Sequence record: MH051917
Direction: 5' to 3' (one strand)
Length of the DNA stretch: 64,000 bases
Origin: Enterobacteria phage vB_EcoM_IME341
Shown here: positions 1-64,000 of the stretch, piece by piece
Numbering within the stretch: position 1 is the first letter of the stretch
Layout of the letters: each line of letters opens with the position of its first letter
Notes under the pieces: generated by a model
Seen by the model: the letters and a program-made list of their open reading frames with translations, nothing else
Database searches by the model: none
What the model was told of the DNA's origin: nothing
Made by a program: the position numbers and the translations under genes

Positions 1-202
1 TGCATCAGCTAACACGTATTATGACCCACAGATTTTTCCAAAAGGAAAAGTTCCGATGTCTGTAATGCTTGATGACCTGCTATATTTCTGGTATTATGGC
101 GGAAAAAATCTCTATTATCACAATACCCGTGATGGTTCTGGTACTGACGATTACGAAATCGAAACTCCTAAAGCCGACGATTGTGCAGCATGTAAGCTTT
201 AA
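1..202 (+). CDS. nrdA: Ribonucleotide reductase large subunit NrdA, C-terminal fragment (5' end outside window)
   Basis: Open frame from the window edge translates to ...YYDPQIFPKGKVPMSVMLDDLLYFWYYGGKNLYYHNTRDGSGTDDYEIETPKADDCAACKL*, matching the class Ia NrdA C-terminal tail with its Cys pair; lies directly upstream of nrdB as in T4. Confidence 0.85.
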   Translation, partial: ASANTYYDPQIFPKGKVPMSVMLDDLLYFWYYGGKNLYYHNTRDGSGTDDYEIETPKADDCAACKL

Positions 203-225
203 TAAAATCTGATTATAATTGACTC

Positions 226-1395
226 ATGGATGAGTCACTAACAAATGAGAATAATATGTCTACAGTTTTTAATACCACCCCAGTTGATGTTTTAGTCGAA
301 CCGATGTTCTTTGGTTCAGGATTGGGTATTGCTCGTTATGATATCCAACGTCATAAAGTATTCGAAGAGCTTTGTGAAAAGCAGTTGAGTTTTTTCTGGC
401 GTCCAGAAGAAGTCAACTTGATGATGGATGCTGCTCAATTTAATAAGCTTCCACAGTTCCAACAAAATATTTTTACAAATAACCTGAAGTATCAATCACT
501 TCTGGATAGTATCCAAGGACGTGCTCCTTCTGCTGCACTCCAAGCCTTGATTTCAGACCCTAGCCTTGATACTTGGGTGGCAACATGGACCTTTAGTGAA
601 ACCATTCACTCTCGTTCATATACCCATATCATGCGTAACCTCTATACAGACCCATCTAAGGTATTTGATGAAATTCTGTTAGATGACGCTATCATGAAAC
701 GGGCTGAATCTATTGGTCGTTATTATGATGATGTCATTGAGAAAACTCGCCTTTATCAGAATGCTTTAGAAGAATATCATGAGTTTAGCGAAGGCGTAAA
801 ACAGGCCAAATACGAACTAATGCGTTCTCTTTATCTTTGCCTGCATGTAATCAACGCCCTAGAAGCTATTCGTTTTTATGTATCTTTTGCATGTACCTTT
901 AACTTCCATAAAAACATGGAAATCATGGAAGGTAATGCTAAGATTATGAAGTTCATTGCACGTGATGAACAGCTCCACCTTAAAGGCACCCAGTACATTA
1001 TTCGTCAGCTTCAACTTGGTACTGATGGCGACGAATGGGTTAAAATTGCTCAAGAGTGTGAACAGGAAGCGGTTGATATTTTCATGGAAGTTAACCGTCA
1101 AGAAAAAGAATGGGCCGCCCACCTGTTCAAAGATGGTACTTGCCCTGGATTAAATACTCAGAACATGGGTGCTTTTGTCGATTACCTGACAGTTTCTCGT
1201 ATGAAGCAATGTGGCTTACCGTGTCCTATTACTGATGCTCCTACTCGCCATCCTTATCCTTGGATTCGCGAATACCTGAACTCTGATGCTGTACAGGCTG
1301 CTCCTCAGGAAGTGGAAATCAGTTCTTACCTTGTAGCACAAATTGATAACGATGTTGATGAAAAAGTAATGGCATCGTACAAGAAATATTTTTAA
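226..1395 (+). CDS. nrdB: Ribonucleotide reductase small subunit NrdB, uninterrupted
   Basis: 389-aa ORF highly similar to remembered T4 NrdB (388 aa), including the iron-ligand region; the single continuous frame shows no intron. Confidence 0.95.
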   Translation: MDESLTNENNMSTVFNTTPVDVLVEPMFFGSGLGIARYDIQRHKVFEELCEKQLSFFWRPEEVNLMMDAAQFNKLPQFQQNIFTNNLKYQSLLDSIQGRAPSAALQALISDPSLDTWVATWTFSETIHSRSYTHIMRNLYTDPSKVFDEILLDDAIMKRAESIGRYYDDVIEKTRLYQNALEEYHEFSEGVKQAKYELMRSLYLCLHVINALEAIRFYVSFACTFNFHKNMEIMEGNAKIMKFIARDEQLHLKGTQYIIRQLQLGTDGDEWVKIAQECEQEAVDIFMEVNRQEKEWAAHLFKDGTCPGLNTQNMGAFVDYLTVSRMKQCGLPCPITDAPTRHPYPWIREYLNSDAVQAAPQEVEISSYLVAQIDNDVDEKVMASYKKYF

Positions 1396-1400
1396 GGAAT

Positions 1401-1414
1401 GGGGCTTCGGCCCC
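1401..1414 (+). other. GC hairpin (GGGGC-TTCG-GCCCC) in the nrdB-denA intercistronic space
   Basis: Perfect 5-bp GC stem with UUCG tetraloop 6 nt after the nrdB stop; no T-run, so more likely an RNA processing or stability element than a terminator. Confidence 0.5.
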
Positions 1415-1422
1415 TTATTGCT

Positions 1423-1836
1423 ATGAAAGAAATCGCAGACGAATTTAGCTTTATCAAGTACGTCACCCTAGAACTCCAAGATGACGCCACCATAGCTCCA
1501 CTCACAGTACCAAATAAACAAAATGTCATATATGCTATAGCGGTTGATGATATACTAGTCTACATCGGGAAGACTAAAAATCTTCGTAAGCGCATCAACT
1601 ACTACCGAACCGCTATTAATCGTAAGGACCAAACGTCAGATTCGACTAAGTCCATTCTGATTCATGAAGCATTAATGGCAGGTAAAAAGGTAGAGTTCTA
1701 TGCACGGCAGTGCTTTAATCTGTCGATGACTAACGAACTTGGAACTATGTCAGTTGAGACCATGTCTCTTGAAGAGCCAATGTTCATAAAGAAATTTAAT
1801 CCACCTTGGAATACCCAACATAGGATAAAGCAATGA
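1423..1836 (+). CDS. denA: Endonuclease II (DenA), GIY-YIG family
   Basis: Translation from the second Met (MKEIADEFSFIKY...VIYAIAVDDILVYIGKTKNLRKRINYYRTAINRKD...) carries a GIY-x9-YIG motif and matches remembered T4 EndoII in sequence, size and position between nrdB and rnlA. The track start at 1399 would place the first codons in a GC hairpin. Confidence 0.8.
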   Translation: MKEIADEFSFIKYVTLELQDDATIAPLTVPNKQNVIYAIAVDDILVYIGKTKNLRKRINYYRTAINRKDQTSDSTKSILIHEALMAGKKVEFYARQCFNLSMTNELGTMSVETMSLEEPMFIKKFNPPWNTQHRIKQ

Positions 1837-2981
1837 TTGAATTATATGATAACTTGATGGCCCTGGTTAAAAACTCGACTAAATCTAAGTTCTTCTTTAA
1901 AGACTTTCAGAGTGCGCTAGGAGTCAACTATCGCATCTTTAGTTATAACTATGCATCGTACAGTGATTGGTTGGAAGACGGCGCCCTAGAGTGTCGAGGC
2001 ATTATGTTTGAAATGGACGAGAATGGTCCGGTACGTATTGCTGCTCGTCCTATGCAAAAGTTCTTTAACCTCGACGAAAACCCTATGACTATCGGTCTGG
2101 ACTTGTCGCCAGAAAATATCGACCTCGTAATGGCTAAGGAAGATGGTTCTCTGATTTCTACATTCATGGACCGACAGTATCTTTCTGTTAAATCTAAAGG
2201 CTCTATCCATTCGTCAATGGTGCACGATTCTTTACGTTTCCTTCGTCTCCCTGAGAACGAGGCTTTTGCCGCACGTCTAGAAGAAATCACCAAAGCCGGG
2301 TATACCTGCAACCTTGAATATGTCGCACCTACCAACCGTATCGTGCTGGCTTACCAAGAAACGAACCTCATCCTGTTAAACGTTCGTAATAATGAAACAG
2401 GTGAGTATATTCCATATGCTGAACTGTTTAAGGACGGCGCGCTGCGTAAGCATTTGGTTGAAAGTTATGACCTCACCGAAGGTGATTTCGTAGAAAACAT
2501 CCGTAAACAAGAGGGTATTGAAGGTTTTATCTTTGTACTGAAAGATGGTACGTTCTTTAAACTCAAAACTGCATGGTACAGTGCACTGCATCATACCAAA
2601 GATTCCATTAACAATAACGAACGTTTGTTTGAAGTTGTAGTGGCGGGTGGAACTGATGACCTTCGTGGTCTGTTCAGTACAGATTCGTTTGCTATCGAGA
2701 AAATCGATGCCTTCGAACGTATCCATTTAGATTACTTAGAACAATCATTGGCTTTGTTGGAAGCAGCTTACTCTCAACTCAAGGGCCGCGACCGTAAAGA
2801 CTACGCTGTTACTGGACAGCTAATCCTTAAGGACTTCCCAGGGTTGTTCTCTATTCTTATGCAGGCGTACGTAGGCGGTATTAATTATGATACGGTTGTA
2901 GACCAGATTAACTCTGTGTTCTTGAAAAACCATAAAGCCCAAATCCCTGAAAAATATTTGAAAGAAATTGCGGTAGAGTAG
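1833..2981 (+). CDS. rnlA: RNA ligase 1 (gene 63)
   Basis: 382 aa; strong similarity to T4 Rnl1 (e.g. YRIFSYNYASYSDWLEDGALECRGIMFEMDENGPVRIAARPMQKFFNL, KEDGSL lysine-adenylation motif, FVAPTNRIVLAYQE); ATGA overlap with the denA stop. Confidence 0.95.
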   Translation: MIELYDNLMALVKNSTKSKFFFKDFQSALGVNYRIFSYNYASYSDWLEDGALECRGIMFEMDENGPVRIAARPMQKFFNLDENPMTIGLDLSPENIDLVMAKEDGSLISTFMDRQYLSVKSKGSIHSSMVHDSLRFLRLPENEAFAARLEEITKAGYTCNLEYVAPTNRIVLAYQETNLILLNVRNNETGEYIPYAELFKDGALRKHLVESYDLTEGDFVENIRKQEGIEGFIFVLKDGTFFKLKTAWYSALHHTKDSINNNERLFEVVVAGGTDDLRGLFSTDSFAIEKIDAFERIHLDYLEQSLALLEAAYSQLKGRDRKDYAVTGQLILKDFPGLFSILMQAYVGGINYDTVVDQINSVFLKNHKAQIPEKYLKEIAVE

Positions 2982-3009
2982 TTTACATCTCCTCATGATG
3001 TGTTAGTAT
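2981..3009 (+). promoter_or_regulatory. Early (sigma70-type) promoter upstream of the Alc-sized ORF
   Basis: GTTTAC -35, 17-nt spacer, TAGTAT -10, followed by a CATGAGGAG leader. Confidence 0.5.
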
Positions 3010-3039
3010 AGACTTACCAACTAATGAGGAGAAAACAAA

Positions 3040-3540
3040 ATGAATATGCAAATGATTACTAACGAAATGGTTGTTAAGGCTTTTGGTGACTCTACTGACG
3101 GTATCCAAGTTTTTAAAGGTTCTCGTGCAGTAGGTTACCTGACCGATCTTCGTGTTACTTTAGCTAAAAATGCTAAAAAGAAAATCAAGCAAAAAGAATA
3201 CTCTACCCGTTATGCAGAAGAAAAGCGTGAAGCCATGCCTGAAGCTGTTAACTCTATGGTTGAGTTTCTCCAAAACAACCTTTCCAAGTACGATGCCGAG
3301 GTATTCATTAATATTAGCCAACCTAATGTTAAAATCTCAGGCATCACTTTCTATTTGATTTGTGACCCATTAAGCGACAAGTTTAATCGCCTTGGCATTT
3401 CAAGTCCTTACCATACCGCTGAAGAATTATGTTTTATGTTCGAAACGTACAAAATTCAGTGCGAAAATCCTAAAACGGTTCTTATTAATTCCCTGTCACG
3501 TGATGACATCATCGAGATTATTACCAAATGTCTAAATTAA
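3040..3540 (+). CDS. Hypothetical early protein; candidate Alc homologue by position and size only
   Basis: 166-aa ORF with GAGGAG Shine-Dalgarno immediately after rnlA; T4 has the 167-aa alc gene at this position. I cannot verify sequence similarity from memory. Confidence 0.5.
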   Translation: MNMQMITNEMVVKAFGDSTDGIQVFKGSRAVGYLTDLRVTLAKNAKKKIKQKEYSTRYAEEKREAMPEAVNSMVEFLQNNLSKYDAEVFINISQPNVKISGITFYLICDPLSDKFNRLGISSPYHTAEELCFMFETYKIQCENPKTVLINSLSRDDIIEIITKCLN

Positions 3541-3881
3541 GTATTTACCTTTTAGCTGGAGCCATTGCAGTAGGTGCTTACGGTTTTATTTCGTATCAAT
3601 CAAGTCGTATTGATACCCTTACTGAAGAACTGAAAACTACCCAGCAAACGGCCAAACAGAATGCCGAAGCCGTGGATGACCTACGTGGCCAATACTCGGA
3701 TATTGAATTCCGCACTACTGAAATGAATGCCCGATTGGATAAAATTAAGGTAGAAAATGAAAAGCTCCGTAAAGATTCGAAGAAGGCGCACGTGGTGGCA
3801 AGTAAGCCAGGACTGGTCGAAAAACAAATCAACAAGTCCTTCGATTCCTTTACAGAAGACTTCAGGAGCATTACAGAATGA
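3528..3881 (+). CDS. i-spanin (Rz-like, T4 PseT.3 equivalent)
   Basis: 117 aa; N-terminal transmembrane helix (LSIYLLAGAIAVGAYGFISY) followed by a charged coiled-coil periplasmic domain; immediately precedes a lipoprotein ORF. Confidence 0.75.
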   Translation: MSKLSIYLLAGAIAVGAYGFISYQSSRIDTLTEELKTTQQTAKQNAEAVDDLRGQYSDIEFRTTEMNARLDKIKVENEKLRKDSKKAHVVASKPGLVEKQINKSFDSFTEDFRSITE

Positions 3882-4168
3882 TTAAATTATCTGTAGTAGT
3901 ATTATCTATTGGCATGTTAGTTGGATGTGCCCAGGACATCCCTGTAGTGCCTAAGCAACAACTGCATCCTTCATGGCCACAACCTATTGCCGAACATAAT
4001 GTTAAGTGGCAGGTTAAGGTAATCGACGGTAAGGCCTGGGTTGGAATGCCGTTTGAAGATTCCCAAGAACATCGTATTTGGTTGAATGACGTAAAAAGAT
4101 ATGTACAAGACCAGAAATCTATGTTATGTTATTATCGTTCCGGGTTAAAAGAGGAGAAGTGCAAATGA
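3878..4168 (+). CDS. o-spanin (Rz1-like outer-membrane lipoprotein, T4 PseT.2 equivalent)
   Basis: 96 aa; signal peptide with lipobox (SIGMLVGC|AQ), proline-rich mature region; ATGA overlap with the i-spanin stop. Confidence 0.75.
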   Translation: MIKLSVVVLSIGMLVGCAQDIPVVPKQQLHPSWPQPIAEHNVKWQVKVIDGKAWVGMPFEDSQEHRIWLNDVKRYVQDQKSMLCYYRSGLKEEKCK

Positions 4169-4269
4169 TTGAGTGTAGTCTTGGTTGGGATGCCGTTAGA
4201 TTAGCTATCGCATTCTTTTGCTTCGGGATTGCGTTCAGTATGTGTATTGATGGTCTTTTTGGAAAGTAG
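4165..4269 (+). CDS. Possible 34-aa hydrophobic peptide translationally coupled to the o-spanin
   Basis: ATG overlaps the o-spanin stop (ATGA); MIECSLGWDAVRLAIAFFCFGIAFSMCIDGLFGK has one predicted transmembrane segment. Below the ORF-track size cutoff. Confidence 0.3.
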   Translation: MIECSLGWDAVRLAIAFFCFGIAFSMCIDGLFGK

Positions 4270-4298
4270 TTTACAAACTCTTGGGAGCAGAGTATAAT
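4269..4298 (+). promoter_or_regulatory. Early promoter, canonical T4 type
   Basis: GTTTAC-N17-gTATAAT. Confidence 0.65.
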
Positions 4299-4333
4299 GC
4301 TCCTACGGATTATAAAAAATTGAGGAAATTATT

Positions 4334-4812
4334 ATGACTTTACGTGATAACAGTTTTGTGGCTAAGCCTGAATACATTTCAGGTGTTAAATCTCCTGCAT
4401 TACAAAAGCTCCTTAAGCTAGGGTCCTGTGCAAGTACACCACTTGAAAAGAAGGCAACTTTCGATTTTGCTTGGGCTATGGTAGACGGTATTGATGTAGT
4501 AAGACAGGTAACTTTTTATGCTCCAGGGTCTATTGAGCCTTCGCAGATTATTAATTTGGATGGAAGTAATTATATTACCATCCAACAATGGTATCGTATG
4601 ATGCGCCCGGTTTGGGAATACCCTGAATTCGTTGAAGAATATAATGAAAAAGAACGTATTCGTGAATTGGTGAAAAGTTTTGAATATGCGGCTAAACGCC
4701 ATGGTCAAATGCAATCCGCAGTAACCCTTGGCGATGTTCCTGAAAGTGTTGCTTACGAATCAGGTAAAACCCTTAAAACTTGCCGTGAAGAACTTTATAA
4801 GGAACTTGGCGT

Positions 4813-4816
<4 letters not shown>
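4334..4816 (+). CDS. Hypothetical early protein (pseT.1-region ORF)
   Basis: 160-aa ORF downstream of a canonical early promoter (GTTTAC-N17-TATAAT at about 4269-4298) with an AGGAAA Shine-Dalgarno. Confidence 0.6.
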
Positions 4817-6016
<1,200 letters not shown>

Positions 6017-6017
<1 letters not shown>

Positions 6018-6214
6018 TGAATAATATCGAAAAGATTTTTCGTACAATCGAAGAAATTGAAAAACGTAAATGCTTTTTCTTCGGCGTATGGCCTTTAACT
6101 GATGGACGTATTGGCCTGGATGTTATGGACTATAAAGATGAAGACAAGGTCGATGGTGGTATTTTTAAATCCGCTCCTGAACTCCTTGCCTTCTTGGAAG
6201 AACATTATGTATAA
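6017..6214 (+). CDS. Hypothetical small protein (cd.x-region ORF)
   Basis: ATG overlaps the pseT stop (TAATG); 65 aa from the internal Met of track ORF 5987..6214. Confidence 0.45.
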
Positions 6215-6422
6215 CAAACACCATGAAGTTGAAGAAGAAGCTTATAAAGAGCTTCAGAAACTGGTAGGTCAGAATATGTCTCCTACCCTCATTAACTCAC
6301 TAGCGGCCCTTCGTAATGACCTCAACGAACGTTACAAAGGCGAGTACTATGTTGAGTTTGTTCCTCTGACTGAAGTCGTTGACCGGTTTATTGTTAACGT
6401 GAAGGTCCATACAGTACACTGA
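6207..6422 (+). CDS. Hypothetical small protein
   Basis: Internal ATG of track ORF 6102..6422 positioned at the upstream stop; 71 aa. Confidence 0.45.
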   Translation: MYNKHHEVEEEAYKELQKLVGQNMSPTLINSLAALRNDLNERYKGEYYVEFVPLTEVVDRFIVNVKVHTVH

Positions 6423-6429
6423 GGTAATT

Positions 6430-6708
6430 ATGTTCCCCACTTATTCTCAAATTGTTAAAACCGTTTTTAGTCAGATTGTATCTGATTATCTATACGAAAC
6501 CGTCGACGTGTCGACTGAACTAAAAGTGCACGGACGTTTGTCTGCTATTCTGGAAATCATGTTCCCAGATGCAGTTGATGCAATCACTGTTCAACTCACG
6601 CCTGGTGCAGCATTTGCAATTGTTCCATTTAAAATTGATAACCACATTTTGGCTATTTCATGCAAAATGGACTTCCAGAAACAAACGGTAGTTGTCGAAG
6701 CAATTTAA
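6430..6708 (+). CDS. Hypothetical protein
   Basis: 92-aa ORF, tightly packed, GAGG upstream. Confidence 0.5.
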   Translation: MFPTYSQIVKTVFSQIVSDYLYETVDVSTELKVHGRLSAILEIMFPDAVDAITVQLTPGAAFAIVPFKIDNHILAISCKMDFQKQTVVVEAI

Positions 6709-6710
6709 GT

Positions 6711-6740
6711 GTTTACTTTCACCAAGGACGGTGATATGAT
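6711..6740 (+). promoter_or_regulatory. Early promoter-like element
   Basis: GTTTAC-N17-aTATGAT upstream of ORF 6771. Confidence 0.45.
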
Positions 6741-6770
6741 GACCTTACCGAAACAAATGAGGAAATCGAA

Positions 6771-7325
6771 ATGAGTAAGTTCTTTGAAGAGCGTAAGTTT
6801 TACAAGTTCGTTGGTGAATACACTAAAAACAAATTCACTAATAACGGTGCTTATGGCCTCAATACAGCTTTTGCTAAGTATGTGGGTATGAATCCGTTTG
6901 AAGTTGAAATTGATTACCATAATGGGCGTGAACGTGTAAGCCGAATTCGCGTATATGACGAGATGATGTTTGTCGACCCGAGCAAAATGACAGGTAATCC
7001 TGACGATGCAAATAGTGTTCTTTTTAATTCAGCGGGCTTTTTTAGCCATGAATTCGAATACTTTATCGAAGTGGTAGACCCTAAAGAAGTGCAGTTAGTT
7101 TTCCAGAACCCTGAAATCAAACCTATTAAAACTCCAGCCGATTGGAAAGTGCTTATTGTTAAAAATGGTAAGATTGAAGTTCATTCTCGCCATAACACAA
7201 AGGAACAAGCCGATCGTCAGGCTGAAGAGCTTTTGACCAGTTCGTTCCAACAAGTGTGTTATATTGTTAAAGGCGATGTTACCCAAGCTACCACTACCAA
7301 ACAACTTAAGTTGGAGACAATCTAA
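6771..7325 (+). CDS. Hypothetical protein
   Basis: 184-aa ORF with GAGGAAA Shine-Dalgarno; an early promoter-like GTTTAC-N17-TATGAT lies at about 6711-6740. Confidence 0.6.
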   Translation: MSKFFEERKFYKFVGEYTKNKFTNNGAYGLNTAFAKYVGMNPFEVEIDYHNGRERVSRIRVYDEMMFVDPSKMTGNPDDANSVLFNSAGFFSHEFEYFIEVVDPKEVQLVFQNPEIKPIKTPADWKVLIVKNGKIEVHSRHNTKEQADRQAEELLTSSFQQVCYIVKGDVTQATTTKQLKLETI

Positions 7326-7561
7326 TGCTGAGCGAAAACCCTATTACTGTAGAGCAGTTCCACGTTAAAGTTAAAGAATTTGCTCAGGCCCTGATTAATA
7401 AGGTTTCTGTACGTTTTCCTGATGCAACTCTGCGAGTAATTCAGGAATCACCGCGTGCGGTATTGGTTATCGTTAATCCTAAAGACGGCGACCAGATTAC
7501 CCAATTGAAACTTGGTTCTGATGGTCTGGTCGAAGCACAGCGGGTTTATATTGATGCTTAA
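7325..7561 (+). CDS. Hypothetical protein
   Basis: 78-aa ORF; start overlaps the upstream stop (TAATG). Confidence 0.5.
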   Translation: MLSENPITVEQFHVKVKEFAQALINKVSVRFPDATLRVIQESPRAVLVIVNPKDGDQITQLKLGSDGLVEAQRVYIDA

Positions 7562-7892
7562 TTTAAAACTAGCAGTTAATGCCACCTTACAATCTGACGA
7601 AGACGGAGACCATCGAGGTCTCTCTGAAAAGGCTACTCAGTACATCAAAGACCTTTTTAAACTGAGTGAAGATTTCCAAAGCATCCATACTTCAACATAT
7701 GATGCTGTGCTGGCTACTGTTCTTCCGGTTGAAATTGGTGATCGAATTCCGGCGGCGGTATTTTTCGATAAACAAAAACGCTTCCCAGACGGTTATGGTA
7801 TATTAACCTCACGTGTGAAATCTATCACTAAACTTCGTACCGATTTATATCGTGTCGAAACCAATAATACAGCTTATCTAGTGGTGATGTAA
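7554..7892 (+). CDS. Hypothetical protein
   Basis: Internal ATG of track ORF 7512..7892 overlapping the upstream stop; about 112 aa; ends at the cd start. Confidence 0.45.
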   Translation: MLNLKLAVNATLQSDEDGDHRGLSEKATQYIKDLFKLSEDFQSIHTSTYDAVLATVLPVEIGDRIPAAVFFDKQKRFPDGYGILTSRVKSITKLRTDLYRVETNNTAYLVVM

Positions 7893-8437
7893 TGAAAGCA
7901 AGCACATACCTTCAGATTGCATATCTGATTTCTCAAGAATCAAAATGTTGTTCATGGAAAGTGGGTGCGGTTATCGAAAAGAATGGTCGCATTATCTCTA
8001 CAGGCTATAACGGTTCACCGTCTGGTGGTGTTAACTGTTGTGACCACGCTGTAGAACAGGACTGGACTCGTGTTGTGTATGACCCAGCTCGAATGTCGCA
8101 TAAATCCGTTCTTCTTAAAGAACACCGTATGGCTCACGCTGCATGGTCATCTAAAAATGAAATCCATGCTGAACTGAATGCTATTTTGTTTGCAGCTCGT
8201 ACCGGAAGTTCTATTGATGGCGCTACGATGTACGTGACGTTATCTCCGTGCGCTGATTGTGCTAAGTCTATTGCGCAGTCTGGAATTAAAACATTGGTTT
8301 ATGCTGAGCTCTATGACCGAAATCCTGAAGGTTGGGACGATATCCTCCGTGAATCAGGCATCGAAGTTATCCAGTATAATCGTACAGGGCTCCGTTCTTT
8401 GAACTGGGAATCAATTCAAAACTATTGTGGTGAATAA
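7892..8437 (+). CDS. cd: dCMP deaminase
   Basis: 181 aa, close match to T4 Cd: zinc-binding HAELNAI and SPCADCA motifs; N-terminal MKASTYLQIAYLISQESKCCSWKVGAVIEKNGRIISTGYNG. Confidence 0.95.
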   Translation: MKASTYLQIAYLISQESKCCSWKVGAVIEKNGRIISTGYNGSPSGGVNCCDHAVEQDWTRVVYDPARMSHKSVLLKEHRMAHAAWSSKNEIHAELNAILFAARTGSSIDGATMYVTLSPCADCAKSIAQSGIKTLVYAELYDRNPEGWDDILRESGIEVIQYNRTGLRSLNWESIQNYCGE

Positions 8438-8670
8438 TGAAATTTCGTCTAGTTAAGTTTTCAGGTCTGAACTCAAAAGGTGAAAACCTGGTAGCCTATT
8501 CAGTAGAATACAAAAAGTACTTTTTCTCTCGATGGAAATCGTACTATAAATCCGAGTGGGTTTATGCCAACATGAATTACAAAACAGTACCTATTCTTGA
8601 AAATTGCCATAGTCTATTAAGAGCTCTAAAAGAGCGTAATGCAACCACTATTAAAACTATTCTGGAATAA
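8437..8670 (+). CDS. Hypothetical protein (31.2-position ORF)
   Basis: 77-aa ORF; TAATG overlap with the cd stop. Confidence 0.5.
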   Translation: MKFRLVKFSGLNSKGENLVAYSVEYKKYFFSRWKSYYKSEWVYANMNYKTVPILENCHSLLRALKERNATTIKTILE

Positions 8671-8672
8671 TT

Positions 8673-8972
8673 ATGATTTTAACTGAACAAGAAACAATTC
8701 GTCTCCGTGAAAAAGTCAAGACTATTTTGTCTGTTGGTTTTCACGAAGTCCTGTTTGAAAAAGCCGATGGTAGTGCCCGTCGTATGACTTGCACACGTGA
8801 CTTAGACCTGCTGCCGTATAAAGAAGTCCAGGCCCCTGGGCCAGAAGCCAATAAAGAACCTGTTAATTATATCAGAGTATTTGATACCAAGGCCAATGAT
8901 TGGCGCTCATTCCGTTTCGATAAGCTGATTTCTGTTAACGGCCTTCAGTCCGAAACTCTGCTTGTCCTGTAA
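8673..8972 (+). CDS. Hypothetical protein (31.1-position ORF)
   Basis: 99-aa ORF immediately downstream. Confidence 0.5.
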   Translation: MILTEQETIRLREKVKTILSVGFHEVLFEKADGSARRMTCTRDLDLLPYKEVQAPGPEANKEPVNYIRVFDTKANDWRSFRFDKLISVNGLQSETLLVL

Positions 8973-9030
8973 TATGCTTTAAGAATAGCGTGTTATTATT
9001 AATCTATCAACAAAACAATATGGATTAAAT

Positions 9031-9354
9031 ATGGAACTTCCTATTAAAGCGGTCGGAGAATATGTTATTCTCGTTTCCGAACCAAAACAAGCTGGTGATG
9101 AAGAAACTACTGCATCTGGTATCGTTATTGGTAAACTTCACCAAGGTGAAATCCCTGAACTTTGTGAAATTTATTCTGTAGGACCTGATGTCCCTGAAGG
9201 TTTTTGTGAAGTAGGCGATTTGACTCCACTTCCTGTTGGTAAGATTGCTAACGTGCCTCATCCGTTGGTTGCATTGGGTATTAAGCAGCCTAAAGAAATT
9301 AAACAGAAATTCGTTACCTGCCACTATAAAGCAATTCCTTGCTTGTATAAATAA
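9031..9354 (+). CDS. 31: Gp31 co-chaperonin (GroES-like) for capsid protein folding
   Basis: 107 aa; near-identical to T4 gp31 over [22 protein letters not shown]...PELC...[21 protein letters not shown]...[32 protein letters not shown]. Confidence 0.95.
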
Positions 9355-9492
9355 AATTACGAAGAGGTTGATGTCATACAGAACTTCGGTTGGTGTATGG
9401 GGTTAGCCTCTTCCATACGGCGAGATACAACTCAGCTGGAAATACTGAGACGAACGTGCTCGCCAATCTTTATCTCGAATTGAGAAGCTAAA

Positions 9493-9741
9493 ATGAACAA
9501 ACAACTGAATCACGCTCTTGAACTGCAACGCAACGCTTGGAACAACGGTCACGAAAACTACGGCGCATCTATTGATGTTGAAGCCGAAGCACTGGAAATC
9601 CTGCGTTATTTCAAACATCTGAATCCGGCTCAGGCTGCTTTGGCTGCTGAACTGGAAGCTAAAGATGAACTGAAATTTGCTAAGCCTTTGGCTTCAGCAG
9701 CTCGTAAAGCAGTACGTCATTTTATTATTACCCTGAAGTAA
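9493..9741 (+). CDS. rIII: rIII lysis-inhibition accessory protein
   Basis: 82 aa; matches remembered T4 RIII (MNKQLNHALELQRNAWNNGHENYGASIDVEAEALEILRYFKHLNPAQ...). Confidence 0.85.
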   Translation: MNKQLNHALELQRNAWNNGHENYGASIDVEAEALEILRYFKHLNPAQAALAAELEAKDELKFAKPLASAARKAVRHFIITLK

Positions 9742-10004
9742 AATCGAGGAGCCGTCGAATTGTCTGATTATCGATTTACGAATCGGTATGTTTTAGAAGT
9801 ACCGCCCCGACAATTTTACGGTGTACCTCTTGAATGTATTTTGTACTATCACGCGTCAGAAAAAGGTTATCTGTCTAAGCCGTGGTTGGTATGATGACGA
9901 GGTTTATGGTTATCCTGTCGTTAAATATCCGAAACCTATGTTCCCCTTGAGGGCTTGCGCAGGCAACGCCAATAAGTCCTGCATTCTAATTTAAGAGATT
10001 TAAA

Positions 10005-10166
10005 ATGGCTAAGAAAGAAGTTAAAGTAGTTGACGGTACCTCTAAACGCGCTGGTTACAAGCGTGCGTCCAACAAGCGTATCGATCAGGTAGTTGATAAG
10101 CTTCAAGCTCGTGCTCGTGCGGTATTGCGTGCAGATGCTGCTTGCTTTGGTAAGCCTCAGGCATAA
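10005..10166 (+). CDS. Small basic protein (53 aa), not in the ORF track
   Basis: ATG with AAGAG Shine-Dalgarno; MAKKEVKVVDGTSKRAGYKRASNKRIDQVVDKLQARARAVLRADAACFGKPQA; followed directly by a terminator hairpin. Confidence 0.45.
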   Translation: MAKKEVKVVDGTSKRAGYKRASNKRIDQVVDKLQARARAVLRADAACFGKPQA

Positions 10167-10171
10167 GTTAT

Positions 10172-10199
10172 GGGACTCTTCGGAGTCCCATTTTTGTTT
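10172..10199 (+). terminator. Rho-independent terminator
   Basis: GGGACTC-TTCG-GAGTCCC hairpin followed by ATTTTTGTTT. Confidence 0.75.
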
Positions 10200-10216
10200 C
10201 TAAATCTTTAAAAAAG

Positions 10217-10292
10217 GGTGTACATCTCCGGTAGGCATGATACTATAGACCTGTACCAAATAATACGAAAACAAACTGGAGAATAAAATGAA
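10217..10292 (+). promoter_or_regulatory. Early promoter plus 49-nt leader, copy 1
   Basis: GTGTAC-N17-TACTAT, then a leader identical to the one at 10687-10735. Confidence 0.55.
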
Positions 10293-10656
10293 AATCAATC
10301 TTAACTCATATATCAAATGTAAAGACCACGACGGTTACAAAGCAATCGAAACTAAAGAAATGCAATGGCGCTTGTACAAAGAACAATTTGAATTTGTAGG
10401 TTGCATGACTCCGGAAGGTCCTTCTGATGACTTCTCTTGGAAAATTATGGTAACAAACTTTTTTACCGGTGATACCTACGAACTGAAAACTATCGTAATC
10501 GGTAAGATTCGTTGTAAGACCTATGAAGATGAAGAAACCGGTTATTCTGAAGATGTTACATGGTACCAAAACGGTCGCACCACTGCTGATGATTTGATTG
10601 AAAAAATGAAAGCCAAAGGTGAATTAAATTTAGATAATTGGATTAAAGTTGCATAA
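10288..10656 (+). CDS. Hypothetical protein (30.x-region)
   Basis: 122-aa ORF preceded by a 49-nt promoter/leader that is repeated exactly upstream of the next gene; GGAG Shine-Dalgarno. Confidence 0.6.
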   Translation: MKINLNSYIKCKDHDGYKAIETKEMQWRLYKEQFEFVGCMTPEGPSDDFSWKIMVTNFFTGDTYELKTIVIGKIRCKTYEDEETGYSEDVTWYQNGRTTADDLIEKMKAKGELNLDNWIKVA

Positions 10657-10670
10657 AACAGTTTACTTTG

Positions 10671-10735
10671 GTACAGGTTGTGTTATTATAGACCTGTACC
10701 AAATAATACGAAAACAAACTGGAGAATAAAATGAA
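10671..10735 (+). promoter_or_regulatory. Early promoter plus 49-nt leader, copy 2
   Basis: GTTTAC-N17-TATTAT, then a leader identical to the one at 10244-10292. Confidence 0.6.
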
Positions 10736-11096
10736 CTACAACAACTTCGAACGTAAATATGTTTCTAACGGTATCCCAGGTTCTTCTGAAGTTATTTGCC
10801 TGTGGAAACACAACAACGGCACGGTGTGCGAAATCGAACAGTGCATGACTCCTAACTACGTTTATATGCGCTTTGAAAATGGTATTACGGTTTCAATCAC
10901 AATGGAAGGTTCTACTTTTAAAATCGCTTTAGATGACGATTTCCGTCAACGTGATTTAGGTACCCATCCTTGCTGGAACGGTGTTAATCGTAAGCTTCTG
11001 GTTAAAACCTGGATTCGTCACATCCTGAGCAACCGAGCTAAACCTGAACACCTAGAAGCAATCTTTGATGTAGTTCTGAACGAATTCGATATCTAA
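10731..11096 (+). CDS. Hypothetical protein (30.x-region)
   Basis: 121-aa ORF behind the second copy of the 49-nt leader. Confidence 0.6.
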   Translation: MNYNNFERKYVSNGIPGSSEVICLWKHNNGTVCEIEQCMTPNYVYMRFENGITVSITMEGSTFKIALDDDFRQRDLGTHPCWNGVNRKLLVKTWIRHILSNRAKPEHLEAIFDVVLNEFDI

Positions 11097-11137
11097 TCTT
11101 AAAAATGGAGGCTTCGGCCTCCTTTGAGGAAAATATT

Positions 11138-11425
11138 ATGTTTATGACCACTTATTTTGATACTCGTAAAAATTTCTGTGAAGTTGTTTTCTCTAAAGCA
11201 GGTAAAGATGTTCCTGCCGACAAACAACCTACTCGTGAATCTATTAAGGCTTATGCCGATGTTGTATGCCCGGTAGAATTCCGTACTGTTAATGGTCGTG
11301 ATACCCTAGCAATCACTAAGCTCAACCGTGATATCAATATCGACCCAAGTGTCGCCCGTGAAGTCAATACCTCTGACATCTATGGCGGTAATGTTAAATC
11401 GCACGGCTTTCAGATGAGGTTCTAA
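11138..11425 (+). CDS. Hypothetical protein
   Basis: Start moved to the internal ATG behind GAGGAAA; the track start at 11105 would translate a GGAGGC-TTCG-GCCTCC hairpin. Confidence 0.5.
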   Translation: MFMTTYFDTRKNFCEVVFSKAGKDVPADKQPTRESIKAYADVVCPVEFRTVNGRDTLAITKLNRDINIDPSVAREVNTSDIYGGNVKSHGFQMRF

Positions 11426-11619
11426 TGCAATTATTCTTATCACAAACTGTTCAGCTAAAAGGAGTGGGTATTCCTGGAATGATTTCTAAGGTTTTGCCTG
11501 CTTTTAAATTCGGTGGTATTGTAATTAAAGAAGCCTATATGGTCCTATGGGTCGATGGAACTGAAGACGTTCGCATGGGCGGTGAACTGTCTGTAATCAA
11601 ATGTTTAAAGCGAGGATAA
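11425..11619 (+). CDS. Hypothetical protein
   Basis: 64-aa ORF; TAATG overlap with the upstream gene. Confidence 0.45.
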   Translation: MQLFLSQTVQLKGVGIPGMISKVLPAFKFGGIVIKEAYMVLWVDGTEDVRMGGELSVIKCLKRG

Positions 11620-11620
11620 T

Positions 11621-11836
11621 ATGTTTAAGAAATTGATTCAGAAATTATTAGGTACGGAAATGGTCGAAGTGACTTATCGTGTGACTGATGTTTCTCCTCA
11701 TACGGCAGACCATTTAGAACCTTATATCACGACAATTAAAATGCCGAAATATGACGGTGGGTTATCCATTGAAGACCGTCTGCCGGGTTACGGGCACTGG
11801 GCTGATGTCGAAATTATAAGTGTCAAAGATGTCTGA
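11621..11836 (+). CDS. Hypothetical protein
   Basis: 71-aa ORF with GAGG Shine-Dalgarno. Confidence 0.5.
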   Translation: MFKKLIQKLLGTEMVEVTYRVTDVSPHTADHLEPYITTIKMPKYDGGLSIEDRLPGYGHWADVEIISVKDV

Positions 11837-12287
11837 GTTAGAAATCAGAAGTAATTTCCCGTGGCCATCATGCGCATTAAGTAACTTTGCTAAATGGCCT
11901 TTCGTTATGGATGGTATCCAATTTGGTGGACTCGAAGGATTCCTCCAAGGATGTAAGGTGAAAAATCATGAACAGCAAAAACGTATATTCAGAATGTCAG
12001 GCCTGGACGCACAAAAAGCTGGACGAACTTATGCTAGAGCTCAGGACCGTGGGACGCTGTTCTGGCTTGGAACTCCCATTTCAAGATACTCTACAGCATG
12101 GAAAGAGTTGTACGAAAATGCTTATTTTGAAGCAGCGATCCAAAACCCAGGATTTCGCGATGCGTTACAATCCACAAAAGGTAGGGTTTTAAAGCATTCG
12201 ATGGCAAGCCACCTTACAGAATGTGATACAATACTAACTGAAAAAGAGTTTATCGACATCCTAAACAAATTGAGAGATTTATTATGA
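11829..12287 (+). CDS. NADAR/YbiA-like (DUF1768) domain protein, T4 30.3-like
   Basis: About 152 aa from the first ATG (track start at 11820 is GTG); motif pattern ...SNFPWPSCALSNF..W.F...GIQFGGLEGFLQGCK... resembles NADAR-family proteins. Family call from memory only. Confidence 0.5.
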   Translation: MSELEIRSNFPWPSCALSNFAKWPFVMDGIQFGGLEGFLQGCKVKNHEQQKRIFRMSGLDAQKAGRTYARAQDRGTLFWLGTPISRYSTAWKELYENAYFEAAIQNPGFRDALQSTKGRVLKHSMASHLTECDTILTEKEFIDILNKLRDLL

Positions 12288-12922
12288 AACCAGTTATCTT
12301 AACAGATATCGATGGAGTATGTTTAAGTTGGCAGTCTGGCTTGCCTTATTTCGCACAGAAATATAATTTGCCTTTAGAACATATTTTGAATATGATTCAG
12401 GACGAACGTTTCTTATCTCCTGGTGAGCTGTTTAATTGTGATAATGAATTAGGCGCTCGTTTAATCGAGAAATATAATCAGTCGGATTTTATTCGTTATC
12501 TGTCTCCTTACATGGACGCATTAAAACATATCAACAAGCTCAAAAAAGACTTCGATTTTGTAGCCGTGACTGCGCTAGGCGACTCAATTGATGCACTGCT
12601 GAATAGACAATTCAATTTGAATGCTTTGTTCCCTGGCGCATTCAAGGAGATTCTGATGTGTGGTCATTCAGAATCAAAAGAAGACCTCTTCATAAGAGCT
12701 AAAAATACGTACGGTAAACGTATTAAGTTTTATGTTGATGATTTGGCTCACCACTGTGATGCCGCATCTAATGTTCTCATGGATATCCAAGTTTATTGGT
12801 TAGCTCGTGGTGAACGTGATTTTAAACCTAATTTAGCCGTAAAGGTTAATTCATGGGACGATATCGCAGCAATCGAATCCCTTCGTAATAATGCCGCAGT
12901 TGAATGGATTGCTCGAGGTTAA
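12284..12922 (+). CDS. HAD-superfamily hydrolase-like protein (putative nucleotidase/phosphatase)
   Basis: 212 aa; N-terminal HAD motif I (VILTDIDGV) and C-terminal Asp-rich motif (FYVDDLAHH); ATGA overlap with the upstream gene. Confidence 0.55.
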   Translation: MKPVILTDIDGVCLSWQSGLPYFAQKYNLPLEHILNMIQDERFLSPGELFNCDNELGARLIEKYNQSDFIRYLSPYMDALKHINKLKKDFDFVAVTALGDSIDALLNRQFNLNALFPGAFKEILMCGHSESKEDLFIRAKNTYGKRIKFYVDDLAHHCDAASNVLMDIQVYWLARGERDFKPNLAVKVNSWDDIAAIESLRNNAAVEWIARG

Positions 12923-12923
12923 T

Positions 12924-13202
12924 ATGTTTGTAGTTCATACAATTTCAGACTATGGTCCTACCACTACAATGGATTATGGTCATGTAAACCAGTTTATTCG
13001 TCATGTGAATCATGATTACTCATTTGATGTAAATCCGGCTAAAGACCATCCTGTTTGGCGCGAATGCGTCGAACAGGGATTCATTTATGTCCATTTTATG
13101 TCCAAGTTCAAATCTGATGGGCGAATGAGATTTGTGTTCTCTTATCATAAGCGATTAGACTTGCTTTTGGCTGATGTGGCTTATAATAGAATCCATGACT
13201 AA
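12924..13202 (+). CDS. Hypothetical protein
   Basis: Internal ATG (MFVVHTISDY...) with GAGGT Shine-Dalgarno just after the HAD gene stop; the track ORF 12891..13202 overlaps the upstream gene. Confidence 0.45.
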   Translation: MFVVHTISDYGPTTTMDYGHVNQFIRHVNHDYSFDVNPAKDHPVWRECVEQGFIYVHFMSKFKSDGRMRFVFSYHKRLDLLLADVAYNRIHD

Positions 13203-13212
13203 TGAGGTGATT

Positions 13213-14718
13213 ATGATTTTAGATATCTTAAACGAAATTGCTGCTATTGATTCTACTAAAGCTAAAGAAGCCATTATTGCTCGTGAAAAGGACAATGAGC
13301 TTCTGAAACGTGTTTATCGTATGGCTTATACCCGTCGTTTGAACTATGGTATTAAAAAGTGGCCAGAACCTGGATTTACGTCTCAATCCTTTGGTATGAT
13401 TACTCTTGAAGACCTTCTTGATTTCGCAGAGTTCACATTAGCCACTCGTAAGATTACGGGTAATGCGGCTATTGAAGAACTGGCTCAAATCATTGCTGAT
13501 GCTAAGGCCCCGGATGCCGAGGTATTACGTCGTGTAATGATGCGTGACCTTGAATGCGGTGCATCGATTTCTATTGCTAACAAGGTTTGGAAAGGTTTAA
13601 TCCCTGAACAACCTCAAATGTTAGCTAGTTCTTATGATGAAGATTTGATTAAGAAAAATATTAAATGGCCAGCATTTGCTCAATTAAAAGCTGACGGTGC
13701 TCGTTGTTTTGCCGAAGTTCGTAACGATGGTGTGACATTCCTTACTCGTGGTGGTAATGAATATCAAGGGCTTAATCTTTTGGCTGCTGAATTAATGGCC
13801 ATGACCGAAGAAGCTCGACAACGCCATCCTAATGGTGTTATGATTGACGGCGAATTAGTTTACCACACTCCTAAAGTAGAACCTAAAGCATCTAATGATT
13901 TGTTTAGTATGTTTGATGAGGAACTTCCTGAATTAAGTAAGGCTAAGGAATTCCAAACTGTCGCCGATCGTTCCACGTCAAACGGCTTGGCTAACAAGGC
14001 TCTTCAAGGGACTATTACTCCAGCCGAAGCCGATGGTATGGTATTACAGGCATGGGACTTTGTTCCACTGGATGAAGTTTATTCTGAAGGCAAAATTAAA
14101 GGCCAAAAATACGATGTTCGTTTAGCGGCATTAGTACAAATGGCTGAAGGCTTTACACGTGTCGAGCCTATCGAAACGCAATGGGTTAATAATCTTGAAG
14201 AAGCTAAAGTCGTTTATAAAAAATATGTCGACCAAGGTCTGGAAGGCATTATCCTTAAGAACATGGACTCCTACTGGGAAAACCGCCGTTCTAAGAATCT
14301 TATCAAGTTCAAAGAAGTAATCGATATCGCTTTAGAAGTGGTAGGTTATTATGAACACTCGAAGGACCCTAACAAACTAGGCGGTGTCGAGTTGGTATCA
14401 CGTTGTCGTCGAATTACAAGTGACTGTGGTTCAGGCTTTAAAGATACTACCCATAAGAAAGATAAATCAGGTAAAAAGGTATTGATTCCATTGGAAGACC
14501 GCCCTGATTTAGACCGTGAACTTCTTATGAAGCAAGCTCGTGAAGGTAAGTTGATTGGACGTATTGCTGACTGTGAATGTAATGGTTGGGTTCATTCTAA
14601 AGGACGTACAGATACTGTAGGTATTTTCCTTCCAATCATTAAAGGTTGGCGTTTCGATAAAACAGAAGCTGATACATTTGAAGATGTATTCGGTGATTGG
14701 TCTCAAACTGGACTATAA
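13213..14718 (+). CDS. 30: ATP-dependent DNA ligase (gene 30)
   Basis: Matches T4 DNA ligase from MILDILNEIAAIDSTK...; adenylation motif region AFAQLKADGARCFAEVR; C-terminal ...CECNGW...KTEADTFEDVFGDW. Start placed at the Met behind GAGGTG, not the track's upstream Met. Confidence 0.95.
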   Translation: MILDILNEIAAIDSTKAKEAIIAREKDNELLKRVYRMAYTRRLNYGIKKWPEPGFTSQSFGMITLEDLLDFAEFTLATRKITGNAAIEELAQIIADAKAPDAEVLRRVMMRDLECGASISIANKVWKGLIPEQPQMLASSYDEDLIKKNIKWPAFAQLKADGARCFAEVRNDGVTFLTRGGNEYQGLNLLAAELMAMTEEARQRHPNGVMIDGELVYHTPKVEPKASNDLFSMFDEELPELSKAKEFQTVADRSTSNGLANKALQGTITPAEADGMVLQAWDFVPLDEVYSEGKIKGQKYDVRLAALVQMAEGFTRVEPIETQWVNNLEEAKVVYKKYVDQGLEGIILKNMDSYWENRRSKNLIKFKEVIDIALEVVGYYEHSKDPNKLGGVELVSRCRRITSDCGSGFKDTTHKKDKSGKKVLIPLEDRPDLDRELLMKQAREGKLIGRIADCECNGWVHSKGRTDTVGIFLPIIKGWRFDKTEADTFEDVFGDWSQTGL

Positions 14719-14719
14719 T

Positions 14720-14893
14720 ATGAAAGCTTATTTAGAAACAATTGTAATATCACATACTACGGCTGCCCCAGCCGTTTCTCAAACCATTTTAGAATTCATA
14801 GATGAAGCCGCATATAATAAATTTATTGAGGTCTTTGATGGCTATGAAAAAGGCCCGACATTCGAAGTATACCGTACGTTGCTACCACTTTAA
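14720..14893 (+). CDS. Hypothetical small protein
   Basis: ATG one nt after the ligase stop; 57 aa; followed by a GC hairpin. Confidence 0.4.
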   Translation: MKAYLETIVISHTTAAPAVSQTILEFIDEAAYNKFIEVFDGYEKGPTFEVYRTLLPL

Positions 14894-14910
14894 GGCCTTC
14901 GGGCCTTTTC
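14892..14910 (+). terminator. Hairpin / weak terminator upstream of alt
   Basis: AAGGCC-TTCG-GGCCTT followed by TTCTGG; a CATAAATA late-promoter-like box follows. Confidence 0.45.
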
Positions 14911-14943
14911 TGGCATAAATAAGGTTATTAAAGAGGAATTATT

Positions 14944-17028
14944 ATGACCGAACAATTAAATGAAGTGTTTGAGTCCGAAGGCACACTGCCTACAGTAAAC
15001 TTGAACCCTAAACTTAAAGTACCACAGATTTGGAAGATTGGAGACGTAGAGTCTCAATTAGTGGCGCGTATTGTGTCCTACGCTTCTGAAGGCGATGCCA
15101 TTAAACAAGTTAAATTGGGTGACAAATATGCCCACGTTATCCTTATGAGCCTTTCGGCTAAAGGTTCTCCTGCTGAACTTAAAGGCGGCTTAGGCCCTAC
15201 TCCTATTGATGCCATTAATACCATTTTCGACGTAGTATTCGAACAAGTTAAAAAGCTTCGTATGGATGCCGTGATGTTCCGTTTCCCTACCAAGAAAATG
15301 AAAGGACAAGGCCCTATTGTCCAGAGAATTATCCAACGTTTAGTAACTCAAAAAACCGGCGGGCGTTTCAAAGTAGTTCCAGCTATGTACCAATTTACGG
15401 GCAAGCATACTTATATCTTAGTAGTTCGTAAACAAGCTGATATCGAAGATATCAAAGGTATGCCAGGAATTAATGCCGAATTATATACTAAGGTAGATTC
15501 TGATGTCGGTGAAGTTTATATTTCTAAAAAAGAAGGCGTGCAGGTTACTAAAGAAACTGCTATTGCCGGCAGTATTGCTAAAGTTGAAGAACGTCGCACT
15601 GATAAAATGGTTATAACTAAGACTAAGATTTCTCGTCGTGCCATTGCAGCAAGTCAATCGTTAGAATCTTATCGTAATGAAAGTGAACTGTTTAAGAAAT
15701 ATGAAGCAAATGCTGTAGATTTTAATAAACCGGCGACAGCTCCATTAATCCCTGAGGCCCAGGAAATGGTCACTAATAACAATTCTCCTGCGGCTAAAAA
15801 TAAGGTTGCTAATATAGTAGCTGAAGGTACTGCCGAAGAGTTGCATTATGATTATAAAATGTTTCCTCTTCACGGTATAGGTGAAATCCAAGAGAAAATT
15901 AAAGAGAAAATCCTGTCAGCCATCAAAAACGAACCTTTGACATCTGTTAAAGCTCTAGAAAAATACGCCTCTGTTATTAATACCGTTTTCGAAGAATACA
16001 AAGGCGAATGGTTGGCCCAGCATAACAAAACTCGTAAAGGCCAACCTGACGACCTCTGGAATGAATTGACCGAGTCCAAGTGGAAAGCAGCCAAGACCAA
16101 ATTCATTAAAAAACGCGTATATAGTTTTGCTGGTGTAGGTGGCGGTATTATGGTCGATATTACTATTGCTCGTGAGGGCTCTAAATATACCCCATCACAA
16201 AAGCGCGGCATCAGAGAATATTGCGGTTCAGGATATACAGATATCAATAATCTTCTTTTAGGACGCTATAATCCTCATAACTATGATGTAATGAACGAAA
16301 AATCTATTGAATCTGCAGTTAATAATTTGGATTCTGCTTTTGAAAATGGTGACCGTATACCGGAAGGCATTACAGTTTATCGTGCACAGAGTATGACTGC
16401 TCCTATATACGAAGCACTAGTTAAAAATAAAGTGTTCTATTTTAGAAATTTTGTATCTACTTCTTTAACTCCTATCATTTTTGGACGATTTGGTGTTACA
16501 CACGCCGGTATCGGTCTTTTAGAACCGGAAGTTCGCGATGAATTGACGGTCGATAAAAATGAAGAAGGAATAACTATTAACCCTAATGAAATAAGAGCGT
16601 ATAAAGAAAATCCTGATTACGTTAAAGTTCAAATAGGATGGGCGATTGACGGTGCTCATAAAGTTAATGTGGTATATCCAGGAAGTCTCGGAATAGCAAC
16701 TGAAGCTGAAGTCATTTTACCTCGTGGGTTAATGGTCAAAGTTAATAAAATAACAGATGCTTCTAATAATGACGGAACAACATCTAATAATACAAAACTC
16801 ATCCAAGCCGAAGTTATGACGACAGATGAGCTTCAAGAATCTGTGGTGTATGATGGTGACGTACTAATGGAAACCGGCGAGTTGGTCGTATATCAAGATG
16901 ATTTCGATACTTCCGAAAGCCCTGTATCTTTTGATTCATTTGTTAAATCTACACGGTTTGATGTACTGCCTCTTTTGGCTTCATGCATAGACCTCTATGA
17001 CATCCCAGAAAAATTCATCCAAGGGTAA
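14944..17028 (+). CDS. alt: Alt ADP-ribosyltransferase (head-packaged, modifies host RNA polymerase in T4)
   Basis: 694 aa; strong similarity to T4 Alt across the whole length, including ART-type motifs YRAQSM / FRNFVSTSL / EAEVILPRG and C-terminal ...YDGDVLMETGELV. Confidence 0.9.
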   Translation: MTEQLNEVFESEGTLPTVNLNPKLKVPQIWKIGDVESQLVARIVSYASEGDAIKQVKLGDKYAHVILMSLSAKGSPAELKGGLGPTPIDAINTIFDVVFEQVKKLRMDAVMFRFPTKKMKGQGPIVQRIIQRLVTQKTGGRFKVVPAMYQFTGKHTYILVVRKQADIEDIKGMPGINAELYTKVDSDVGEVYISKKEGVQVTKETAIAGSIAKVEERRTDKMVITKTKISRRAIAASQSLESYRNESELFKKYEANAVDFNKPATAPLIPEAQEMVTNNNSPAAKNKVANIVAEGTAEELHYDYKMFPLHGIGEIQEKIKEKILSAIKNEPLTSVKALEKYASVINTVFEEYKGEWLAQHNKTRKGQPDDLWNELTESKWKAAKTKFIKKRVYSFAGVGGGIMVDITIAREGSKYTPSQKRGIREYCGSGYTDINNLLLGRYNPHNYDVMNEKSIESAVNNLDSAFENGDRIPEGITVYRAQSMTAPIYEALVKNKVFYFRNFVSTSLTPIIFGRFGVTHAGIGLLEPEVRDELTVDKNEEGITINPNEIRAYKENPDYVKVQIGWAIDGAHKVNVVYPGSLGIATEAEVILPRGLMVKVNKITDASNNDGTTSNNTKLIQAEVMTTDELQESVVYDGDVLMETGELVVYQDDFDTSESPVSFDSFVKSTRFDVLPLLASCIDLYDIPEKFIQG

Positions 17029-17031
17029 ATA

Positions 17032-19155
17032 ATGGAAAATTTAAACGAGGTTTTTGATAGTGATTCCGCTAAAAACTATCCAGTAACAAATCTTAAACCG
17101 GGTTCCGGTATCCCACAGATTTTCTCTATCCATGCACCAGGTAATGATAACCTGGTGGCTCGTATGGTATCTTATGCGTCTCAAGGAGACGCTATTAAAA
17201 TGGTTAAGCCAGGCGACAAATACATTCATGTTATTCTAATGAGTTTGTCAAGCAAGGGTGCTCCGGCTGAACTTAAGGGTGGCCTTGGTTCTGACCCACT
17301 TGGTACACTGAATACCATTTTCGATACTGTATACGAACAAGTAAACAAACTTAAAATGGATGCAGTTTTATTCCGTTTCCCTACCAAGAAAATGAAAGGT
17401 AAGGGTCCTACTGTTCAGCGCGTATTGGCACGTTTGGCGATGGCTCGTACCGGTGGTAAGTTTAAAGTTGTTGACAACATGTTCCAATTCAGTGGAAAAC
17501 ATACCTACGTTCTTTTAGTACGTCGTGGTTCTAATATCGAAGATATCAAAGGCATGCCTGAAATTGATGCTGACCTTTATACCAAAGTCGATTCTAAAGT
17601 CGGCGAAGTGTATGTTTCTAAGAAAACCGGCCAGGCCGTAAGTAAGGTCGAAGCCGTAGCGGCATCTATTGCACAGGTTGAAGAGAAACGTACCGATAAG
17701 GCTGTCATTACTCGTACTAAGATTTCACGACGTATGGCCGCAGCCGCGCAGTATTCTACTGCTGAGCCTGAAACTTTGCCCCCTAAAGAATTGCAGGTTT
17801 ATAACGAATTTGAAGCTTCTGTACCGGTTCACACTGCCGAAGGCCCTGAGAACGAAGGTATTGAACAGATTAGTCAGAACTTTAAAAAAGGTGCTATTAC
17901 CAAAATGCGCCAGGCTTCTCAGTTTAAATCTAAGAGCGAGGACCTTGCCAACTTTAGATACACCATTGCTCTCACACATGCTTTAATGACTGATAGTAAA
18001 TTTAAACTAAATTATGCTAATAGAGATAAACAAGGGTTTGAAATTTACTCTAAAAATATGGCATTTTTTAATACAGAAGTCGATAGACTTTTAAGCGGCC
18101 TTTCGCAAATCAATACAACTAATAGTCTGGATATTATTAAGAGAATTGTTAATAACCTGAGTGCCCGTTTTAATGGTTCCCCTTCAGAGAAAGCATCTCG
18201 AATTGCTTTCGCTATGGAAGCCGTTTATAAACTGATTAACGATTCTATTGGTGATGCATATGCTTATTCAGGCGAACTCATTAAACCTAAGGACCTAACC
18301 AAAGACGAAAGCAATGCTATTATTGAATATTGCGCAGCTGAATATGCTCCTATGAACTTATTCCTTTTAGGTAAACCTGAATCCGAAAACAATACAACGG
18401 CTATTAGATTGATTAAGGATTTAGACTCGGCATTTACTAAGGGTATTAAACTTCCTAAGGGTACTATTTTGTATCGTGGTCAGGATTTGCCATACAAAAT
18501 TCTGCGTCATAATATCGATAACAAAACATTTTACTTTAAGAACTTTGTGTCCGCCTCACTAAAGCCTAACATCTTTGGTGAATTCGGTAAAAATTATATG
18601 GCCCTCGACAACCAAGCCGTTTTTGTTGGTGGTGAAGGTTCTTTATCCTCCGCTGATGAGTTGTTTAAATTGGCTAGTGGTAGTTCATCTGATGTGGGTG
18701 AAGTCGATGACGAAGAGGTAGAATGGGAAGAAGACGAGTTTGGTAATCCAATTGCCCCTGAAGGTCCTGCGGATAGAATTGCTGAAATAGGCATGGTTAT
18801 TCGAGGTGCTGAAGCAGTTAAAGTTATCGCTCCTGGTGACCTTACAGAATACGCTGAAGAAGCAGAAATCATCCTTCCGCGAGGATTATTGATGAAGGTT
18901 GATAAAGTAGCGGCTTTTGCTATGAATGATAGGGTATCTCACAAATATCTTATGGAAGCTACTGTGATGTCTCCTTCAGAGCTCAGTGAATCTGTTTACG
19001 ATGGTGACCATCTAATGGAAACCGGTGAAGTTCGTCCGATGGATGGCTTTAAACAGTTCTTGGTTAGTGAATCTGTTTCTGAAAGCAACGAGGCTATGGA
19101 AATCTTAGCAGCATCTTTGGATATCTCTTCTCTACCAAATAAATTCAAAATGTAG
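17032..19155 (+). CDS. Alt-like ADP-ribosyltransferase paralogue
   Basis: 707 aa; N-terminal 230 aa collinear with Alt (MENLNEVFDSD...MSLSSKGAPAELKGGLG...); retains R / S-x-S / E-x-E motifs (YRGQDL, FKNFVSASL, EAEIILPRG); diverged middle region plus an acidic insertion (DVGEVDDEEVEWEEDEF). Confidence 0.85.
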   Translation: MENLNEVFDSDSAKNYPVTNLKPGSGIPQIFSIHAPGNDNLVARMVSYASQGDAIKMVKPGDKYIHVILMSLSSKGAPAELKGGLGSDPLGTLNTIFDTVYEQVNKLKMDAVLFRFPTKKMKGKGPTVQRVLARLAMARTGGKFKVVDNMFQFSGKHTYVLLVRRGSNIEDIKGMPEIDADLYTKVDSKVGEVYVSKKTGQAVSKVEAVAASIAQVEEKRTDKAVITRTKISRRMAAAAQYSTAEPETLPPKELQVYNEFEASVPVHTAEGPENEGIEQISQNFKKGAITKMRQASQFKSKSEDLANFRYTIALTHALMTDSKFKLNYANRDKQGFEIYSKNMAFFNTEVDRLLSGLSQINTTNSLDIIKRIVNNLSARFNGSPSEKASRIAFAMEAVYKLINDSIGDAYAYSGELIKPKDLTKDESNAIIEYCAAEYAPMNLFLLGKPESENNTTAIRLIKDLDSAFTKGIKLPKGTILYRGQDLPYKILRHNIDNKTFYFKNFVSASLKPNIFGEFGKNYMALDNQAVFVGGEGSLSSADELFKLASGSSSDVGEVDDEEVEWEEDEFGNPIAPEGPADRIAEIGMVIRGAEAVKVIAPGDLTEYAEEAEIILPRGLLMKVDKVAAFAMNDRVSHKYLMEATVMSPSELSESVYDGDHLMETGEVRPMDGFKQFLVSESVSESNEAMEILAASLDISSLPNKFKM

Positions 19156-19185
19156 TTTACAACACCACAAGGATGTGGTACTATT
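19155..19185 (+). promoter_or_regulatory. Early promoter-like element
   Basis: GTTTAC-N19-TACTAT followed by a CATGAGGAG leader before ORF 19213. Confidence 0.5.
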
Positions 19186-19212
19186 ACCTTACACAAACAT
19201 GAGGAGAACATT

Positions 19213-19503
19213 ATGAAATCTGCATTCCGTTTTAATGGTCAAGAACTGGTAGTTGAAAACGTTATTCCTGCTTCCGAAGAGTTTGACAGTGCCATTGGTA
19301 ATGAATTGCGTCGAGTTTTCGGTGAAGATAAGCAATTTGATATCCGTCCTGTTGAGAACTTTTCTCAGCCGGAACAAACTGAAAATATCTTTAATGGTGT
19401 AGTGACTGGTCAGCTTGAATCCGAAGCTCCTATTTCAGTTACGGTATTTGTTAAAAAGCAACCATTAACGACGGCGGCAGGTTTCATTTCGTTCCGTAAG
19501 TAA
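19213..19503 (+). CDS. Hypothetical protein (alt-downstream ORF)
   Basis: 96-aa ORF with GAGGAG Shine-Dalgarno behind an early-type promoter; followed by a bidirectional terminator. Confidence 0.55.
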   Translation: MKSAFRFNGQELVVENVIPASEEFDSAIGNELRRVFGEDKQFDIRPVENFSQPEQTENIFNGVVTGQLESEAPISVTVFVKKQPLTTAAGFISFRK

Positions 19504-19512
19504 ACCCCTAAA

Positions 19513-19537
19513 GGAGAGCGTATGCTCTCCTTTTTTG
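19513..19537. terminator. Bidirectional rho-independent terminator between convergent alt-region and gene 54 transcripts
   Basis: GGAGAGC-GTAT-GCTCTCC hairpin followed by TTTTTTG on the plus strand. Confidence 0.75.
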
Positions 19538-20491
19538 TTATAACAACCTCGATATTCCATTATTAATAGTACGCCCACCAAATGTATTAACCAATCCGGT
19601 CAATCCACTAGAAGCTCCTGAAAGTCGGCTTAATTTAGCTACTGAAGAACTCAGTGAATTACTCTCACTTAGGCCCGCCACTCCTTTAAGGACTTTATCT
19701 TCCAGCCATTCATAAGCAGCCTGTTTACCGACTGCACCCGTCTGCACACTTCTATAAGCAAATGTAACATCAAACGAAGCAATTTGGTTATCACCGTCAT
19801 AAGATAATTCGGGCGATGAAACACTCACAGGAACACACCCATTAAGCATTACTACTGTATGAGGTAATCCATTACGAGAATGAAGGTTGACTTGAATATC
19901 AGCTTCAACATCCTCAGGTAATGCTCTTAATTGTGTAATAGGGTCTTGAACACTATTGACCCAATCATTAAAAGCACGGTAGTTAGCAGCTTCAGAATCC
20001 ATACGGAAGCTTAATACCAATGGAGAATATTCTCTTCCGGTAATTTTGATATTAGGCGAGTTGTGGTTCAAATCCATTTCATAGTTCAAAGTATTATCCG
20101 GGATTTTAACGGCATGGACTAAAAGACCTGCCGTAGGATAAGCCATATTGAAAAAATCCATTAGATACGTGCCTACTTCAAACTCTCCTAGTAAGCTCTG
20201 CACAACCCTGGATGACATAGCTCCAATCAGATATTTACTTACGCCTGACTTACGAATGAGCTTCTGAGTGCCCGCTGTCACTAATGTCGTAACACCTTGG
20301 GTCAACTCTCCTTGTGTAATACCAAACAAATCGCTATTCAATGGGATATTGTTAAATAAAGCTCCACCGAACTGGTCGAGGAGCGCTTGGGATTTAGAAG
20401 AAGGAACTGTAGCAAATACTACACTAAACAGATTATTCCTCTGTAGGTCAATATTAATTGCCTGGTTCTGAAATTCTTGTAAAGTATACAT
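19538..20491 (-). CDS. 54: Baseplate tail-tube initiator gp54
   Basis: 317 aa; high similarity to T4 gp54 (MYTLQEFQNQAINIDLQRNN.FS.VFAT...LITAGTQKLIRKSGVSKYLIGAMS). Confidence 0.92.
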   Translation of the reverse strand: MYTLQEFQNQAINIDLQRNNLFSVVFATVPSSKSQALLDQFGGALFNNIPLNSDLFGITQGELTQGVTTLVTAGTQKLIRKSGVSKYLIGAMSSRVVQSLLGEFEVGTYLMDFFNMAYPTAGLLVHAVKIPDNTLNYEMDLNHNSPNIKITGREYSPLVLSFRMDSEAANYRAFNDWVNSVQDPITQLRALPEDVEADIQVNLHSRNGLPHTVVMLNGCVPVSVSSPELSYDGDNQIASFDVTFAYRSVQTGAVGKQAAYEWLEDKVLKGVAGLSESNSLSSSVAKLSRLSGASSGLTGLVNTFGGRTINNGISRLL

Positions 20492-21579
20492 TAGAATCCT
20501 TCCGTATAAAGTGAGCCACGGTTCAGAGTAATGATTTCACGGAAAGTAACTTCTAAACTAAACGTAGATGGTAAGTTAGGAGCAATAGCCAATCCGTTAA
20601 AATGGCCATCCGGAGTTTTATCAAATCGTATACTCTGGATTTGGCATGGACCAAAAATATCTTCACGACCATCATATGAACTGCTATCGCCAAAGTTTCT
20701 GATATACCAAATGGTCGGGTTACTTACCACAATAACATTAGAAAGGAAGCTTGTAATACTTTCCCCTAATAGCTTACCGTCAAACTTGTCAATAGCTTCT
20801 TTTTTAAACGTAGAACGATACCAGGTATCAATCTTCTCTTTTAATTCACCAGCGAAGGCTGAGTTGCCGGTTTCACCATAAGAATAGTAATTAAAGATTT
20901 CGTATATTTTAATAATCTGGATAAGGTCTTGGGCGTTTCGTGGGGTCATTTCCCAAGTAAATACCTTAGTACGGTTATCCGGACCTGCGTACATACTACG
21001 GGCGGTAGTGTATATCTGCTCACCTGAATCGGCCATTACGCCATTAGTCACGGATTCCAACGCACCAAATACAGCAGTACTGGCAACGTTACTTAAAATA
21101 CCCGTAGCAGTACCACCACCTTTAGTAATTAATGATTCACCGACATCATTAAATTTATGGGTGACCGAATCTACGTCAGATTTAGAACGTGGGAGTAAAA
21201 TATTTGCCAAAGCTTGGTTGTCAAATTTAACTCCCTTGGAGTTATTACTAAACAAGTTTTTAACTGCACTGAATCCTCCGGTATTACCGGTAAGTTTACC
21301 AGTAGCCTTTGAAAACTTTTTAGTCATTTGACTTGAACGGTCGTTACGCAAATCAGGTGATACACGAGAGCTAAAATTATATGCCGTAAAAAGTAAGCCA
21401 TTTTTATATAAATCGCTTAACACCATATCTGTAGAGGTGTCATTACCGGAGGCCCTTTCTGCCGGGTATTGGGCCGTTACTGTAGTTTGTATCGGTTTAG
21501 CTTTAGACTGGCCGGCGGAGGTCTTTGAACCTCCTTTAAACAAGGAGGCTACATCAAAGTCAAGTTCTTTTACTTTCAT
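20491..21579 (-). CDS. 48: Baseplate tail-tube cap gp48
   Basis: 362 aa (T4 gp48 364 aa); position between 54 and 29; ATGA overlap with gene 54. Confidence 0.85.
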   Translation of the reverse strand: MKVKELDFDVASLFKGGSKTSAGQSKAKPIQTTVTAQYPAERASGNDTSTDMVLSDLYKNGLLFTAYNFSSRVSPDLRNDRSSQMTKKFSKATGKLTGNTGGFSAVKNLFSNNSKGVKFDNQALANILLPRSKSDVDSVTHKFNDVGESLITKGGGTATGILSNVASTAVFGALESVTNGVMADSGEQIYTTARSMYAGPDNRTKVFTWEMTPRNAQDLIQIIKIYEIFNYYSYGETGNSAFAGELKEKIDTWYRSTFKKEAIDKFDGKLLGESITSFLSNVIVVSNPTIWYIRNFGDSSSYDGREDIFGPCQIQSIRFDKTPDGHFNGLAIAPNLPSTFSLEVTFREIITLNRGSLYTEGF

Positions 21580-21587
21580 TATTAATC

Positions 21588-23324
21588 CTAATTAACTTTA
21601 GTAGCTTGACGCATACCAGGAGCCGGAGTAGAGGACTGTGGAGGTAAATTATAACTGGTCTTACTCGTTTTCTTGATATTCGTTTGCTGATTTATTTGAG
21701 TTGGAGCTTGCTGACTATATTTAGCATTTTCCTTTGCTCTCATTTGTTCGTCAACCTTTTTAACCTGAGTATTTTCAGGGGATTCCGCTACAGAGGCAGG
21801 TTTAGGCTTTTCGGCTTCGTTAAATTTCTCTAAAGATTTATTCATCTTATCAAGTAATTGCTGGATATTAAGGTCCTTCGGTGCTCCACCTTTAGCCATA
21901 ATAGGGTCAGCCAATTGTTTCTCGATATCAGCTTTATATGCTTTAGCATTTTCGATATCTTTAGAATCAGGCTTCATTATATTATCAGCAGTTTGAGTCA
22001 AACGAATAATATCGGCCTGGGCTTTATCACGTTTCTTGAAATACTCCAAACGTTCTTCTTCAGGGAGGTCACGGAAGCTTGTGTCAATTCCACCTGCGCG
22101 TAATTGGTCAGCTTGTTCTTTAGTAAGATTACCGTATTTCTCTGCCTGGTTTATAAGCTCAGGTTTATTCTTATACTTCTTATTCATTTTCTCGGCTGTT
22201 TCTAAAGCCTCAGCAGAACGTCTATCATGGTACTTGGCTACTTTAGTTTGGTCTTCGTCATCTAAAGTGGCTCCAGTATTTTGCTGATATGACATTAAAG
22301 CGGAAGCCTCTACGTTTTCAGCCAACTCACCCATACCAGGTATTTTGCTTAAAATAGCAGAAATCAACTTAGAAATACCGACCATTAAAAGCTGAGCCAT
22401 ATTTTTAGTAAGATTAACCATACCGCGAATAATAGCTTCGGCCAGGCCTAACCAGTTCCCTTCACTAAACATAGCCTCGGCATTCTTGGCCCATGTCATT
22501 AGCCCTTCAAGTAACGGGCCCCACTCTTTAAACTTATCGTTAAATTCTTTCCACCCTGCCTCAAATTGGTCCATGAAATATTGGAAGTAAACACGAATAG
22601 CATCTATACCAAATATTAAAAGAACTAAACCTGCAGCGAGTTTAGCAGCTTCAGCGGCGGCAGTAATGGTATACTTAAAAAGCATACCTGAAATTCTATC
22701 AGCAACGCCTACAGAAGCTTTAAATCCCTTTTCAGTTATTTTAGTAAGGGCTTCAATTTTCTCGGAAAGAGGAGACTTAGCGCCTTCTTTACCTTCATCT
22801 GAATTTTTAGGAGGCTCGGGAACAAATTCAGCGTCAGGTTTATTGTCTTCCGGTGGAAGAATATCTTCAACAACAGCAGGAACTTTAGGAGTTTCGGCCT
22901 TAGGTTCTTCCGGAATAGAGTCTTCAATAACCTTTAATGAGCTCCCTTCAGGTGGAATAGAAATACCAGAAAATTTAGCCTCCAACATATTAGAAAGCTT
23001 ATTAATCTTTTCGTTTAATGCGTCCGAAAGAGCTTTAGATTGTTGGGTTTGTTCTGATATAGCTTCAGCTGTTAATTCTGTTCCAGCGACAACATCTTGG
23101 ACGCTTTTATCTACTCGGTCTACAGAACTAATAATCTGATTAGACTTTGTCTCAACCACTTCAGAGAGCAATTCAGACGCCGCCTGGGAATCGGATAAAA
23201 CATCTGATATATTTCCTAATTCGTCGTTCTGAGTTTGGGCTAGCGCCTCAGCACGACGCTGAGGAGCCATTTCTTCAATCAGTTTATTGCGACGAAAACT
23301 ATTCTGATTAGATTCGTTCTTCAT
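21588..23324 (-). CDS. 29: Tail tape-measure / baseplate hub protein gp29
   Basis: 578 aa; alanine/glutamate-rich extended protein, N-terminus [17 protein letters not shown]... resembles T4 gp29; synteny. Confidence 0.88.
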   Translation of the reverse strand: MKNESNQNSFRRNKLIEEMAPQRRAEALAQTQNDELGNISDVLSDSQAASELLSEVVETKSNQIISSVDRVDKSVQDVVAGTELTAEAISEQTQQSKALSDALNEKINKLSNMLEAKFSGISIPPEGSSLKVIEDSIPEEPKAETPKVPAVVEDILPPEDNKPDAEFVPEPPKNSDEGKEGAKSPLSEKIEALTKITEKGFKASVGVADRISGMLFKYTITAAAEAAKLAAGLVLLIFGIDAIRVYFQYFMDQFEAGWKEFNDKFKEWGPLLEGLMTWAKNAEAMFSEGNWLGLAEAIIRGMVNLTKNMAQLLMVGISKLISAILSKIPGMGELAENVEASALMSYQQNTGATLDDEDQTKVAKYHDRRSAEALETAEKMNKKYKNKPELINQAEKYGNLTKEQADQLRAGGIDTSFRDLPEEERLEYFKKRDKAQADIIRLTQTADNIMKPDSKDIENAKAYKADIEKQLADPIMAKGGAPKDLNIQQLLDKMNKSLEKFNEAEKPKPASVAESPENTQVKKVDEQMRAKENAKYSQQAPTQINQQTNIKKTSKTSYNLPPQSSTPAPGMRQATKVN

Positions 23325-23835
23325 TTAAGATATCCATGATTTTAAGCAATCCTTTGATAGGACCATTAGGACCAGGGATAGCTACAGTAGAAGTTATATC
23401 GTCGGCCCATGTAGCAACAAAGGCAGGCATATCCAGAAAATCTGGTACATCATCACCAAGGTAAAGAGATTGTAATACACTATCAACAGGACCAAATGTT
23501 TGGAATGGTTCGTGTGATTTAAATTTAAACGTTTTACCTTGGAACTGGAATTCAAGTCGCTGGCAGATATAAAGGTCATTTAAGTTATAAGTAAATCCGT
23601 CTTTAGTTACTTTACTTTTTAATCTTCCATTGAATTCTAAAAGGTGGAGAGCGGCAAAATCGGTCTCTGCCGCAGATAAACCTTTATAAATGGAATTCAT
23701 TAATATGTGAAGAGCCTTGTAAGGGTCCTTTTCATCTTTAACCAATTTCTGGTGTTTAAGACCCAATTTAGGAATAGAAATCTCTTTATCACCCAGCGTT
23801 ATTTTCTTGATCGGGAGTATCAGTTTTAAGTTCAT
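23308..23835 (-). CDS. 28: Baseplate hub distal subunit gp28
   Basis: Internal Met ([28 protein letters not shown]...) gives about 175 aa, matching T4 gp28 size and sequence; the 5' end overlaps the gene 27 3' end. Confidence 0.8.
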
Positions 23836-24958
23836 TTTTAACCTTCGGTGGTTCTTCAATCTTAATAGGCTTACCATTAGTAAACATATAAAGGTTTGTA
23901 ATTGATGTATTGTTACTCACTTCGTGAATAACTTCGTCTACATAAAAATCGTATTGGAACTGGTTTTTAGGGTCATAGAAATTAATCTTATCACCTGGGG
24001 TTAATTCAAAGTTCCCATATACTTTGCAATGAGCATAACCATCGTATTGGGCCATAGTAACCAATCTATCAGCTTCTTCAAATCCGTTTCGGTAGGTATA
24101 ATCAGAATATCCACCTGAACGAGAAACTAATATACTGTTTTGCCCATCACCAAAAGTAATTCGTGTGGCGTTTTTATCCAAGAAGGAATGGGCATATACT
24201 GTAGCATTTTCGTACGGCTTTCTGGTATGCTGGTTAGCTTTAGTTAGCCATTCAAAATCAAATGCGATAGGAGTGTCCATATCTTGGACATATTGGCCTA
24301 TTAAACGAGGCTCACCGACCACAAAATTAATTGGCTCTTGATTAACCATAAATTCGTAGTCCATGATAGAAATACCATCTATATCTTCCCAGACAAATAC
24401 AAATTTATCAGATTCAACGGCCATACCTACTTCTCGTACAAATTCCATATAACGGTCCATTGAATCACACCAAGGAACATTAGGAACGTAAACGTTTATT
24501 CCGTTCAACGGAGGTGCAAGAAGTGGACGGTCTTGGTAAATAACACCAATCATTTCTGTTAATGTTTCTTGAACACTAGGGAAGAACATACGTCCGAATT
24601 TAAGATTTTCTAAAAAGTGGATAGGGGCGAGTTGTATTGTTATGATATTGTCGCCCTTCGAATCCACTCCTACGGCAAAGTGTTTACTTCCATAAATTCT
24701 TGATTGGGTACGTTCTGAGTTAGCGTTCTTAACGGAAACTTGGATAATCTGCTCGCCATCCATTTTAGTATGAAGGTTTTTTGCATCATAAAACTGGAGT
24801 AATCCTTCATTACTACCGTAAAGTCCATCCCTCATTGTTAGGGTAGTAAATGTTGCACCTAGTTCAACAAAACGATGCTCTAACCAGGCGTCATAATCTT
24901 CGTAAAGGCGTATACTAATATTAGGAAAGCCTTCACGCTGCATAGTTTTTGAACTCAT
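23789..24958 (-). CDS. 27: Baseplate hub subunit gp27
   Basis: 389 aa; similarity to T4 gp27 (..YDAW...TTLTMRD.LYG.NEG.LQFYD.KN.HTKMDG). Confidence 0.92.
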
Positions 24959-25707
24959 TTCTTAAGGTCCTTTTCAACCAAAGACAAAGCAATACCGCGT
25001 TCGATTGGAATCATCTGCATAATGCTTTCTAATGAATAATTGTTCTTTACCAGTAAATGGTTTATTTGGTAAAATAAAAATATCTCATCCGGATTGACTA
25101 TAAGCTTAAACACCTCTAAAATATCGGTATACGTAATTGTTCTACGATTACAGCACCCATATTTAAGCTCAAAGTGGATAGGGCTGGTTTGTTTGACTAT
25201 ATCCTCTAAAGTGGATAAGTCTATAGCATCTATTACCGCTAATTGGTCTTCTTCAGAAAGGTCAGTCCAATTATATTTCCCGTTTTCATCTTCTACGGTT
25301 TGGAGGGTGTTCAAAATCAATTCAGATTTGTCGAGATATTCTATTTCCGGAAATTTGAATGTTAGTTTCAAGCCGGCCACTTCAATTGTAGGGTTATCCA
25401 ACTTGGTCTGTTTCAAATTAAATAAAACTTGTCTATCTTTTTCGCACTTACTGCAAGTGTATCGGATAGGAATTTTAGTCTTGCCGAGTGATGACGTATA
25501 CAATTCAATAAACATGTATGGACGCCATGACATAGGGTACTCGCCGAAGTATTCTTCCAGTAACTCATCTAAAATTTGTTTTTGCTCTTCAGGCGATTTA
25601 TTATTCATGTCATTTCGAATCAAAATAAAATCACGATAATCAGCTACTGTAAAAGGTTTAAATCGGTGGACTCCATCGGGCATTTCACAACGTACTATAT
25701 TAGCCAT
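24955..25707 (-). CDS. 51: Baseplate hub assembly catalyst gp51
   Basis: 250 aa (T4 249 aa); ATGA overlap with gene 27; TATAAATA late promoter upstream. Confidence 0.85.
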
Positions 25708-25728
25708 AAGGGTATCCTCTTATTGATG

Positions 25729-25740
25729 TATTTATAAATA
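25729..25740. promoter_or_regulatory. Divergent overlapping late promoters for gene 51 (-) and gene 26 (+)
   Basis: TATTTATAAATA contains TATAAATA on both strands, about 20 nt from each start codon. Confidence 0.7.
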
Positions 25741-25758
25741 AGCTTAAAGGAGAAGACA

Positions 25759-26382
25759 ATGAATTATACTTTTGACGTAAAAATTAAAAACAAAACCATA
25801 AAATGCAGAGCATTTACCCTCAGAGAGTATAAGGACTTGCTCCAAGCTAAATTAGAAGGCAGAATAGAGTCCTTTATCAATGAACTCATTTCGAATTGCA
25901 CAGATGCTCGTGATTTAAACAAGCAAGAATCTGAGCTCCTGGTGATAAACCTGTGGGCCCATTCATTAGCTGAAGTGAATATAGAACGTGAGTGGGTTTG
26001 TAGTTGTGGGCGCTCACAGGTTGTCCCTATGACACTAACTCGCGCAACATTAGGTAAAGAGCCTGATGTTATTAAAGACTTTGGCAACTTTAAAATTGTT
26101 TTCAGATACCCTAAACTCTTTGAAGATAAAAATAGGGCTATGATGGTCGCAGGATGTATCGATTATATTTTAACTTCTACAGGCGAAAAGCTTTTTCTTT
26201 CAGATTTAAGCGATGCGGAACTTGATGACCTTTATTCTGTGATAACAGAAAAAGATATAAAAGAAGTTTATGATGCACTAGTTGCCCCTAAGCCTATTTT
26301 GGCCATACCTATTTCTTGTGAATGTGGTGAACATACTGTCCACGTTATTGAGGGACTTAAAGAGTTCTTTAAGGTGATGTAA
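25759..26382 (+). CDS. 26: Baseplate hub subunit gp26
   Basis: 207 aa (T4 208 aa); divergent from gene 51 with a shared palindromic late promoter; synteny. Confidence 0.8.
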   Translation: MNYTFDVKIKNKTIKCRAFTLREYKDLLQAKLEGRIESFINELISNCTDARDLNKQESELLVINLWAHSLAEVNIEREWVCSCGRSQVVPMTLTRATLGKEPDVIKDFGNFKIVFRYPKLFEDKNRAMMVAGCIDYILTSTGEKLFLSDLSDAELDDLYSVITEKDIKEVYDALVAPKPILAIPISCECGEHTVHVIEGLKEFFKVM

Positions 26383-26771
26383 TGAATATCAATAAAATGT
26401 ATTCGGATTTAGACCCTGAAATGAGGACGTCTTGGAATAGAGACGTTGCTAAAGCTATAGGGGCCCGTGCAGTAAAAAATAGCTTGTTAGGCATTATTAC
26501 TACTCGCAAAGGTTCACGCCCTTTTATGCCTGAATTTGGTTGTGACATCAGCAACCAATTGTTTGAGAATATTACTCCATTAATCACAGACACCATTAAG
26601 CGTAATATAGTTTCCGCTGTGCGGAACTTCGAACCCAGAATTTCTGCCCTGGCTGTAGGCGTTACACCTGTGTATGATGACAACTCTATTATAGTGACGG
26701 TCCAGTTTAGTATCGTTGATGACCCGGATACATTAGAGCAAATTAGAATTCAGCTCTCCCAGAGTGGTTAA
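26382..26771 (+). CDS. 25: Baseplate wedge subunit gp25 (gpW/lysozyme-like fold)
   Basis: 129 aa; gp25-family sequence (SLLGIITTRKGSRPFMPEFGCDISNQLFENITPLITDTIKRNIVSAVRNFEPRI). Confidence 0.9.
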   Translation: MNINKMYSDLDPEMRTSWNRDVAKAIGARAVKNSLLGIITTRKGSRPFMPEFGCDISNQLFENITPLITDTIKRNIVSAVRNFEPRISALAVGVTPVYDDNSIIVTVQFSIVDDPDTLEQIRIQLSQSG

Positions 26772-26829
26772 TTGCTGTTCAAATGAATAGTGTATAATGG
26801 TCCTATGGTTATTACACAGGAAACATGCG

Positions 26830-27267
26830 ATGAGTAAAGAGATTGAATATAAATTAGAGTCATTCCAAGATGCTTTGGATGAAGATTTGAAGATTGATGG
26901 GACTCGTTTACAGTATGAAGTACAGAACAACGTTTTGCTGCACAGCAAATGGCTAAGACTGTATACGAATTGTAAGAAAGAAATAATGAGATTAGAAATC
27001 CAGAAAAAGACCTCACTTAAGAAGCGATTAGATTTCTACACGGGACGTGGAGAGCCTGGTGATGAGGTTTGTATGGACCAATATGAGAAGTCTGAATTAA
27101 AGACCGTAATGGCTGCAGATTCTAGTGTAATTAAAATCGATACGTCAATCCAGTATTGGGCTTTATTACAGGACTTCTGTAGTTCGGCTTTAGACGCAGT
27201 CAAAGCCAGAGGTTTCTCATTAAAGAATATGTTGGAGCTCAGGAAATTTGAAGCAGGTGAAAAATAA
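26830..27267 (+). CDS. uvsY: Recombination mediator UvsY
   Basis: From the internal Met behind AGGAAA: MSKEIEYKLESFQDALDEDLKIDGTRLQYEVQNNVLLHSKWL... matches T4 UvsY throughout (...RGFSLKNMLELRKFEAGEK). Confidence 0.93.
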   Translation: MSKEIEYKLESFQDALDEDLKIDGTRLQYEVQNNVLLHSKWLRLYTNCKKEIMRLEIQKKTSLKKRLDFYTGRGEPGDEVCMDQYEKSELKTVMAADSSVIKIDTSIQYWALLQDFCSSALDAVKARGFSLKNMLELRKFEAGEK

Positions 27268-27946
27268 AAAGTACCATATGTGCTACCAAACTTTAGTATA
27301 CTCGCCTAACGGAACTAGGCGATATTTTGGTAAGCATTCTTCTGATAAAATATCTGACAAGTATGTAGGGTCTGGTAATTACATCTATTATGCAAAAAGA
27401 TTAAAATACCGAATTGAAATAGTCGATAGGACTTTTTTCGATACCGAACAACTTGCTTATGAATTCGAAGAGCTTTTGATAGAAGAGGCTTGGGATAAGT
27501 TTGGTAAAGGTATTCGCTGTATGAATATGAAACCTGGTGGTGAAGGAGGTAGTTGTACTACTCGTTCTCCTGAATCTATTGAAAAGAGTGCGTCGAAAAT
27601 ACGAGGTATTCCAAGGTCTGAATCCACCAAACAAGCCATAAGTGCGGGTCATAAAAGAAATCCATATTCTCATACAGAAGAAGCTAAAAAAGCTATGTCA
27701 TTAGCCAAATTAGGTAAGAAACGTACCAAAGAGGCTAATGAGGCCCATATAGGTAAACATTCACAGCCTAAGCTTTCTATGAGAAGTAAATTATGGGAAT
27801 TTGAAAAGGAAATCCGTGAACTTTGGATAAAGGAAGGAATGCCTAAAAGAAGGAAATTTCAACGCATAATAGTTGAGAATGGATTTCCTGATTTAGATGT
27901 AGGTTATATGGTTAAAACATTTGAAAAGAATTTGGCTAATAAATAG
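27248..27946 (+). CDS. Seg-like GIY-YIG homing endonuclease
   Basis: N-terminal GIY-YIG-like core (CYQTLVY...YVGSGNY), followed by repeated NUMOD3-like basic motifs (STKQAISAGHKRNP, EEAKKAMSLAKLGKKRTKEANEAHIGKH); inserted between uvsY and the uvsY.-2-like ORF. The start may be the ATG at about 27278. Confidence 0.75.
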   Translation: MKQVKNKKYHMCYQTLVYSPNGTRRYFGKHSSDKISDKYVGSGNYIYYAKRLKYRIEIVDRTFFDTEQLAYEFEELLIEEAWDKFGKGIRCMNMKPGGEGGSCTTRSPESIEKSASKIRGIPRSESTKQAISAGHKRNPYSHTEEAKKAMSLAKLGKKRTKEANEAHIGKHSQPKLSMRSKLWEFEKEIRELWIKEGMPKRRKFQRIIVENGFPDLDVGYMVKTFEKNLANK

Positions 27947-27974
27947 ATATGTAAGTTAAACTAAGGAGACAATC

Positions 27975-28142
27975 ATGTCAGATAAGATTTGCGTTGTCTG
28001 TAAAACTCCAATCGATGCTGCATTGGTTGTTGAAACAGAAAAAGGTCCGGTTCACCCGGGTCCATGCTATAATTACGTTCAAAGCTTGCCGGTTACGGAA
28101 AACACTGAAGAACAGCTGAACGAAACCCAATTATTAATTTAG
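27975..28142 (+). CDS. Small Cys-rich (Zn-ribbon-like) protein, uvsY.-2-position ORF
   Basis: 55 aa, not in the track; strong Shine-Dalgarno (TAAGGAG-N7-ATG); CxxC...HPGPC; followed by a hairpin plus T-run. Confidence 0.55.
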   Translation: MSDKICVVCKTPIDAALVVETEKGPVHPGPCYNYVQSLPVTENTEEQLNETQLLI

Positions 28143-28182
28143 TCTAGTGTGTATAGCCATTTTATGGTTATTGGCCCTTCCG

Positions 28183-28210
28183 AAAGGTTGGGCCTTTTTT
28201 GTTTAGAAAT
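28183..28210. terminator. Terminator between convergent uvsY.-2-like ORF and uvsW.1
   Basis: GGCCCTTCC-GAAA-GGTTGGGCC hairpin followed by TTTTTTG. Confidence 0.7.
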
Positions 28211-28430
28211 CTTCCTCTTCCTCGTCGTCCATCGACTCCAATTCAGCTCTCTTACCAGCCAATGCATCGCGTACGCTGATATCATCCGAATCACGAAGTT
28301 CGGCTTCCTTACTACGAGTTTTGTAATACTTCTCTAATTCCTCCAGACCTTCCATGGTCTGACACGAACTAATTTTAGACATGAAGCTTTCAATAGATGC
28401 TTCCTGAATAACTTCTTTAAAGGTTTTCAT
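28203..28430 (-). CDS. uvsW.1: UvsW.1 (small acidic partner of the UvsW helicase)
   Basis: 75 aa immediately 3' of uvsW with an acidic C-terminus (ESMDDEEEEDF), as in T4. Confidence 0.8.
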   Translation of the reverse strand: MKTFKEVIQEASIESFMSKISSCQTMEGLEELEKYYKTRSKEAELRDSDDISVRDALAGKRAELESMDDEEEEDF

Positions 28431-29923
28431 AAATCCACCTGTTTCATTACGTAATTAAATTTCTCATCAGCATAACGTTGAATACGTTCTAAAGCGTGTT
28501 TGAGGGCGTAGTTCAAATGAACATATTTCTTTTTAGCCGTAGCTGATTTAGGCTTAACACCCATGTCGTCGATGATATCCCATACTTGTGCTGTTGATTT
28601 AGAAGCATGTTTACGGAGCACACGACCGATTGTCTGGAGTACAATGATTTTGGATTTTACTGGGTGAGCAAATACAACGTGGTGAAGGTTCTTAACGGAA
28701 ATACCAGTAGAGAACACACCATAACTTGCCACAACAATAATACCCTTACCATTTTCCGCCATTACTTTCAGAGCATTACGCGTTTCGGTATTAACTTCAC
28801 CTGATACGTAATAAACTTCTTTATGTTGCTCTTTAACCATTTCAAAAAGAGTTTTACCGTGTTCGATGTTTTTAAACATCAGGAATACGTTCTCTTCTTT
28901 CTTAGCGAGTTTAACAGCTAAATTAGCAACCCATTTATTACGACGAGTAGCCTTAGTAATGACTTTAATTTCTGATTGGTAATCTTTACCTTTCATCTTA
29001 ACAGTGAATTCGTCTGGGTATCGAAGGAAAATACTGTTGATTTTAAGGTCTGTAACCTGTCCTTCTTCCATTAACTGTGAGGTGGATACCGGCTTAAACA
29101 CATCACCAAACAAACCCATATATTGCATTAAATTAGCTTTACCATCTTTTAAAGAACCAGACAAACCAAATTTAAACATACAGTTGGTTAGGCCTTCGAT
29201 GATAGTAGAAATTGATTTACCTGTAGCCAAATGGCATTCATCGTTCATAAACATACCAAACTGAGCAAACCATTCTTTAGGTTGCTTGATAGCTGTTTGG
29301 TAAGTTGAAACATAAATCATTGCATCCGAATCACGGGCAGTACCTGAACGAATTCCAAGCATTGCGGCTTTAGGGAACAACCGATAATCGATGAAGTCAT
29401 TAATCATCTGGTCAACGAGTGCAGTAGTAGGAACTAAGATAAGAATTTTACCTTCATAGTTCTCAACGTAATATCGACTCAGGAGCGCCTGGATTAATGA
29501 TTTACCTGCGGATGTAGGTAAATTCAGAATTGCGCGACGTTTTGTCAGACCGTTGTATACGGCTTCATTCTGATACCAATGGGGCTCAATCTTGGTAGAC
29601 CCTGAATAAATTTCTTGAGAAGCCACCCATGAATCAAAATCTTCACGTGAAATATCTTCCTGTTCAAGAATACGTGGGTCAATCCACAGAGAGTATTCAA
29701 ATTGTTCAGCGAATTTTTTAATCTGCGGAACCAATCCATAAGGAAGTTTACGGTTATAATCCAGAAGACGAATACGACCATCCCATTGCCCATAACGAAA
29801 TTTAGGGTTGAATTTATATCCATCAGCTTCAAAGCTAAAATAGTCTCTGAGTTCGTAGAATGTGGATTCATCACACTCAATACGAACATGACTAAAATTA
29901 TCGAAATGTACTTGAATTTGCAT
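28427..29923 (-). CDS. uvsW: UvsW SF2 DNA helicase
   Basis: 498 aa; near-collinear with T4 UvsW (HFDNFSHVRIECDESTFYELRDYFSFEADGYKFNPKFRYGQWDGRIRLLDYNR; Walker A PTSAGKS; DECH box). Confidence 0.95.
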   Translation of the reverse strand: MQIQVHFDNFSHVRIECDESTFYELRDYFSFEADGYKFNPKFRYGQWDGRIRLLDYNRKLPYGLVPQIKKFAEQFEYSLWIDPRILEQEDISREDFDSWVASQEIYSGSTKIEPHWYQNEAVYNGLTKRRAILNLPTSAGKSLIQALLSRYYVENYEGKILILVPTTALVDQMINDFIDYRLFPKAAMLGIRSGTARDSDAMIYVSTYQTAIKQPKEWFAQFGMFMNDECHLATGKSISTIIEGLTNCMFKFGLSGSLKDGKANLMQYMGLFGDVFKPVSTSQLMEEGQVTDLKINSIFLRYPDEFTVKMKGKDYQSEIKVITKATRRNKWVANLAVKLAKKEENVFLMFKNIEHGKTLFEMVKEQHKEVYYVSGEVNTETRNALKVMAENGKGIIVVASYGVFSTGISVKNLHHVVFAHPVKSKIIVLQTIGRVLRKHASKSTAQVWDIIDDMGVKPKSATAKKKYVHLNYALKHALERIQRYADEKFNYVMKQVDL

Positions 29924-29937
29924 AAGTAATTCTCAGT

Positions 29938-29959
29938 TATAAATATAGTTATATTTATA
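29938..29959. promoter_or_regulatory. Divergent late promoters: TATAAATA (+) for inh/hoc and TATTTATA (= TATAAATA on the minus strand) for uvsW
   Basis: TATAAATA at 29938-29945 on the plus strand; TATTTATA at 29952-29959. Confidence 0.65.
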
Positions 29960-29973
29960 CACTAGAAAAGAGA

Positions 29974-30651
29974 ATGATTATGGACCACCAATATATTGAA
30001 GAGCTTCGTGCACTCGAAGATAAAAAAGAAGCTAAAGCTAAGTTAATCGAATACGGCGAACAGTTCGGTTTAAAACTTAAGAAAACCCGTTCGTTTGATA
30101 ATTTGATTATCGATATCACTGAAGGTCTTAAAGCCCTGGCCGACGAACCACTTCCAGAAACCGAAGGTTTGTCCATTTCTGATTTGATTGATGCTGCTGA
30201 CGAACTTACAGGTTCTAATGAATTTATTGATGGAGCCGAACCTGCTAAAGAAGAAGCAACCCTGTTGTTCGATGCCCCTGAGGCTGTAGTTGAAGTCGTT
30301 GAGGTAGTCGAACTTCCTAAGGTAGAGGTTATTGAAGAGGATGTTCCGTTTGACGAAGAGAAATTCAAAGAGGCTGTAGACAAGGTTGTTGAATTGGAAA
30401 AACCTGTATTCTCTTTACCTGAAAACTTCAGCCCTAATCTTTTGCTTATTGGTAAAAACCCTGGTTACTGTACTGTTCCTTGGTGGATTTATCAATGGAT
30501 TTCTGAGACTCCGGATTGGAAAGAACGTCCGACTGCTTTCCAACATCCTACTGCACACCAAACACTATTCAGCTTGATTTATTACATCAATCGTAATGGG
30601 TCTGTTCTAATACGAGAAACTCGTAACTCATCTTTTGTCACTTTAAAATAA
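29974..30651 (+). CDS. inh: Inh, inhibitor of the prohead protease
   Basis: 225 aa; position upstream of hoc; N-terminus MDHQYIEELRALEDKKEAKAKLIEYGEQFG consistent with T4 Inh. Confidence 0.7.
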   Translation: MIMDHQYIEELRALEDKKEAKAKLIEYGEQFGLKLKKTRSFDNLIIDITEGLKALADEPLPETEGLSISDLIDAADELTGSNEFIDGAEPAKEEATLLFDAPEAVVEVVEVVELPKVEVIEEDVPFDEEKFKEAVDKVVELEKPVFSLPENFSPNLLLIGKNPGYCTVPWWIYQWISETPDWKERPTAFQHPTAHQTLFSLIYYINRNGSVLIRETRNSSFVTLK

Positions 30652-30660
30652 GGGTTTATT

Positions 30661-32079
30661 ATGGCTTATACCGTAGCTATTGCTCCTTTGGCGGCTACGG
30701 CCGTTATTGGAGCAACAACCAATTTCACTGCAACCGGCTCTGGCGCTGCAGCTGAAGGTGTTGAATCATTTGTATGGACTGTTGATGGCGTTCCACAATC
30801 TTCTGTGACTGCAGCAATGGCTTATGTCGCTGTTGGTCCGGCAGGCAGTAAGACTATTAAAGTTGTTGCAACCACCACTCCGGCAGACGGTGAACCGGAA
30901 ACTGCTGAGGCTGAGACAACTTTAACTGTCCAGAATAAACCAATGCCTGCTATTACATTGACTTTGGACCCTACTTCGGTTTCTAAAGAAGTTGGCCAAT
31001 CTCAAGTTGTTACTGCTAACGTGACGGGCGCGCCTGCCGGTGCAACAATTGCTTATGTTTGGAAACGTAACACTAGTGTAATCTCTGGACAAACTGGTAA
31101 AACTATTACCGTAACCGAAGCGGCAGCAGCAAATTACACTTTAAACTGTGAAGTCACCGTTACTGCACCTGATTATACTTCAGCTACCGCTACTAAAGGT
31201 GCTGCGGTAACTTTTGTTAAGAAAACTATATCAGGTGTTTCTGTTACTTTAACGCCCGCCTCAATTAGTACAGAGAAAGACTCACCTGCACAGTTTAAAG
31301 CGGATGTAGTCGGCGCCCCTTCCGGTGTAAATGCAACTTATTCTTGGAAGAAAAACGGTTCTATTATTCCAGGCGAAAGCAGTAATATTCTTGCTGTTGA
31401 TACGTCTACAATAGGTTCTTACTCTATTGAAGTTTCGGTAGTCCTAACAGGTACGGATTATAATGATTTAACTGTTACCAAAACAGGAAGTGTAACAATT
31501 ACTAAAAAGACTATGGCGGGTGTTTCCGTTAATTTAACGCCTGCTTCTATTACTGTCTCTGAAGGAACCCCAGCTTCTTTTAAAGCCACAGTAGCCGGTG
31601 CGCCTAGTGGTGCTACTTTTGCCTATTCTTGGAAGAAAGACGGTTCACCTGTTGTGGGTACTACAGATACATTAGTAATTGACACAAGCGCCGAAGGTTC
31701 ACAGGTTATTGAAGTTTCTGCTGTTGTTTCGGCGACCGATTATAATCCAGTGACAGTCAAAAAAACAGGTAATGTAACAATTACGGCTAAAGTAGCTCCT
31801 GAACCAGAGGGCGAACTACCTTACGTTCATCCGCTACCAGTTCGTAATTCAGCTTATATTTGGTGTGGTTGGTGGGTTATGGATGAAATCCAGAAAATGA
31901 CTCTTGAAGGCAAAGACTGGAAAACTGACGAACCTGATAGTGAATATTATCTCCATCGTTATACCCTTCAAAAAATGGTAGCCGATTATCCTGAGGTTGA
32001 TTTACAGGAATCTCGTAATGGTAGAATTATTCACAGAACCGCTTTGGATGCTGGAATTATTTACGATTACGTTTATTAA
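30661..32079 (+). CDS. hoc: Hoc, outer capsid decoration protein with tandem Ig-like domains
   Basis: 472 aa; T4 Hoc-like N-terminus and highly similar C-terminal capsid-binding region (AKVAPEPEGELPYVHPLP.R.SAYIWCGWWVMDEIQKMT.EGKDWKTD); about four Ig-like repeats versus three remembered for T4 (376 aa). Confidence 0.92.
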   Translation: MAYTVAIAPLAATAVIGATTNFTATGSGAAAEGVESFVWTVDGVPQSSVTAAMAYVAVGPAGSKTIKVVATTTPADGEPETAEAETTLTVQNKPMPAITLTLDPTSVSKEVGQSQVVTANVTGAPAGATIAYVWKRNTSVISGQTGKTITVTEAAAANYTLNCEVTVTAPDYTSATATKGAAVTFVKKTISGVSVTLTPASISTEKDSPAQFKADVVGAPSGVNATYSWKKNGSIIPGESSNILAVDTSTIGSYSIEVSVVLTGTDYNDLTVTKTGSVTITKKTMAGVSVNLTPASITVSEGTPASFKATVAGAPSGATFAYSWKKDGSPVVGTTDTLVIDTSAEGSQVIEVSAVVSATDYNPVTVKKTGNVTITAKVAPEPEGELPYVHPLPVRNSAYIWCGWWVMDEIQKMTLEGKDWKTDEPDSEYYLHRYTLQKMVADYPEVDLQESRNGRIIHRTALDAGIIYDYVY

Positions 32080-32083
32080 TAAA

Positions 32084-32108
32084 GGGCCTTGCGGCCCTTA
32101 TTTAGTTT
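32084..32108 (+). terminator. Rho-independent terminator after hoc
   Basis: GGGCC-TTGC-GGCCC hairpin followed by TTATTTAGTTT; the same hairpin sequence recurs at 58281. Confidence 0.7.
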
Positions 32109-32161
32109 ATGATATTTTAGGAGATTAAGTTATTGACGAATAATTTTTAATAGGTGAATAT

Positions 32162-32341
32162 ATGAAATTTAACAAATATATATGGGTGTTGATTTTCTTT
32201 ATAGTGCTATTTTTGTTTTCGTTAATTTCATTAACTAGTGTGATGTTTGCTTCTATATTGGCTCTTTTCACCTGCATTAGTTCCTTTTTTGGGATAATAG
32301 CTACTATAGATAAAATTTTACGTACCAAAAAGGGCCCTTAG
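32162..32341 (+). CDS. Small membrane protein (59 aa, two predicted transmembrane segments), not in the ORF track
   Basis: AGGTGA Shine-Dalgarno before ATG; MKFNKYIWVLIFFIVLFLFSLISLTSVMFASILALFTCISSFFGIIATIDKILRTKKGP; flanked by GC hairpins on both sides. Confidence 0.45.
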   Translation: MKFNKYIWVLIFFIVLFLFSLISLTSVMFASILALFTCISSFFGIIATIDKILRTKKGP

Positions 32342-32346
32342 GCCCT
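32332..32346. other. GC hairpin after the small membrane-peptide ORF
   Basis: GGGCCC-TTA-GGCCC with an A-run on the 5' side; its orientation suggests termination of antisense transcription or a stability element. Confidence 0.4.
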
Positions 32347-32441
32347 TCCCTAAAAGCTTGCTTTATAATTCACGCCCATAACTTTGAGAAGAACCCAGCA
32401 TAGTGAGCCTAAGGTGCTACTTGTCCTACCATGAATCTCCT

Positions 32442-32472
32442 GTTTACAAGTTAAAATTCTCATGTTACTATT
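32442..32472 (+). promoter_or_regulatory. Early promoter-like element
   Basis: GTTTAC-N19-TACTAT upstream of ORF 32500. Confidence 0.5.
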
Positions 32473-32499
32473 GAATAGTCAAATCACAAGAGAATTGTT

Positions 32500-32712
32500 A
32501 TGGATAAGATTAAAGTACATTTTTTACATGAATCAGGTATGAATTTTATTGATATTGCTAAAAAGATTGGCGGAACTGCCAGAGATATGGCTAAAGCTTG
32601 GGCCGAAGTTGAGAATGCTAAGGCCAAGTTTAAAGCAAGAGAGAAAGTCGTATATCGTAAAAGATTAAACAACAAAAAGGTCAGCGCAAAGCGCGTTTTT
32701 GGTCCAAAGTAA
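32500..32712 (+). CDS. Small basic protein with a possible helix-turn-helix
   Basis: 70 aa; early-type promoter upstream (GTTTAC at about 32442); the segment GMNFIDIAKKIGGTARDMAKAW has an HTH-like pattern; lysine/arginine-rich C-terminus. Confidence 0.5.
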   Translation: MDKIKVHFLHESGMNFIDIAKKIGGTARDMAKAWAEVENAKAKFKAREKVVYRKRLNNKKVSAKRVFGPK

Positions 32713-32826
32713 TATGCTTTAAATTTAGGTGTGTTATAATGGGTCTAGGTCCTTCCGTTAAACCATTTGGCTTGGTGACAGAAGAATACTAGCTCTTCTA
32801 TTTAATTATATTTATTATGGTGATTT

Positions 32827-33195
32827 ATGCCGCTTCTTAAAAAGAGAAATGGTGCCACCCGTCAGGTCTTCCTGACGAAACGATACGCCATCAAAATACC
32901 CAGTTTCTATAGTTGGAAATTGTTTTTAACTGGATTATGTTGTAATATAACAGAACATGAGTTTACATCTTTGAATGACTCGTATTTGTGCCCTGTTATA
33001 TGGAAATCTTGGTTAGGACTCGTTATAGTTATGCCAAGAGCTAAAGAAGTTACTAATATCGGGTTGTGGAAAACAGAAATACACCATGCTAGGCACCACA
33101 CTCTGGTAGAAAGCCTGTATATGTCTGATTGCAAGCCTTCAAATTATGGTTACCTTAAAGGTAAATTGGTTAAAATTGATTATGGAAGCAAATAA
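32827..33195 (+). CDS. Hypothetical protein with protein-kinase-like motifs (truncated kinase-like fold)
   Basis: 122 aa; YAIK (beta-3 lysine-like), DCKPSN (catalytic-loop-like D-x-K-P-x-N) and KIDYG (DFG-like) in kinase order; stop abuts the rnlB start. Confidence 0.5.
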
Positions 33196-33196
33196 T

Positions 33197-34204
33197 ATGT
33201 TCAAGAAATATAGCAGTCTCGAAAACCATTACAACAGTAAGTTTATCGAAAAACTCCGTACTAATGGTTTGACTGGTGGTGAATGGGTAGCACGTGAGAA
33301 GATTCATGGGACCAACTTTAGTTTAATCATAGAACGTGACGCAGTCACATGCGCCAAGCGCACTGGCCCTATCCTCCCTGCTGAAGATTTCTATGGCTAT
33401 GAAATTGTACTCAAGAACTATGCTGATTCTATTAAATCTGTTCAACATCTAATTGAATCGATTAATTACCAGTCGTACCAGATTTATGGTGAATTCGCTG
33501 GGCCAGGTATCCAGAAGAATGTGGACTACGGTGATAAAGACTTTTATGTGTTCGATATCCGAGTTACTAAGGAAGATGGTTCAGAATCTGTTCTAACCGA
33601 TACATTGATGGAAGCCTTCTGTATTATCCATAAGTTTAAGGTAGCTCCATGTCTGGCTACAGGTAGCTTTGAAGACCTTATTAAATTACCTAATGACTTT
33701 GATTCAGTTATTCCTGATTATAATTTTGCGGTGGATAACGCTGGCCTAACTATTGCAAACTCGACAGACTTTATTCCTAAGGTAGAAGGTAAAGTATTCA
33801 CGGCTGAAGGCTTTGTACTTAAACCTGATATTCCTACCTGGCTTCCAAACGGAAATCGTGTAGCGATTAAATGTAAGAACTCTAAATTCAGCGAGAAGAA
33901 AAAGTCTGATAAGCCTATTAAGGCTGCGGTAGTTTTATCCCAAGATGATATGGATTTGCTGTGGCAATTCACTGATTATGTGACAGTTAACCGTATCAAT
34001 AACGTTATTAGTAAGATTGGCGAAGTATCACCTAAAGATTTTGGAAAGGTAATGGGCTTGACGGTCCAAGATATCCTTGAAGAAGCTGCCCGTGAAGAAT
34101 TGGAATTAACTGACGCTGAAAATCCTGTTGAAGTTAAAAAGCAGCTCATTGAGTGCGTAAAAGAAACATTAAGACATGTTTGGATTGAACTAGTATCCAA
34201 ATAA
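33197..34204 (+). CDS. rnlB: RNA ligase 2 (RnlB)
   Basis: From the internal Met [20 protein letters not shown]...: near-identical to T4 Rnl2 ([15 protein letters not shown] lysine-adenylation motif, [23 protein letters not shown]). Confidence 0.95.
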
Positions 34205-34212
34205 ATGATAAA

Positions 34213-34235
34213 GGGACCGTAAGGTCCCTTTTTTT
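34213..34235. terminator. Bidirectional terminator between convergent rnlB and the gene 24 paralogue
   Basis: GGGACC-GTAA-GGTCCC hairpin flanked by an A-run and TTTTTTT. Confidence 0.8.
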
Positions 34236-35517
34236 AGTTTTTATCCAATGGAGGAAGTTTAACACCAAGATAAGAACTCAATTGACTTTGATTAGCCATT
34301 TTGTCCATATCCGCACCGTCAATAATACGAGCTTCTTTGTCGTCTTTAGCGACGGTATAAGGATTCGCAGTCAATGCATACCGAGCCAATAAAGATATGG
34401 TAGGTTGCAATGAATCTGGGTCTACAATAACCTTGAATTCACCTACTGAAGTATCACCTTCATCATCAACTTCTTCGAGCCCTTCCGTATAAGGCGCATA
34501 ATACAAAGATGCGACCGTCTGCCCTTCACCCATCTGAGCATTTACACCGACAATAACATAATCACACGGACTATTCATATCAGCATAAAGTGGTAGACCG
34601 TTCTTTAATATGCCATAAGCTAATTCGTCTTGGTCTTCTTTTTTCTCAACCCAACCGGATGCAGCTAAAATAGCGGCGCAACGAGAAGAAGCTACTGCAT
34701 AAGTACCTGCAAACGAAGTCTGGCGTTGAACAGCAGAATTCATTTCACACATATAGTAATACAAGGTACGCGCTCGGTCTTGGGCGTTATCATATTGTGG
34801 GTCTGTTAAGTTCAAGACGCCTTTCTCGGAAACTCCTTGGACTTTAAAACGAGAACTTACCGTAATTAAGGACTGTAATACGTCTTTATTAATTTCTTCG
34901 GCCATTTGAATAGCCAAAATATTGTCTATAAAGTCTGGTGCATTAAACCCGTTGGATTCTAAATCCTGGGCCAGTTCTACAGTCAAAGAAGTTTTAAGTT
35001 TACGCGATTTAACTTCAGTCTGCCACTTATCAATACGGAATCCTGCTTCAGCAATCTCAGGATGGCCTTTTTCAAATTTATTGGTAAAGGCTGCATCAGA
35101 CATCATACGAATATGGCCTGCTGCAATAGCTTCTGAAATAACTTCACCCAAATCGGTTTCAGTTGTTCCTGCAAACGGAGAAGCTTCTAATACCTTGAAA
35201 ACCACACTTTCGAATTGGAACATATCACCAACAGCATATGCTTCGTCTTTATCGGTGAATTCAGGAATGTTTTTACGTTCGAACATACCAATTTCGCCTG
35301 CAAAAGTGGCTCCGCCGAGATAAGTCATTTTATCGTCTGGGTTTAAAACACGGACACCATATAATGCTGCAACAGGTTGAGTAGTTTTTTGTTCAGCAAC
35401 AAGGGCTTTAAAAATTCTTTTATTAGTTGCCTGGGTATATGAAAGAAGATTAGGACGGGCGACCTGGTTGGCCGCCGTCAAAGTTGATTCTTGTATTAAT
35501 GCATTAATCTTTTTCAT
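34234..35517 (-). CDS. Capsid vertex protein paralogue (gp24-like, second copy)
   Basis: 427 aa; roughly 50% identical by eye to the adjacent gp24 (e.g. ...RPNL...AT.K.I....AEQ.T.QP.AALYGV..L.PD...); starts one codon after the gp24 stop (TAAATG). Confidence 0.85.
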   Translation of the reverse strand: MKKINALIQESTLTAANQVARPNLLSYTQATNKRIFKALVAEQKTTQPVAALYGVRVLNPDDKMTYLGGATFAGEIGMFERKNIPEFTDKDEAYAVGDMFQFESVVFKVLEASPFAGTTETDLGEVISEAIAAGHIRMMSDAAFTNKFEKGHPEIAEAGFRIDKWQTEVKSRKLKTSLTVELAQDLESNGFNAPDFIDNILAIQMAEEINKDVLQSLITVSSRFKVQGVSEKGVLNLTDPQYDNAQDRARTLYYYMCEMNSAVQRQTSFAGTYAVASSRCAAILAASGWVEKKEDQDELAYGILKNGLPLYADMNSPCDYVIVGVNAQMGEGQTVASLYYAPYTEGLEEVDDEGDTSVGEFKVIVDPDSLQPTISLLARYALTANPYTVAKDDKEARIIDGADMDKMANQSQLSSYLGVKLPPLDKN

Positions 35518-36798
35518 TTATGCCTCGTAAATAATTGGAGGAAGTTTAACACCAAGCAGATAAGACATATTACTCTGCCCTGCCATTAAATCCATATTAG
35601 TTGCGTCTATAACACGAGCTTCTTTATCATCTTTAGCAACGGTATACGGGTTTGCTGAAAGTGCATAACGAACCATCAGAGAAATAGCCGGTTGCAAACT
35701 ATCAGGGTCTACAATAACTTTATAGGCACCAACATGTTCTTGGTCGTCTAAATCCAGACCTTCGGTATACGGAGCATAGAAAATAGAACCAACTACTTCA
35801 TTACCGCCGTAATCTTCTTTAACGCCTACGATAACATAATCTAAAGGACTATTAACATCACAGAATACAGGCAATCCATTAATCAAATAACCGTAAGCAG
35901 TTTCTGGGAGCCAAGCTTCATCTTCTGGTTTATGTTTCAACCAACCTGAACCTGCAAGCATTGCGGCTACACGACTAGATGCGACAACAAACGTACCTGA
36001 ATAAGAAGTGGTTTTCTGAATTTCAGAATTCATCTCACAAACCATTTCATATAATTTACGTGCACTTTCTGGAGCGGAATTATAGGACAAATCAATAATA
36101 CCGTTATCAGATACACCAGTTACTTTGTAACGTTTAGATACGGTAATCAAGGATTGTAATACGTCTTTATTGATTTCATCAGCCATTACAGTGGCTAAAA
36201 GGTCTTCTAAGAACGCAGGGGCGTCGAAGCCATTAGATTCCATGTCTTGGGCTAGTTCTACAGTCAAAGCGGTTTTAAGCTTACGGGACTTAACAGGGGC
36301 GTTCCATTTATTAACCTGGAATACTGCATTGCTAATTTCAACATCACCTGCTTCGAATTTTTCTGTGTGGGCCGCATCAGGAACAAGACGACAAGTTAAT
36401 GACACCAAACCTTCTTGAAGGGCATCAGCCAATTCTGTAGCGCTAGTGGATGCGAGTGGGCTTGCTTGAAGAGCCTTATAAACCACATTCTGATACTTGA
36501 AATATTCACCCTCGGCAATCGCCTGGGCCTTATCTGTGAGTTCCGGGATAGTTTCACGGTCTTTAGAACCAACTTCACCGCCATAAACGGCACCAGTTTG
36601 GAAGCTGAATTCATTATCAGGGGTAAGATATTTGACACCATACAATGCAGCAATAGGCTGGCTAGTACGTTGTTCAGCAATAATATCACGGTAAATCAAT
36701 TTGGTTGTAGCACGGGTCAAAGCAACAAGATTAGGGCGACCCAATGAGTTGCTAGAAGTAGTTGTTGACTCGCGCAGTAATTCGTTAATCTTTGCCAT
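35518..36798 (-). CDS. 24: Capsid vertex protein gp24
   Basis: 426 aa; near-identical to T4 gp24 (MAKINELLRESTTT.SNS.GRPNLVALTRATTKLIY.DI.A.QRT.QP...); late promoter TATAAATA about 29 nt upstream. Confidence 0.95.
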   Translation of the reverse strand: MAKINELLRESTTTSSNSLGRPNLVALTRATTKLIYRDIIAEQRTSQPIAALYGVKYLTPDNEFSFQTGAVYGGEVGSKDRETIPELTDKAQAIAEGEYFKYQNVVYKALQASPLASTSATELADALQEGLVSLTCRLVPDAAHTEKFEAGDVEISNAVFQVNKWNAPVKSRKLKTALTVELAQDMESNGFDAPAFLEDLLATVMADEINKDVLQSLITVSKRYKVTGVSDNGIIDLSYNSAPESARKLYEMVCEMNSEIQKTTSYSGTFVVASSRVAAMLAGSGWLKHKPEDEAWLPETAYGYLINGLPVFCDVNSPLDYVIVGVKEDYGGNEVVGSIFYAPYTEGLDLDDQEHVGAYKVIVDPDSLQPAISLMVRYALSANPYTVAKDDKEARVIDATNMDLMAGQSNMSYLLGVKLPPIIYEA

Positions 36799-36826
36799 TG
36801 CGCTTTCCTTATTGAGGGTATATGTT

Positions 36827-36834
36827 TATTTATA
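36827..36834 (-). promoter_or_regulatory. Late promoter for gene 24
   Basis: TATAAATA on the minus strand, about 29 nt upstream of the gp24 ATG. Confidence 0.65.
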
Positions 36835-36840
36835 AAAGTT

Positions 36841-36870
36841 GTTTACAGCAAGGTTATCACATGTTACTAT
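36841..36870 (+). promoter_or_regulatory. Early promoter-like element for ORF 36900 and the Seg-like gene
   Basis: GTTTAC-N18-TACTAT followed by a CATGAGGAG leader. Confidence 0.5.
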
Positions 36871-36899
36871 AGACCTATCAAAACATGAGGAGATTAAAA

Positions 36900-37166
36900 A
36901 TGAACAAGTTAAACTTTATTCGTACTACTCTTTCCGCTCTTGATAAAGACATCAAAGCCCTGGTAGAAAAATATGGTTCCAATCCTAACGGTAATGCAGT
37001 GAATGCACTAGTTAAGAAATACGAAGCCATGGCTTATGCTACCGACTTCTGGTGGAACGGTGAATACTCTACCCATACCAAAGACAAATCTGGTAACTGG
37101 CTGAAAATCCAAGAAAATCGTATTGACTTCCGTGATATCATCAACCGTCGTGTCAAAGCAGCGTAA
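36900..37166 (+). CDS. Hypothetical protein
   Basis: Start at the ATG behind GAGGAG (track ORF begins at 36885); 88 aa; early-type promoter at about 36841-36870. Confidence 0.5.
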   Translation: MNKLNFIRTTLSALDKDIKALVEKYGSNPNGNAVNALVKKYEAMAYATDFWWNGEYSTHTKDKSGNWLKIQENRIDFRDIINRRVKAA

Positions 37167-37169
37167 AAT

Positions 37170-37841
37170 ATGAATTATTTAATTTACAAAATAACCAATC
37201 TCATTAATAACAAGATTTATGTTGGAGCCCATGCCACTACAGATGTTAATGATTCTTATATGGGCTCCGGGGTTAACATAGTAAAATCCATAAAGAAATA
37301 CGGCTTAGAGAATTTTAAAAAGGAAATCCTTTTCAATTTCGAAACATCTGAAGAGATGTATGCTAAGGAAGCCGAACTAGTTGACGAGGCTTTTGTTATG
37401 AGAACAGATACTTATAATGCAGCTTTAGGTGGTAAGGGTAATCCTGTTATAGTAGCTTTACAGGAACCTGGGTATCGTGAGATGTTATCCGAAAAGACCA
37501 AGGCAGGTATGACCAAGGAAGTAAGGGCCAAAATGTCTAAATCGAAAACAGGTTCTAAAGAATCCAAAGAGCACCGAGAAAACAAATCTATAGCTAATAA
37601 AAAGTTTTATGAGAATAGGGATTCTCATCTTAAAGGTAGGAAACTATCGGAAGAACATAAAGCCAAAATTAGAGAGAACTCTAATAAAGGTAAGAAATTT
37701 GTATTTGTTGATATAATGATTAAAGGATATAGATTTGACAGATACGAAACCGCCGCCGAATTTTTTAATGTTACCGGAGCTACCATTCGTAATTGGATTA
37801 AAGAAACAAGGCCTCAATTTGACGATTGCTATAAGTTATAG
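37170..37841 (+). CDS. Seg-like GIY-YIG homing endonuclease (segD position between genes 24 and 23)
   Basis: 223 aa; canonical GIY-YIG N-terminus (YLIYKITNLINNKIYVGAH...YMGSG), NUMOD3-like repeats (SEKTKAGMTKEVRAKMSKSKTGSKESKEH), C-terminal HTH-like end (FFNVTGATIRNWIKE). Confidence 0.85.
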   Translation: MNYLIYKITNLINNKIYVGAHATTDVNDSYMGSGVNIVKSIKKYGLENFKKEILFNFETSEEMYAKEAELVDEAFVMRTDTYNAALGGKGNPVIVALQEPGYREMLSEKTKAGMTKEVRAKMSKSKTGSKESKEHRENKSIANKKFYENRDSHLKGRKLSEEHKAKIRENSNKGKKFVFVDIMIKGYRFDRYETAAEFFNVTGATIRNWIKETRPQFDDCYKL

Positions 37842-37851
37842 AAACAAGAAT

Positions 37852-37869
37852 GGGAGACCGAAGTCTCCC
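37852..37869. other. GC hairpin between the Seg-like gene and the gene 23 3' end
   Basis: GGGAGAC-CGAA-GTCTCCC; weak T-run. Confidence 0.5.
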
Positions 37870-37899
37870 AAATAATTTAAGAATTAATAACTTATGTTA

Positions 37900-39459
37900 T
37901 CAAATTCCCTTAACGTAAACGCGACGGAAGTAACCATTCAGACCGAGGCTGTTAACGATGTCAGGCATACCATTCTGAATACGTTTGGTAGGCGCCTGAG
38001 CAGCTGGGTCAGCGAACGGGTTAATACCGATACCGTAACGAGTTTTGAAGCCCATTACCGGTTGGAAGTTCTTCGGATCGGAACCACGCAGCGGAGTCAG
38101 TGCAACGTACGGAGCATAGTAGATACCTGCGTCCATTTCGTTAGAACCTTTATAACCGATGGTGAAGTAATCGGAACGAGCATACTGGTCGATGTAAACA
38201 CGATATTTACCACCAAGAACACCGGCAAATACTGCTTTGGTTGTGTCAACGTTGAAACCCTGACCCAAACCTTGAGCTGCATAACTTACAGAAGTATCAA
38301 CTGCAGCCAGTACGTTAACTACGTTACGGGAAGCGATGATGAAGTTACCAGCACCACGACCGGTCTGACGAGCGATTTCGGCTGCTTCTTTATCAATCTG
38401 GAACAGAAGGGCTTTAAAGCTCTCACCGGCCCAACGAGCACCACGGATATCAATCGGGTCCTGGAAGTCAAACACACCAGCTTTAGCGCCAACGGTGTTG
38501 GTCATACCAGATTTACCAACCTGTGCAGAGTAGTTAATCCAATCGATAACTTCACGGTTGATTTCGAGCATAATTTCGGTAGCAAGGATACCGGACAGTT
38601 CAGCATCTGCATCCATACCGTGTACTGCACGAAGGTCCTGTGCCAGTTCGATAGAGTAGCTTGCTTTCAGCTGACGGGATTTAGCTTCGATAACTTGTTT
38701 GTCGATGCGGAAGCCCATTTCGTTCCACGGGTTATCGGTAGAACCGTTGAAACCTTCCTGAAGTTCAGCGATAGAAGTAGCCATACCTTCAGCGATTTCA
38801 GCCAGTTGACCAGCTTCAACCAGAGCGGTAACAGCAGCATCCAGTTTAGCGGCATCAGTAGCGCCTGCATCAACGGTCACAGCTTCAACAGCCTGGAAGT
38901 GTGCAGCACCGGTAGCTTCGAAGAAGTGAGAATAAATTTTACCAACTTCCAGAACTTTGCTTGCAGCCAGTGCTTCGAAAGTTTCAGCAGCACCCTGACC
39001 AGAGAACATAGCGTTCGGAGCATACATCGGATGGAAAGCTTCTTTAGCGCCTGCAGCGATAGGGTCTTTACCGTATACTGCACGCAGTGCAAATACCTGA
39101 CCAGTAGGGTTATTCAGAGGCTGAACACCACAAATATCAAAAGCAATCAGATGAGGAATAGCACGACGAACCATACCCATTACTGCCGGCCCAATCTGAG
39201 TTACAGCACCAGAGGTCTGGCCAGCTGCGATATTGGTAGCATCATAACCGTGGTCACCACCGATTTCAGCTTCAGTCAGGAAAGAACCAAATGCTTCGGA
39301 GATTTTTTCGTCACGATATTCTGGAGCAGTCAGGATGTCTTGTTCCTGGTTTTCGAAAATTTTAGCGATGATAGCTTGTTTAGAAGCACCAACGATTTCA
39401 GGAAGAGCTTCGTTTTCCAGCAGAGCGGACCATTTTTGAACTAATGCATTCTTTTTCAT
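37900..39459 (-). CDS. 23: Major capsid protein gp23
   Basis: 519 aa; near-identical to T4 gp23 over most of its length (QAIIAKIFENQE...GSFLTEAEIGGDHGY.ATNIAAGQTSGAVTQIGPAVMGMVRRAIP.LIAFDICGVQP...). Confidence 0.98.
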   Translation of the reverse strand: MKKNALVQKWSALLENEALPEIVGASKQAIIAKIFENQEQDILTAPEYRDEKISEAFGSFLTEAEIGGDHGYDATNIAAGQTSGAVTQIGPAVMGMVRRAIPHLIAFDICGVQPLNNPTGQVFALRAVYGKDPIAAGAKEAFHPMYAPNAMFSGQGAAETFEALAASKVLEVGKIYSHFFEATGAAHFQAVEAVTVDAGATDAAKLDAAVTALVEAGQLAEIAEGMATSIAELQEGFNGSTDNPWNEMGFRIDKQVIEAKSRQLKASYSIELAQDLRAVHGMDADAELSGILATEIMLEINREVIDWINYSAQVGKSGMTNTVGAKAGVFDFQDPIDIRGARWAGESFKALLFQIDKEAAEIARQTGRGAGNFIIASRNVVNVLAAVDTSVSYAAQGLGQGFNVDTTKAVFAGVLGGKYRVYIDQYARSDYFTIGYKGSNEMDAGIYYAPYVALTPLRGSDPKNFQPVMGFKTRYGIGINPFADPAAQAPTKRIQNGMPDIVNSLGLNGYFRRVYVKGI

Positions 39460-39480
39460 GTGTTGTATAACCTTATTAAA

Positions 39481-40296
39481 TTAAGAAATTCGTGATGCTG
39501 CGATTGCAGACAGGTCCGCGAAGGACAGGGTAGGCTTAGCGCCTTTTTCTTCAACTGCTTCCGAAATGTAATTCAGTGCTGCAGCATCGTCTTCAGTTTT
39601 ATTTATAGCGGCTTCGGTGATTGGTTTTTCAACGTCAGACTGACCTTTAACCATTTCAACGATAGCGCTAATTTTTTTACCAAATGCATCGGAATAATCC
39701 ATGCCTTCTACCAGAGAACTAACTTTTTCTTTCTGAGATTCGGTCAGGTCTTTGGTTGCTTCCGTAACAGCAACTTCACGCTGTACGTAATTGATATAAG
39801 AATCACGCTTACCAACTTCTTCGAACAGGCGAGCGGTTTCGGCTTTCTGTTCAGCCAATTCTTCTTCCATTTCAGCAACAACATCTACTGCTTCTTCTGG
39901 AACAACCACATTGTGTTCAACAAACAGTTCTTTCATACCCATCAACATGGATTCGAACAGTTCGGCTTTAATACCTTTATCAACAGCCAGCTGGTTTTCA
40001 GCCATCCATTCTTTAGCAACGTGGTCAAGGAAACGACCGGCAGCTTCTTGGATTTTCTTATCGGCTTTTTCTTCAGCTTCTTCTTTATTTTTCTCAACTT
40101 CTTCTTCCGCTTTTTCAGCGATTTTAGCGATGTGAGATTCAGCCAGTTTCACGGCGTGTTGCTTGACGGTAGCTTCGAATACAGTGCCGAAAGTTTCTTT
40201 TGCTTCCGGAGAAATATTAACTGATTCGAAAATACTATCAAGAGCAACGGAAGCATCAATATTCTGTGCTTCGGCAATCAGTTGTTCTTTAAGCAT
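39481..40296 (-). CDS. 22: Prohead core scaffold protein gp22
   Basis: 271 aa, acidic and alpha-helical; position between 23 and 21; size as T4 gp22. Confidence 0.85.
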   Translation of the reverse strand: MLKEQLIAEAQNIDASVALDSIFESVNISPEAKETFGTVFEATVKQHAVKLAESHIAKIAEKAEEEVEKNKEEAEEKADKKIQEAAGRFLDHVAKEWMAENQLAVDKGIKAELFESMLMGMKELFVEHNVVVPEEAVDVVAEMEEELAEQKAETARLFEEVGKRDSYINYVQREVAVTEATKDLTESQKEKVSSLVEGMDYSDAFGKKISAIVEMVKGQSDVEKPITEAAINKTEDDAAALNYISEAVEEKGAKPTLSFADLSAIAASRIS

Positions 40297-40323
40297 TTTG
40301 TAGTCCTGTTGTTTAGATAATAA

Positions 40324-40331
40324 TATTTATA
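40324..40331 (-). promoter_or_regulatory. Late promoter for gene 22
   Basis: TATAAATA on the minus strand between gene 21 and gene 22. Confidence 0.55.
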
Positions 40332-40962
40332 ACGCTTTTTTCATGGCCTCTGCGAGAGCCATAAAGGCGTCATCGGCACTGGTATCGGTTTCTACCGTTT
40401 GTGATTCTGTAATTTGCTTTGGAGTTACATAAGCATCAGGAGCAGATGGTCCCCATACTGCATCAACACCGACGGTTAATTTATAACCTTCGTTTACACG
40501 CTTATATCCTTTGTTGGTTTCGGTTAAAGAACCAAGACCACGAGAACTAACACCAGGAACCCAACCTGCTCGAATATTTGCAGCTAGTTTATCACCTGGA
40601 CCATGGTCACCTTCGATGATACGTGCACGTCCATAAACGTCATTACCTTTCCACCACATATCTTCTATAATAATAGCGGCTTGCATAGGGTCGACGTTAG
40701 CACGAGGCGGATGATTTAATTCTCCTAAAGCTTGTTTAGTAGCAACTTGTTCTGCCATATAATCGGCAACGGCTTTTTCCAAAATAGGTTTTGGGTAAAG
40801 ACGTTTATTACGGTTAACTACTTCGGCTTGCATGAAAATGCCTTCTATATAAAGGCCTGGGGCAAGTCCAGAATCTTTCCCATCATGAGATTCCAACATA
40901 GGAACCCCATCGATAATTTCACCTGGTTGTCCCCAATGTTCGATGAGCAATTCAGGTTTCAT
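40327..40962 (-). CDS. 21: Prohead protease gp21
   Basis: 211 aa (T4 212 aa); synteny. Confidence 0.85.
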   Translation of the reverse strand: MKPELLIEHWGQPGEIIDGVPMLESHDGKDSGLAPGLYIEGIFMQAEVVNRNKRLYPKPILEKAVADYMAEQVATKQALGELNHPPRANVDPMQAAIIIEDMWWKGNDVYGRARIIEGDHGPGDKLAANIRAGWVPGVSSRGLGSLTETNKGYKRVNEGYKLTVGVDAVWGPSAPDAYVTPKQITESQTVETDTSADDAFMALAEAMKKAL

Positions 40963-41390
40963 TAGTTAAGTCCAAAGGCTTTACGTTTAGAACGAGCTTT
41001 TTTACGCTTACGTTCAGCACGTACTTGAGTAGACGGATTAGCACGTTTGGTTTTAGATGCTTTGCGAGCAATCTGACGGCGTTTTGCTTTAGATAACCCA
41101 GTCGTTTGATAAGCATTGCGTTGACGGGTTTTAATATCTTTAGTACGAGTAAGCTCACCTTTAGAGGAGACATGCTTAACGATAAATTCGTTAAGAGCCA
41201 TATTTTCATTCAAAGAAGCAATGGCAATAGCTGTATCGATATCACCATCAGCAATCATGTTCTCTACAAGATTATTTATATCGCTTTTCTCGAGTGCTTC
41301 AGAAAGAATAGCAAAACGTCCCTGTGCTTCTAGAATTTTGGCCTCTACGCTTTCAAGAGTTAATTCGTAATCATCAGGGATAAGGAACAT
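40962..41390 (-). CDS. 68: Prohead core protein gp68
   Basis: 142 aa (T4 141 aa); basic C-terminus; ATGA overlap with gene 21. Confidence 0.75.
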
Positions 41391-41659
41391 TATTCATCGT
41401 CCTCGTCGTCATCGCCATCATCACCTTCATCCGCGTCGTCAGATTCTTTTTTGTCTTTCTTATCTGCTTTATCGGATTTTTTGTCATCTTCGTCTTCGTC
41501 ATCTTCGTCAGCTTCTTCGCCTTCAATCATAACGGAGCGAGCAATTTCTGCTTTACGGGCTTCAATCAAAGCGGCTACTCGAGATTCGATAAGCGGGGCT
41601 GCTGCTTTACGAACTGCTACGAGGTCGTTTGATTTAATAGCTTCGATTAAATCTTCCAT
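41390..41659 (-). CDS. 67: Prohead core protein gp67
   Basis: 89 aa with a strongly acidic C-terminal tail; position between 20 and 68. Confidence 0.75.
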
Positions 41660-43233
41660 TAGAAATCCTCTTCTTCTTCATCTGGGTTTTGGAAACGAGC
41701 CTCTTTAGACTCTTCTTCAATTTGCTTAGCTTCTTGATTAATTTCTTCGTCAGTCATCTGAAGGAAATCTTTCATAGCCGTTTGATGTGAAATGTACTTA
41801 CCAATAAATGGTTCAGCCATCGTTAGCATATTGATTCTGCGTTCCATGATTTCCGCATCTTTCATTTCACTGAAATAGCTATCACGATTGAACGTAACTT
41901 TAATATTATTTATTTCTCTTTCCCACTCATCTTCTGTAATAATCTTTTTAAGAATGAGGTTTGTTTTTAATGGGTCTAAGAAAATTTCTTCAAATTTATT
42001 TTGGAGCTGGCGAATCCATTTAGCAAATTTCAACTCGTCACGAGTTATAGCTGTACCGGCATCAAACATAACACCTGAATTAGATTCACTAGGGATACGT
42101 GATTCTGGAATACGCAGTGCACGGTAAAGTGCTGTGCGGAAATAAAGAACGTCATCCATATCACTCATACCAGTAGCACCTGGCATTGTATCAACTTCTG
42201 TAACCGCTTTACCGTCACGACGTTGCAACCAATAGTCTTCAGTCATGGACATATTGTGTTGTTGGTTTTTAATTTTACCTGTCGAAGCATCATACACTAC
42301 ACGGTTTTTCATCGTGTTCATGATATGTTGCATTTGTGCTGCAGCCTTACGTGAAGGCATATTACCTGTATCGATATAAAATACACGACGGTCAGGAGCA
42401 CGGGTAATACGGTAGATGACCATTGCGTCTTCCATCAATTTAAGCTGGTTTGCAGGCTTAATAGCACGTTGCAAATAGCCAATGATGTTTTTACCACAAC
42501 AATCTAATAATCCTGAATGGGCATAAACCACAGCAGCACGAGGAATTTTAACTTTAGTCCCGGCTGAATAAATGCGTCCATCTGCGCAATAGCTTTCATG
42601 ACCTGTATCATAAACGAAAAACTCACGGTATCCGTCTACAATTTTAACACCATCTTCCATACGTGTAACGATTTCACGAATATATTGGACTTGGCGCGGG
42701 TCTAAGCGACGAAGCTCTTGTACGCCATCTTTCATTTTTTTAGGGTTTATAATTTTATGAAAGAAAATTCTTGAGTCTACATACCAGCGTTGGAAATGGT
42801 CAGTGCCTTTACGTTGGAAATTTAAAAGGTTTAAAACTTCACTGAATTCGGCCAAGATTTTATCTTTAATTGCTTGACTAAATTCTGTCCCGTCTAAATT
42901 CAATGCAACTACTTCTTTATCATCCTCATAGACAATAGCGTCAGACACAATTTCCTGTACGGCGTTGTCGACTTCATAGTTGTTCATTAAATTACGGTAG
43001 GTATCAATAAGTTCCCTGGTATTTTTAACTTCAGGCTCATTACTACCAAACATCTGTTGCATAAGAGCATTATAAGGAATATTTTGCTCTTGTGTCTCAA
43101 TTTCGCGAGCGCCATCATCAAGCTTAGGTGCGGTGACAGACTCTAAATTGTTATTAATTTGTTGTTTATATTCTTTTTCGTCTTCATTAGCCCATGGCTT
43201 AAGAAAACTTAATATTGTATTAAAGTTTGCCAT
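41659..43233 (-). CDS. 20: Portal vertex protein gp20
   Basis: 524 aa (T4 524 aa); synteny between 19 and 67. Confidence 0.9.
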
Positions 43234-43281
43234 TAGAGTCTCCGATGAATGGGATAAGGAGCCGAAGCTCCTTGATAATTC

Positions 43282-43289
43282 TATTTATA
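43282..43289 (-). promoter_or_regulatory. Late promoter for gene 20
   Basis: TATAAATA on the minus strand, about 49 nt upstream of the gp20 start. Confidence 0.5.
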
Positions 43290-43290
43290 C

Positions 43291-43782
43291 TCATTCCCAC
43301 CAATCGATAGCGAACGTACTTTCAAACGTTTCAACTTCGTTGTTCGAATCCCAATCCATCTGGACTTCACCAACGTTAGTAGGCCATAAGCCGTAAATTG
43401 TAACTTCTTTGGTCACAGTCTTGCCGTCACGATGGAACTGGCGAACTACTGCTTGTTTCTTATATTCTGCAGGTGCTGCACCCGTAATTTCATTGGTCAT
43501 ACCATGACAGAGATTCTGCCAATCAACAATTGCTTGACGAGTGTCATGTGCATCATCGTTATAAATGGTAATAGTCCAATCATCAAACGTACGGTCACCA
43601 GCTACGTTAATTTTACGGTTCATGTAGCCAACCGGTACTTTTTCTACAATGCCTGCCGGCATAGGTGCCGCTTTACATTTAAAGCTAAAGTTTTTACCAA
43701 GAAATGGAATTTCCACTTCGAAAAGGTTAGGGCGTGCAAAGTCACCTGACTCAAACGCACGAGTGATATCTGTCAACTCCAT
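43291..43782 (-). CDS. 19: Tail tube protein gp19
   Basis: From the internal Met (MELTDITRAFESGDFARPNLFEVEIPFLG...), 163 aa like T4 gp19; AAGAGG Shine-Dalgarno; the track start at 43812 adds 10 unsupported codons. Confidence 0.92.
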   Translation of the reverse strand: MELTDITRAFESGDFARPNLFEVEIPFLGKNFSFKCKAAPMPAGIVEKVPVGYMNRKINVAGDRTFDDWTITIYNDDAHDTRQAIVDWQNLCHGMTNEITGAAPAEYKKQAVVRQFHRDGKTVTKEVTIYGLWPTNVGEVQMDWDSNNEVETFESTFAIDWWE

Positions 43783-43834
43783 GGGATGCCTCTTAAGTCG
43801 GTTCCTGGACACACCAGGAACGTTCTGATTAATT

Positions 43835-43842
43835 TATTTATA
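43835..43842 (-). promoter_or_regulatory. Late promoter for gene 19
   Basis: TATAAATA on the minus strand in the 18-19 intergenic region; a GTTCCTGG...CCAGGAAC hairpin lies in the leader. Confidence 0.55.
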
Positions 43843-43967
43843 ACAGTTGATAAATCATATTCTGAGAGAATAATCAATCCCAGGCGCAATTCTACGTGAT
43901 GTACGCTGTAACCAAACTCATGGTATAATGGTTTTAGGTTCTTTATATTACAACCTGGGATAATAGA

Positions 43968-45950
43968 TTATACTAACGGTCCAATCAATTCATCAAAATC
44001 AGCACCAGTGCTCGTTGCAACGAAGTTCAACGTGATGTAGTTAATAGAACGAGAAGGTTTAACGTAGATATTAGCAATAAACTCATTACGGTCGATAACC
44101 GCAGGGGTGTTCACTGTAGTATCACAAACCACACGTCCTTCATAAATCCCACCAAGTGCCTTAATACCATCTAAGTACTGAGAAACTTCCATACGGAAGC
44201 TTGAACGAGTGAAGTTGTCGTTCAATTCAAACAGTTTATATTTAGAGGCATCGCCGATATTTTTCTTAAGCATGTTGAACAGACGGCGAACGTTAATGTG
44301 GTCCATCGGAGATGGAACTTTAGTTGCAGTCTTATCACCAAACAATACGAAGCCATCACCGCCGGCAAAACCGACAACTGGGTTAATAGCTTCTTGGTAC
44401 ATGCGGTCACGTTGTGCTTGACGTGGTTCAATTGCCAATTTCAGAACGTTAAGAATCTGACCACGGTTATAACCAGCTGGAGACATCCAAGGCTGAGAAA
44501 CATCATCTGTACGCGCACACAAACCGGCCATATCGGCGGCCAGAGGCACCCAACGGTTTACGTCATTATATTTGTCATACTGATATTTATAGTTACCGTC
44601 AATAGCAGCATAAGTGGTGCTAATGTTCATATTGTTGCTTTCAAACAATCCTGAACCAGTACGCCAGTCGATAAGGTTATCTACTGCACGAGTCAGTGGA
44701 ACGTTAACCAAAAGACCTTTAGGAGGAGAAATAAATGCTAAGCAATCCTGACGTTCATCAGCAATACTAACAACGTGTTTCTGGACGGTAGAAGCAACTT
44801 CATCACCTTCACCAGCAACAGCACCAGCAATCAAAAGGTTAATATGGAGGGCTTCACGATCGGCAAACAAATCCCAACCCTGCATCAAATCGCCTGCGGT
44901 AACTTTATCGTTGGCAGAAACACCACCCATCAAATTAATGATACCACTGAAGCCTTTTGGCCAGTTCAGAGAAGTTGCATAGATGTAATTGGAAGTACCT
45001 TTAGCGAAATAGTCATCAAGATAAATGTTATTACCGTAAACGTCTTTTTCGCCTTCTTTGGTAGAAAGTACGACAGATTCTACGATAGCGCCATCACGAC
45101 GAACAATAATAGCGTATTGGTCTTCTGTTTGAGGACCGTAATTAAATACCGCCTTGGCAATAGAAGCACGAGAACCACCGCCTGGATAAATATCCAGCAT
45201 TTTAGTAGAACCGGCATCATAAGCTGCTTTAGAAACAATTTCTACTTCTAAGGTAGAACCAATTTCGCCTGGATAAAGAGCAACTACGCCTGGCATAGCA
45301 AATTTCTTAAGAGACGCTTGGAATTCAAGAGAAGTAATAGCTTCTTCACTATTCTCGGCTTCGGTCAAAAGAATACCGGAATCGGTAACAATTTTGCCTA
45401 CGGTAATAGTACCAGAAACACCAGAAGAAGCGGAAGTAACTTCAGCCGTCCAAGCCGGACCCAGGGTAGGATACTGGTTTAAAGAACGTGCATAAGTAAT
45501 AATTTTTGCCGATGGGATAAACACAGAAAGAATTTTACCGTCTGTATCTACAGAAGTAACACGGCCTTCAGATTCGATTACAGTTTGGTTATATTTAATA
45601 TTGATTTTATCGCCTACTGCATAGTTAGAACCGGCCGTAGTAATAGTGGTTTCGATATTACCGGCAATAGGAGATGCGTTTTTAGCAAACTCACGACTAA
45701 CAACACGAACTGTACGAAGGTCGTTACCATACTGGAGGAAGTTCATACCAGACATAAAATAATCTGCTACTTCGTTATTAGGACCTCCAAACAAATCCAC
45801 CAGTTCAACTTCGTTAGTAATTTGAGTTACCTGGAAAGCAGGGCCCCACTGGAATTTACCAACCAGCGCTGCACGACCCGTTGCGTTACGAACGACAGTA
45901 CTCTGTACGGACGTTTCTTTGAGCTCAATGCCCGGTGATAATAAAGCCAT
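43968..45950 (-). CDS. 18: Tail sheath protein gp18
   Basis: 660 aa (T4 659 aa); MALLSPGIELKETSVQ... ; synteny; late promoter upstream. Confidence 0.93.
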   Translation of the reverse strand: MALLSPGIELKETSVQSTVVRNATGRAALVGKFQWGPAFQVTQITNEVELVDLFGGPNNEVADYFMSGMNFLQYGNDLRTVRVVSREFAKNASPIAGNIETTITTAGSNYAVGDKINIKYNQTVIESEGRVTSVDTDGKILSVFIPSAKIITYARSLNQYPTLGPAWTAEVTSASSGVSGTITVGKIVTDSGILLTEAENSEEAITSLEFQASLKKFAMPGVVALYPGEIGSTLEVEIVSKAAYDAGSTKMLDIYPGGGSRASIAKAVFNYGPQTEDQYAIIVRRDGAIVESVVLSTKEGEKDVYGNNIYLDDYFAKGTSNYIYATSLNWPKGFSGIINLMGGVSANDKVTAGDLMQGWDLFADREALHINLLIAGAVAGEGDEVASTVQKHVVSIADERQDCLAFISPPKGLLVNVPLTRAVDNLIDWRTGSGLFESNNMNISTTYAAIDGNYKYQYDKYNDVNRWVPLAADMAGLCARTDDVSQPWMSPAGYNRGQILNVLKLAIEPRQAQRDRMYQEAINPVVGFAGGDGFVLFGDKTATKVPSPMDHINVRRLFNMLKKNIGDASKYKLFELNDNFTRSSFRMEVSQYLDGIKALGGIYEGRVVCDTTVNTPAVIDRNEFIANIYVKPSRSINYITLNFVATSTGADFDELIGPLV

Positions 45951-45981
45951 TTTGAATCCTCTTGGTTATGCTTTATTGTTA

Positions 45982-48289
<2,308 letters not shown>

Positions 48290-48293
<4 letters not shown>

Positions 48294-49156
48294 GGGTTTC
48301 TCCTTGGTGCTGGAGGCGCTGGCTCGACAGGCACTGGAATATCTTGTGAATATGTTTGAACGGAACTTCCATCCCATTCTGTTTGTTCTACACCTCTCGG
48401 AACCACTTCGCTATCAACCGATTCGAAATTACCTTCAGGAGCGAGTTCCTTTGAGTTAGCAAAGAAATCAAGATAAATGGTTTTAATTTCGCCTTCCATT
48501 TCTTTCACAGGAGGATATAACCACCCATTAACCTCAAACATCATAGACCATTCTAAACGACGACGTGAAGCGGTATCACCTTCAAGTTGTTCATCCATAG
48601 CAATAGACTGGAACACAATACGAATATCACGGTCAAATTTAATCTCGTTTGTATAGAGTTCAGTGATTGTTGTATTAAAGTGAGGTTGGAAATAAGGCAT
48701 AATCTGTTCCACAATTTGGAACATATCATCTTGGGTTCTAGTGTAAATACCCAGTTCGAAAATCATTTTAACCGGAGTAGGAGAATATTGGCTAACTCGT
48801 TTTCTTGGGTCACCATTCTCAAATTGAATTTGTGTTCTGTTCTGAAGAGCTGTTTTGTATTGTGAGTTATAAAGCATATCAACCATTTGAAGGTTCATAC
48901 GTGGGAGAACTGTTTCCACTTTAGCTTTTTGTTCAGCTCGTTCTTTAGGAGACATATTAGGGTTTGGAATATTTTGAACAGCAGTCCATTTACCCAAATT
49001 TGCCATAAATCTTTCTTTAGAAGCATACGTAATAGGAACCTTAATAAATTTAAGCCCTGTATCTTCTCTTTGACGTGCTACTTGAACATGGGAAAATAAA
49101 TCACCCATCAAAACAATATAGCGACGTAGCGAACTATTATACCAATGTCCAAACAT
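48290..49156 (-). CDS. 15: Tail sheath stabiliser / tail completion protein gp15
   Basis: From the internal Met [25 protein letters not shown]..., similar to T4 gp15 (MFGYFYNSSFRRYATLMGDLFSNIQ...); GGAGG Shine-Dalgarno. Confidence 0.9.
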
Positions 49157-49194
49157 CAAACCTCCTAAATGGCGCACCATGCGCCATGTATTAT

Positions 49195-49968
49195 TTAATC
49201 ATCTAAAAAAGCATCATCAAATGCTGTAGGAGGAGCATCCTCTCCTCGGCCATTAATTACAACATAAGGATGTACGAATTCTGCAGCTTCGGCATTAATC
49301 TCATTGACCTCTTCGTATTGAATGTCGGAGATATCAGCCAACCCGTCGATATTCTTAACAGGCATTAAATCAAGCTCACTGAATTCGGGAATATTAATAC
49401 CTTCATTTCTCTGTAATTCAGGACGAAGTTCTTCACCGTTGTAAATGAACTTGGTAGCAGTGATTCGACGCTGGACGTTAGCACCCACTTGATAGAATGG
49501 GTCATAAGGTTGAACCCAGTTAATTTCGAATAGGCTGTTGTCCATTGGGAAATAAATCAAGTCGCCTGAAACAGGTTCAGTGCCATTGCATTGATGTTTA
49601 AAAAGGTTAGGGTTAATTGTGATTGTTACCTCATCATTAACCATCATACCGAACTTACTGAAATAAGTATTGTCACCGGAATAACCTTCAAAGGAATCCA
49701 AATATCCTGCAAACTTCCAGGCTTTAGTAAATTTGTTCTGAAGGTCTTCGCCAAATAGCTGGTCAGGTTTAACGTATTCACGTGGTATATAATAAAGCTC
49801 AATACCACGCATTTGAATAGACTCAGCAACTAAAGCATCAGCCAATGTTTGGGTATTCTCATGCTTATAAAAGTTGACGAAAGGGTTCATTATTTCAGTT
49901 TCGTTCGTGTTAGCATAGCCAGTATTATCTTCTAGCTTAGCGAATAAACTCGAATCGAAAGTAGCCAT
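49195..49968 (-). CDS. 14: Neck protein gp14
   Basis: 257 aa (T4 256 aa); synteny. Confidence 0.85.
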
Positions 49969-49970
49969 AA

Positions 49971-50903
49971 TTATCCAATTAAAATAGGTGTTGGTGGGTC
50001 GAGTAAATCTAATTCTTCACGAAGACGTTCTTTTTCTAAACGAGCCTCTTCAATCAATCGAATACCGTCTACGGTGGTTCCGCCTGCAAGTTGCATGCCT
50101 TGGTGTTTGGCCAAAATATTACCATTGACTTCTTTAACCAGTGCCGTAGCATAATCTTTAACCCAACGGTTATTATATGCACCATCTTGAAGACCAAGGT
50201 CCTCACCTACACGCATACCAGAAATACGACGTGACGGGTTATCCCAAACAGCACCCGGGCTCCATGCATCTTCACCACAAGCTGAAGCATAACCATATCC
50301 TACAGTATTTCCTACCATAGAATCCACTCCATTAAAAGAGCGAGTATAAACTTCAATTACAATAAAATCGCCTTTAACAAAGTTACCCATTACCTTCAAC
50401 TGTTCAGTGGCATCGTTATACCAATAATCAGGTAGTGGAACCAAAAGGTCCTGCATCATAGAACGATATTGCATTAATTGTGTAAAATAACCAAGGTCAG
50501 CACCAAAGGCATTAGGTCCGAAGCTATTACATGAAGACCCTAACCCACCATTAATTCCGGCTAGGCCTAATACAAAATCAGTAAACCACGGATAAGTTGC
50601 TTGCCCGTCCATAGATGTTAAAGAACCCACGTTGGTTCTCAAAATTTGTGTTACTGCAAATATATTACGTCCTTTAAGGTCAAACACTCCATTACGGAAT
50701 TTTTCTTCATCATCATGACCGATATAAAAAGCCTGATAACCTTTGTTATACCCATTATAATGATACTCGCCGTAGAGCTCTAGGGCGCGCTGGATGCAAT
50801 CGTATACTTGGTCTGTAGTTACTTCAATATTTGTAATCGGCGCACCCAGGCGGCGCAGAATAGCGTCCTTGAGTTGCTTAGGGTTAAATGATTCACTTGC
50901 CAT
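49971..50903 (-). CDS. 13: Neck protein gp13
   Basis: 310 aa (T4 309 aa); synteny; late promoter and terminator hairpin upstream. Confidence 0.85.
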
Positions 50904-50924
50904 ATTTTATTCCTCTAATAACCG

Positions 50925-50932
50925 TATTTATA
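50925..50932 (-). promoter_or_regulatory. Late promoter for gene 13
   Basis: TATAAATA on the minus strand, about 22 nt upstream of the gp13 ATG, just downstream of the wac terminator. Confidence 0.6.
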
Positions 50933-50933
50933 G

Positions 50934-50960
50934 CAAAAAAAGGGCCGAAGCCCTTTTATT
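50934..50960. terminator. Bidirectional terminator after wac
   Basis: AAAAAAA-GGGCCGAAGCCC-TTTTATT. Confidence 0.75.
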
Positions 50961-53358
50961 ATGGTGCTGAGTTTAAAGTCACAAAATCTGACAATAGAAC
51001 CCATGCATTATCAACCAGAACATACGGAAGTCCATCAGCTGCAGGAGCAACAGGAGGGCGTTTAGCCAACTCAGTTTCTAGTGCAGTGATTTTACCTTCA
51101 GCCGCAGTTAAACGGGTTCCTAAATCAGCAACTTTATCAGATTCAACTTTAACCGCCGCTAAACCTGTTTCAAGAGTACCAACTTTACCTTCTACCGTAC
51201 CTAAACGGGTATTGATTCCTGCAACTTTATCGGATTCAACTTTAACTGCTGCCAACCCGGTTTCAAGAGTACTAACTTCACCTTCAACAACGCCTAAACG
51301 GGTATTGATTCCAGCCACTTTACCAGATTCAACTTCAACAACACCTAAACGGGTATCGATCCCTGCAACTTTATCGGATTCAACTTTAACATCGTCCAAA
51401 CCGGTTTCTAAGGTGGTAATTTTACCTTCAGCTGTACCTAAACGGGTATTAATTCCTGCAACTTTATCAGATTCAACTTTAACAGCAGCTAAACCTGTTT
51501 CTAAGGTGACAATTTTACCTTCAGCAGTAGTGACTCTGGTGGTTAAAGGAGCTATTTTAGCGGTGTCCAATTTAATATCGGTAATTTCACCTTCATTAGC
51601 AGCTACTCGTCCGGTTAAAGTAACGATATCGCCTTTGTTCTTAGTTATATCAGCTTTAATAGGAGTTAATTGTGATTCTATAGAACTCACATCTAAGGCC
51701 AAAGCAGTAACATCAGAATCAGTGGTATCGGTTTTAGATTCAAGTGCCGTTATTTTTCCGTTAACGGTAACATCACTTTCTTCTAAAGCTGTGATACGAC
51801 TATCTTGCTCGGTGTCTTTAGATTTTAACAAAACGATATCGGCTTTAATTTCTCCTACTGAAGTGTTTAAAGCTCCGGTACGTGTATCAAGAGAAGAAAT
51901 TGAAGTGTCATTGGAATCGACTCTTGCCGTTAAAGCTGATACTTTACCGTCTGTAACCAATAAAGAAGCTTTGACTGCATCAATTTCTGCGGTGCCGTCA
52001 AGGATTTCCTCCCATGCAGCATCTTTACGTCCGTACAATTTACCGTCAGCAGGAGCTTCACCCAATTTAGTAGGCATTTGGGCTTCAAGGCCTTTAACAG
52101 AGTTTATTAACCCTCGTTCTTCTACAGTACTACCGTTAGGGTTGGTTCCTTCAATCTGGTTGGTAATTTTAAGAATAGAACCCTTAATACCGGTTTGGTT
52201 ATTACCAATCTCTGCCTGCAGGTCCTGAATAGTAGAGGCTGAAGTATTACCTTGAGTTGTAAGGTCATTCAAACGTTTATTAATTGTTCCTGCAGCCGGA
52301 CTTACATCGGCACCAATTTTACGGTCAATATCAGAAACCTGGAAACGAAGCCCTTCAGACGAACTATCACCAACTATATTTTTTAGCTCATTAACATCAG
52401 TACGTAAGCCACCTAATCTACCGTTAATAGAAGTAGGGGTATCCGCAGTACCGATAGTGGTCTCTACCGCAGTAACTCTAGGAACCAAACCATTATTAAC
52501 TGTGTTTTCCAAAGTGGAAGTTTTAGTTTCTAGTGTGGTTACTCTTGTATCAATAGAGCCTTTATCAAAACCTATACTGGTCTTGATGGAATCTATTGAT
52601 TCATTAAAGCTTTCAGCAGCAGTTTCAAGAGCAGAAATCCTGGTATACGCTGGTTGTTTACCTACGGTATCAATATGAGGACCTAGTTCTTCGCGAATTT
52701 CGTTAAGCTTAAGACCAAGTTGCCCTACATCAGAATCTTCGTAATTCTTTTCAAGGGTATCTATACGTTGTGAATGGTCGACAATAGCACTGGTATTATC
52801 CATAATGCGACGTTTCATGCCGGTGGCTTCAGAAGTTTCACCTGGAGGAAGCGGCTGGCTGTTTATGTCCTGGTTTGCATAGTGGCCAATTTCAGATTTG
52901 AGAAGATTTATATTTTCTCTGACGGTGAGATATGGGCCATCTAAAGACGGGTCATAATAACCTACATCTTCTTCTAAAAAATTAAAATTAACGGTTAAGT
53001 CACCTAATTCTTGTTTAGTTTCGGAAGCCTTTTCATCCACAGCCAGTATATCGACACGGTTCTTTTCAATTTGCTGAATAACCGCCGTATCAGTAGAAAT
53101 ATCTAGGGCTTCATTAATCAAATTAACGTTATCCACAAGCTCGTTAATTTTGTCTTTAGAAGCTATACTGTTTTCTTCTAATCTAACTACGTTGGTTTGT
53201 ACTCCTAAAGCAGGGGCGTTCAAATTACCGTCGTGACCGTATTTAGTCGTGGCTCCTTCAATACATTCTCCATTGCGTATCCAACGGATACGCTCTTGGG
53301 ATGCATCAGGTACACCATCGACAAACGGAAGTTCTTTAATACTCAGTTTGTCAATCAT
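50959..53358 (-). CDS. wac: Fibritin (whisker / neck fibre, Wac), extended form
   Basis: From the internal Met MIDKLSIKELPFVDGVPDASQERIRWIRNGECIEGATTKYG... (T4 Wac: MTDIVLNDLPFVDGPPAEGQSRISWIKNGEEILGADTQYG); about 799 aa versus 487 in T4; heptad coiled-coil segments; C-terminal foldon-like ...DGLPYVLVDNAWVLLSDFV. Confidence 0.9.
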   Translation of the reverse strand: MIDKLSIKELPFVDGVPDASQERIRWIRNGECIEGATTKYGHDGNLNAPALGVQTNVVRLEENSIASKDKINELVDNVNLINEALDISTDTAVIQQIEKNRVDILAVDEKASETKQELGDLTVNFNFLEEDVGYYDPSLDGPYLTVRENINLLKSEIGHYANQDINSQPLPPGETSEATGMKRRIMDNTSAIVDHSQRIDTLEKNYEDSDVGQLGLKLNEIREELGPHIDTVGKQPAYTRISALETAAESFNESIDSIKTSIGFDKGSIDTRVTTLETKTSTLENTVNNGLVPRVTAVETTIGTADTPTSINGRLGGLRTDVNELKNIVGDSSSEGLRFQVSDIDRKIGADVSPAAGTINKRLNDLTTQGNTSASTIQDLQAEIGNNQTGIKGSILKITNQIEGTNPNGSTVEERGLINSVKGLEAQMPTKLGEAPADGKLYGRKDAAWEEILDGTAEIDAVKASLLVTDGKVSALTARVDSNDTSISSLDTRTGALNTSVGEIKADIVLLKSKDTEQDSRITALEESDVTVNGKITALESKTDTTDSDVTALALDVSSIESQLTPIKADITKNKGDIVTLTGRVAANEGEITDIKLDTAKIAPLTTRVTTAEGKIVTLETGLAAVKVESDKVAGINTRLGTAEGKITTLETGLDDVKVESDKVAGIDTRLGVVEVESGKVAGINTRLGVVEGEVSTLETGLAAVKVESDKVAGINTRLGTVEGKVGTLETGLAAVKVESDKVADLGTRLTAAEGKITALETELAKRPPVAPAADGLPYVLVDNAWVLLSDFVTLNSAP
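51057..51560. repeat. Tandem in-frame DNA repeats (about 75-150 bp units) inside the wac 3' region
   Basis: Repeated units such as ...CAACTTTATC(A/G)GATTCAACTTTAAC...CCTAAACGGGTATTGATTCC... visible on the plus strand; encode repeated (K)VESDKVAGINTRLG..EGK..TLETGLAAV peptide units. Confidence 0.85.
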
Positions 53359-53368
53359 TTTTATTTCC

Positions 53369-54901
53369 TTAAGCAACTTTAATAATGAATAGGATGGACA
53401 TAGTCCAAGGACGGTTTTCGTTACCAATTAACCCTTCACTGTTTAGGGTAGTTCTTGAATCTCGTGAACCTGAACCATCAATTTCGTATCCTTCGTTTGT
53501 AAAGTAAGAACGGTTATCCCAGTCCAGTCCTTTACGAGTACCGGCAAAGTTAGAACGAACGGTATTACCAAATGCACCCGCATTGTCGTGTTCACCAAAG
53601 CCGCCAGCGTGTTTATGGAAACGAAGTTGCTGGGCTTGTACAGTACCATGGCCATATGAACCACAGCCTACGCCTAATCTTGGTTTACCTTTGGCATCAT
53701 TACCTTTGGCATCTCTAATTCTAACGTTGGCATCCCATTCTCTTAATCCGCCGTCATTAGTCTGGTTTGCTCCACGCGGATATAATCCTCGGAAGTCGGG
53801 ACGAGCACCAGTTGAACCCCATTTACTACCAACTACATTTCGGAATCCTTGTTCACCAGAGTTACCACCATCACAAACAGCCCAACCTGCAGGGATATTA
53901 TTAATCTGGCCTCCCCACATAACAATAGTACCGATAGGGACAGAATCTTTTAATTGGTCGATAGTAACAACATCACGCCCATTGCGACGCAAATTACCAT
54001 TAACGTTTAAAGTACCGTTAATGGTGCCGCCTGTGGTAGAAATAACGTTAGCATTATATGCCAATGCCGTATTCCCATCACCGGAACCAACCGTAGTCGA
54101 TAATTTAACAACACCCAACCTTCCAGTAGTACCAGTACGAGAAAGAAGAGTTGAAGGAGATAAAGCTATATTAGAATCGCTCCCAGCCGAAGCTTCTTGT
54201 GGAGTAGCCAATCTAATAATACCTGCTCGCCCTTGGGTAGAAGTTAAAGATTTTAACCCGGAAGGAGAAATTGCCACACCATTGGTCAATGTACCATTTG
54301 CCACTTCGGCATTTGTTGCGATTCTAACAATACCTTCAACAGTTTGGGTAGCGCTGGCATAAGTCGGTAATGCGGATGTAGCGGCACCAATTGCCTGGGC
54401 GGTTTTCAGAGGTGTCATTGCCGTCGTATCATCTGTACCTGCTAGAGCAGCCGGCAGGGTTGAAATCTTGAGTACGCCTGTAGTGTTCTCTGTGGCTAAA
54501 CGATTGGTGAATGTATAATCTATAGTAGCTTTCAAAGACGATGCTACGATTGCAGCCTGGGTTTCTGTTCCAGCAATGGCTTCATCATTAGTGGCATAAC
54601 GGGTGATGCCTACATAAGTTTCTGTTGCTTGAGTAGGAATATCTAAACGACCTTTTAAAGTGGCCGGAGTTACCGCAGAGAAAGTATCAGTACCATCAAT
54701 AACTTCTTGTTGGGTCGCTAATCTAATAATACCCTGTTCTGTTTCAGAAGCCGAAGGTATATTACCTGTAACACCTATAGCGGAAATAGACGCCAATGCG
54801 TCCTGGACATTAGTAATAGAGGGGTCAAAATTCGACCCGGTAGGGTCGAATGTTTTAAATTCTGATTTATCACTTATGTGTTTTAGTGTATTTGTAGACA
54901 T
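53369..54901 (-). CDS. 12: Short tail fibre protein gp12
   Basis: 510 aa (T4 527 aa); repetitive Ser/Thr/Gly-rich fibre protein; position between wac and 11. Confidence 0.85.
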   Translation of the reverse strand: MSTNTLKHISDKSEFKTFDPTGSNFDPSITNVQDALASISAIGVTGNIPSASETEQGIIRLATQQEVIDGTDTFSAVTPATLKGRLDIPTQATETYVGITRYATNDEAIAGTETQAAIVASSLKATIDYTFTNRLATENTTGVLKISTLPAALAGTDDTTAMTPLKTAQAIGAATSALPTYASATQTVEGIVRIATNAEVANGTLTNGVAISPSGLKSLTSTQGRAGIIRLATPQEASAGSDSNIALSPSTLLSRTGTTGRLGVVKLSTTVGSGDGNTALAYNANVISTTGGTINGTLNVNGNLRRNGRDVVTIDQLKDSVPIGTIVMWGGQINNIPAGWAVCDGGNSGEQGFRNVVGSKWGSTGARPDFRGLYPRGANQTNDGGLREWDANVRIRDAKGNDAKGKPRLGVGCGSYGHGTVQAQQLRFHKHAGGFGEHDNAGAFGNTVRSNFAGTRKGLDWDNRSYFTNEGYEIDGSGSRDSRTTLNSEGLIGNENRPWTMSILFIIKVA

Positions 54902-55566
54902 TAACTTACTCGCTTATAGTGATATAAGGTTGTTGTTCCATTTACGGTTCCACCTGTCATAGATTCTGTAGTAGAACCCAAATATTCCCAGTATCCATAA
55001 CCTGCACGAGGCTCTTGAACTATAGTCTGAGAAATGGTGCATCCTGCTTGTTTAAATGGCTCAAAAATATGGTTTTGGTAGTCGTTATATTTAATGTTTA
55101 AAGTAGATTGGTCTAGAGGGTCAATAGACGTTTCTGCCAAAATATAACTATCGGCAATAGCGCTTATAAAAGCATCGTTAACTTTAGAAGCAACCAGGAC
55201 CGAAGAATCACCTACAATAACTTCAACAGGCAAACCGAATACCTTAATAATAACCGTATCGCCTAATTCACCACCAGAAGAAATGGAGCCAGAGAAAGTT
55301 AATTTATCCGATTGTTGAATAAAACCAGGCGCTCTGTTTTCAGTAGTAGTTACAACTGCATTAACAGGAAGTTCTGCACGGAAAGCAATATCATCAATAG
55401 CACTTTGGACCGTAGGATAATAAACGCCTTTTTGAGTTTGGTTTGCTGATGGACCACCAATAGGACGTTGACCTGCCACTGCGGCAGGTTGATTAGTTGT
55501 AAAAGAAAATTCTAAAAAGTCAGCAAGGCGGGATTTTAACCCGCTTTTCATTTCTGTTAAAGTCAT
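54901..55566 (-). CDS. 11: Baseplate wedge protein gp11 (short-tail-fibre attachment)
   Basis: 221 aa (T4 219 aa); synteny; ATGA overlap. Confidence 0.85.
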   Translation of the reverse strand: MTLTEMKSGLKSRLADFLEFSFTTNQPAAVAGQRPIGGPSANQTQKGVYYPTVQSAIDDIAFRAELPVNAVVTTTENRAPGFIQQSDKLTFSGSISSGGELGDTVIIKVFGLPVEVIVGDSSVLVASKVNDAFISAIADSYILAETSIDPLDQSTLNIKYNDYQNHIFEPFKQAGCTISQTIVQEPRAGYGYWEYLGSTTESMTGGTVNGTTTLYHYKRVS

Positions 55567-57377
55567 TACGCAATCCTCACCCAGCGATAAACGGTTGTAT
55601 ATGGAGGCAAAGTATCAATAGGAATAGGCGTTGTAGATTGCTGCTTGTTTATCGTAGCTTTATCTTCACGATATTTTGTATAAGCAGGGCCTTGGGCATC
55701 CGGGTCTACCAAACATCCACCGATAACAATAGGACCGTTATCATCAGCAACTAATACCTTGTCATCTGTATTAAGTTCAGGAACGTTTTCATATTTAATG
55801 GAAATATTATGAGAACCACCTGTTCCACCGGCAGTAGATTTAGGAATACCTGAAGAATCTAAATCATTATTGTTTGCATTGAACAATGAATCAGCGTCCG
55901 GAGACCAACCTACAAGGAAACTATCAGACAGACGTTTCCAACTACCCATACCCATATAAGTTGCAGGGTTATTAGGGTTCACGGTGTTCTCATAAATCGT
56001 TCCGATAGGGTGGAACAAATCAAACATCACTGCGGCCGTATTAATAGAAACTTCAGATTCTGCTACAGGTTCAAAGTTAGGAGAAAACGGATTATCCACA
56101 TCAGTAATACGAACCTGGCCAGTCAAAGATACCGAAGGACCTTGAGAAATATAGATATCGTTTGTTGTATCTAAAATCTCGTCAATAGTCATAGTGGTAC
56201 CGATATCGTTATTATACCAAATCACAGTAAGGATATCGCCATGTTCCAGTTTACGTCCAAATTCAAATGACTCGATTTTGTCATCATCTGCTATATTCAA
56301 AATATAATCAGATTTGGATTGGGTCCATACACCACCCGAATCTGCACAAAGGCCTGCATCATCCGTATCAACACCTTCACAATAGAAAGCAGGGAATCCG
56401 GCAGTACCAGCTTGATGCAATAAAGTACTGTTAAGCATCACCTGGCAAGCATTAGGGTTAATAGGGCTTGTAGGAGAAACGTTTAATTCTGCCGATGTAA
56501 TAGTCTGTACGGTAGAAAGGTCTAATACTACTTTAGAACCATTAACTGTGGTTTCATGGGTCAGGGTTTTATCTAAAATGGTAATATCACGACGGTTATA
56601 AGAACTACGCCATTGGGCCAATCCATCGTTATACGATTTAATAATTACCGTATCGCCAGCTTCACAAGGATATTTCAAACGGATATCTTTACCGTTCAAT
56701 TCAACCAATTCGCCTGGGTTTGCACCTGGGCTACCAAACTCAGAAGTAGCTTCATCAAATATATCGTCTACACCATAAAACAAGGTGTTACCACGTTGGA
56801 TAACGCTAAGACTTGAAATATTATAGGTTAGACCTGGGAAAATATCCAAGAAATCAGTTTGGCCTTCAGTGGCAATAAACTGTTTAGTTGCTACAGTAGC
56901 GAGGTCGTTATTTGGGATACGGTTAACTTGTTTGTTCTCAACATATTCCCAACGTCCTGGAGCACAGTAAACAAGTTCAAGGTCAGCAAAGTTACGTGCT
57001 ATTTCAACCTGTACAGCAGAACCTTTAATTGTATCACCTGGAGCAGGTATAATCGTTACAGGGTTAGCTTGCCAAGAAGAATAAACGTCGCGTAAACGAA
57101 TTACAAAGTTATATTCTGATGGGGTGCCTTTAGGAAGTTGAACGTTAATCCTTCCACCTTGGGTATTCAATGTGTAGCTATGACCCATAACGGCATTAAG
57201 TAAAGGACCGTCTGCAGTAGAATATTGTTTCCAGGCACCAGCAGCGTGTGGATTATCTCCATCACCTAATTGATAATATAACTCATTAAAGTTATTATTG
57301 ATTTTTAGACCGCCTGCGCGCAGGTAATCTCCGGAGCCATCGTCAACGGCCTGGCCGATTTTTAATTCTTGTTTCAT
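55566..57377 (-). CDS. 10: Baseplate wedge protein gp10
   Basis: 603 aa (T4 602 aa); synteny. Confidence 0.88.
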   Translation of the reverse strand: MKQELKIGQAVDDGSGDYLRAGGLKINNNFNELYYQLGDGDNPHAAGAWKQYSTADGPLLNAVMGHSYTLNTQGGRINVQLPKGTPSEYNFVIRLRDVYSSWQANPVTIIPAPGDTIKGSAVQVEIARNFADLELVYCAPGRWEYVENKQVNRIPNNDLATVATKQFIATEGQTDFLDIFPGLTYNISSLSVIQRGNTLFYGVDDIFDEATSEFGSPGANPGELVELNGKDIRLKYPCEAGDTVIIKSYNDGLAQWRSSYNRRDITILDKTLTHETTVNGSKVVLDLSTVQTITSAELNVSPTSPINPNACQVMLNSTLLHQAGTAGFPAFYCEGVDTDDAGLCADSGGVWTQSKSDYILNIADDDKIESFEFGRKLEHGDILTVIWYNNDIGTTMTIDEILDTTNDIYISQGPSVSLTGQVRITDVDNPFSPNFEPVAESEVSINTAAVMFDLFHPIGTIYENTVNPNNPATYMGMGSWKRLSDSFLVGWSPDADSLFNANNNDLDSSGIPKSTAGGTGGSHNISIKYENVPELNTDDKVLVADDNGPIVIGGCLVDPDAQGPAYTKYREDKATINKQQSTTPIPIDTLPPYTTVYRWVRIA

Positions 57378-58237
57378 TATACTGGGACTCCAATAGTTTG
57401 GGTATCTACGACTTTAATTGCCAATCTCATAGGGATTTCAGATGATGCCGTAGCCACTATATAGTTAGTTGCATCAAATTTAAAATCGAGTTTGTAAATT
57501 TCGTCTTCATCAGTGGCCTGACCACGACGGATAACAGCGTATTCCGTAGAATATATTTTTTTAGCTTGGTTATCCATAAACAAAAGATATTCAGAAGCTT
57601 TATAAATGGTTTCATTGGCATTTACTGCCGTAACTAAAAGCTTAACCAAAGAATATTGGCCTGAAAAAACCACTGGGATATCTCTAGGTACGTTAGAAAT
57701 ATTATATGTTCTATTTAATGGTACTCGCTTATCACCAAACATACTCTCAATAGAATAATCCCATACAGCTATACCGTTTATATCACTTACACACCACAAC
57801 AGAACTCGAGTATAAGGAGTTACTATTCTTAGGGTTGATGTAGGGTGATTTAAAAATGAATCCAATATACGGATTTCAAGATAGTTAGTAGCTGAAATGC
57901 TTCCGTTAGAGTTAATTATTTCAATACCTTCACCCACAGCTCCTTTTACAGTTGTCAAAACTATAGAACCTGTAGAGGCATCAATATCAACCAAAGAGCC
58001 AAGGTCAACAGAACCTGCTTGGTCGGTATCGCCAAATTTTTGATAGTATCCAGTGGCATGTAATTTCTGACCGGTAGTTTCGCCTGTAAGGGCTGCTTTA
58101 CGTTGGTCACCAAAAGTATTGTAGATGTTATTTAAGTCGGTGTTCAGTTTAACACCACCGTCATATAAGATGTCGCCGGTGCTAGCATTACCAATTTCAC
58201 CAACGTCAATTAGTAATTTACCAGTTTGCTTAATCAT
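57377..58237 (-). CDS. 9: Baseplate wedge protein gp9 (long-tail-fibre socket)
   Basis: 286 aa; similarity to T4 gp9 (..LIDTGEIGNASTGDILFDGG.K.N.D.N.IYN.FGDQRK; C-terminal ...KVIATQKIGV). Confidence 0.92.
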   Translation of the reverse strand: MIKQTGKLLIDVGEIGNASTGDILYDGGVKLNTDLNNIYNTFGDQRKAALTGETTGQKLHATGYYQKFGDTDQAGSVDLGSLVDIDASTGSIVLTTVKGAVGEGIEIINSNGSISATNYLEIRILDSFLNHPTSTLRIVTPYTRVLLWCVSDINGIAVWDYSIESMFGDKRVPLNRTYNISNVPRDIPVVFSGQYSLVKLLVTAVNANETIYKASEYLLFMDNQAKKIYSTEYAVIRRGQATDEDEIYKLDFKFDATNYIVATASSEIPMRLAIKVVDTQTIGVPV

Positions 58238-58263
58238 AGGTATGCCTCATTATTGATATAATG

Positions 58264-58271
58264 TATTTATA
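58264..58271 (-). promoter_or_regulatory. Late promoter for gene 9
   Basis: TATAAATA on the minus strand, about 27 nt upstream of the gp9 ATG. Confidence 0.6.
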
Positions 58272-58280
58272 CCCCCGAAA

Positions 58281-58300
58281 GGGCCTTGCGGCCCTTTTTA
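58281..58300. other. GC hairpin between gene 8 and gene 9
   Basis: GGGCC-TTGC-GGCCC (identical to the hoc terminator stem) with a T-run on the plus-strand side. Confidence 0.55.
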
Positions 58301-59305
58301 GAATTCGAAGACAATGTTAATTTCTTCGGTCTGGTCCATGGAACGAATAACCGGAGGTCGGTTTTCCATATAAATCATTTCACCGGAGTGGCGGGAGAGG
58401 TCTATAACATCATAGTACTCTTTTTCGGCTTTAATGATCGGATCGGATGGGTGGGCTTTAGCTTCCAAAGGGTTGGAAATTATTGAAAGTTGTCTAAACC
58501 CTTTGTTACCAGGCAGACTAAATTCAGGGAAGTAAACTGAATCTAAGAATGCTTTAAAACGAATAGTATTGGCTTTAATACGATAAATTAAACCATAATC
58601 GTCTTGTTGCCAAGTAAGGTTATTCTCGTATCCCCAACGTTCAGGGTCTTCAGCAATTTCTTCTGGCCATGGTACTACAATATATTCGTTGGTGCAACGG
58701 TTGATACTTACATCAGGTGGAATCTCATAAAGGTATTCCCAAAGATATCCATCACCAGTATCAACCATACCTTCTGTATCGCCTTGTCCTGCCGGGGCTT
58801 TAACTGAAGGAACGTTAGCAGTCCATTTACCACCAAGTTTAATACACTCGGTTTTGTTATCAAGAGATAAAATGGAACATGCTCCGGATTCCGGTACGTC
58901 TACACAACGATAAACCATCCAACCTGCACCTACATCAGTACGGTTTTGTGGTTGGCTATTCGCCACTACAATTTCACCGATTTGGAAAGTGAAAGGGTTA
59001 GGATAAGAGGTATCGCCCCAGTCTTTGCGAGGAACAACACAATCTAGCATACTCTTATAAACCTTAACACAACCCATCATGTTTGTCCAGACGTCTTCTA
59101 CGCCCTCAGAATCATCTACAGGATAAGGTGGAGCAAAGCCTGGGTCGTTTTCGTTAGGAGCCCATGGTTGGGCTCTTCCGAAAGATACATACATCGTGTT
59201 CTGGTCTTCGCCGTCACCGATTGTTCTGTAAAAGTTGTACATTTTTTCCGTTCTAAATTTAGAAGTAACAATAGAACGGTATATTACTGTTGAATTAATC
59301 ATCAA
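58298..59305 (-). CDS. 8: Baseplate wedge protein gp8
   Basis: 335 aa (T4 334 aa); synteny. Confidence 0.88.
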   Translation of the reverse strand: MMINSTVIYRSIVTSKFRTEKMYNFYRTIGDGEDQNTMYVSFGRAQPWAPNENDPGFAPPYPVDDSEGVEDVWTNMMGCVKVYKSMLDCVVPRKDWGDTSYPNPFTFQIGEIVVANSQPQNRTDVGAGWMVYRCVDVPESGACSILSLDNKTECIKLGGKWTANVPSVKAPAGQGDTEGMVDTGDGYLWEYLYEIPPDVSINRCTNEYIVVPWPEEIAEDPERWGYENNLTWQQDDYGLIYRIKANTIRFKAFLDSVYFPEFSLPGNKGFRQLSIISNPLEAKAHPSDPIIKAEKEYYDVIDLSRHSGEMIYMENRPPVIRSMDQTEEINIVFEF

Positions 59306-62300
59306 TTTTTACCTGAGTTGGGTCTTGCGGGTCTCTAGGGTTTCCTATATCAGCTTTAAGTCTGTCATCAACTAAAGCACGCCATTTTGAAAATGTTACT
59401 GCACTTTGGTCAAATAAAGGACTATGCTTTTTAATACGTTCATGAGGTAATTGACCTTGGAATACAGAGAAATCATTTTCTGCATCATAGTCATCAGGAA
59501 TAGGGAACGGTTCGCCTGCTTTAGGTCCAACGTTATAAACCGGAAGTCCTGTTCTAGGGTCTCTTTCTATATTACCATCAAATCCGATTACAGCAACTCT
59601 ATCGTACCACTCGGATGGAAGTCCTGAGTCCCACTTATAGTTCTTAAGTATATTAATAATGGTTTCCGTGTGCTTTAATGTCAATCCGACGTTAACAAAC
59701 ATAGAAAGCAACGTAATCCCTATAAAGCCAAATCCTACAGGGTGGACAAATCTCAACACGTCATTACGATATCGAGAAGTAGGGAGGTTGGATTTAATAG
59801 TCATAACATAATAAGAACGGTTACGGTTAATATAATCGATATTGTTACTTAACAATTCTTTACCGCGTACACCCTGCACTATCATACCTTTAAATGAGGT
59901 GCGTTCAGATTTAATCTCTTGTCCGACTATAAAACGGCCTAAAAGATTGTGGATGGTTAAACGCCATTGCAATTTACCATCTTTGTAATTTCGTTCTATA
60001 TAAGTAACATTACTTCTTCCTGTAGGGGTATAAATCGTTTGGCCTACGATATCTTCACTGATATTGTCGGATTCTACAATGATATCATATTCAATCGAGT
60101 TCTTGGACTCGATGTCAATTTCAACATCTTCGTTATAAAGCAATTTAAACAGGAATTTATATGAAGCTTCGGTACCTTTTGTAGACCAGAAATCCGATTG
60201 TCTTGCTTGGAAGAAACGAACTACTTCGTCGCGTTTTTCTTTAGACAAATAGATATTGCGTTTATAGATTTCAGACCATAAGTATTCCCATGCATCTTCT
60301 TCTCTAGGATATTGGTTACGAATAAGATTTAATAGATTATTATAATGGGTGCCGGAGCCATCACTAATAAACTGAAGATAGTATTCGCAGAATTTTTCAA
60401 AGTTAGAATCTTGAAGCAAATAACTATCAGGAACCATTTTAACCAATAAAGGACGCAAATCTGGGTCTTGTTCGCCGGTTTCTTCTTTAGGCGTCCATGG
60501 AATTTCATGCTCTTGGTTTTGAAGCTCAGCCGTAAACATTATTTCTTTAGGCTTCCAAATTATTCTAACTTCATCTCGAACTCGGTAGTCGAACTCGAAA
60601 TATCCAACCAATTCACCCGATGATTTGTGAATCATTATACCTGAAGAATATTTTTTAAATCCATTGAATTCAATGTTCGGGCATGTTACGGTACAAAAGC
60701 CTTTATCCCAAATTTCGCGAATAATACGTTCAGGAGAAGAACCACTGTTTAAATCAATAATTTTCTGGTATAAGGCATCATTATAAACAACCATTGCATG
60801 ATTACTTGTGGTAATCCAAGAACGGGTCCCGTCGCGTCTAGACCAACTAAAGAATGGTTCAGCATAATAAGCCATTCGACCAGGTTTGAATTCTTTAAAA
60901 TCTGACTTACTGTTAGCTCTAAAGCTCATCATCAGATAATGTTTATCATGAATCCACTGTTCGTCCTTAACATATTTTACCGCTGAGGCCACAATAGGGG
61001 TTTCTAAAGGTAATTCGTTATCAACTTCTATTTCGTATTTGAAGTTACTGGAGCTAAAGAATATTTCTTCGCCATCAGTAGACATGCTAGTATAACCGTG
61101 CTCAATACGACGTCTCTCTTCTTCAGTATTACCAAATACTCGGGTCCACGTATCGGTTTCGACATCCAGCCAATAAACACCTTTAGATTCAGAATCAACC
61201 ACGTTTTCTTCTTTAGTAGGGTCCATTCTTTCTTCTTTAACTTCACCCGTAATTAAGGCAAAGGTATTTCCTTGGATTGAATCTAACTTATAACAAACTG
61301 CTTTAGGGTTACCGGTTATAGTCGAATATCCGCTTTCAAATATTTTTTCACCATAAGTAGGAGAACCCGGGTCGGTATCAATAGGGGCATCAGTAGTTTT
61401 TGCTTTATAAACTCGGTCACGGGCCGCAACGTAAATAAAATCGTCCGAAGCACACATAGCTTCTGTGATAGTAGAAATAGCTAATGGTAAACGGGCATAA
61501 GAACCGAAAATTTCGATTTCGAAGTCCAGGTCGATATCACTACCAATTTTGGCAAATGTCACGTCTTGTGAGCTAAAACGTACATCATCAGCAGACCAAC
61601 GAATATCACTCGATTTACGTCCGTAAAATATACGGTCATAACCTAGAACATAAGTTGTTGTGTCTGTTTGATAATGAGCCGTACGTGAAACCGGATTACC
61701 TACCCTATCATTAAACAAACGGATATAATGCCAGTTCTGGGCCTTATCATTAGATACCTTAGCGGTGTTTTGGAATCTTTCTAAAAGGTAAAGTACACCA
61801 CCAAGCTCCATTAAAATAGAACGATTAGGGTCTTTACAAACGGCTTGGATACTTCCTTGAATCTCATGGAAGCGGTCAGCCTTTAATACGTAATTAGAAA
61901 TTGAAGAAAGGTGTGAATATGCCGGAGTCCAAGTAAAATCTTCGGTCATCATAGAGGCCATAATGGCGTCACTATTAAAATCTACGTAACTCTGGTTATT
62001 TTTAGTAAATTTTTCTTCAATGAATTTATTAGATAAAGTGAATTCGCGCATATGCTCGAAGGTATATGCGTTAGTAGAAAATGTCTCGAATTCTTCTGTA
62101 TAAACCCAGTCGGATTGTTCAAATCCTTGAGCCGCTACAGCGACACGCATTTTATAAAACGAATCAGGAGAAATAAATCTTTCTTCGAACCAGTTATTGT
62201 TCGGGGTGTAACCTAAATTTCTCCAAAATAACTTATCATCGGGTATAGATTCACCCGCATCCTTGGTTTGGGCCAGTTCTACGAAATAATAGAAATTGGC

Positions 62301-62387
62301 GCCTACGTCATCCCAAAGAATACTTACATGGTTAGCCGAGAGTTTATCAATTCTCAAACTAGTAACGGAAGGCGCTTGCACAGACAT
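59295..62387 (-). CDS. 7: Baseplate wedge protein gp7
   Basis: 1030 aa (T4 1032 aa); synteny; 11-nt overlap with gene 8. Confidence 0.9.
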   Translation of the reverse strand: MSVQAPSVTSLRIDKLSANHVSILWDDVGANFYYFVELAQTKDAGESIPDDKLFWRNLGYTPNNNWFEERFISPDSFYKMRVAVAAQGFEQSDWVYTEEFETFSTNAYTFEHMREFTLSNKFIEEKFTKNNQSYVDFNSDAIMASMMTEDFTWTPAYSHLSSISNYVLKADRFHEIQGSIQAVCKDPNRSILMELGGVLYLLERFQNTAKVSNDKAQNWHYIRLFNDRVGNPVSRTAHYQTDTTTYVLGYDRIFYGRKSSDIRWSADDVRFSSQDVTFAKIGSDIDLDFEIEIFGSYARLPLAISTITEAMCASDDFIYVAARDRVYKAKTTDAPIDTDPGSPTYGEKIFESGYSTITGNPKAVCYKLDSIQGNTFALITGEVKEERMDPTKEENVVDSESKGVYWLDVETDTWTRVFGNTEEERRRIEHGYTSMSTDGEEIFFSSSNFKYEIEVDNELPLETPIVASAVKYVKDEQWIHDKHYLMMSFRANSKSDFKEFKPGRMAYYAEPFFSWSRRDGTRSWITTSNHAMVVYNDALYQKIIDLNSGSSPERIIREIWDKGFCTVTCPNIEFNGFKKYSSGIMIHKSSGELVGYFEFDYRVRDEVRIIWKPKEIMFTAELQNQEHEIPWTPKEETGEQDPDLRPLLVKMVPDSYLLQDSNFEKFCEYYLQFISDGSGTHYNNLLNLIRNQYPREEDAWEYLWSEIYKRNIYLSKEKRDEVVRFFQARQSDFWSTKGTEASYKFLFKLLYNEDVEIDIESKNSIEYDIIVESDNISEDIVGQTIYTPTGRSNVTYIERNYKDGKLQWRLTIHNLLGRFIVGQEIKSERTSFKGMIVQGVRGKELLSNNIDYINRNRSYYVMTIKSNLPTSRYRNDVLRFVHPVGFGFIGITLLSMFVNVGLTLKHTETIINILKNYKWDSGLPSEWYDRVAVIGFDGNIERDPRTGLPVYNVGPKAGEPFPIPDDYDAENDFSVFQGQLPHERIKKHSPLFDQSAVTFSKWRALVDDRLKADIGNPRDPQDPTQVKIDD

Positions 62388-62415
62388 TAAATCTCCTCAA
62401 AGCCTCCTAAGAGGC

Positions 62416-64000
62416 TTATATTGTAATAGGTTCTAATTCAATGGTCGTGTATTGAGGGCGGAGGTCATCTTCAAATACGATTAACGAACCGTCTTTTGTA
62501 AAGATGTTGTCTTGGTCAGGCCCCGCATAAAGTTCTATAGATTGAACTTCAAAACGATCGGACGTTAAACCGATAGCCGCAATGTCCCAGAAAATGAAAT
62601 CTGAATAATAATCAATTTCACCTATAACGTAATAAACGGATTGGTCTGCAGGAGCAGGCATTTTATCAAAGTCGTTTCCTGTATATGGTTTAATATATTG
62701 GTTTTCAATTACATCTCCTGGACGGAAAGGCCCAATAACAATTTTACCATCACCACGTTCGTCTTTATCTGTAGCGGCAATTCTGACATTATATGCCGGA
62801 TTGTCTTCAGAAACGGTAGTAGGGACAAACTCAAATTCACTAGAAACCACAGAACGGTTAGTGTATTGATTATAGTATTTAATACCTGATTCAGGGGTTT
62901 TGAAAAAGTTCAATACCTCACGAACCATTGTTATGGTAGCAGAGGAGCCTAAAATACTATGGTCTGCATTATCAATATAAGTCAGCATTTTTGACTTAGC
63001 GAATCCATGGTTAAAAATTTCTACTTCGTTAATATAATAACGGTCTATCTGAGAAAGAATTTGAGCCGATAACCACTGTTCAGATTCCTGTAATTTATTC
63101 AAGGCATACGAAACCTTAATTTTATGCTTTAAGAACAAATAATCGGGAGAAATAACAGAAGCGGTAATAGGGGCCAAGTTAAATTCTTTTAGGTAGTCTT
63201 GGATATCTTCACGCTGGACTGCGGTCAAATATAGCCCTGATTTAGGTTTAATGGTGACAAAAGCATAACCTGGCTTATTTGGGTCTGTAAAGGTTTGTAC
63301 TGCTTGTACAATAGAACCAAAACGTTCGGACACGAATGTATCGTAGTCGGTTCCTGTTACAGCACGCATCTGGGCTTCGCGCTTAACTACAGCCAATTCA
63401 CGAATACGTTCAATATCTTCAGGGTCACCACCGCCATCGGCACCTACATAATCAGGGTCGTCGTTATAGTTTTCAGTAATTTTTTCTACAGTAATATAAG
63501 CCAAGGAGTCAGCATAACTGAAGTCAACCGCACCGTTTGCAACTTCACCGTCTGTACGAAGGTATTCTATAACAATGGTAGAATCTTTAACAGGTTTTAG
63601 ACCACCAATATAATTAGCTTCTAATACTCCACCTGCAACAGATTTCTCGGCTTCACCCTCACCAAAGAAGAATTCAGTATTACCATCTACGGTTTCGCGC
63701 ATATAGTAAATGGTAGAGGTGCTACCAGCATGAACCATCGATTTATTGGTCCAGTTAATCCATTCTGCGCCATCAACATAAAGTTTAACTTCTTGTCTAT
63801 CGATATCCGGGTCGCGAATAAGAATAGGAGTTTTAGGGTCGTATTTAAGTTCGGTACGAATAATACGTCCTTGAGCCAGAGAAACAATAGGCCAATATTG
63901 GTTATTAACATCACGCACGGCAATAACGTTATCTGTTGTCACAAAAGAATATGGATCGGCGGATGTATCACGGGCATACGCTAAGAATTTAGTACCTCTT
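62416..64000 (-). CDS. 6: Baseplate wedge protein gp6, C-terminal part (5' end beyond window)
   Basis: Open frame runs to the window edge; at least 508 aa are visible where T4 gp6 is 660 aa; position upstream of gene 7. Confidence 0.85.
   Translation of the reverse strand, partial: RGTKFLAYARDTSADPYSFVTTDNVIAVRDVNNQYWPIVSLAQGRIIRTELKYDPKTPILIRDPDIDRQEVKLYVDGAEWINWTNKSMVHAGSTSTIYYMRETVDGNTEFFFGEGEAEKSVAGGVLEANYIGGLKPVKDSTIVIEYLRTDGEVANGAVDFSYADSLAYITVEKITENYNDDPDYVGADGGGDPEDIERIRELAVVKREAQMRAVTGTDYDTFVSERFGSIVQAVQTFTDPNKPGYAFVTIKPKSGLYLTAVQREDIQDYLKEFNLAPITASVISPDYLFLKHKIKVSYALNKLQESEQWLSAQILSQIDRYYINEVEIFNHGFAKSKMLTYIDNADHSILGSSATITMVREVLNFFKTPESGIKYYNQYTNRSVVSSEFEFVPTTVSEDNPAYNVRIAATDKDERGDGKIVIGPFRPGDVIENQYIKPYTGNDFDKMPAPADQSVYYVIGEIDYYSDFIFWDIAAIGLTSDRFEVQSIELYAGPDQDNIFTKDGSLIVFEDDLRPQYTTIELEPITI

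Follow-up and report, generated by a model that had tools for sequence, protein, structure and literature searches.

Phage T4 encodes a single pentameric vertex protein from one gene 24, whereas the DNA analyzed here, a stretch of 64,000 nucleotides from Enterobacteria phage vB_EcoM_IME341 (MH051917; hereafter the window), carries two such genes. In T4, the prohead protease gp21 cleaves gp24 after residue 10 (Glu-10), which removes a short N-terminal propeptide, and on expansion the N-terminal arm shifts to the capsid surface and locks onto neighboring subunits (PMC9958956). A tandem duplication of the capsid vertex gene has been stated for the phages S16 and Melville in a genome announcement (PMC6486254). 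The two genes are already named 24a and 24b in the records of JS98, JS10 and IME08, and the record of vB_EcoM-VR5 labels the pair "capsid vertex protein I/II". A "gene 24 duplication in JS98" is reportedly also mentioned in the abstract of Chibani-Chennoufi 2004. The tandem pair is already known and has been annotated for years in JS98-type phages. The original prediction had implied that it was new; it is instead the common state of this phage clade, annotated in the four phages above and found in 112 records, and it matters little as a discovery given its GenBank annotation and its mention in print for S16 and Melville. In the literature that we searched, there was no functional, proteomic, genetic or structural study of 24a or 24b in any pair-bearing phage.

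The window belongs to a JS98-like phage (Dhakavirus) with approximately 97% nucleotide identity to JS98, IME08 and MN04, and the 24a/24b region is 97% identical to that of JS98 across its whole 2.8 kb. The genes run 20-67-68-21-22-23-(orf)-24a-24b and meet a convergent rnlB, and the pair lies downstream of gene 23 in the late head-gene cluster. In JS98 (EF469154), IME08 and JS10, gene 23 and rnlB likewise flank these two genes, whose order and orientation are unchanged; this shared synteny and the placement of both copies next to JS98 in their respective clades identify the window genes as members of the 24a/24b tandem pair. Differences are confined to the flanks: a segD-like GIY-YIG gene lies between gene 23 and 24a in the window and in IME08 but not in JS98, and upstream of rnlB the window carries an additional 122-aa ORF. 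The features of the locus are listed in Table 1. The original description of two abutting minus-strand gp24-like ORFs of 426 and 427 aa agrees with these coordinates and with the full-length matches of both products to T4 gp24. Three plus-strand ORFs within the two genes (133, 82 and 110 aa) were taken as mechanical antisense ORFs, and an Rfam search of 32-40 kb matched zero RNA families.

Table 1. Features of the 24a/24b locus, in positions of the window.
Feature	Position	Strand	Basis
Gene 24a, canonical capsid vertex protein, 426 aa	35518..36798	-	ORF and homology
Gene 24b, second capsid-vertex paralogue, 427 aa	34234..35517	-	ORF and homology
T4-type late promoter motif TATAAATA	36827..36834	-	Pattern search; 28 nt upstream of the 24a start codon
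Shine-Dalgarno AAGGAAA for 24a	36804..36810	-	Sequence
Shine-Dalgarno GAGG for 24b, inside the last 24a codons	35523..35526	-	Sequence
GC-rich hairpin AAAGGGACC-TTAC-GGTCCCTTT	34210..34231	.	Terminator-like on both strands, between 24b and convergent rnlB

Both products are full-length vertex-type proteins of the HK97 fold. T4 gp24 (1yue) is matched over residues 1-424 by 24a (657.7 bits, E = 6e-197) and by 24b (503.2 bits, E = 5e-150), and both cover positions 3-376 of the 376 positions of the Pfam profile PF07068 (Gp23 family, HK97 fold). It is gp24 with which they share homology over the full length; chains of gp23, the major capsid protein, are matched weakly (approximately 48 bits each). 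Identity to T4 gp24 is 69.8% for 24a and 55.7% for 24b. The upstream copy had been described as nearly identical to T4 gp24, which overstates the resemblance: identity exceeds 90% in the first ~30 residues only. Between the two copies, identity is 56% (239/428, E = 1e-179), close to the ~50% originally estimated by eye, and they are near-identical to their JS98 counterparts (99.1% amino-acid identity between 24a and its JS98/IME08 orthologue, 99.5% between 24b and that of JS98). An AlphaFold model of 24b based on an alignment of the two window copies was unusable (pLDDT 31, pTM 0.22), and the fold is assigned to 24b because of its 57% full-length identity to the solved T4 gp24. The gp21 cleavage motif (L/I)-x-E↓S is found at residue 10 of both copies, as LRE↓S in 24a and IQE↓S in 24b, and is present in all nine 24b orthologues inspected.

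The arrangement of signals suggests that 24a and 24b form one late operon, with a single predicted late promoter, coupled translation and a shared terminator. The late promoter of Table 1 is a motif match from which transcription is deduced; it is the sole such motif found by pattern search between 34.2 and 36.9 kb, and the motif occupies the same position in 9/9 pair-bearing genomes inspected. The Shine-Dalgarno sequence of 24a is conserved in eight of these nine genomes and reads GAGGAAA in Klebsiella phage Clarke_MM3. At the junction, the 24a stop codon (TAA, 35518-35520) adjoins the 24b ATG (35515-35517) with zero spacer, and GAGG lies 5 nt upstream of this ATG, in agreement with the originally reported TAAATG junction and separate Shine-Dalgarno of the second copy. 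Across the nine genomes, the distance between the 24a stop and the 24b start varies from -1 to +1 nt, GAGG is kept in eight, and a comparable hairpin is found downstream of 24b in every case. Overall, abutting or overlapping stop and start codons, an internal Shine-Dalgarno, a single late promoter and a hairpin characterize all nine, the window included; 24a lies upstream of 24b in each of them and in IME08.

Orthologues of 24b were found in 112 phage records from at least five genera, and the carriers of the pair comprise JS98-like, Salmonella S16-like, Enterobacter and Klebsiella T4-type phages. The tandem pair shows identical synteny in the JS98-like and S16-like phages, Kanagawavirus and Marfavirus. 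Gelderlandvirus (S16, Melville), another genus with another host, possesses an orthologous pair: in CF-SP2, the copies are 86.6% (24a) and 83.8% (24b) identical to those of the window and show the overlapping stop/start arrangement of pair-bearing genomes. Because Gelderlandvirus gp23 is not the closest to the window gp23, these phages have the pair in common although their backbones are discordant. Orthologues with at least 80% identity were found in 90 records for 24a and 90 for 24b; that 24b never occurs alone refers to these equal counts and to the loci inspected rather than to an exhaustive check.

Both copies are under strong purifying selection and look functional. Among orthologues from eight genomes, dN/dS ranged from 0.035 to 0.133 for 24a and from 0.024 to 0.109 for 24b. 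Present-day rates and dN/dS are equal for the two copies, with no rate acceleration in 24b; dS between paralogues is saturated, and their identity is steady at 55-57% in every one of these genomes. An alignment of 18 sequences presented 184 invariant columns, and 43 residues are fixed differently between the 24a and 24b clades, 14 of which fall within residues 8-68 (the N-terminal arm). The surface-exposed residues ~69-155 are the most variable part of all gp24 types (42-48% identity between types), and the P-domain-like blocks 156-225 and 341-427 are 88-89% conserved within 24b. The proposal of an old, maintained pair of paralogues is supported by the low dN/dS of orthologues (0.02-0.13), the saturated dS of paralogues and the retained cleavage motif of 24b. 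Nothing beyond a general suspicion of tandem repeats in assemblies would suggest that 24b is a decaying pseudogene or an artefact of assembly or annotation. Its ORF is intact over 427 codons with its own Shine-Dalgarno, and its dN/dS is low (0.02-0.11). An assembler would be unable to collapse or duplicate two genes with 56% amino-acid identity and saturated dS, and the 112 records with a 24b orthologue were sequenced independently. This reading has practically no probability in our view and we regard it as already refuted by the dN/dS values and the 112 records, the latter also upholding the original dismissal of an assembly artefact.

We then considered the age of the split with trees built by neighbor-joining only. 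The 24a and 24b clades were recovered with 98% and 100% bootstrap, respectively, the window copies lying next to JS98 in each. The 24a clade clustered with the single-copy gp24 of T4-type and AnYang-type phages to the exclusion of 24b (97% bootstrap), and 24a is orthologous to the one gp24 that T4-type phages carry. The alignment and phylogeny suggested by the original prediction confirmed two gp24 paralogues, but the two copies never grouped together: none of the 500 bootstraps recovered their monophyly, and for each of four sub-regions the share of replicates that did so was 0-6%. Indeed, 24b is approximately as distant from 24a as is the gp24 of Acinetobacter phages. These results indicate that 24b represents an ancient gp24 lineage of its own, as opposed to a simple local duplicate of the neighboring copy.

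Alternatively, the JS98-like lineage might have experienced a recent local tandem duplication of 24a, after which 24b diverged rapidly through neofunctionalization; the deep placement of 24b would then be a long-branch artefact. Tandem, same-strand, abutting genes are what local duplication leaves, and 24b does sit on a long stem in the neighbor-joining tree; moreover, relative to the other single gp24s of Tevenvirinae, 21 of the 43 differences look 24b-specific and only one 24a-specific. The failure of the copies to group together in any bootstrap of the full alignment, or in more than 6% of replicates in any sub-region, speaks against this scenario. At the fixed differences, the outgroup states are evenly split (15 a-like and 17 b-like in Phi1, 18 a-like and 11 b-like in Aes012), so that 24b retains no fewer ancestral states than 24a does. 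The two copies also resemble the outgroups to the same degree (identity of 44/44% for 24a and 45/41% for 24b), which implies that 24b lacks excess divergence, and a recent origin is equally hard to reconcile with the equal present-day rates and dN/dS. Finally, five genera already share the pair at the same 55-57% paralogue identity. A recent duplication is very unlikely given these results and is already disfavored.

The position of 24b relative to the gp24 of Jiaodavirus and Acinetobacter phages is tentative (31-44% bootstrap by neighbor-joining). Jiaodavirus gp24 shows the 24a state at 21 sites and the 24b state at 15; its N-terminus resembles 24a and its core is closer to 24b. Its grouping with 24b reached at most 49% bootstrap in any region. 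One possibility is that it is a 24a/24b chimera produced by unequal crossing-over.

Close relatives of the window phage possess a single gp24. In AnYang, MX01 and P479, gp23 is 97-98% identical to that of the window and RnlB is 98% (AnYang and MX01) or 88% (P479) identical, and their single gp24 shares 68% identity with 24a and 52-53% with 24b. Similarly, within Kanagawavirus, the pair is found in ZX14 and a single gene in PEi20. We searched for compensating changes in gp23 and found no residue at which phages with the pair are fixed for one state and phages with a single gene for another. The pair appears to behave as a replaceable cassette, swapped for one 24a-like gene in sister phages. The success of close relatives with a single gene shows that 24b is unnecessary for building this capsid. 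We considered whether the gp24 of AnYang, MX01 and P479 might be a 24a/24b recombinant derived from unequal crossing-over. This origin was rejected: the protein is a-like at 37/43 sites and b-like at 2/43, and its identity to 24a is only 68% along the whole length. This gp24 represents a third allele, related to the gp24 of Mosugukvirus and PEi20.

Because the pair is swappable for a single gene with gp23 unchanged, 24b is dispensable for assembly, and this raises the possibility that 24b is a functionally redundant back-up or decoy, such that only one of the two proteins builds the vertices in a given infection. It would then matter only under certain conditions, set for example by the temperature, by the host, or by a host factor or defense system that recognizes or blocks one type of gp24. 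The variability of residues ~69-155 would fit pressure from outside the capsid, and the pair carriers of the VR series are, from their names and records, sewage isolates with particular growth properties; we take these to be low-temperature phages. Co-transcription and translational coupling in 9/9 genomes imply, however, that 24a and 24b are always made together, and such obligatory co-production is atypical of conditional alternatives. A pure decoy would need neither full-length constraint (blocks 156-225 and 341-427) nor a protease site, and a defense system that senses gp24 is absent from the literature searched. We consider a back-up or decoy role unlikely.

On balance, the locus is likely the conserved 24a-24b late operon of JS98-like and related T4-type phages, in which 24a serves as the canonical vertex protein, and 24b, an accessory paralogue of it, is expressed alongside and probably assembled into the same capsids. 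Under this model, the single late promoter would drive both genes, 24b would be translationally coupled and the hairpin would end the unit, so that both proteins would be made late and in a fixed ratio. Both would be processed by gp21 and would enter the capsid as vertex pentamers. 24a would be sufficient for the whole vertex job, and 24b would occupy a subset of the 11 pentameric vertices, whether at specific positions or randomly. The benefit of 24b would be non-essential, for instance capsid stability or altered surface properties of the vertices. With 14 of the 43 fixed differences in the N-arm (residues 8-68), vertices made of 24b would be expected to be clamped differently to the surrounding gp23 hexamers.

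The prolate T4-type head has 11 non-equivalent pentameric vertices: one apical, five in the distal ring and five in the portal-side ring. It is conceivable, if rather doubtful, that homopentamers of 24a and 24b occupy different vertex classes, with 24b as a position-specific vertex protein whose N-arm would be tuned to a different hexamer environment. Such a role would account for 24b never being seen without 24a at the loci inspected and, if true, would provide the first tailed phage with a dedicated penton for each of several vertex classes.

An anciently diverged second vertex protein is kept under strong selection in over 100 sequenced T4-type phages, including several candidates for phage therapy, and the closest relatives of pair-bearing phages possess the same gp23 lattice with one gp24 gene. 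These natural variants constitute a ready comparison for the contribution of a specialized penton to a prolate capsid, possibly through stability, expansion, protease activation or surface properties. They also bear on the evolution of the type of division of labor seen between gp23 and gp24.

T4 offers a further comparison. Its gp24 (PDB 1YUE, 5VF3, 7VS5) belongs to the same family as 24a and 24b and shares their length, N-terminal cleavage motif, genomic slot and late expression. In T4, capsid-shell positions are likewise divided among HK97-fold paralogues, gp23 and gp24, and the byp24 bypass mutations indicate that the specialized paralogue gp24 is dispensable in the right background. The two cases differ: gp23 and gp24 of T4 are approximately 20% identical and their roles are established (hexamer versus pentamer), whereas 24a and 24b are 56% identical and both of gp24 type.

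Two intact and constrained genes of the gp24 (capsid vertex protein) type are present in tandem on the minus strand of the window, as stated in the original prediction: an upstream copy, 24a, and a downstream paralogue, 24b. The start of 24b directly follows the 24a stop and has its own Shine-Dalgarno sequence, also as predicted, with GAGG found 5 nt 5' of the ATG within the final codons of 24a. Both proteins align end to end with the solved structure of T4 gp24, 24a at 657.7 bits and 24b at 503.2 bits, and span the Pfam PF07068 profile entirely, and their matches to the major capsid protein gp23 are weak (~48 bits each). Aligned along their whole length, the two copies share 56% identity (239/428, E 1e-179), near the 50% estimated earlier by eye. 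The upstream copy had been described as nearly identical to T4 gp24, but we measured 69.8% identity, with values >90% confined to the first ~30 residues; 24b is 55.7% identical to T4 gp24. Despite the divergence between the paralogues, their Pfam scores are identical (329.1 bits, E 6e-98; window 34237-36798), which is due to chance or to a peculiarity of the program's output and was not used as evidence.

Features of the gene 24 locus and its surroundings in the window
Feature	Position	Strand	Remarks
Hoc-like outer capsid protein, 472 aa	30661-32079	+	several Ig-like repeats
ORF, 122 aa	32827-33195	+	directly upstream of rnlB
GC-rich hairpin	34210-34231	both	terminator-like on both strands
24b, ORF, 427 aa	34234..35517	-	
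24a stop codon TAA	35518-35520	-	24b ATG adjoins directly
24a, ORF, 426 aa	35518..36798	-	
T4 late-promoter motif TATAAATA	36827-36834		28 nt upstream of 24a; pattern search
ORF, 93 aa	36885-37166	+	between gene 23 and 24a, on the opposite strand
GIY-YIG homing-endonuclease-like ORF, 223 aa	37170-37841	+	between gene 23 and 24a

The signals read from the sequence indicate that 24a and 24b are wired for joint late expression. The motif TATAAATA is the sole late-promoter motif in the interval searched, and none was found there before 24b. Across the nine pair-bearing genomes that we inspected in detail (window included), the distance from the 24a stop to the 24b start is always -1 to +1 nt and a GC-rich hairpin is always found 3' of 24b; GAGG is present inside the end of 24a in eight of them.

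Both genes are under strong constraint. Orthologue dN/dS (Nei-Gojobori) ranges from 0.035 to 0.133 for 24a and from 0.024 to 0.109 for 24b. The paralogues are 55-57% identical within each genome, with saturated synonymous sites, and neither dN/dS nor paralogue divergence gave any sign of decay or gene conversion of either copy. Base composition is equal (GC3 = 0.30 in both), and 184 alignment columns are invariant over all 18 24a and 24b sequences. In T4 gp24, the first ten residues are cut off by the prohead protease at an (L/I)-x-E|S motif (PMC9958956). This motif, at residues 8-11, reads LRE|S in 24a, and all 24b orthologues retain it (as IQE|S, IKE|S, IHE|S, IRE|S or IYE|S).

The pair is already annotated, has been published in passing (for Salmonella phages S16 and Melville, in genome announcement PMC6486254) and is typical of the clade. 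Over the 2.8 kb of the locus, nucleotide identity to the Dhakavirus Escherichia phages IME08, MN04 and JS98 is 97.2-97.5%, and 83 phage records span at least 80% of this stretch (megablast). In the JS98 record the two genes, which lie between gene 23 and rnlB, are named 24a and 24b, the JS10 and IME08 records use the same names, and the VR5 record calls the pair 'capsid vertex protein I/II'. Using 24b as a tblastn query (E <= 1e-200), we found orthologues with 78-99.5% identity in 112 records, a count that includes some phages twice as GenBank and RefSeq entries; the next best matches fall to <=63% identity. Sorted by the first word of the organism name, these records comprise Escherichia (55), Klebsiella of the Marfa/F48 type (22), Salmonella of the S16, STML-198 and Melville type (16), Enterobacter (9), Kosakonia (2), Yersinia (1) and other first words (7). 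The tandem pair was seen directly in Dhakavirus (JS98, JS10, VR5, ABTNLsp5), Gaprivervirus (PSD2001), Kanagawavirus (ZX14), Gelderlandvirus (CF-SP2) and Klebsiella phage Clarke_MM3. The number of records and this direct confirmation across genera indicate that the pair is the common, already recorded state of the group, an outcome that the original prediction had itself named as refuting it, and the novelty implied there does not hold.

We then inferred a neighbour-joining phylogeny from 29 gp24 sequences (Kimura distances, 500 bootstraps); the outgroups were Krischvirus Phi1 and Aeromonas phage Aes012. The copies form separate 24a (98%) and 24b (100%) clades. 24a clusters with the single-copy gp24 of T4, Ursula, COW86c, PM2 and AnYang-type phages in a group that leaves out 24b (97%). 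None of the 500 replicates united 24a and 24b in a clade, and with each of four sub-regions 0-6% of replicates did so. 24a is the canonical gp24 orthologue and 24b an old accessory lineage. Fast evolution of 24b was rejected as the cause of this separation because identities to the two outgroups are alike (43.7/44.2% for 24a and 44.7/41.3% for 24b) and outgroup states are shared about equally: of the 43 positions whose fixed states distinguish the clades, Phi1 agrees with 24a at 15 and with 24b at 17, and Aes012 at 18 and 11, respectively. Since 24b is about as far from 24a as the gp24 of Acinetobacter phage Acj61 (59% identity to 24a), the split predates the radiation of enterobacterial Tevenvirinae gp24. 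The original prediction was broadly correct in reading the pair as an old and maintained duplication, given the low orthologue dN/dS and the saturated synonymous sites. The placement of 24b relative to Jiaodavirus and Acj61 is tentative (31-44% bootstrap). These data fit two origins of 24b alike: a single ancient duplication with many later losses, or the capture of a distant allele beside a resident gp24 gene.

The pair acts like an exchangeable cassette. Dhakavirus AnYang and MX01 and Gaprivervirus P479 encode a gp23 97-98% identical to that of the window and an RnlB 98% (AnYang, MX01) or 88% (P479) identical, with one gp24 in between that shares 68-69% identity with 24a and 52-53% with 24b. 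Comparing pair and single gene along the locus, nucleotide identity is 95-96% in gene 23 and ~73% in gene 24, and recovers to 98% in the conserved segment that comes next, upstream of rnlB. Pair-bearing and single-gene Dhakavirus/Gaprivervirus do not differ by any fixed gp23 residue. Pair-bearing phages are scattered in the gp23 tree, where the sister of ZX14 is single-gene PM2 and that of CF-SP2 is single-gene Ursula (100% each), and within Kanagawavirus PEi20 has one gp24 gene and ZX14 the pair. The unchanged gp23 and the scattered pair indicate that one gp23 lattice takes either the pair or a single 24a-like gene. Although their carriers are scattered, 24a and 24b are each monophyletic, which indicates that the pair was exchanged or lost repeatedly.

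Only 19 records contain the AnYang-type single gp24 at >=90% identity, with PEi20 gp24 (74.5%) as its closest outside relative. The AnYang-type gene is not a 24a/24b recombinant, being a-like at 37 and b-like at 2 of the 43 diagnostic sites. The P479 record (MW269952, locus 2559-5703) has no CDS annotated for gp24 (ORF 3001-4281) or rnlB; both ORFs are intact, and this is an annotation gap. The window 24b is nearest to that of PSD2001 (95.5%), and the window 24a is 97% identical to that of ABTNLsp5, 96% to VR5 and only 90.1% to PSD2001. These discordant relatives show that alleles are shuffled inside the pair and imply recombination, either between the genes or within them.

The paralogues are most similar (69%) at T4 residues 156-225 and 341-427, and least (42%) at 69-155, the most variable region across all gp24 types. 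At residues 11-68, 24a is 79% identical to T4 gp24, whereas 24b is ~50% identical to either; identity within clades is 90% for 24a and 86% for 24b. Residues 8-68 hold 14 of the 43 fixed differences. During T4 expansion, the N-terminal regions of gp23*/gp24* reach the outer surface and their arms bind neighbouring subunits (PMC9958956). Vertices made of 24b may therefore be clamped to their neighbours in a different way.

What remains of interest is the role of the second vertex protein. 24b was found only alongside 24a in the loci inspected (all nine genomes plus IME08), and orthologues at >=80% number 90 records for each gene. Both proteins would be cleaved by the prohead protease gp21 and incorporated in capsids as pentamers, with 24b filling a subset of vertices or mixing with 24a and conferring a non-essential advantage. 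We consider it fairly probable that the two are co-assembled in the same virions. That 24b serves as a conditional back-up or decoy appears unlikely, and a role away from the vertex more doubtful still. The literature searched yielded no study of a pair-bearing phage by proteomics, genetics or structural biology, and an AlphaFold model from a two-sequence alignment was unusable (pLDDT 31). The natural pair/single polymorphism would allow the role of 24b to be tested.

Finally, we compared the surroundings of the pair with those of related phages. The GIY-YIG ORF shares 56% identity with T4 SegD and 60% with the endonuclease that Citrobacter phage Ursula has at this site; its Pfam SegE_GIY-YIG match is sub-threshold (21.7 vs a cut-off of 25 bits). 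A mobile endonuclease beside the gene-24 cassette might promote cassette exchange. This ORF is present in IME08, where it is annotated segD, and absent from JS98, AnYang and MX01 (alignment gap 37157-37836). These three phages also lack the 122-aa ORF (their alignments omit window 32830-33195), whereas JS10 has an equal-sized ORF at the same place (225-593 of its locus). The position of the 93-aa ORF is kept in JS98 (orf173), JS10, VR5, AnYang, MX01 and IME08 (orf166); neither of these two small ORFs has a Pfam match. The Hoc-like protein matches I-set, Ig_3 and Ig_2, and its Ig domain count differs among close relatives; the gene is 849 nt (282 aa) long in JS98 and AnYang and 1464 nt in ZX14. 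In IME08, 24b is separated from rnlB by an additional 1.2-kb gene annotated 'tail fiber-like protein' (locus 632-1819), missing from the window and JS98, which indicates that the region downstream of 24b is also an insertion hotspot. The pair itself is nearly the same in JS98 as in the window, with 99.1% identity for 24a and 99.5% for 24b.

Follow-up and report, generated by a model that had tools for sequence, protein, structure and literature searches.

We analyzed a stretch of 64,000 nt from Enterobacteria phage vB_EcoM_IME341 (MH051917), called the window below, and found that the intergenic region between capsid genes 24 and 23 of this Dhakavirus very probably carries an inserted free-standing GIY-YIG endonuclease gene of the SegD lineage (here seg), placed just downstream of a resident gene, orf88. 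The endonuclease itself is not new, since phage IME08 has an identical copy with the annotation segD, and the finding is for that reason correct but ordinary. With the IME08 annotation in place and the T4 relative characterized, it matters little alone. A modest point of the comparison is that the 23/24 spacer is found in four states and that the island containing seg was recently exchanged between Dhakavirus and Mosigvirus.

The window comes from a Dhakavirus, a T4-type coliphage in the JS98/IME08 group. In a megablast search with positions 36000-38700, IME08 matched across 100% of the query (98.2%) and JS98 across 75% (97.5%), and there are zero mismatches between the window and IME08 from 36634 to 40934. 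The locus is laid out as follows:

34234-35517, minus strand: gene 24b (Pfam Gp23 match, E<=6e-98)
35518-36798, minus strand: gene 24a (Pfam Gp23, E=6e-98)
36827-36834, minus strand: T4-type late promoter TATAAATA for gene 24a (exact motif match)
36842-36870, plus strand: predicted sigma-70 (T4 early-type) promoter (consensus scan: TTTACA, 17-nt spacer, TG-n-TACTAT)
36900-37166, plus strand: orf88, 88 aa (phrog_6003, 2.9e-49, function unknown)
37154-37823, no strand: insertion relative to the seg-less JS98, net 670 bp (BLAST breakpoints, alignment)
37170-37841, plus strand: seg, 223 aa, SegD-family free-standing GIY-YIG endonuclease (phrog_314 'homing endonuclease', 2.7e-53)
37851-37870, minus strand: 20-nt hairpin TGGGAGAC-TTCG-GTCTCCCA with a C(UUCG)G tetraloop (terminator scan)
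37900-39459, minus strand: gene 23 (Pfam Gp23, E=6e-123)

The first-pass annotation had described a plus-strand promoter, an 88-aa ORF, a 223-aa ORF and a hairpin between genes 24 and 23, and each of these elements was recovered where it had been placed. Gene order is the same in the window and in IME08 (24b, 24a, orf88 under the name orf166, segD, 23), and the SegD protein and the cassette of IME08 are identical to those of the window, which comes from a different isolate. The late promoter of gene 24a stands back-to-back with the plus-strand promoter and is kept in every relative aligned. Seg is also poorer in G+C (0.32-0.38) than gene 23 (0.47-0.50), which fits a gene that has moved.

The 223-aa reading frame is not a chance ORF, because it matches phrog_314 at the value given above and is 100% identical to IME08 SegD (ADI55494.1, HM071924; 2.7e-141). 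Its product begins MNYLIYKITN...YVGAH. Alignment with T4 SegD (NP_049788), also 223 aa, gave 57% identity from end to end, and in a tblastn search of T4-type genomes segD was the best match, covering 100% of the query at 56%. The other T4 seg genes matched aa 1 to ~95 only (the N-terminal 40-50%), at 45-55% identity. T4 carries segD at 106561-107232, on the strand opposite to genes 23 and 24, and the layout in the window is the same, which bears out the statement in the first-pass annotation that T4 holds segD at this place. The two proteins thus share length, locus, antisense orientation, GIY-YIG motifs and a DC(Y/F)(K/R) C-terminus; T4 differs from the window in having no orf88 and in its diverged DNA-binding region.

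Searches with the window Seg sequence alone gave Pfam scores below the cut-offs, with 21.7 bits for SegE_GIY-YIG (PF19835; gathering cut-off 25) and 19.1 bits for NUMOD3 at aa 114-130 (cut-off 20.4). Among 40 homologues, SegE_GIY-YIG was matched in 38, NUMOD3 in 25 and GIY-YIG in 22, the PF19835 match among close homologues being counted at E<0.01. A phmmer search of the PDB with the single Seg sequence returned nothing relevant. A profile built from 40 sequences recovered both parts of I-TevI, the DNA-binding domain (1i3j, aligned to Seg aa 152-213) at E=0.0023 and the catalytic domain (1mk0) at E=0.018. The AlphaFold2 (AF2) model, with pLDDT 85 overall and 83-96 over aa 1-90, shows the GIY-YIG fold (beta-beta-alpha-beta-alpha) in its catalytic domain, and the top four Foldseek matches of the model in the PDB were the catalytic and DNA-binding domains of I-TevI. 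The protein falls into three parts:

37170-37439, plus strand: GIY-YIG catalytic domain, aa 1-90 (Foldseek against 1mk0/1ln0: TM 0.66, target-normalised, probability 1.00)
37467-37700, plus strand: helical linker with NUMOD3-like repeats, aa 100-177 (model helices at 100-171)
37707-37814, plus strand: C-terminal beta-beta-helix-turn-helix DNA-binding domain, aa 180-215 (Foldseek against 1i3j, probability 1.00)

Like I-TevI, which is encoded in the T4 td intron (1mk0, 1ln0, 1i3j), Seg combines a GIY-YIG domain, a linker, and a minor-groove helix with a helix-turn-helix. It differs in being free-standing rather than intron-encoded, in the absence of a linker zinc finger and in the deletion, in the alignment, of the Arg27 region, and the two proteins are 23-28% identical. 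Residues Y6, Y17, G19, E67 and N83 of Seg are invariant in 40/40 homologues; in the alignment, Y6, Y17, G19 and N83 are identical to I-TevI Y6, Y17, G19 and N90, and E67 is aligned at I-TevI E75 (A75 in the 1mk0 mutant). The first-pass annotation had taken the ORF for a GIY-YIG/NUMOD/HTH endonuclease with a textbook GIY-YIG start, and with the motif residues, the fold and the C-terminal domain all present (alignment, AF2 and Foldseek), that reading holds.

The missing R27 position and the low Pfam scores speak for the ORF being a decayed or catalytically dead remnant, retaining DNA binding only or no function, yet we consider such a fate highly improbable. Throughout the SegD clade, in 40/40 homologues and in T4 SegD itself, the alignment has a 6-residue gap where I-TevI has R27, so the gap is a feature of the clade and not decay of the window copy. 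T4 SegD, which shares the gap, is reportedly an active site-specific nuclease. The ORF is moreover full length, its catalytic domain is predicted with the high pLDDT noted above, and between genera its catalytic half is 98% conserved. In place of the R27 position, the SegD clade has an invariant D28-x-Y30-x-G32-S-G34, and a basic residue such as K51 or R78 would be conceivable as a substitute.

The remaining T4 relatives, SegA, B, C, E, F and G, resemble the window Seg in their SegE_GIY-YIG N-terminal motifs, in their intergenic positions next to essential genes and in their presence/absence polymorphism. According to the review by Edgell et al. 2010 (PMC2988022), the other T4 Seg genes are co-oriented with their neighbors and have middle or late promoters, and segD is alone among the T4 homing endonuclease genes in running against its neighbors. 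The same review describes T4 segD as free-standing, between 23 and 24, with its mobility not determined and its cleavage site unknown as of 2010.

The extent of the inserted DNA was defined against JS98, in which the distance from a common anchor to the hairpin is 48 nt, compared with 718 nt in the window. The edges of the resulting 670-bp insertion are ambiguous by a few bases, with orf88 ending in AAGATTGCATAG in JS98 and seg ending in GACGATTGCTATAAGTTATAG, and its flanks are 97-100% identical to JS98. The promoter, orf88 and the hairpin are kept without seg in JS98 and most other Dhakavirus, and the alignment therefore indicates that within this genus all three are resident and that the indel consists of the seg ORF only. 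In JS98, orf88 ends in a short stretch, AAGATTGCATAG, that resembles the end of seg, GATTGCTATAAG. This resemblance might be the footprint of a deletion, or microhomology that served in the insertion, but the Ile-Ala that it encodes in orf88 is also present in the divergent Mosigvirus allele, and a former seg is therefore not to be read from it. The polymorphism among relatives that the first-pass annotation had named as a check is accordingly present, with the 670-bp ORF lacking from JS98 and most Dhakavirus records. In Petrov et al. 2010 (PMC2993671), JS98 and JS10 are given as having no homing endonuclease genes.

The hairpin had been proposed as part of the endonuclease unit, an assignment that we do not retain. 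It scores as a terminator on the minus strand only, where the T-rich tail comes next, and it is kept in every seg-less relative examined (JS98, QL01, VR5, W143 and Shf125875). From the minus-strand T-rich tail and the presence in seg-less relatives we assign it to gene 23 as its terminator, and a minus-strand terminator is annotated at this position in KAW3E185. The plus-strand transcript may end there too. Since the hairpin is that of gene 23, and JS98 has it together with the promoter and orf88, the "cassette" of the first-pass annotation does not behave as one unit in Dhakavirus, even though all of its elements are present; only seg is an indel relative to JS98.

Among T4-like coliphages, we found the 23/24 spacer in four states:

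State 1, empty: PE37 (segment L015) and most Tequatrovirus
State 2, promoter and orf88: JS98 and most Dhakavirus; W143 (Tequatrovirus); Shf125875 (Mosigvirus)
State 3, promoter, orf88 and seg: the window, IME08, UP19, IMG/VR contig L011, KAW3E185 and ~30 further records
State 4, promoter and seg without orf88: T4 and 53 of ~500 close Tequatrovirus records

The hairpin is found at the empty Tequatrovirus sites as well, and in T4 the start codon of segD occupies the place that the orf88 start codon has elsewhere. The orf88 allele of Shf125875 is only 33% identical. That of W143 is of the Dhakavirus type (segment L018, 670-936). With both promoter and orf88 in W143, and an empty spacer in PE37 and most of its relatives, the pair is itself an indel in Tequatrovirus. 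This observation, together with the many Tequatrovirus spacers that, like PE37, have neither promoter, orf88 nor seg, and with the gain by seg-bearing Mosigvirus of a Dhakavirus-type orf88 allele along with seg, would fit promoter, orf88, seg and hairpin moving as a single mobile cassette. We nevertheless consider a single cassette unlikely. In Dhakavirus and Mosigvirus alike, promoter, hairpin and an orf88 allele occur where seg is absent; T4 has the promoter and seg without orf88; the hairpin, being the terminator of gene 23, is present where the spacer is empty; and the four states already point to the independence of orf88 and seg.

Between the seg-bearing Mosigvirus KAW3E185 and the seg-less Shf125875, the gene 24 flank is 98.8% and the gene 23 flank 98.1% identical. 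The window resembles KAW3E185 far less in these flanks (67% and 83% identity), but orf88 is 92% and the catalytic half of seg 97.9% identical, and sliding-window identity to KAW3E185 peaks at 95-100% over 37018-37418. These alignments show the footprint of a recent lateral transfer of the 3' part of orf88 and seg between Dhakavirus and Mosigvirus. The seg gene is in itself a mosaic. In its DNA-binding part, the allele of the window and IME08 is 72% identical in nucleotides to that of UP19 and KAW3E185, and the latter two are 99-100% identical to each other, a distribution that suggests that the DNA-binding module has been swapped within seg. At 37710-37841 (the helix-turn-helix part) two alleles were seen, the one not in the window being found also in contig L011, and the catalytic half is 93-98% identical.

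The Dhakavirus-level records listed with seg are only IME08, UP19 and 04086, and 36 records cover >=80% of the seg-bearing Mosigvirus query, a count that can include seg-bearing Dhakavirus records. Overall, seg is in the minority in all three genera, in roughly 10-20% of records at most. Such rarity would fit a SegD-type nuclease without self-homing, either lost or never had, that is kept by linkage to the essential capsid genes and spread by homologous recombination. A nuclease of this kind might serve another role, for example stimulating general recombination or excluding competitors. The T4 SegD site is also reportedly identical in segD-bearing and segD-less phages. The title of Sokolov et al. 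2018, as it stands in the reference list of PMC10448857, reports that T4 SegD does not home.

Sequence at the end of gene 23 bears on the same question. Relative to JS98, a diverged patch covers the spacer and the last codons of gene 23:

37871-37925, no strand: diverged patch comprising the spacer and the last six gene 23 codons (relative to JS98)

Within these 55 bp, the six gene 23 codons hold five synonymous changes and no non-synonymous one. The 100-bp bin that holds the patch (37834-37933) has 28 mismatches to JS98, and in the rest of gene 23, out to ~39700, there are 0-2 per 100 bp. We considered the synonymous difference at the gene 23 3' end (AAATTCC with seg, AGATACC without) as the mark of a cleavage-immune target and rejected a strict link: the seg-less ECO111 5-P has the patch of the seg-bearing type, VR5 has part of it, and T4, which carries segD, has the seg-less type. 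As the variant is not strictly linked to seg, the target site cannot be inferred from it, and the failure to find a seg-linked variant at this end counts in favor of a nuclease that does not home. Three observations weigh on the other side. An island of 92-98% identity in a background of 67-83% shows a recent, focused transfer of exactly orf88 and seg; the seg ORF is intact and keeps all residues invariant in the family; and, with 57% identity and a different DNA-binding domain, the results from T4 need not apply to the allele in the window. Taking both sides together, we regard the non-homing alternative as possible but somewhat doubtful.

By analogy with I-TevI and T4 SegD, the C-terminal domain of Seg would bind a long asymmetric site, and the protein would make a staggered double-strand break there. 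In a mixed infection, a break near 23/24 in a seg-less relative would then be repaired from the seg-bearing genome, copying seg and neighboring markers.

Expression of the gene would start from the promoter at 36842-36870. The early-type promoter of the first-pass annotation was confirmed as a motif by the consensus scan (TTTACA-17-TACTAT with an upstream TG). In an alignment of the window, IME08, JS98, UP19 and KAW3E185, the -35 element is without change and the extended -10 element almost so, and the spacer between them varies, being different in KAW3E185; this conservation supports the proposed promoter function. A motif scan of the part of the unit ahead of seg gave neither a late (TATAAATA) nor a MotA-box promoter. 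Homology of the promoter region extends to all promoter-bearing states of the spacer, T4 included, and upstream of T4 segD the region reads TTTACA-17-TATTAT with TG, 10/12 matches (segment L006 of NC_000866, 3754-3782, minus strand). The unit thus has a conserved sigma-70-type promoter ahead of it, and T4 segD has a homologous one; according to the 2010 review of Edgell et al., none specific to segD had been identified (PMC2988022).

From this promoter, host sigma-70 RNA polymerase would transcribe orf88 and seg into one bicistronic mRNA, which would be antisense to the late capsid genes. Translation of orf88 would begin from a strong Shine-Dalgarno sequence, GAGGAG at 36887-36892, with the ATG at 36900 coming 7 nt after. 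The first in-frame ATG, at 36885, gives a mechanical ORF of 93 aa, and the ATG at 36900, as annotated in JS98, gives 88 aa; the 88-aa ORF of the first-pass annotation is therefore present with that start, as a member of a family of unknown function. The seg start codon lies 3 nt past the orf88 stop and no Shine-Dalgarno sequence was seen upstream of it, and for these reasons re-initiation of translation after orf88 would probably yield only small amounts of Seg. No RNA structure masking the seg start was found (minimum free energy -8.6 kcal/mol, z=+1.2).

The protein encoded by orf88, annotated as hypothetical in JS98 and IME08, matched no family in a Pfam search, and a profile search against the PDB returned noise only. 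Its AF2 model (pLDDT 91) has a helix-helix-beta hairpin-helix arrangement and matched only its own family in BFVD, so that the predicted fold is confident but has no informative match. Members of the family were found in 236 phage records, almost all of them under Escherichia or Shigella phage names. A search of 1.84 billion cluster representatives gave 10 hits and a scan of IMG/VR 6 loci, and the family is thus a narrow one, confined to T4-like coliphages. Two long hits among the cluster representatives were judged spurious, a Big_2-repeat protein with nine weak stretches (P0142, 1347 aa) and a protein with eleven matching stretches (P0144, 3916 aa). One could go further and see orf88 and seg as more than a selfish insertion, namely as an early antisense two-gene module, in which the nuclease would bias the inheritance of capsid genes 23 and 24 and orf88 would modulate either the nuclease itself or the expression of the capsid genes. 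We regard this as a long shot; if it were true, the orf88-seg nuclease would drive the exchange of capsid modules across genera in mixed infections.

A second homing-endonuclease-like ORF is present just downstream of uvsY (27248-27946, plus strand, 232 aa; phrog_314, 5.5e-17), with no hit in Pfam. A segment of ~750 bp, 27189-27936, is found in the window and in IME08, where it is unannotated, and is absent from JS98; the ORF there is probably what the first-pass annotation had counted as the first Seg cassette. With JS98 listed as having no such genes in PMC2993671, IME08 and the window represent a JS98-type lineage with at least two endonuclease gains, seg and 27189-27936.

Some smaller differences were seen on the gene 24 side of the locus. 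Genes 24b and 24a are tandem paralogues of gene 24 (capsid vertex) with no spacer between them, and are likewise annotated in JS98 and IME08. A gene of ~1.2 kb for a "tail fiber-like protein" is found between rnlB and 24b in IME08 (segment L007, 16826-18013) and is absent from JS98 and from the window at ~34205-34233. Within gene 24a, 36034-36233 holds 34 of the 67 mismatches to IME08 counted over 34234-41000; the window is JS98-like there, with 4 mismatches to JS98, and this pattern suggests a small patch of recombination within the gene for the vertex protein.

Follow-up and report, generated by a model that had tools for sequence, protein, structure and literature searches.

The wac gene of Enterobacteria phage vB_EcoM_IME341 very probably encodes a JS98-type fibritin of Dhakavirus (JS98/IME08-like T4-type coliphages), a trimeric coiled-coil fiber in which two foldons are separated by a spacer of variable length. 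The gene was analyzed within a window of 64,000 nt from sequence record MH051917. Fibritins of the JS98 type were previously described as having two T4-like foldon motifs with a coiled-coil spacer of variable length between them, and as trimerizing by the foldon motifs alone (Letarov & Krisch 2013, PMC3797505). The protein is the same in kind as the fibritins of JS98, JS98-C3, JS10, IME08 and IME341 (Latypov 2007; PMC3797505). There is good support for regarding it as an unremarkable example of a known fibritin variant, with its design already published and the exact protein already deposited. A literature search found no work treating fibritin under the genus name Dhakavirus. The 31-aa unit structure and the microhomology indel detailed here both fall within the published description of a spacer that “may vary in length”.

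Gene context and the region shared with T4 fibritin

The gene and its parts are as follows, with the evidence for each in brackets:

50959–53358, minus strand: wac (fibritin, neck whisker) coding sequence, 799 aa plus stop (ORF, RBS, T4 fibritin match, exact database protein)
53209–53358, minus strand: N-terminal neck-attachment domain, aa 1–50 (T4 fragment matches, invariant residues)
52063–53208, minus strand: segmented coiled-coil shaft collinear with T4, aa 51–432 (phmmer to 2bsg and 3j2o; AF2)
52207–52284, minus strand: counterpart of T4 helix α11, aa 359–384 (alignment offset −2 from T4; AF2)
52000–52062, minus strand: foldon 1 (internal), aa 433–453, GEAPADGKLYGRKDAAWEEIL (Pfam Fibritin_C, hhalign)
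51574–51999, minus strand: non-repetitive part of the spacer, aa 454–595 (coiled-coil periodicity, AF2 helices, Pfam DUF7310)
51058–51573, minus strand: tandem array of 31-aa/93-nt units, aa 596–767 (TRF, unit map)
50962–51057, minus strand: Pro-rich linker PPVAPAA (aa 768–774), foldon 2 (terminal, aa 775–794; DGLPYVLVDNAWVLLSDFV at aa 775–793) and tail (hhalign, AF2)

The wac ORF begins with an ATG with AAGGA just upstream, and is flanked by a gp12-like ORF (53369–54901) and a gp13-like ORF (49971–50903). The same order, 12-wac-13, is annotated in IME08, C6 and JS98. According to the window's ORF list, there is no ORF between the wac stop and gp13, which starts 55 nt downstream; a dedicated chaperone gene 3′ of wac is absent, as in JS98-type fibritin and unlike the Aeh1 type. 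Across 24 kb, the window and IME08 share 97.8% identity, and their Wac proteins are 98–100% identical part by part. NCBI already contains an identical 799-aa protein, YP_010094788.1, under the name of vB_EcoM_IME341 fibritin. Scanning the window for tRNA genes gave none, and the long-tail-fiber genes are located outside the window.

Residues 6–429 align to residues 5–431 of T4 fibritin (2bsg) with E = 4e-74 (phmmer), and the Pfam family Fibritin_C (PF07921) matches aa 373–452 over profile positions 4–90 of 93 (E = 2.8e-22; 79 bits, cut-off 21 bits). Together with the 12-wac-13 gene order and the foldon homology, these matches establish the gene as a fibritin, as an earlier note made from the sequence had proposed. 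Since the Fibritin_C match reaches aa 452, the collinear part terminates in foldon 1. The same note had placed about 455 collinear residues before the extension, ending in a foldon; the foldon is indeed there, at aa 433–453, and the phmmer alignment spans aa 6–429.

At the N-terminus, aa 6–84 match the T4 fibritin fragments 1ox3 and 2ibl (E ≈ 2e-14, phmmer). In a 45-sequence fibritin alignment, the invariant residues of this region fall in aa 11–47 and include P11, P17, Q21 and W26. The shaft is predicted to consist of loop-interrupted helices by AF2, which was run on the full-length monomer (pTM 0.21) and served for secondary structure only. The neck-binding N-terminus, the segmented shaft, the residues conserved in the putative docking helix and the foldon motif are common to this protein and T4 fibritin (gpwac, 487 aa; PDB 2bsg, 3j2o, 1aa0, 1avy). 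However, T4 fibritin has one foldon, which is terminal, and no distal rod, and carries ≈25 more coiled-coil residues ahead of that foldon. In the present Wac, the foldon at the T4 position is internal, and a coiled coil of ≈310 aa leads from it to a second foldon. The difference in length from T4 fibritin, originally estimated at about 310 aa, was measured as 312 aa.

Two foldons and the spacer between them

An internal and a terminal foldon with a coiled-coil extension between them had been suggested from the sequence, and this arrangement was recovered by profile comparison and by the AF2 helices. Compared with T4-type terminal foldons, foldon 1 gave an hhalign probability of 98.4%, and foldon 2 gave 97.8% in the profile–profile comparison with T4-type foldons. 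Foldon 1 alone matches Fibritin_C profile positions 48–90 with 22 bits, just above the Pfam cut-off, while foldon 2 alone has no Pfam match. In the AF2 monomer, foldon 1 shows weak strands only (pLDDT 41–61), and foldon 2 forms a β-hairpin (779–782/785–788) followed by a short helix. Foldon 1 is without the hydrophobic VLLSTFL tail of the T4 foldon and carries a Glu at the position of T4 foldon Leu22, and because of this substitution it may not adopt the canonical foldon fold. Foldon 2, for its part, is without counterparts of T4 foldon Glu5 and Arg15.

The second foldon had been called the better conserved of the two. This is so within the genus, where the mean pairwise identity is 97% for foldon 2 and 69% for foldon 1, but not relative to T4, since a hand count gave 10 and 11 identities of 27 for the two foldons. 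We considered whether one foldon had recently arisen from the other by duplication within the gene and rejected this: foldon 1 and foldon 2 match each other with an hhalign probability of only 46.7%, and each is nearer to the T4 foldon than to its partner.

The spacer as a whole shows a periodicity of 3.45–3.55 residues (z = 2–6), and AF2 predicts helices at 464–540, 545–595 and 599–764, the last one continuous. Its first part, aa 454–595, has the same periodicity with z up to 4.9, matches the Pfam coiled-coil family DUF7310 and is 79–98% identical in amino acid sequence across the genus. The second part is the tandem array, for which TRF reported a period of 93 nt at 51126–51529. The unit map runs in the order U0 (diverged), U1, the half unit U2a, U2b, U3 and the diverged terminal U4, ≈5.5 copies of 31 aa in all; it agrees with the tandem repeats first noticed at about 51057–51560. 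The central copies are 77–89% identical in DNA. The extension had been attributed to repeat expansion, and unit number is indeed polymorphic among isolates, but repeat expansion accounts for only ≈110–170 of the ≈340 extra residues, while ≈140 aa (454–595) are a non-repetitive coiled coil.

Pfam gave no domain match in the spacer besides coiled coil. Matches to HutF_N, FlaC_arch, NPV_P10, tropomyosin and others were set aside as low-complexity or coiled-coil noise. PDB matches to the P22-like tail needle gp26 (4lin) and to reovirus sigma1 were taken to reflect a generic likeness of trimeric coiled coils and not common origin. The tblastn matches of the spacer to tail proteins of Klebsiella siphophages (≈28% identity, E ≈ 1e-4) were likewise judged to be coiled-coil similarity only.

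Length variation among relatives

Both foldons are present in all 14 Dhakavirus Wac sequences, the window counted. These range from 514 to 827 aa, so that the present protein, at 799 aa, lies near the long end of the JS98-type range. The distance between the foldons varies from 40 to 353 aa in the 14 genomes. The two-foldon layout also occurs outside Dhakavirus, for example in CIP9 and CHI14, and is not special to this phage. The earlier note had stated that an architecture common to most T4-like fibritins would refute its reading; the layout is shared throughout the genus but not by T4-like phages overall, in which most fibritins have 455–490 aa. In the EcS1, CHI14 and RB43-type fibritins, an internal foldon-like motif is also followed by more polypeptide, but this takes the form of 5–6 contiguous foldon-like motifs or of a β-rich/Ig-like domain after the foldon; the long coiled-coil rod with 31-aa repeats is absent from them.

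Within Dhakavirus, Wac length varies mainly by the number of 31-aa units, whole or half, or by the absence of an 855-nt in-frame segment. The suspected polymorphism in repeat number was found when it was looked for across genomes, with 0 to ≈4.5 extra units among related isolates. The 855-nt segment is missing from the short alleles (514–515 aa) of C6, AnYang, fDHCT2 and JS98-C3:

51091–51958, minus strand: outer limits of the 855-nt in-frame segment missing from short alleles (blastn, protein junction)

The two blastn blocks at this indel overlap by 13 nt at a microhomology containing GGTAAA, and the protein junction in the short alleles reads KASLL|V(A/E)EGKITALETEL. C6 and AnYang share ≈96% DNA identity with the window over 24 kb, yet have a 514-aa Wac without nearly all of the spacer. 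The shaft exists in the genus as two alleles with a mutual identity of only 68–70%, and the spacer and foldon 2 reassort independently of these alleles. The length of the rod between the foldons probably differs among isolates by two routes: recombination, unequal or illegitimate, between 93-nt units, and the 855-nt in-frame indel at the microhomology.

We considered the possibility that the extension was an assembly artefact, in which a mis-assembled tandem repeat had inflated wac. Repeats of 93 nt are of a type that short-read assemblers can mis-size. However, the independent genomes IME08 and JS10 contain the same 2400-nt gene and 799-aa layout with the same unit order, half unit included, and the protein deposited for IME341 is identical. 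Furthermore, the copies differ enough for unambiguous placement, and most of the extension is non-repetitive. Misassembly, which the earlier note had named as one of the observations that would overturn its reading, is therefore hardly credible. Also very improbable is a reading along the lines of that note, in which the length of wac stems from a recent expansion of repeats, specific to this lineage, behind a foldon newly internalized in this phage. Copy number does differ among close relatives (0 extra units in dhaeg, 1 in dhabil, ≈2.7 in CLB_P2 and 3.5 in the window) that are 98% identical in the shaft, as such an expansion would predict. Nevertheless, the layout is common to the whole genus and to other genera, the 3.5-unit array is matched unit for unit in JS10 despite a shaft identity of only 68%, the array copies have diverged by 11–23% in DNA, and the two foldons are barely alike.

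Alternatively, the distal rod and foldon 2 could be a separate functional module that contacts the proximal tail-fiber rod, the sheath or the baseplate, or acts as a weak cell-surface adhesin, with length polymorphism tuning adsorption. The near invariance of foldon 2 and its linker (97%), compared to the divergence of the shaft alleles, suggests a constrained partner interface, and the independent shuffling of spacer and foldon 2 is consistent with modularity, as is the presence of globular or Ig-like C-terminal domains past an internal foldon in other fibritins, including that of RB43. However, deposited relatives whose foldons are only ≈40 aa apart indicate that the rod itself is dispensable, and the spacer resembles no domain except coiled coil. 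We regard this reading as unlikely. A JS98-type fibritin with a variable spacer thus remains the preferred description.

Proposed structure and function

As a JS98-type fibritin, Wac would form a trimeric, segmented α-helical coiled-coil fiber. Its N-terminal ≈50 aa would dock on the gp13 neck, giving rise to the collar and whiskers, and the shaft (aa 51–432) would bear the conserved helix by which the long-tail-fiber kneecap is held while the fiber is retracted. The shaft would be followed by the T4-derived foldon at aa 433–453, presumably an internal registration point, and then by a second coiled-coil rod of ≈310 aa, for which we infer a length of ≈45 nm if it is fully helical (≈300 residues × ≈0.15 nm). 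The chain would be closed by the Pro-rich linker and the nearly invariant terminal foldon (aa 775–794), which most likely nucleates trimerization from the C-terminus.

In T4, the long tail fiber reportedly docks with its gp35 kneecap on fibritin residues 361–386 (whisker helix α11), a contact described in a preprint from a map at ≈7 Å in which side chains are unresolved (bioRxiv 10.64898/2026.03.06.709160). AF2 predicts a helix at aa 359–385 of the present protein, and Q378 and Q381 (T4 Q380 and Q383) do not vary among 45 fibritins, while T4 N377 and N381 are replaced by S375 and D379. Residues 359–384 are thus a putative kneecap-docking helix, transferred from T4 by alignment only. This counterpart lies upstream of foldon 1, placing the variable extension distal to the docking site, which argues against the spacer length repositioning that site. 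The suggestion that the extension affects the sensing that governs tail-fiber deployment is weakened accordingly, both by the position of this conserved helix and by the ≈96% identical relatives that are without most of the extension. The distal rod appears instead to be an accessory, dispensable extension and not a tail-fiber docking element.

One further reading is that recombination at the 93-nt array and the microhomology indel switches the length of the distal rod, whose invariant terminal foldon touches a second partner such as the proximal tail-fiber rod, the sheath, the baseplate or the cell surface; this is quite doubtful. If this were true, long and short natural alleles would set different thresholds for tail-fiber deployment or adsorption. 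The significance of the gene beyond annotation is small. Foldons are in wide use as engineering tags, and natural internal foldons with a coiled coil behind them may interest protein designers. For the phages themselves, the effect of whisker length could be tested on the published genomes, which already provide a series of natural alleles whose foldons lie 40 to 353 aa apart in backgrounds that are otherwise 93–98% identical.

The wac locus and its comparison with IME08

The wac gene is flanked by a gp12-like ORF (53369..54901) and a gp13-like ORF (49971..50903), and the order 12-wac-13 is that of T4. The features of the locus are as follows:

50959..53358 (−), wac ORF; ATG preceded by AAGGA; 799 aa
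aa 433–453 (−), foldon 1, GEAPADGKLYGRKDAAWEEIL, at the place expected for the T4 foldon
aa 596–767, nt 51058–51573 (−), repeat array of 31-aa (93-nt) units, consensus KVESDKVAGINTRLGTAEGKITTLETGLAAV
aa 775–793 (−), foldon 2, DGLPYVLVDNAWVLLSDFV, preceded by a PPVAPAA linker and ending the protein

Residues 5–431 of T4 fibritin aligned with aa 6–429 of the window protein (phmmer against PDB sequences, E = 4e-74), and Pfam Fibritin_C matched aa 373–452, covering nearly the whole profile. The annotation of the protein as fibritin is correct, and the exact 799-aa sequence is on deposit (YP_010094788.1, “fibritin neck whisker”, phage vB_EcoM_IME341). Over 24 kb, the window and IME08 share 97.8% identity (98.4% in wac alone); the window belongs to Dhakavirus.

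The IME341 record uses the ATG at 53358, with its AAGGA ribosome-binding site, which gives 799 aa. In the IME08 record (stretch L001, 1432–3900), Wac starts at an upstream TTG, equivalent to window 53427 rather than 53358 (−), giving 822 aa and a 59-nt overlap with gene 12. Mechanical extension of the window ORF to the TTG at 53427 likewise overlaps gene 12; translation is unlikely to begin there, and the start in the IME08 record was probably mis-called. A 446-aa ORF (50888..52228, +) runs antisense to the part of wac that encodes the coiled coil and repeats. It translates into a low-complexity sequence rich in S, T, P, V and A, and is most likely not a gene but a side effect of the repetitive codon composition.

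Other loci were also compared with IME08. Between gp24b and rnlB, IME08 has an insert of ≈1.4 kb (stretch L014, 195–1622) encoding a collagen-like “tail fiber-like protein” with GxQGxxGPxG repeats; by blastn, it has no counterpart in the window, where gp24b adjoins rnlB at ≈34204–34234. Two paralogues of the head vertex protein gp24 (427 and 426 aa; 34234..35517 and 35518..36798, −) are arranged in tandem, head to tail, like 24a/24b of IME08. A 472-aa Hoc-like ORF (30661..32079, +) includes repeated Ig-like modules of ≈95 aa, and this region (with 32114–32434) is only 81–89% identical in DNA to the hoc region of IME08. The IME08 stretch holding a second annotated “hoc” ORF (L014 3031–3975, a gap between blastn blocks that includes short intergenic sequence) had no match in the window. 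A 223-aa ORF (37170..37841, +) with a GIY-YIG-like N-terminus, YKITNLINNKIYVGAH, separates the gp23 and gp24 regions and is read from the other strand; IME08 is annotated with a SegD homing endonuclease at the equivalent position.

Two foldons and a repetitive spacer

Relative to foldon 1, T4 fibritin has ≈25 additional coiled-coil residues ahead of its foldon. Foldon 1 alone scored barely over the Pfam cut-off; its profile matched T4-type terminal foldons with an hhalign probability of 98.4%. A Pfam search with foldon 2 alone gave no match; with hhalign it matched T4-type foldons at 97.8%, and AF2 placed a hairpin (779–782/785–788) and then a short helix there. The two foldons matched each other only weakly (46.7%). 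Of the T4 motif, foldon 1 retains the N-terminal half (EAPxDG..Y.RKD..W) and foldon 2 the C-terminal half (Y V..D..WVLLS.F); residues matching T4 Glu5 and Arg15 have both been lost from foldon 2. This pattern fits an old duplication after which the copies diverged in complementary ways. It would also fit an origin of the T4 type from a two-foldon ancestor that lost the sequence between the motifs, and this second route is the one suggested by Letarov & Krisch (PMC3797505). Foldon 2 hardly varies within the genus (mean pairwise identity 97%, vs. 69% for foldon 1), which suggests that trimerisation is mainly nucleated there, that it offers a surface for binding a partner, or both.

Hydrophobic residues in aa 454–767 recur with a period of 3.45–3.55 residues, well over shuffled controls, and AF2 modelled the spacer as three long helices (464–540, 545–595 and 599–764). 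Its initial ≈140 aa are free of repeats. Besides three full units and an 18-aa half unit, the array has diverged units at its first and last positions. On inspection, core positions in each unit are spaced 3-4-3-4-3-4-3-3-4, i.e., three heptads and one decad, which explains the period of 31/9 = 3.44. The central copies are 77–89% identical in DNA and are thus not fresh duplications.

Length variation in Dhakavirus

Wac proteins of 13 further Dhakavirus genomes were compared with that of the window, making 14 sequences. Both foldons were present in all 14, with foldon 1 always at aa 434–455.

Wac length, phages and extra 31-aa units (lengths for AnYang and fDHCT2 were obtained separately from the others)
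514–515 aa: C6, AnYang, fDHCT2, JS98-C3; spacer almost absent
689 aa: dhaeg; 0
720 aa: dhabil, MX01, ABTNLS3; 1
737 aa: vB_EcoM_005; ≈1.5
751 aa: JS98; 2
768 aa: VR5; 2.5
772 aa: CLB_P2; ≈2.7
799 aa: window, IME08, JS10; 3.5
827 aa: Esco_phi_B-01; more units than the window, and the longest spacer seen (353 aa)

In the longer alleles, a 177-aa spacer head and the last unit are constant, and 0 to about 4.5 intervening units vary. An in-frame stretch of 855 nt is missing from the short alleles, with the junction in a 13-nt overlap containing GGTAAA (protein junction KASLL/VAEGKITALETEL). The shaft upstream of foldon 1 falls into two allele classes, 98–99% or 68–70% identical to the window, while the spacer and foldon 2 are 79–100% identical whichever shaft is present. 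JS10 and the window share the same unit order, half unit included, on different shaft alleles; the array is therefore old and is exchanged as a module. Misassembly of the array is very unlikely, since independent assemblies have the exact wac layout of the window and the copies have diverged enough to be placed uniquely.

The earlier note was accurate in describing a long, repeat-bearing fibritin with two foldons, as seen in the 799-aa ORF, both foldons and the 31-aa array. This architecture is the usual one for the genus and has been described before: Letarov & Krisch (2013; PMC3797505) listed a “JS98-type” fibritin, in which a coiled-coil spacer lies between two T4-like foldon motifs, noted with reference to Latypov et al. 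(2007) on JS98-C3 that spacer length differs among JS98-like fibritins, and stated that the small foldon motifs alone suffice for trimer folding of the T4 and JS98 proteins.

Other fibritins and tail-fibre docking

Among 63 cluster representatives, the commonest class was the T4-type single-foldon protein of 455–490 aa, and the T4-like cluster alone had 447 member sequences. CIP9-like and other phages have fibritins with two foldons 60–90 aa apart, and those of EcS1 and CHI14 have arrays of 5–6 foldon-like motifs. Tandem [DE]AP.DG..Y.R....W motifs adjoin without intervening coiled coil in the EcS1 Wac (P0038, aa ≈430–607) and in the CHI14-like proteins P0039/P0041. In some T4-like fibritins (P0059/P0043/P0063), an internal foldon is followed by a β-rich domain of ≈150 aa.

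According to the literature, gp13 binds the N-termini of fibritin trimers to form the collar and whiskers, and fibritin holds the retracted long tail fibres. For T4, a 2026 preprint (bioRxiv 10.64898/2026.03.06.709160) reports, from a map at ≈7 Å, that helix α11 of the whisker (fibritin residues 361–386; N377, Q380, N381 and Q383) touches the kneecap protein gp35. By phmmer alignment, the counterpart in the window is aa 359–384, where AF2 predicted a helix (359–385); Q378 and Q381 are invariant among 45 aligned fibritin sequences. The docking site would thus lie upstream of foldon 1 and its distance from the neck would not change, with the variable rod projecting beyond it. Coiled coils extend by about 0.15 nm per residue. 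If fully helical (about 300 residues), the rod would have an estimated length of ≈45 nm. Relatives whose DNA is about 96% identical across 24 kb carry the 514-aa allele; the rod therefore looks dispensable, and the earlier note's proposal that its length retunes fibre sensing is unsupported, though not refuted.
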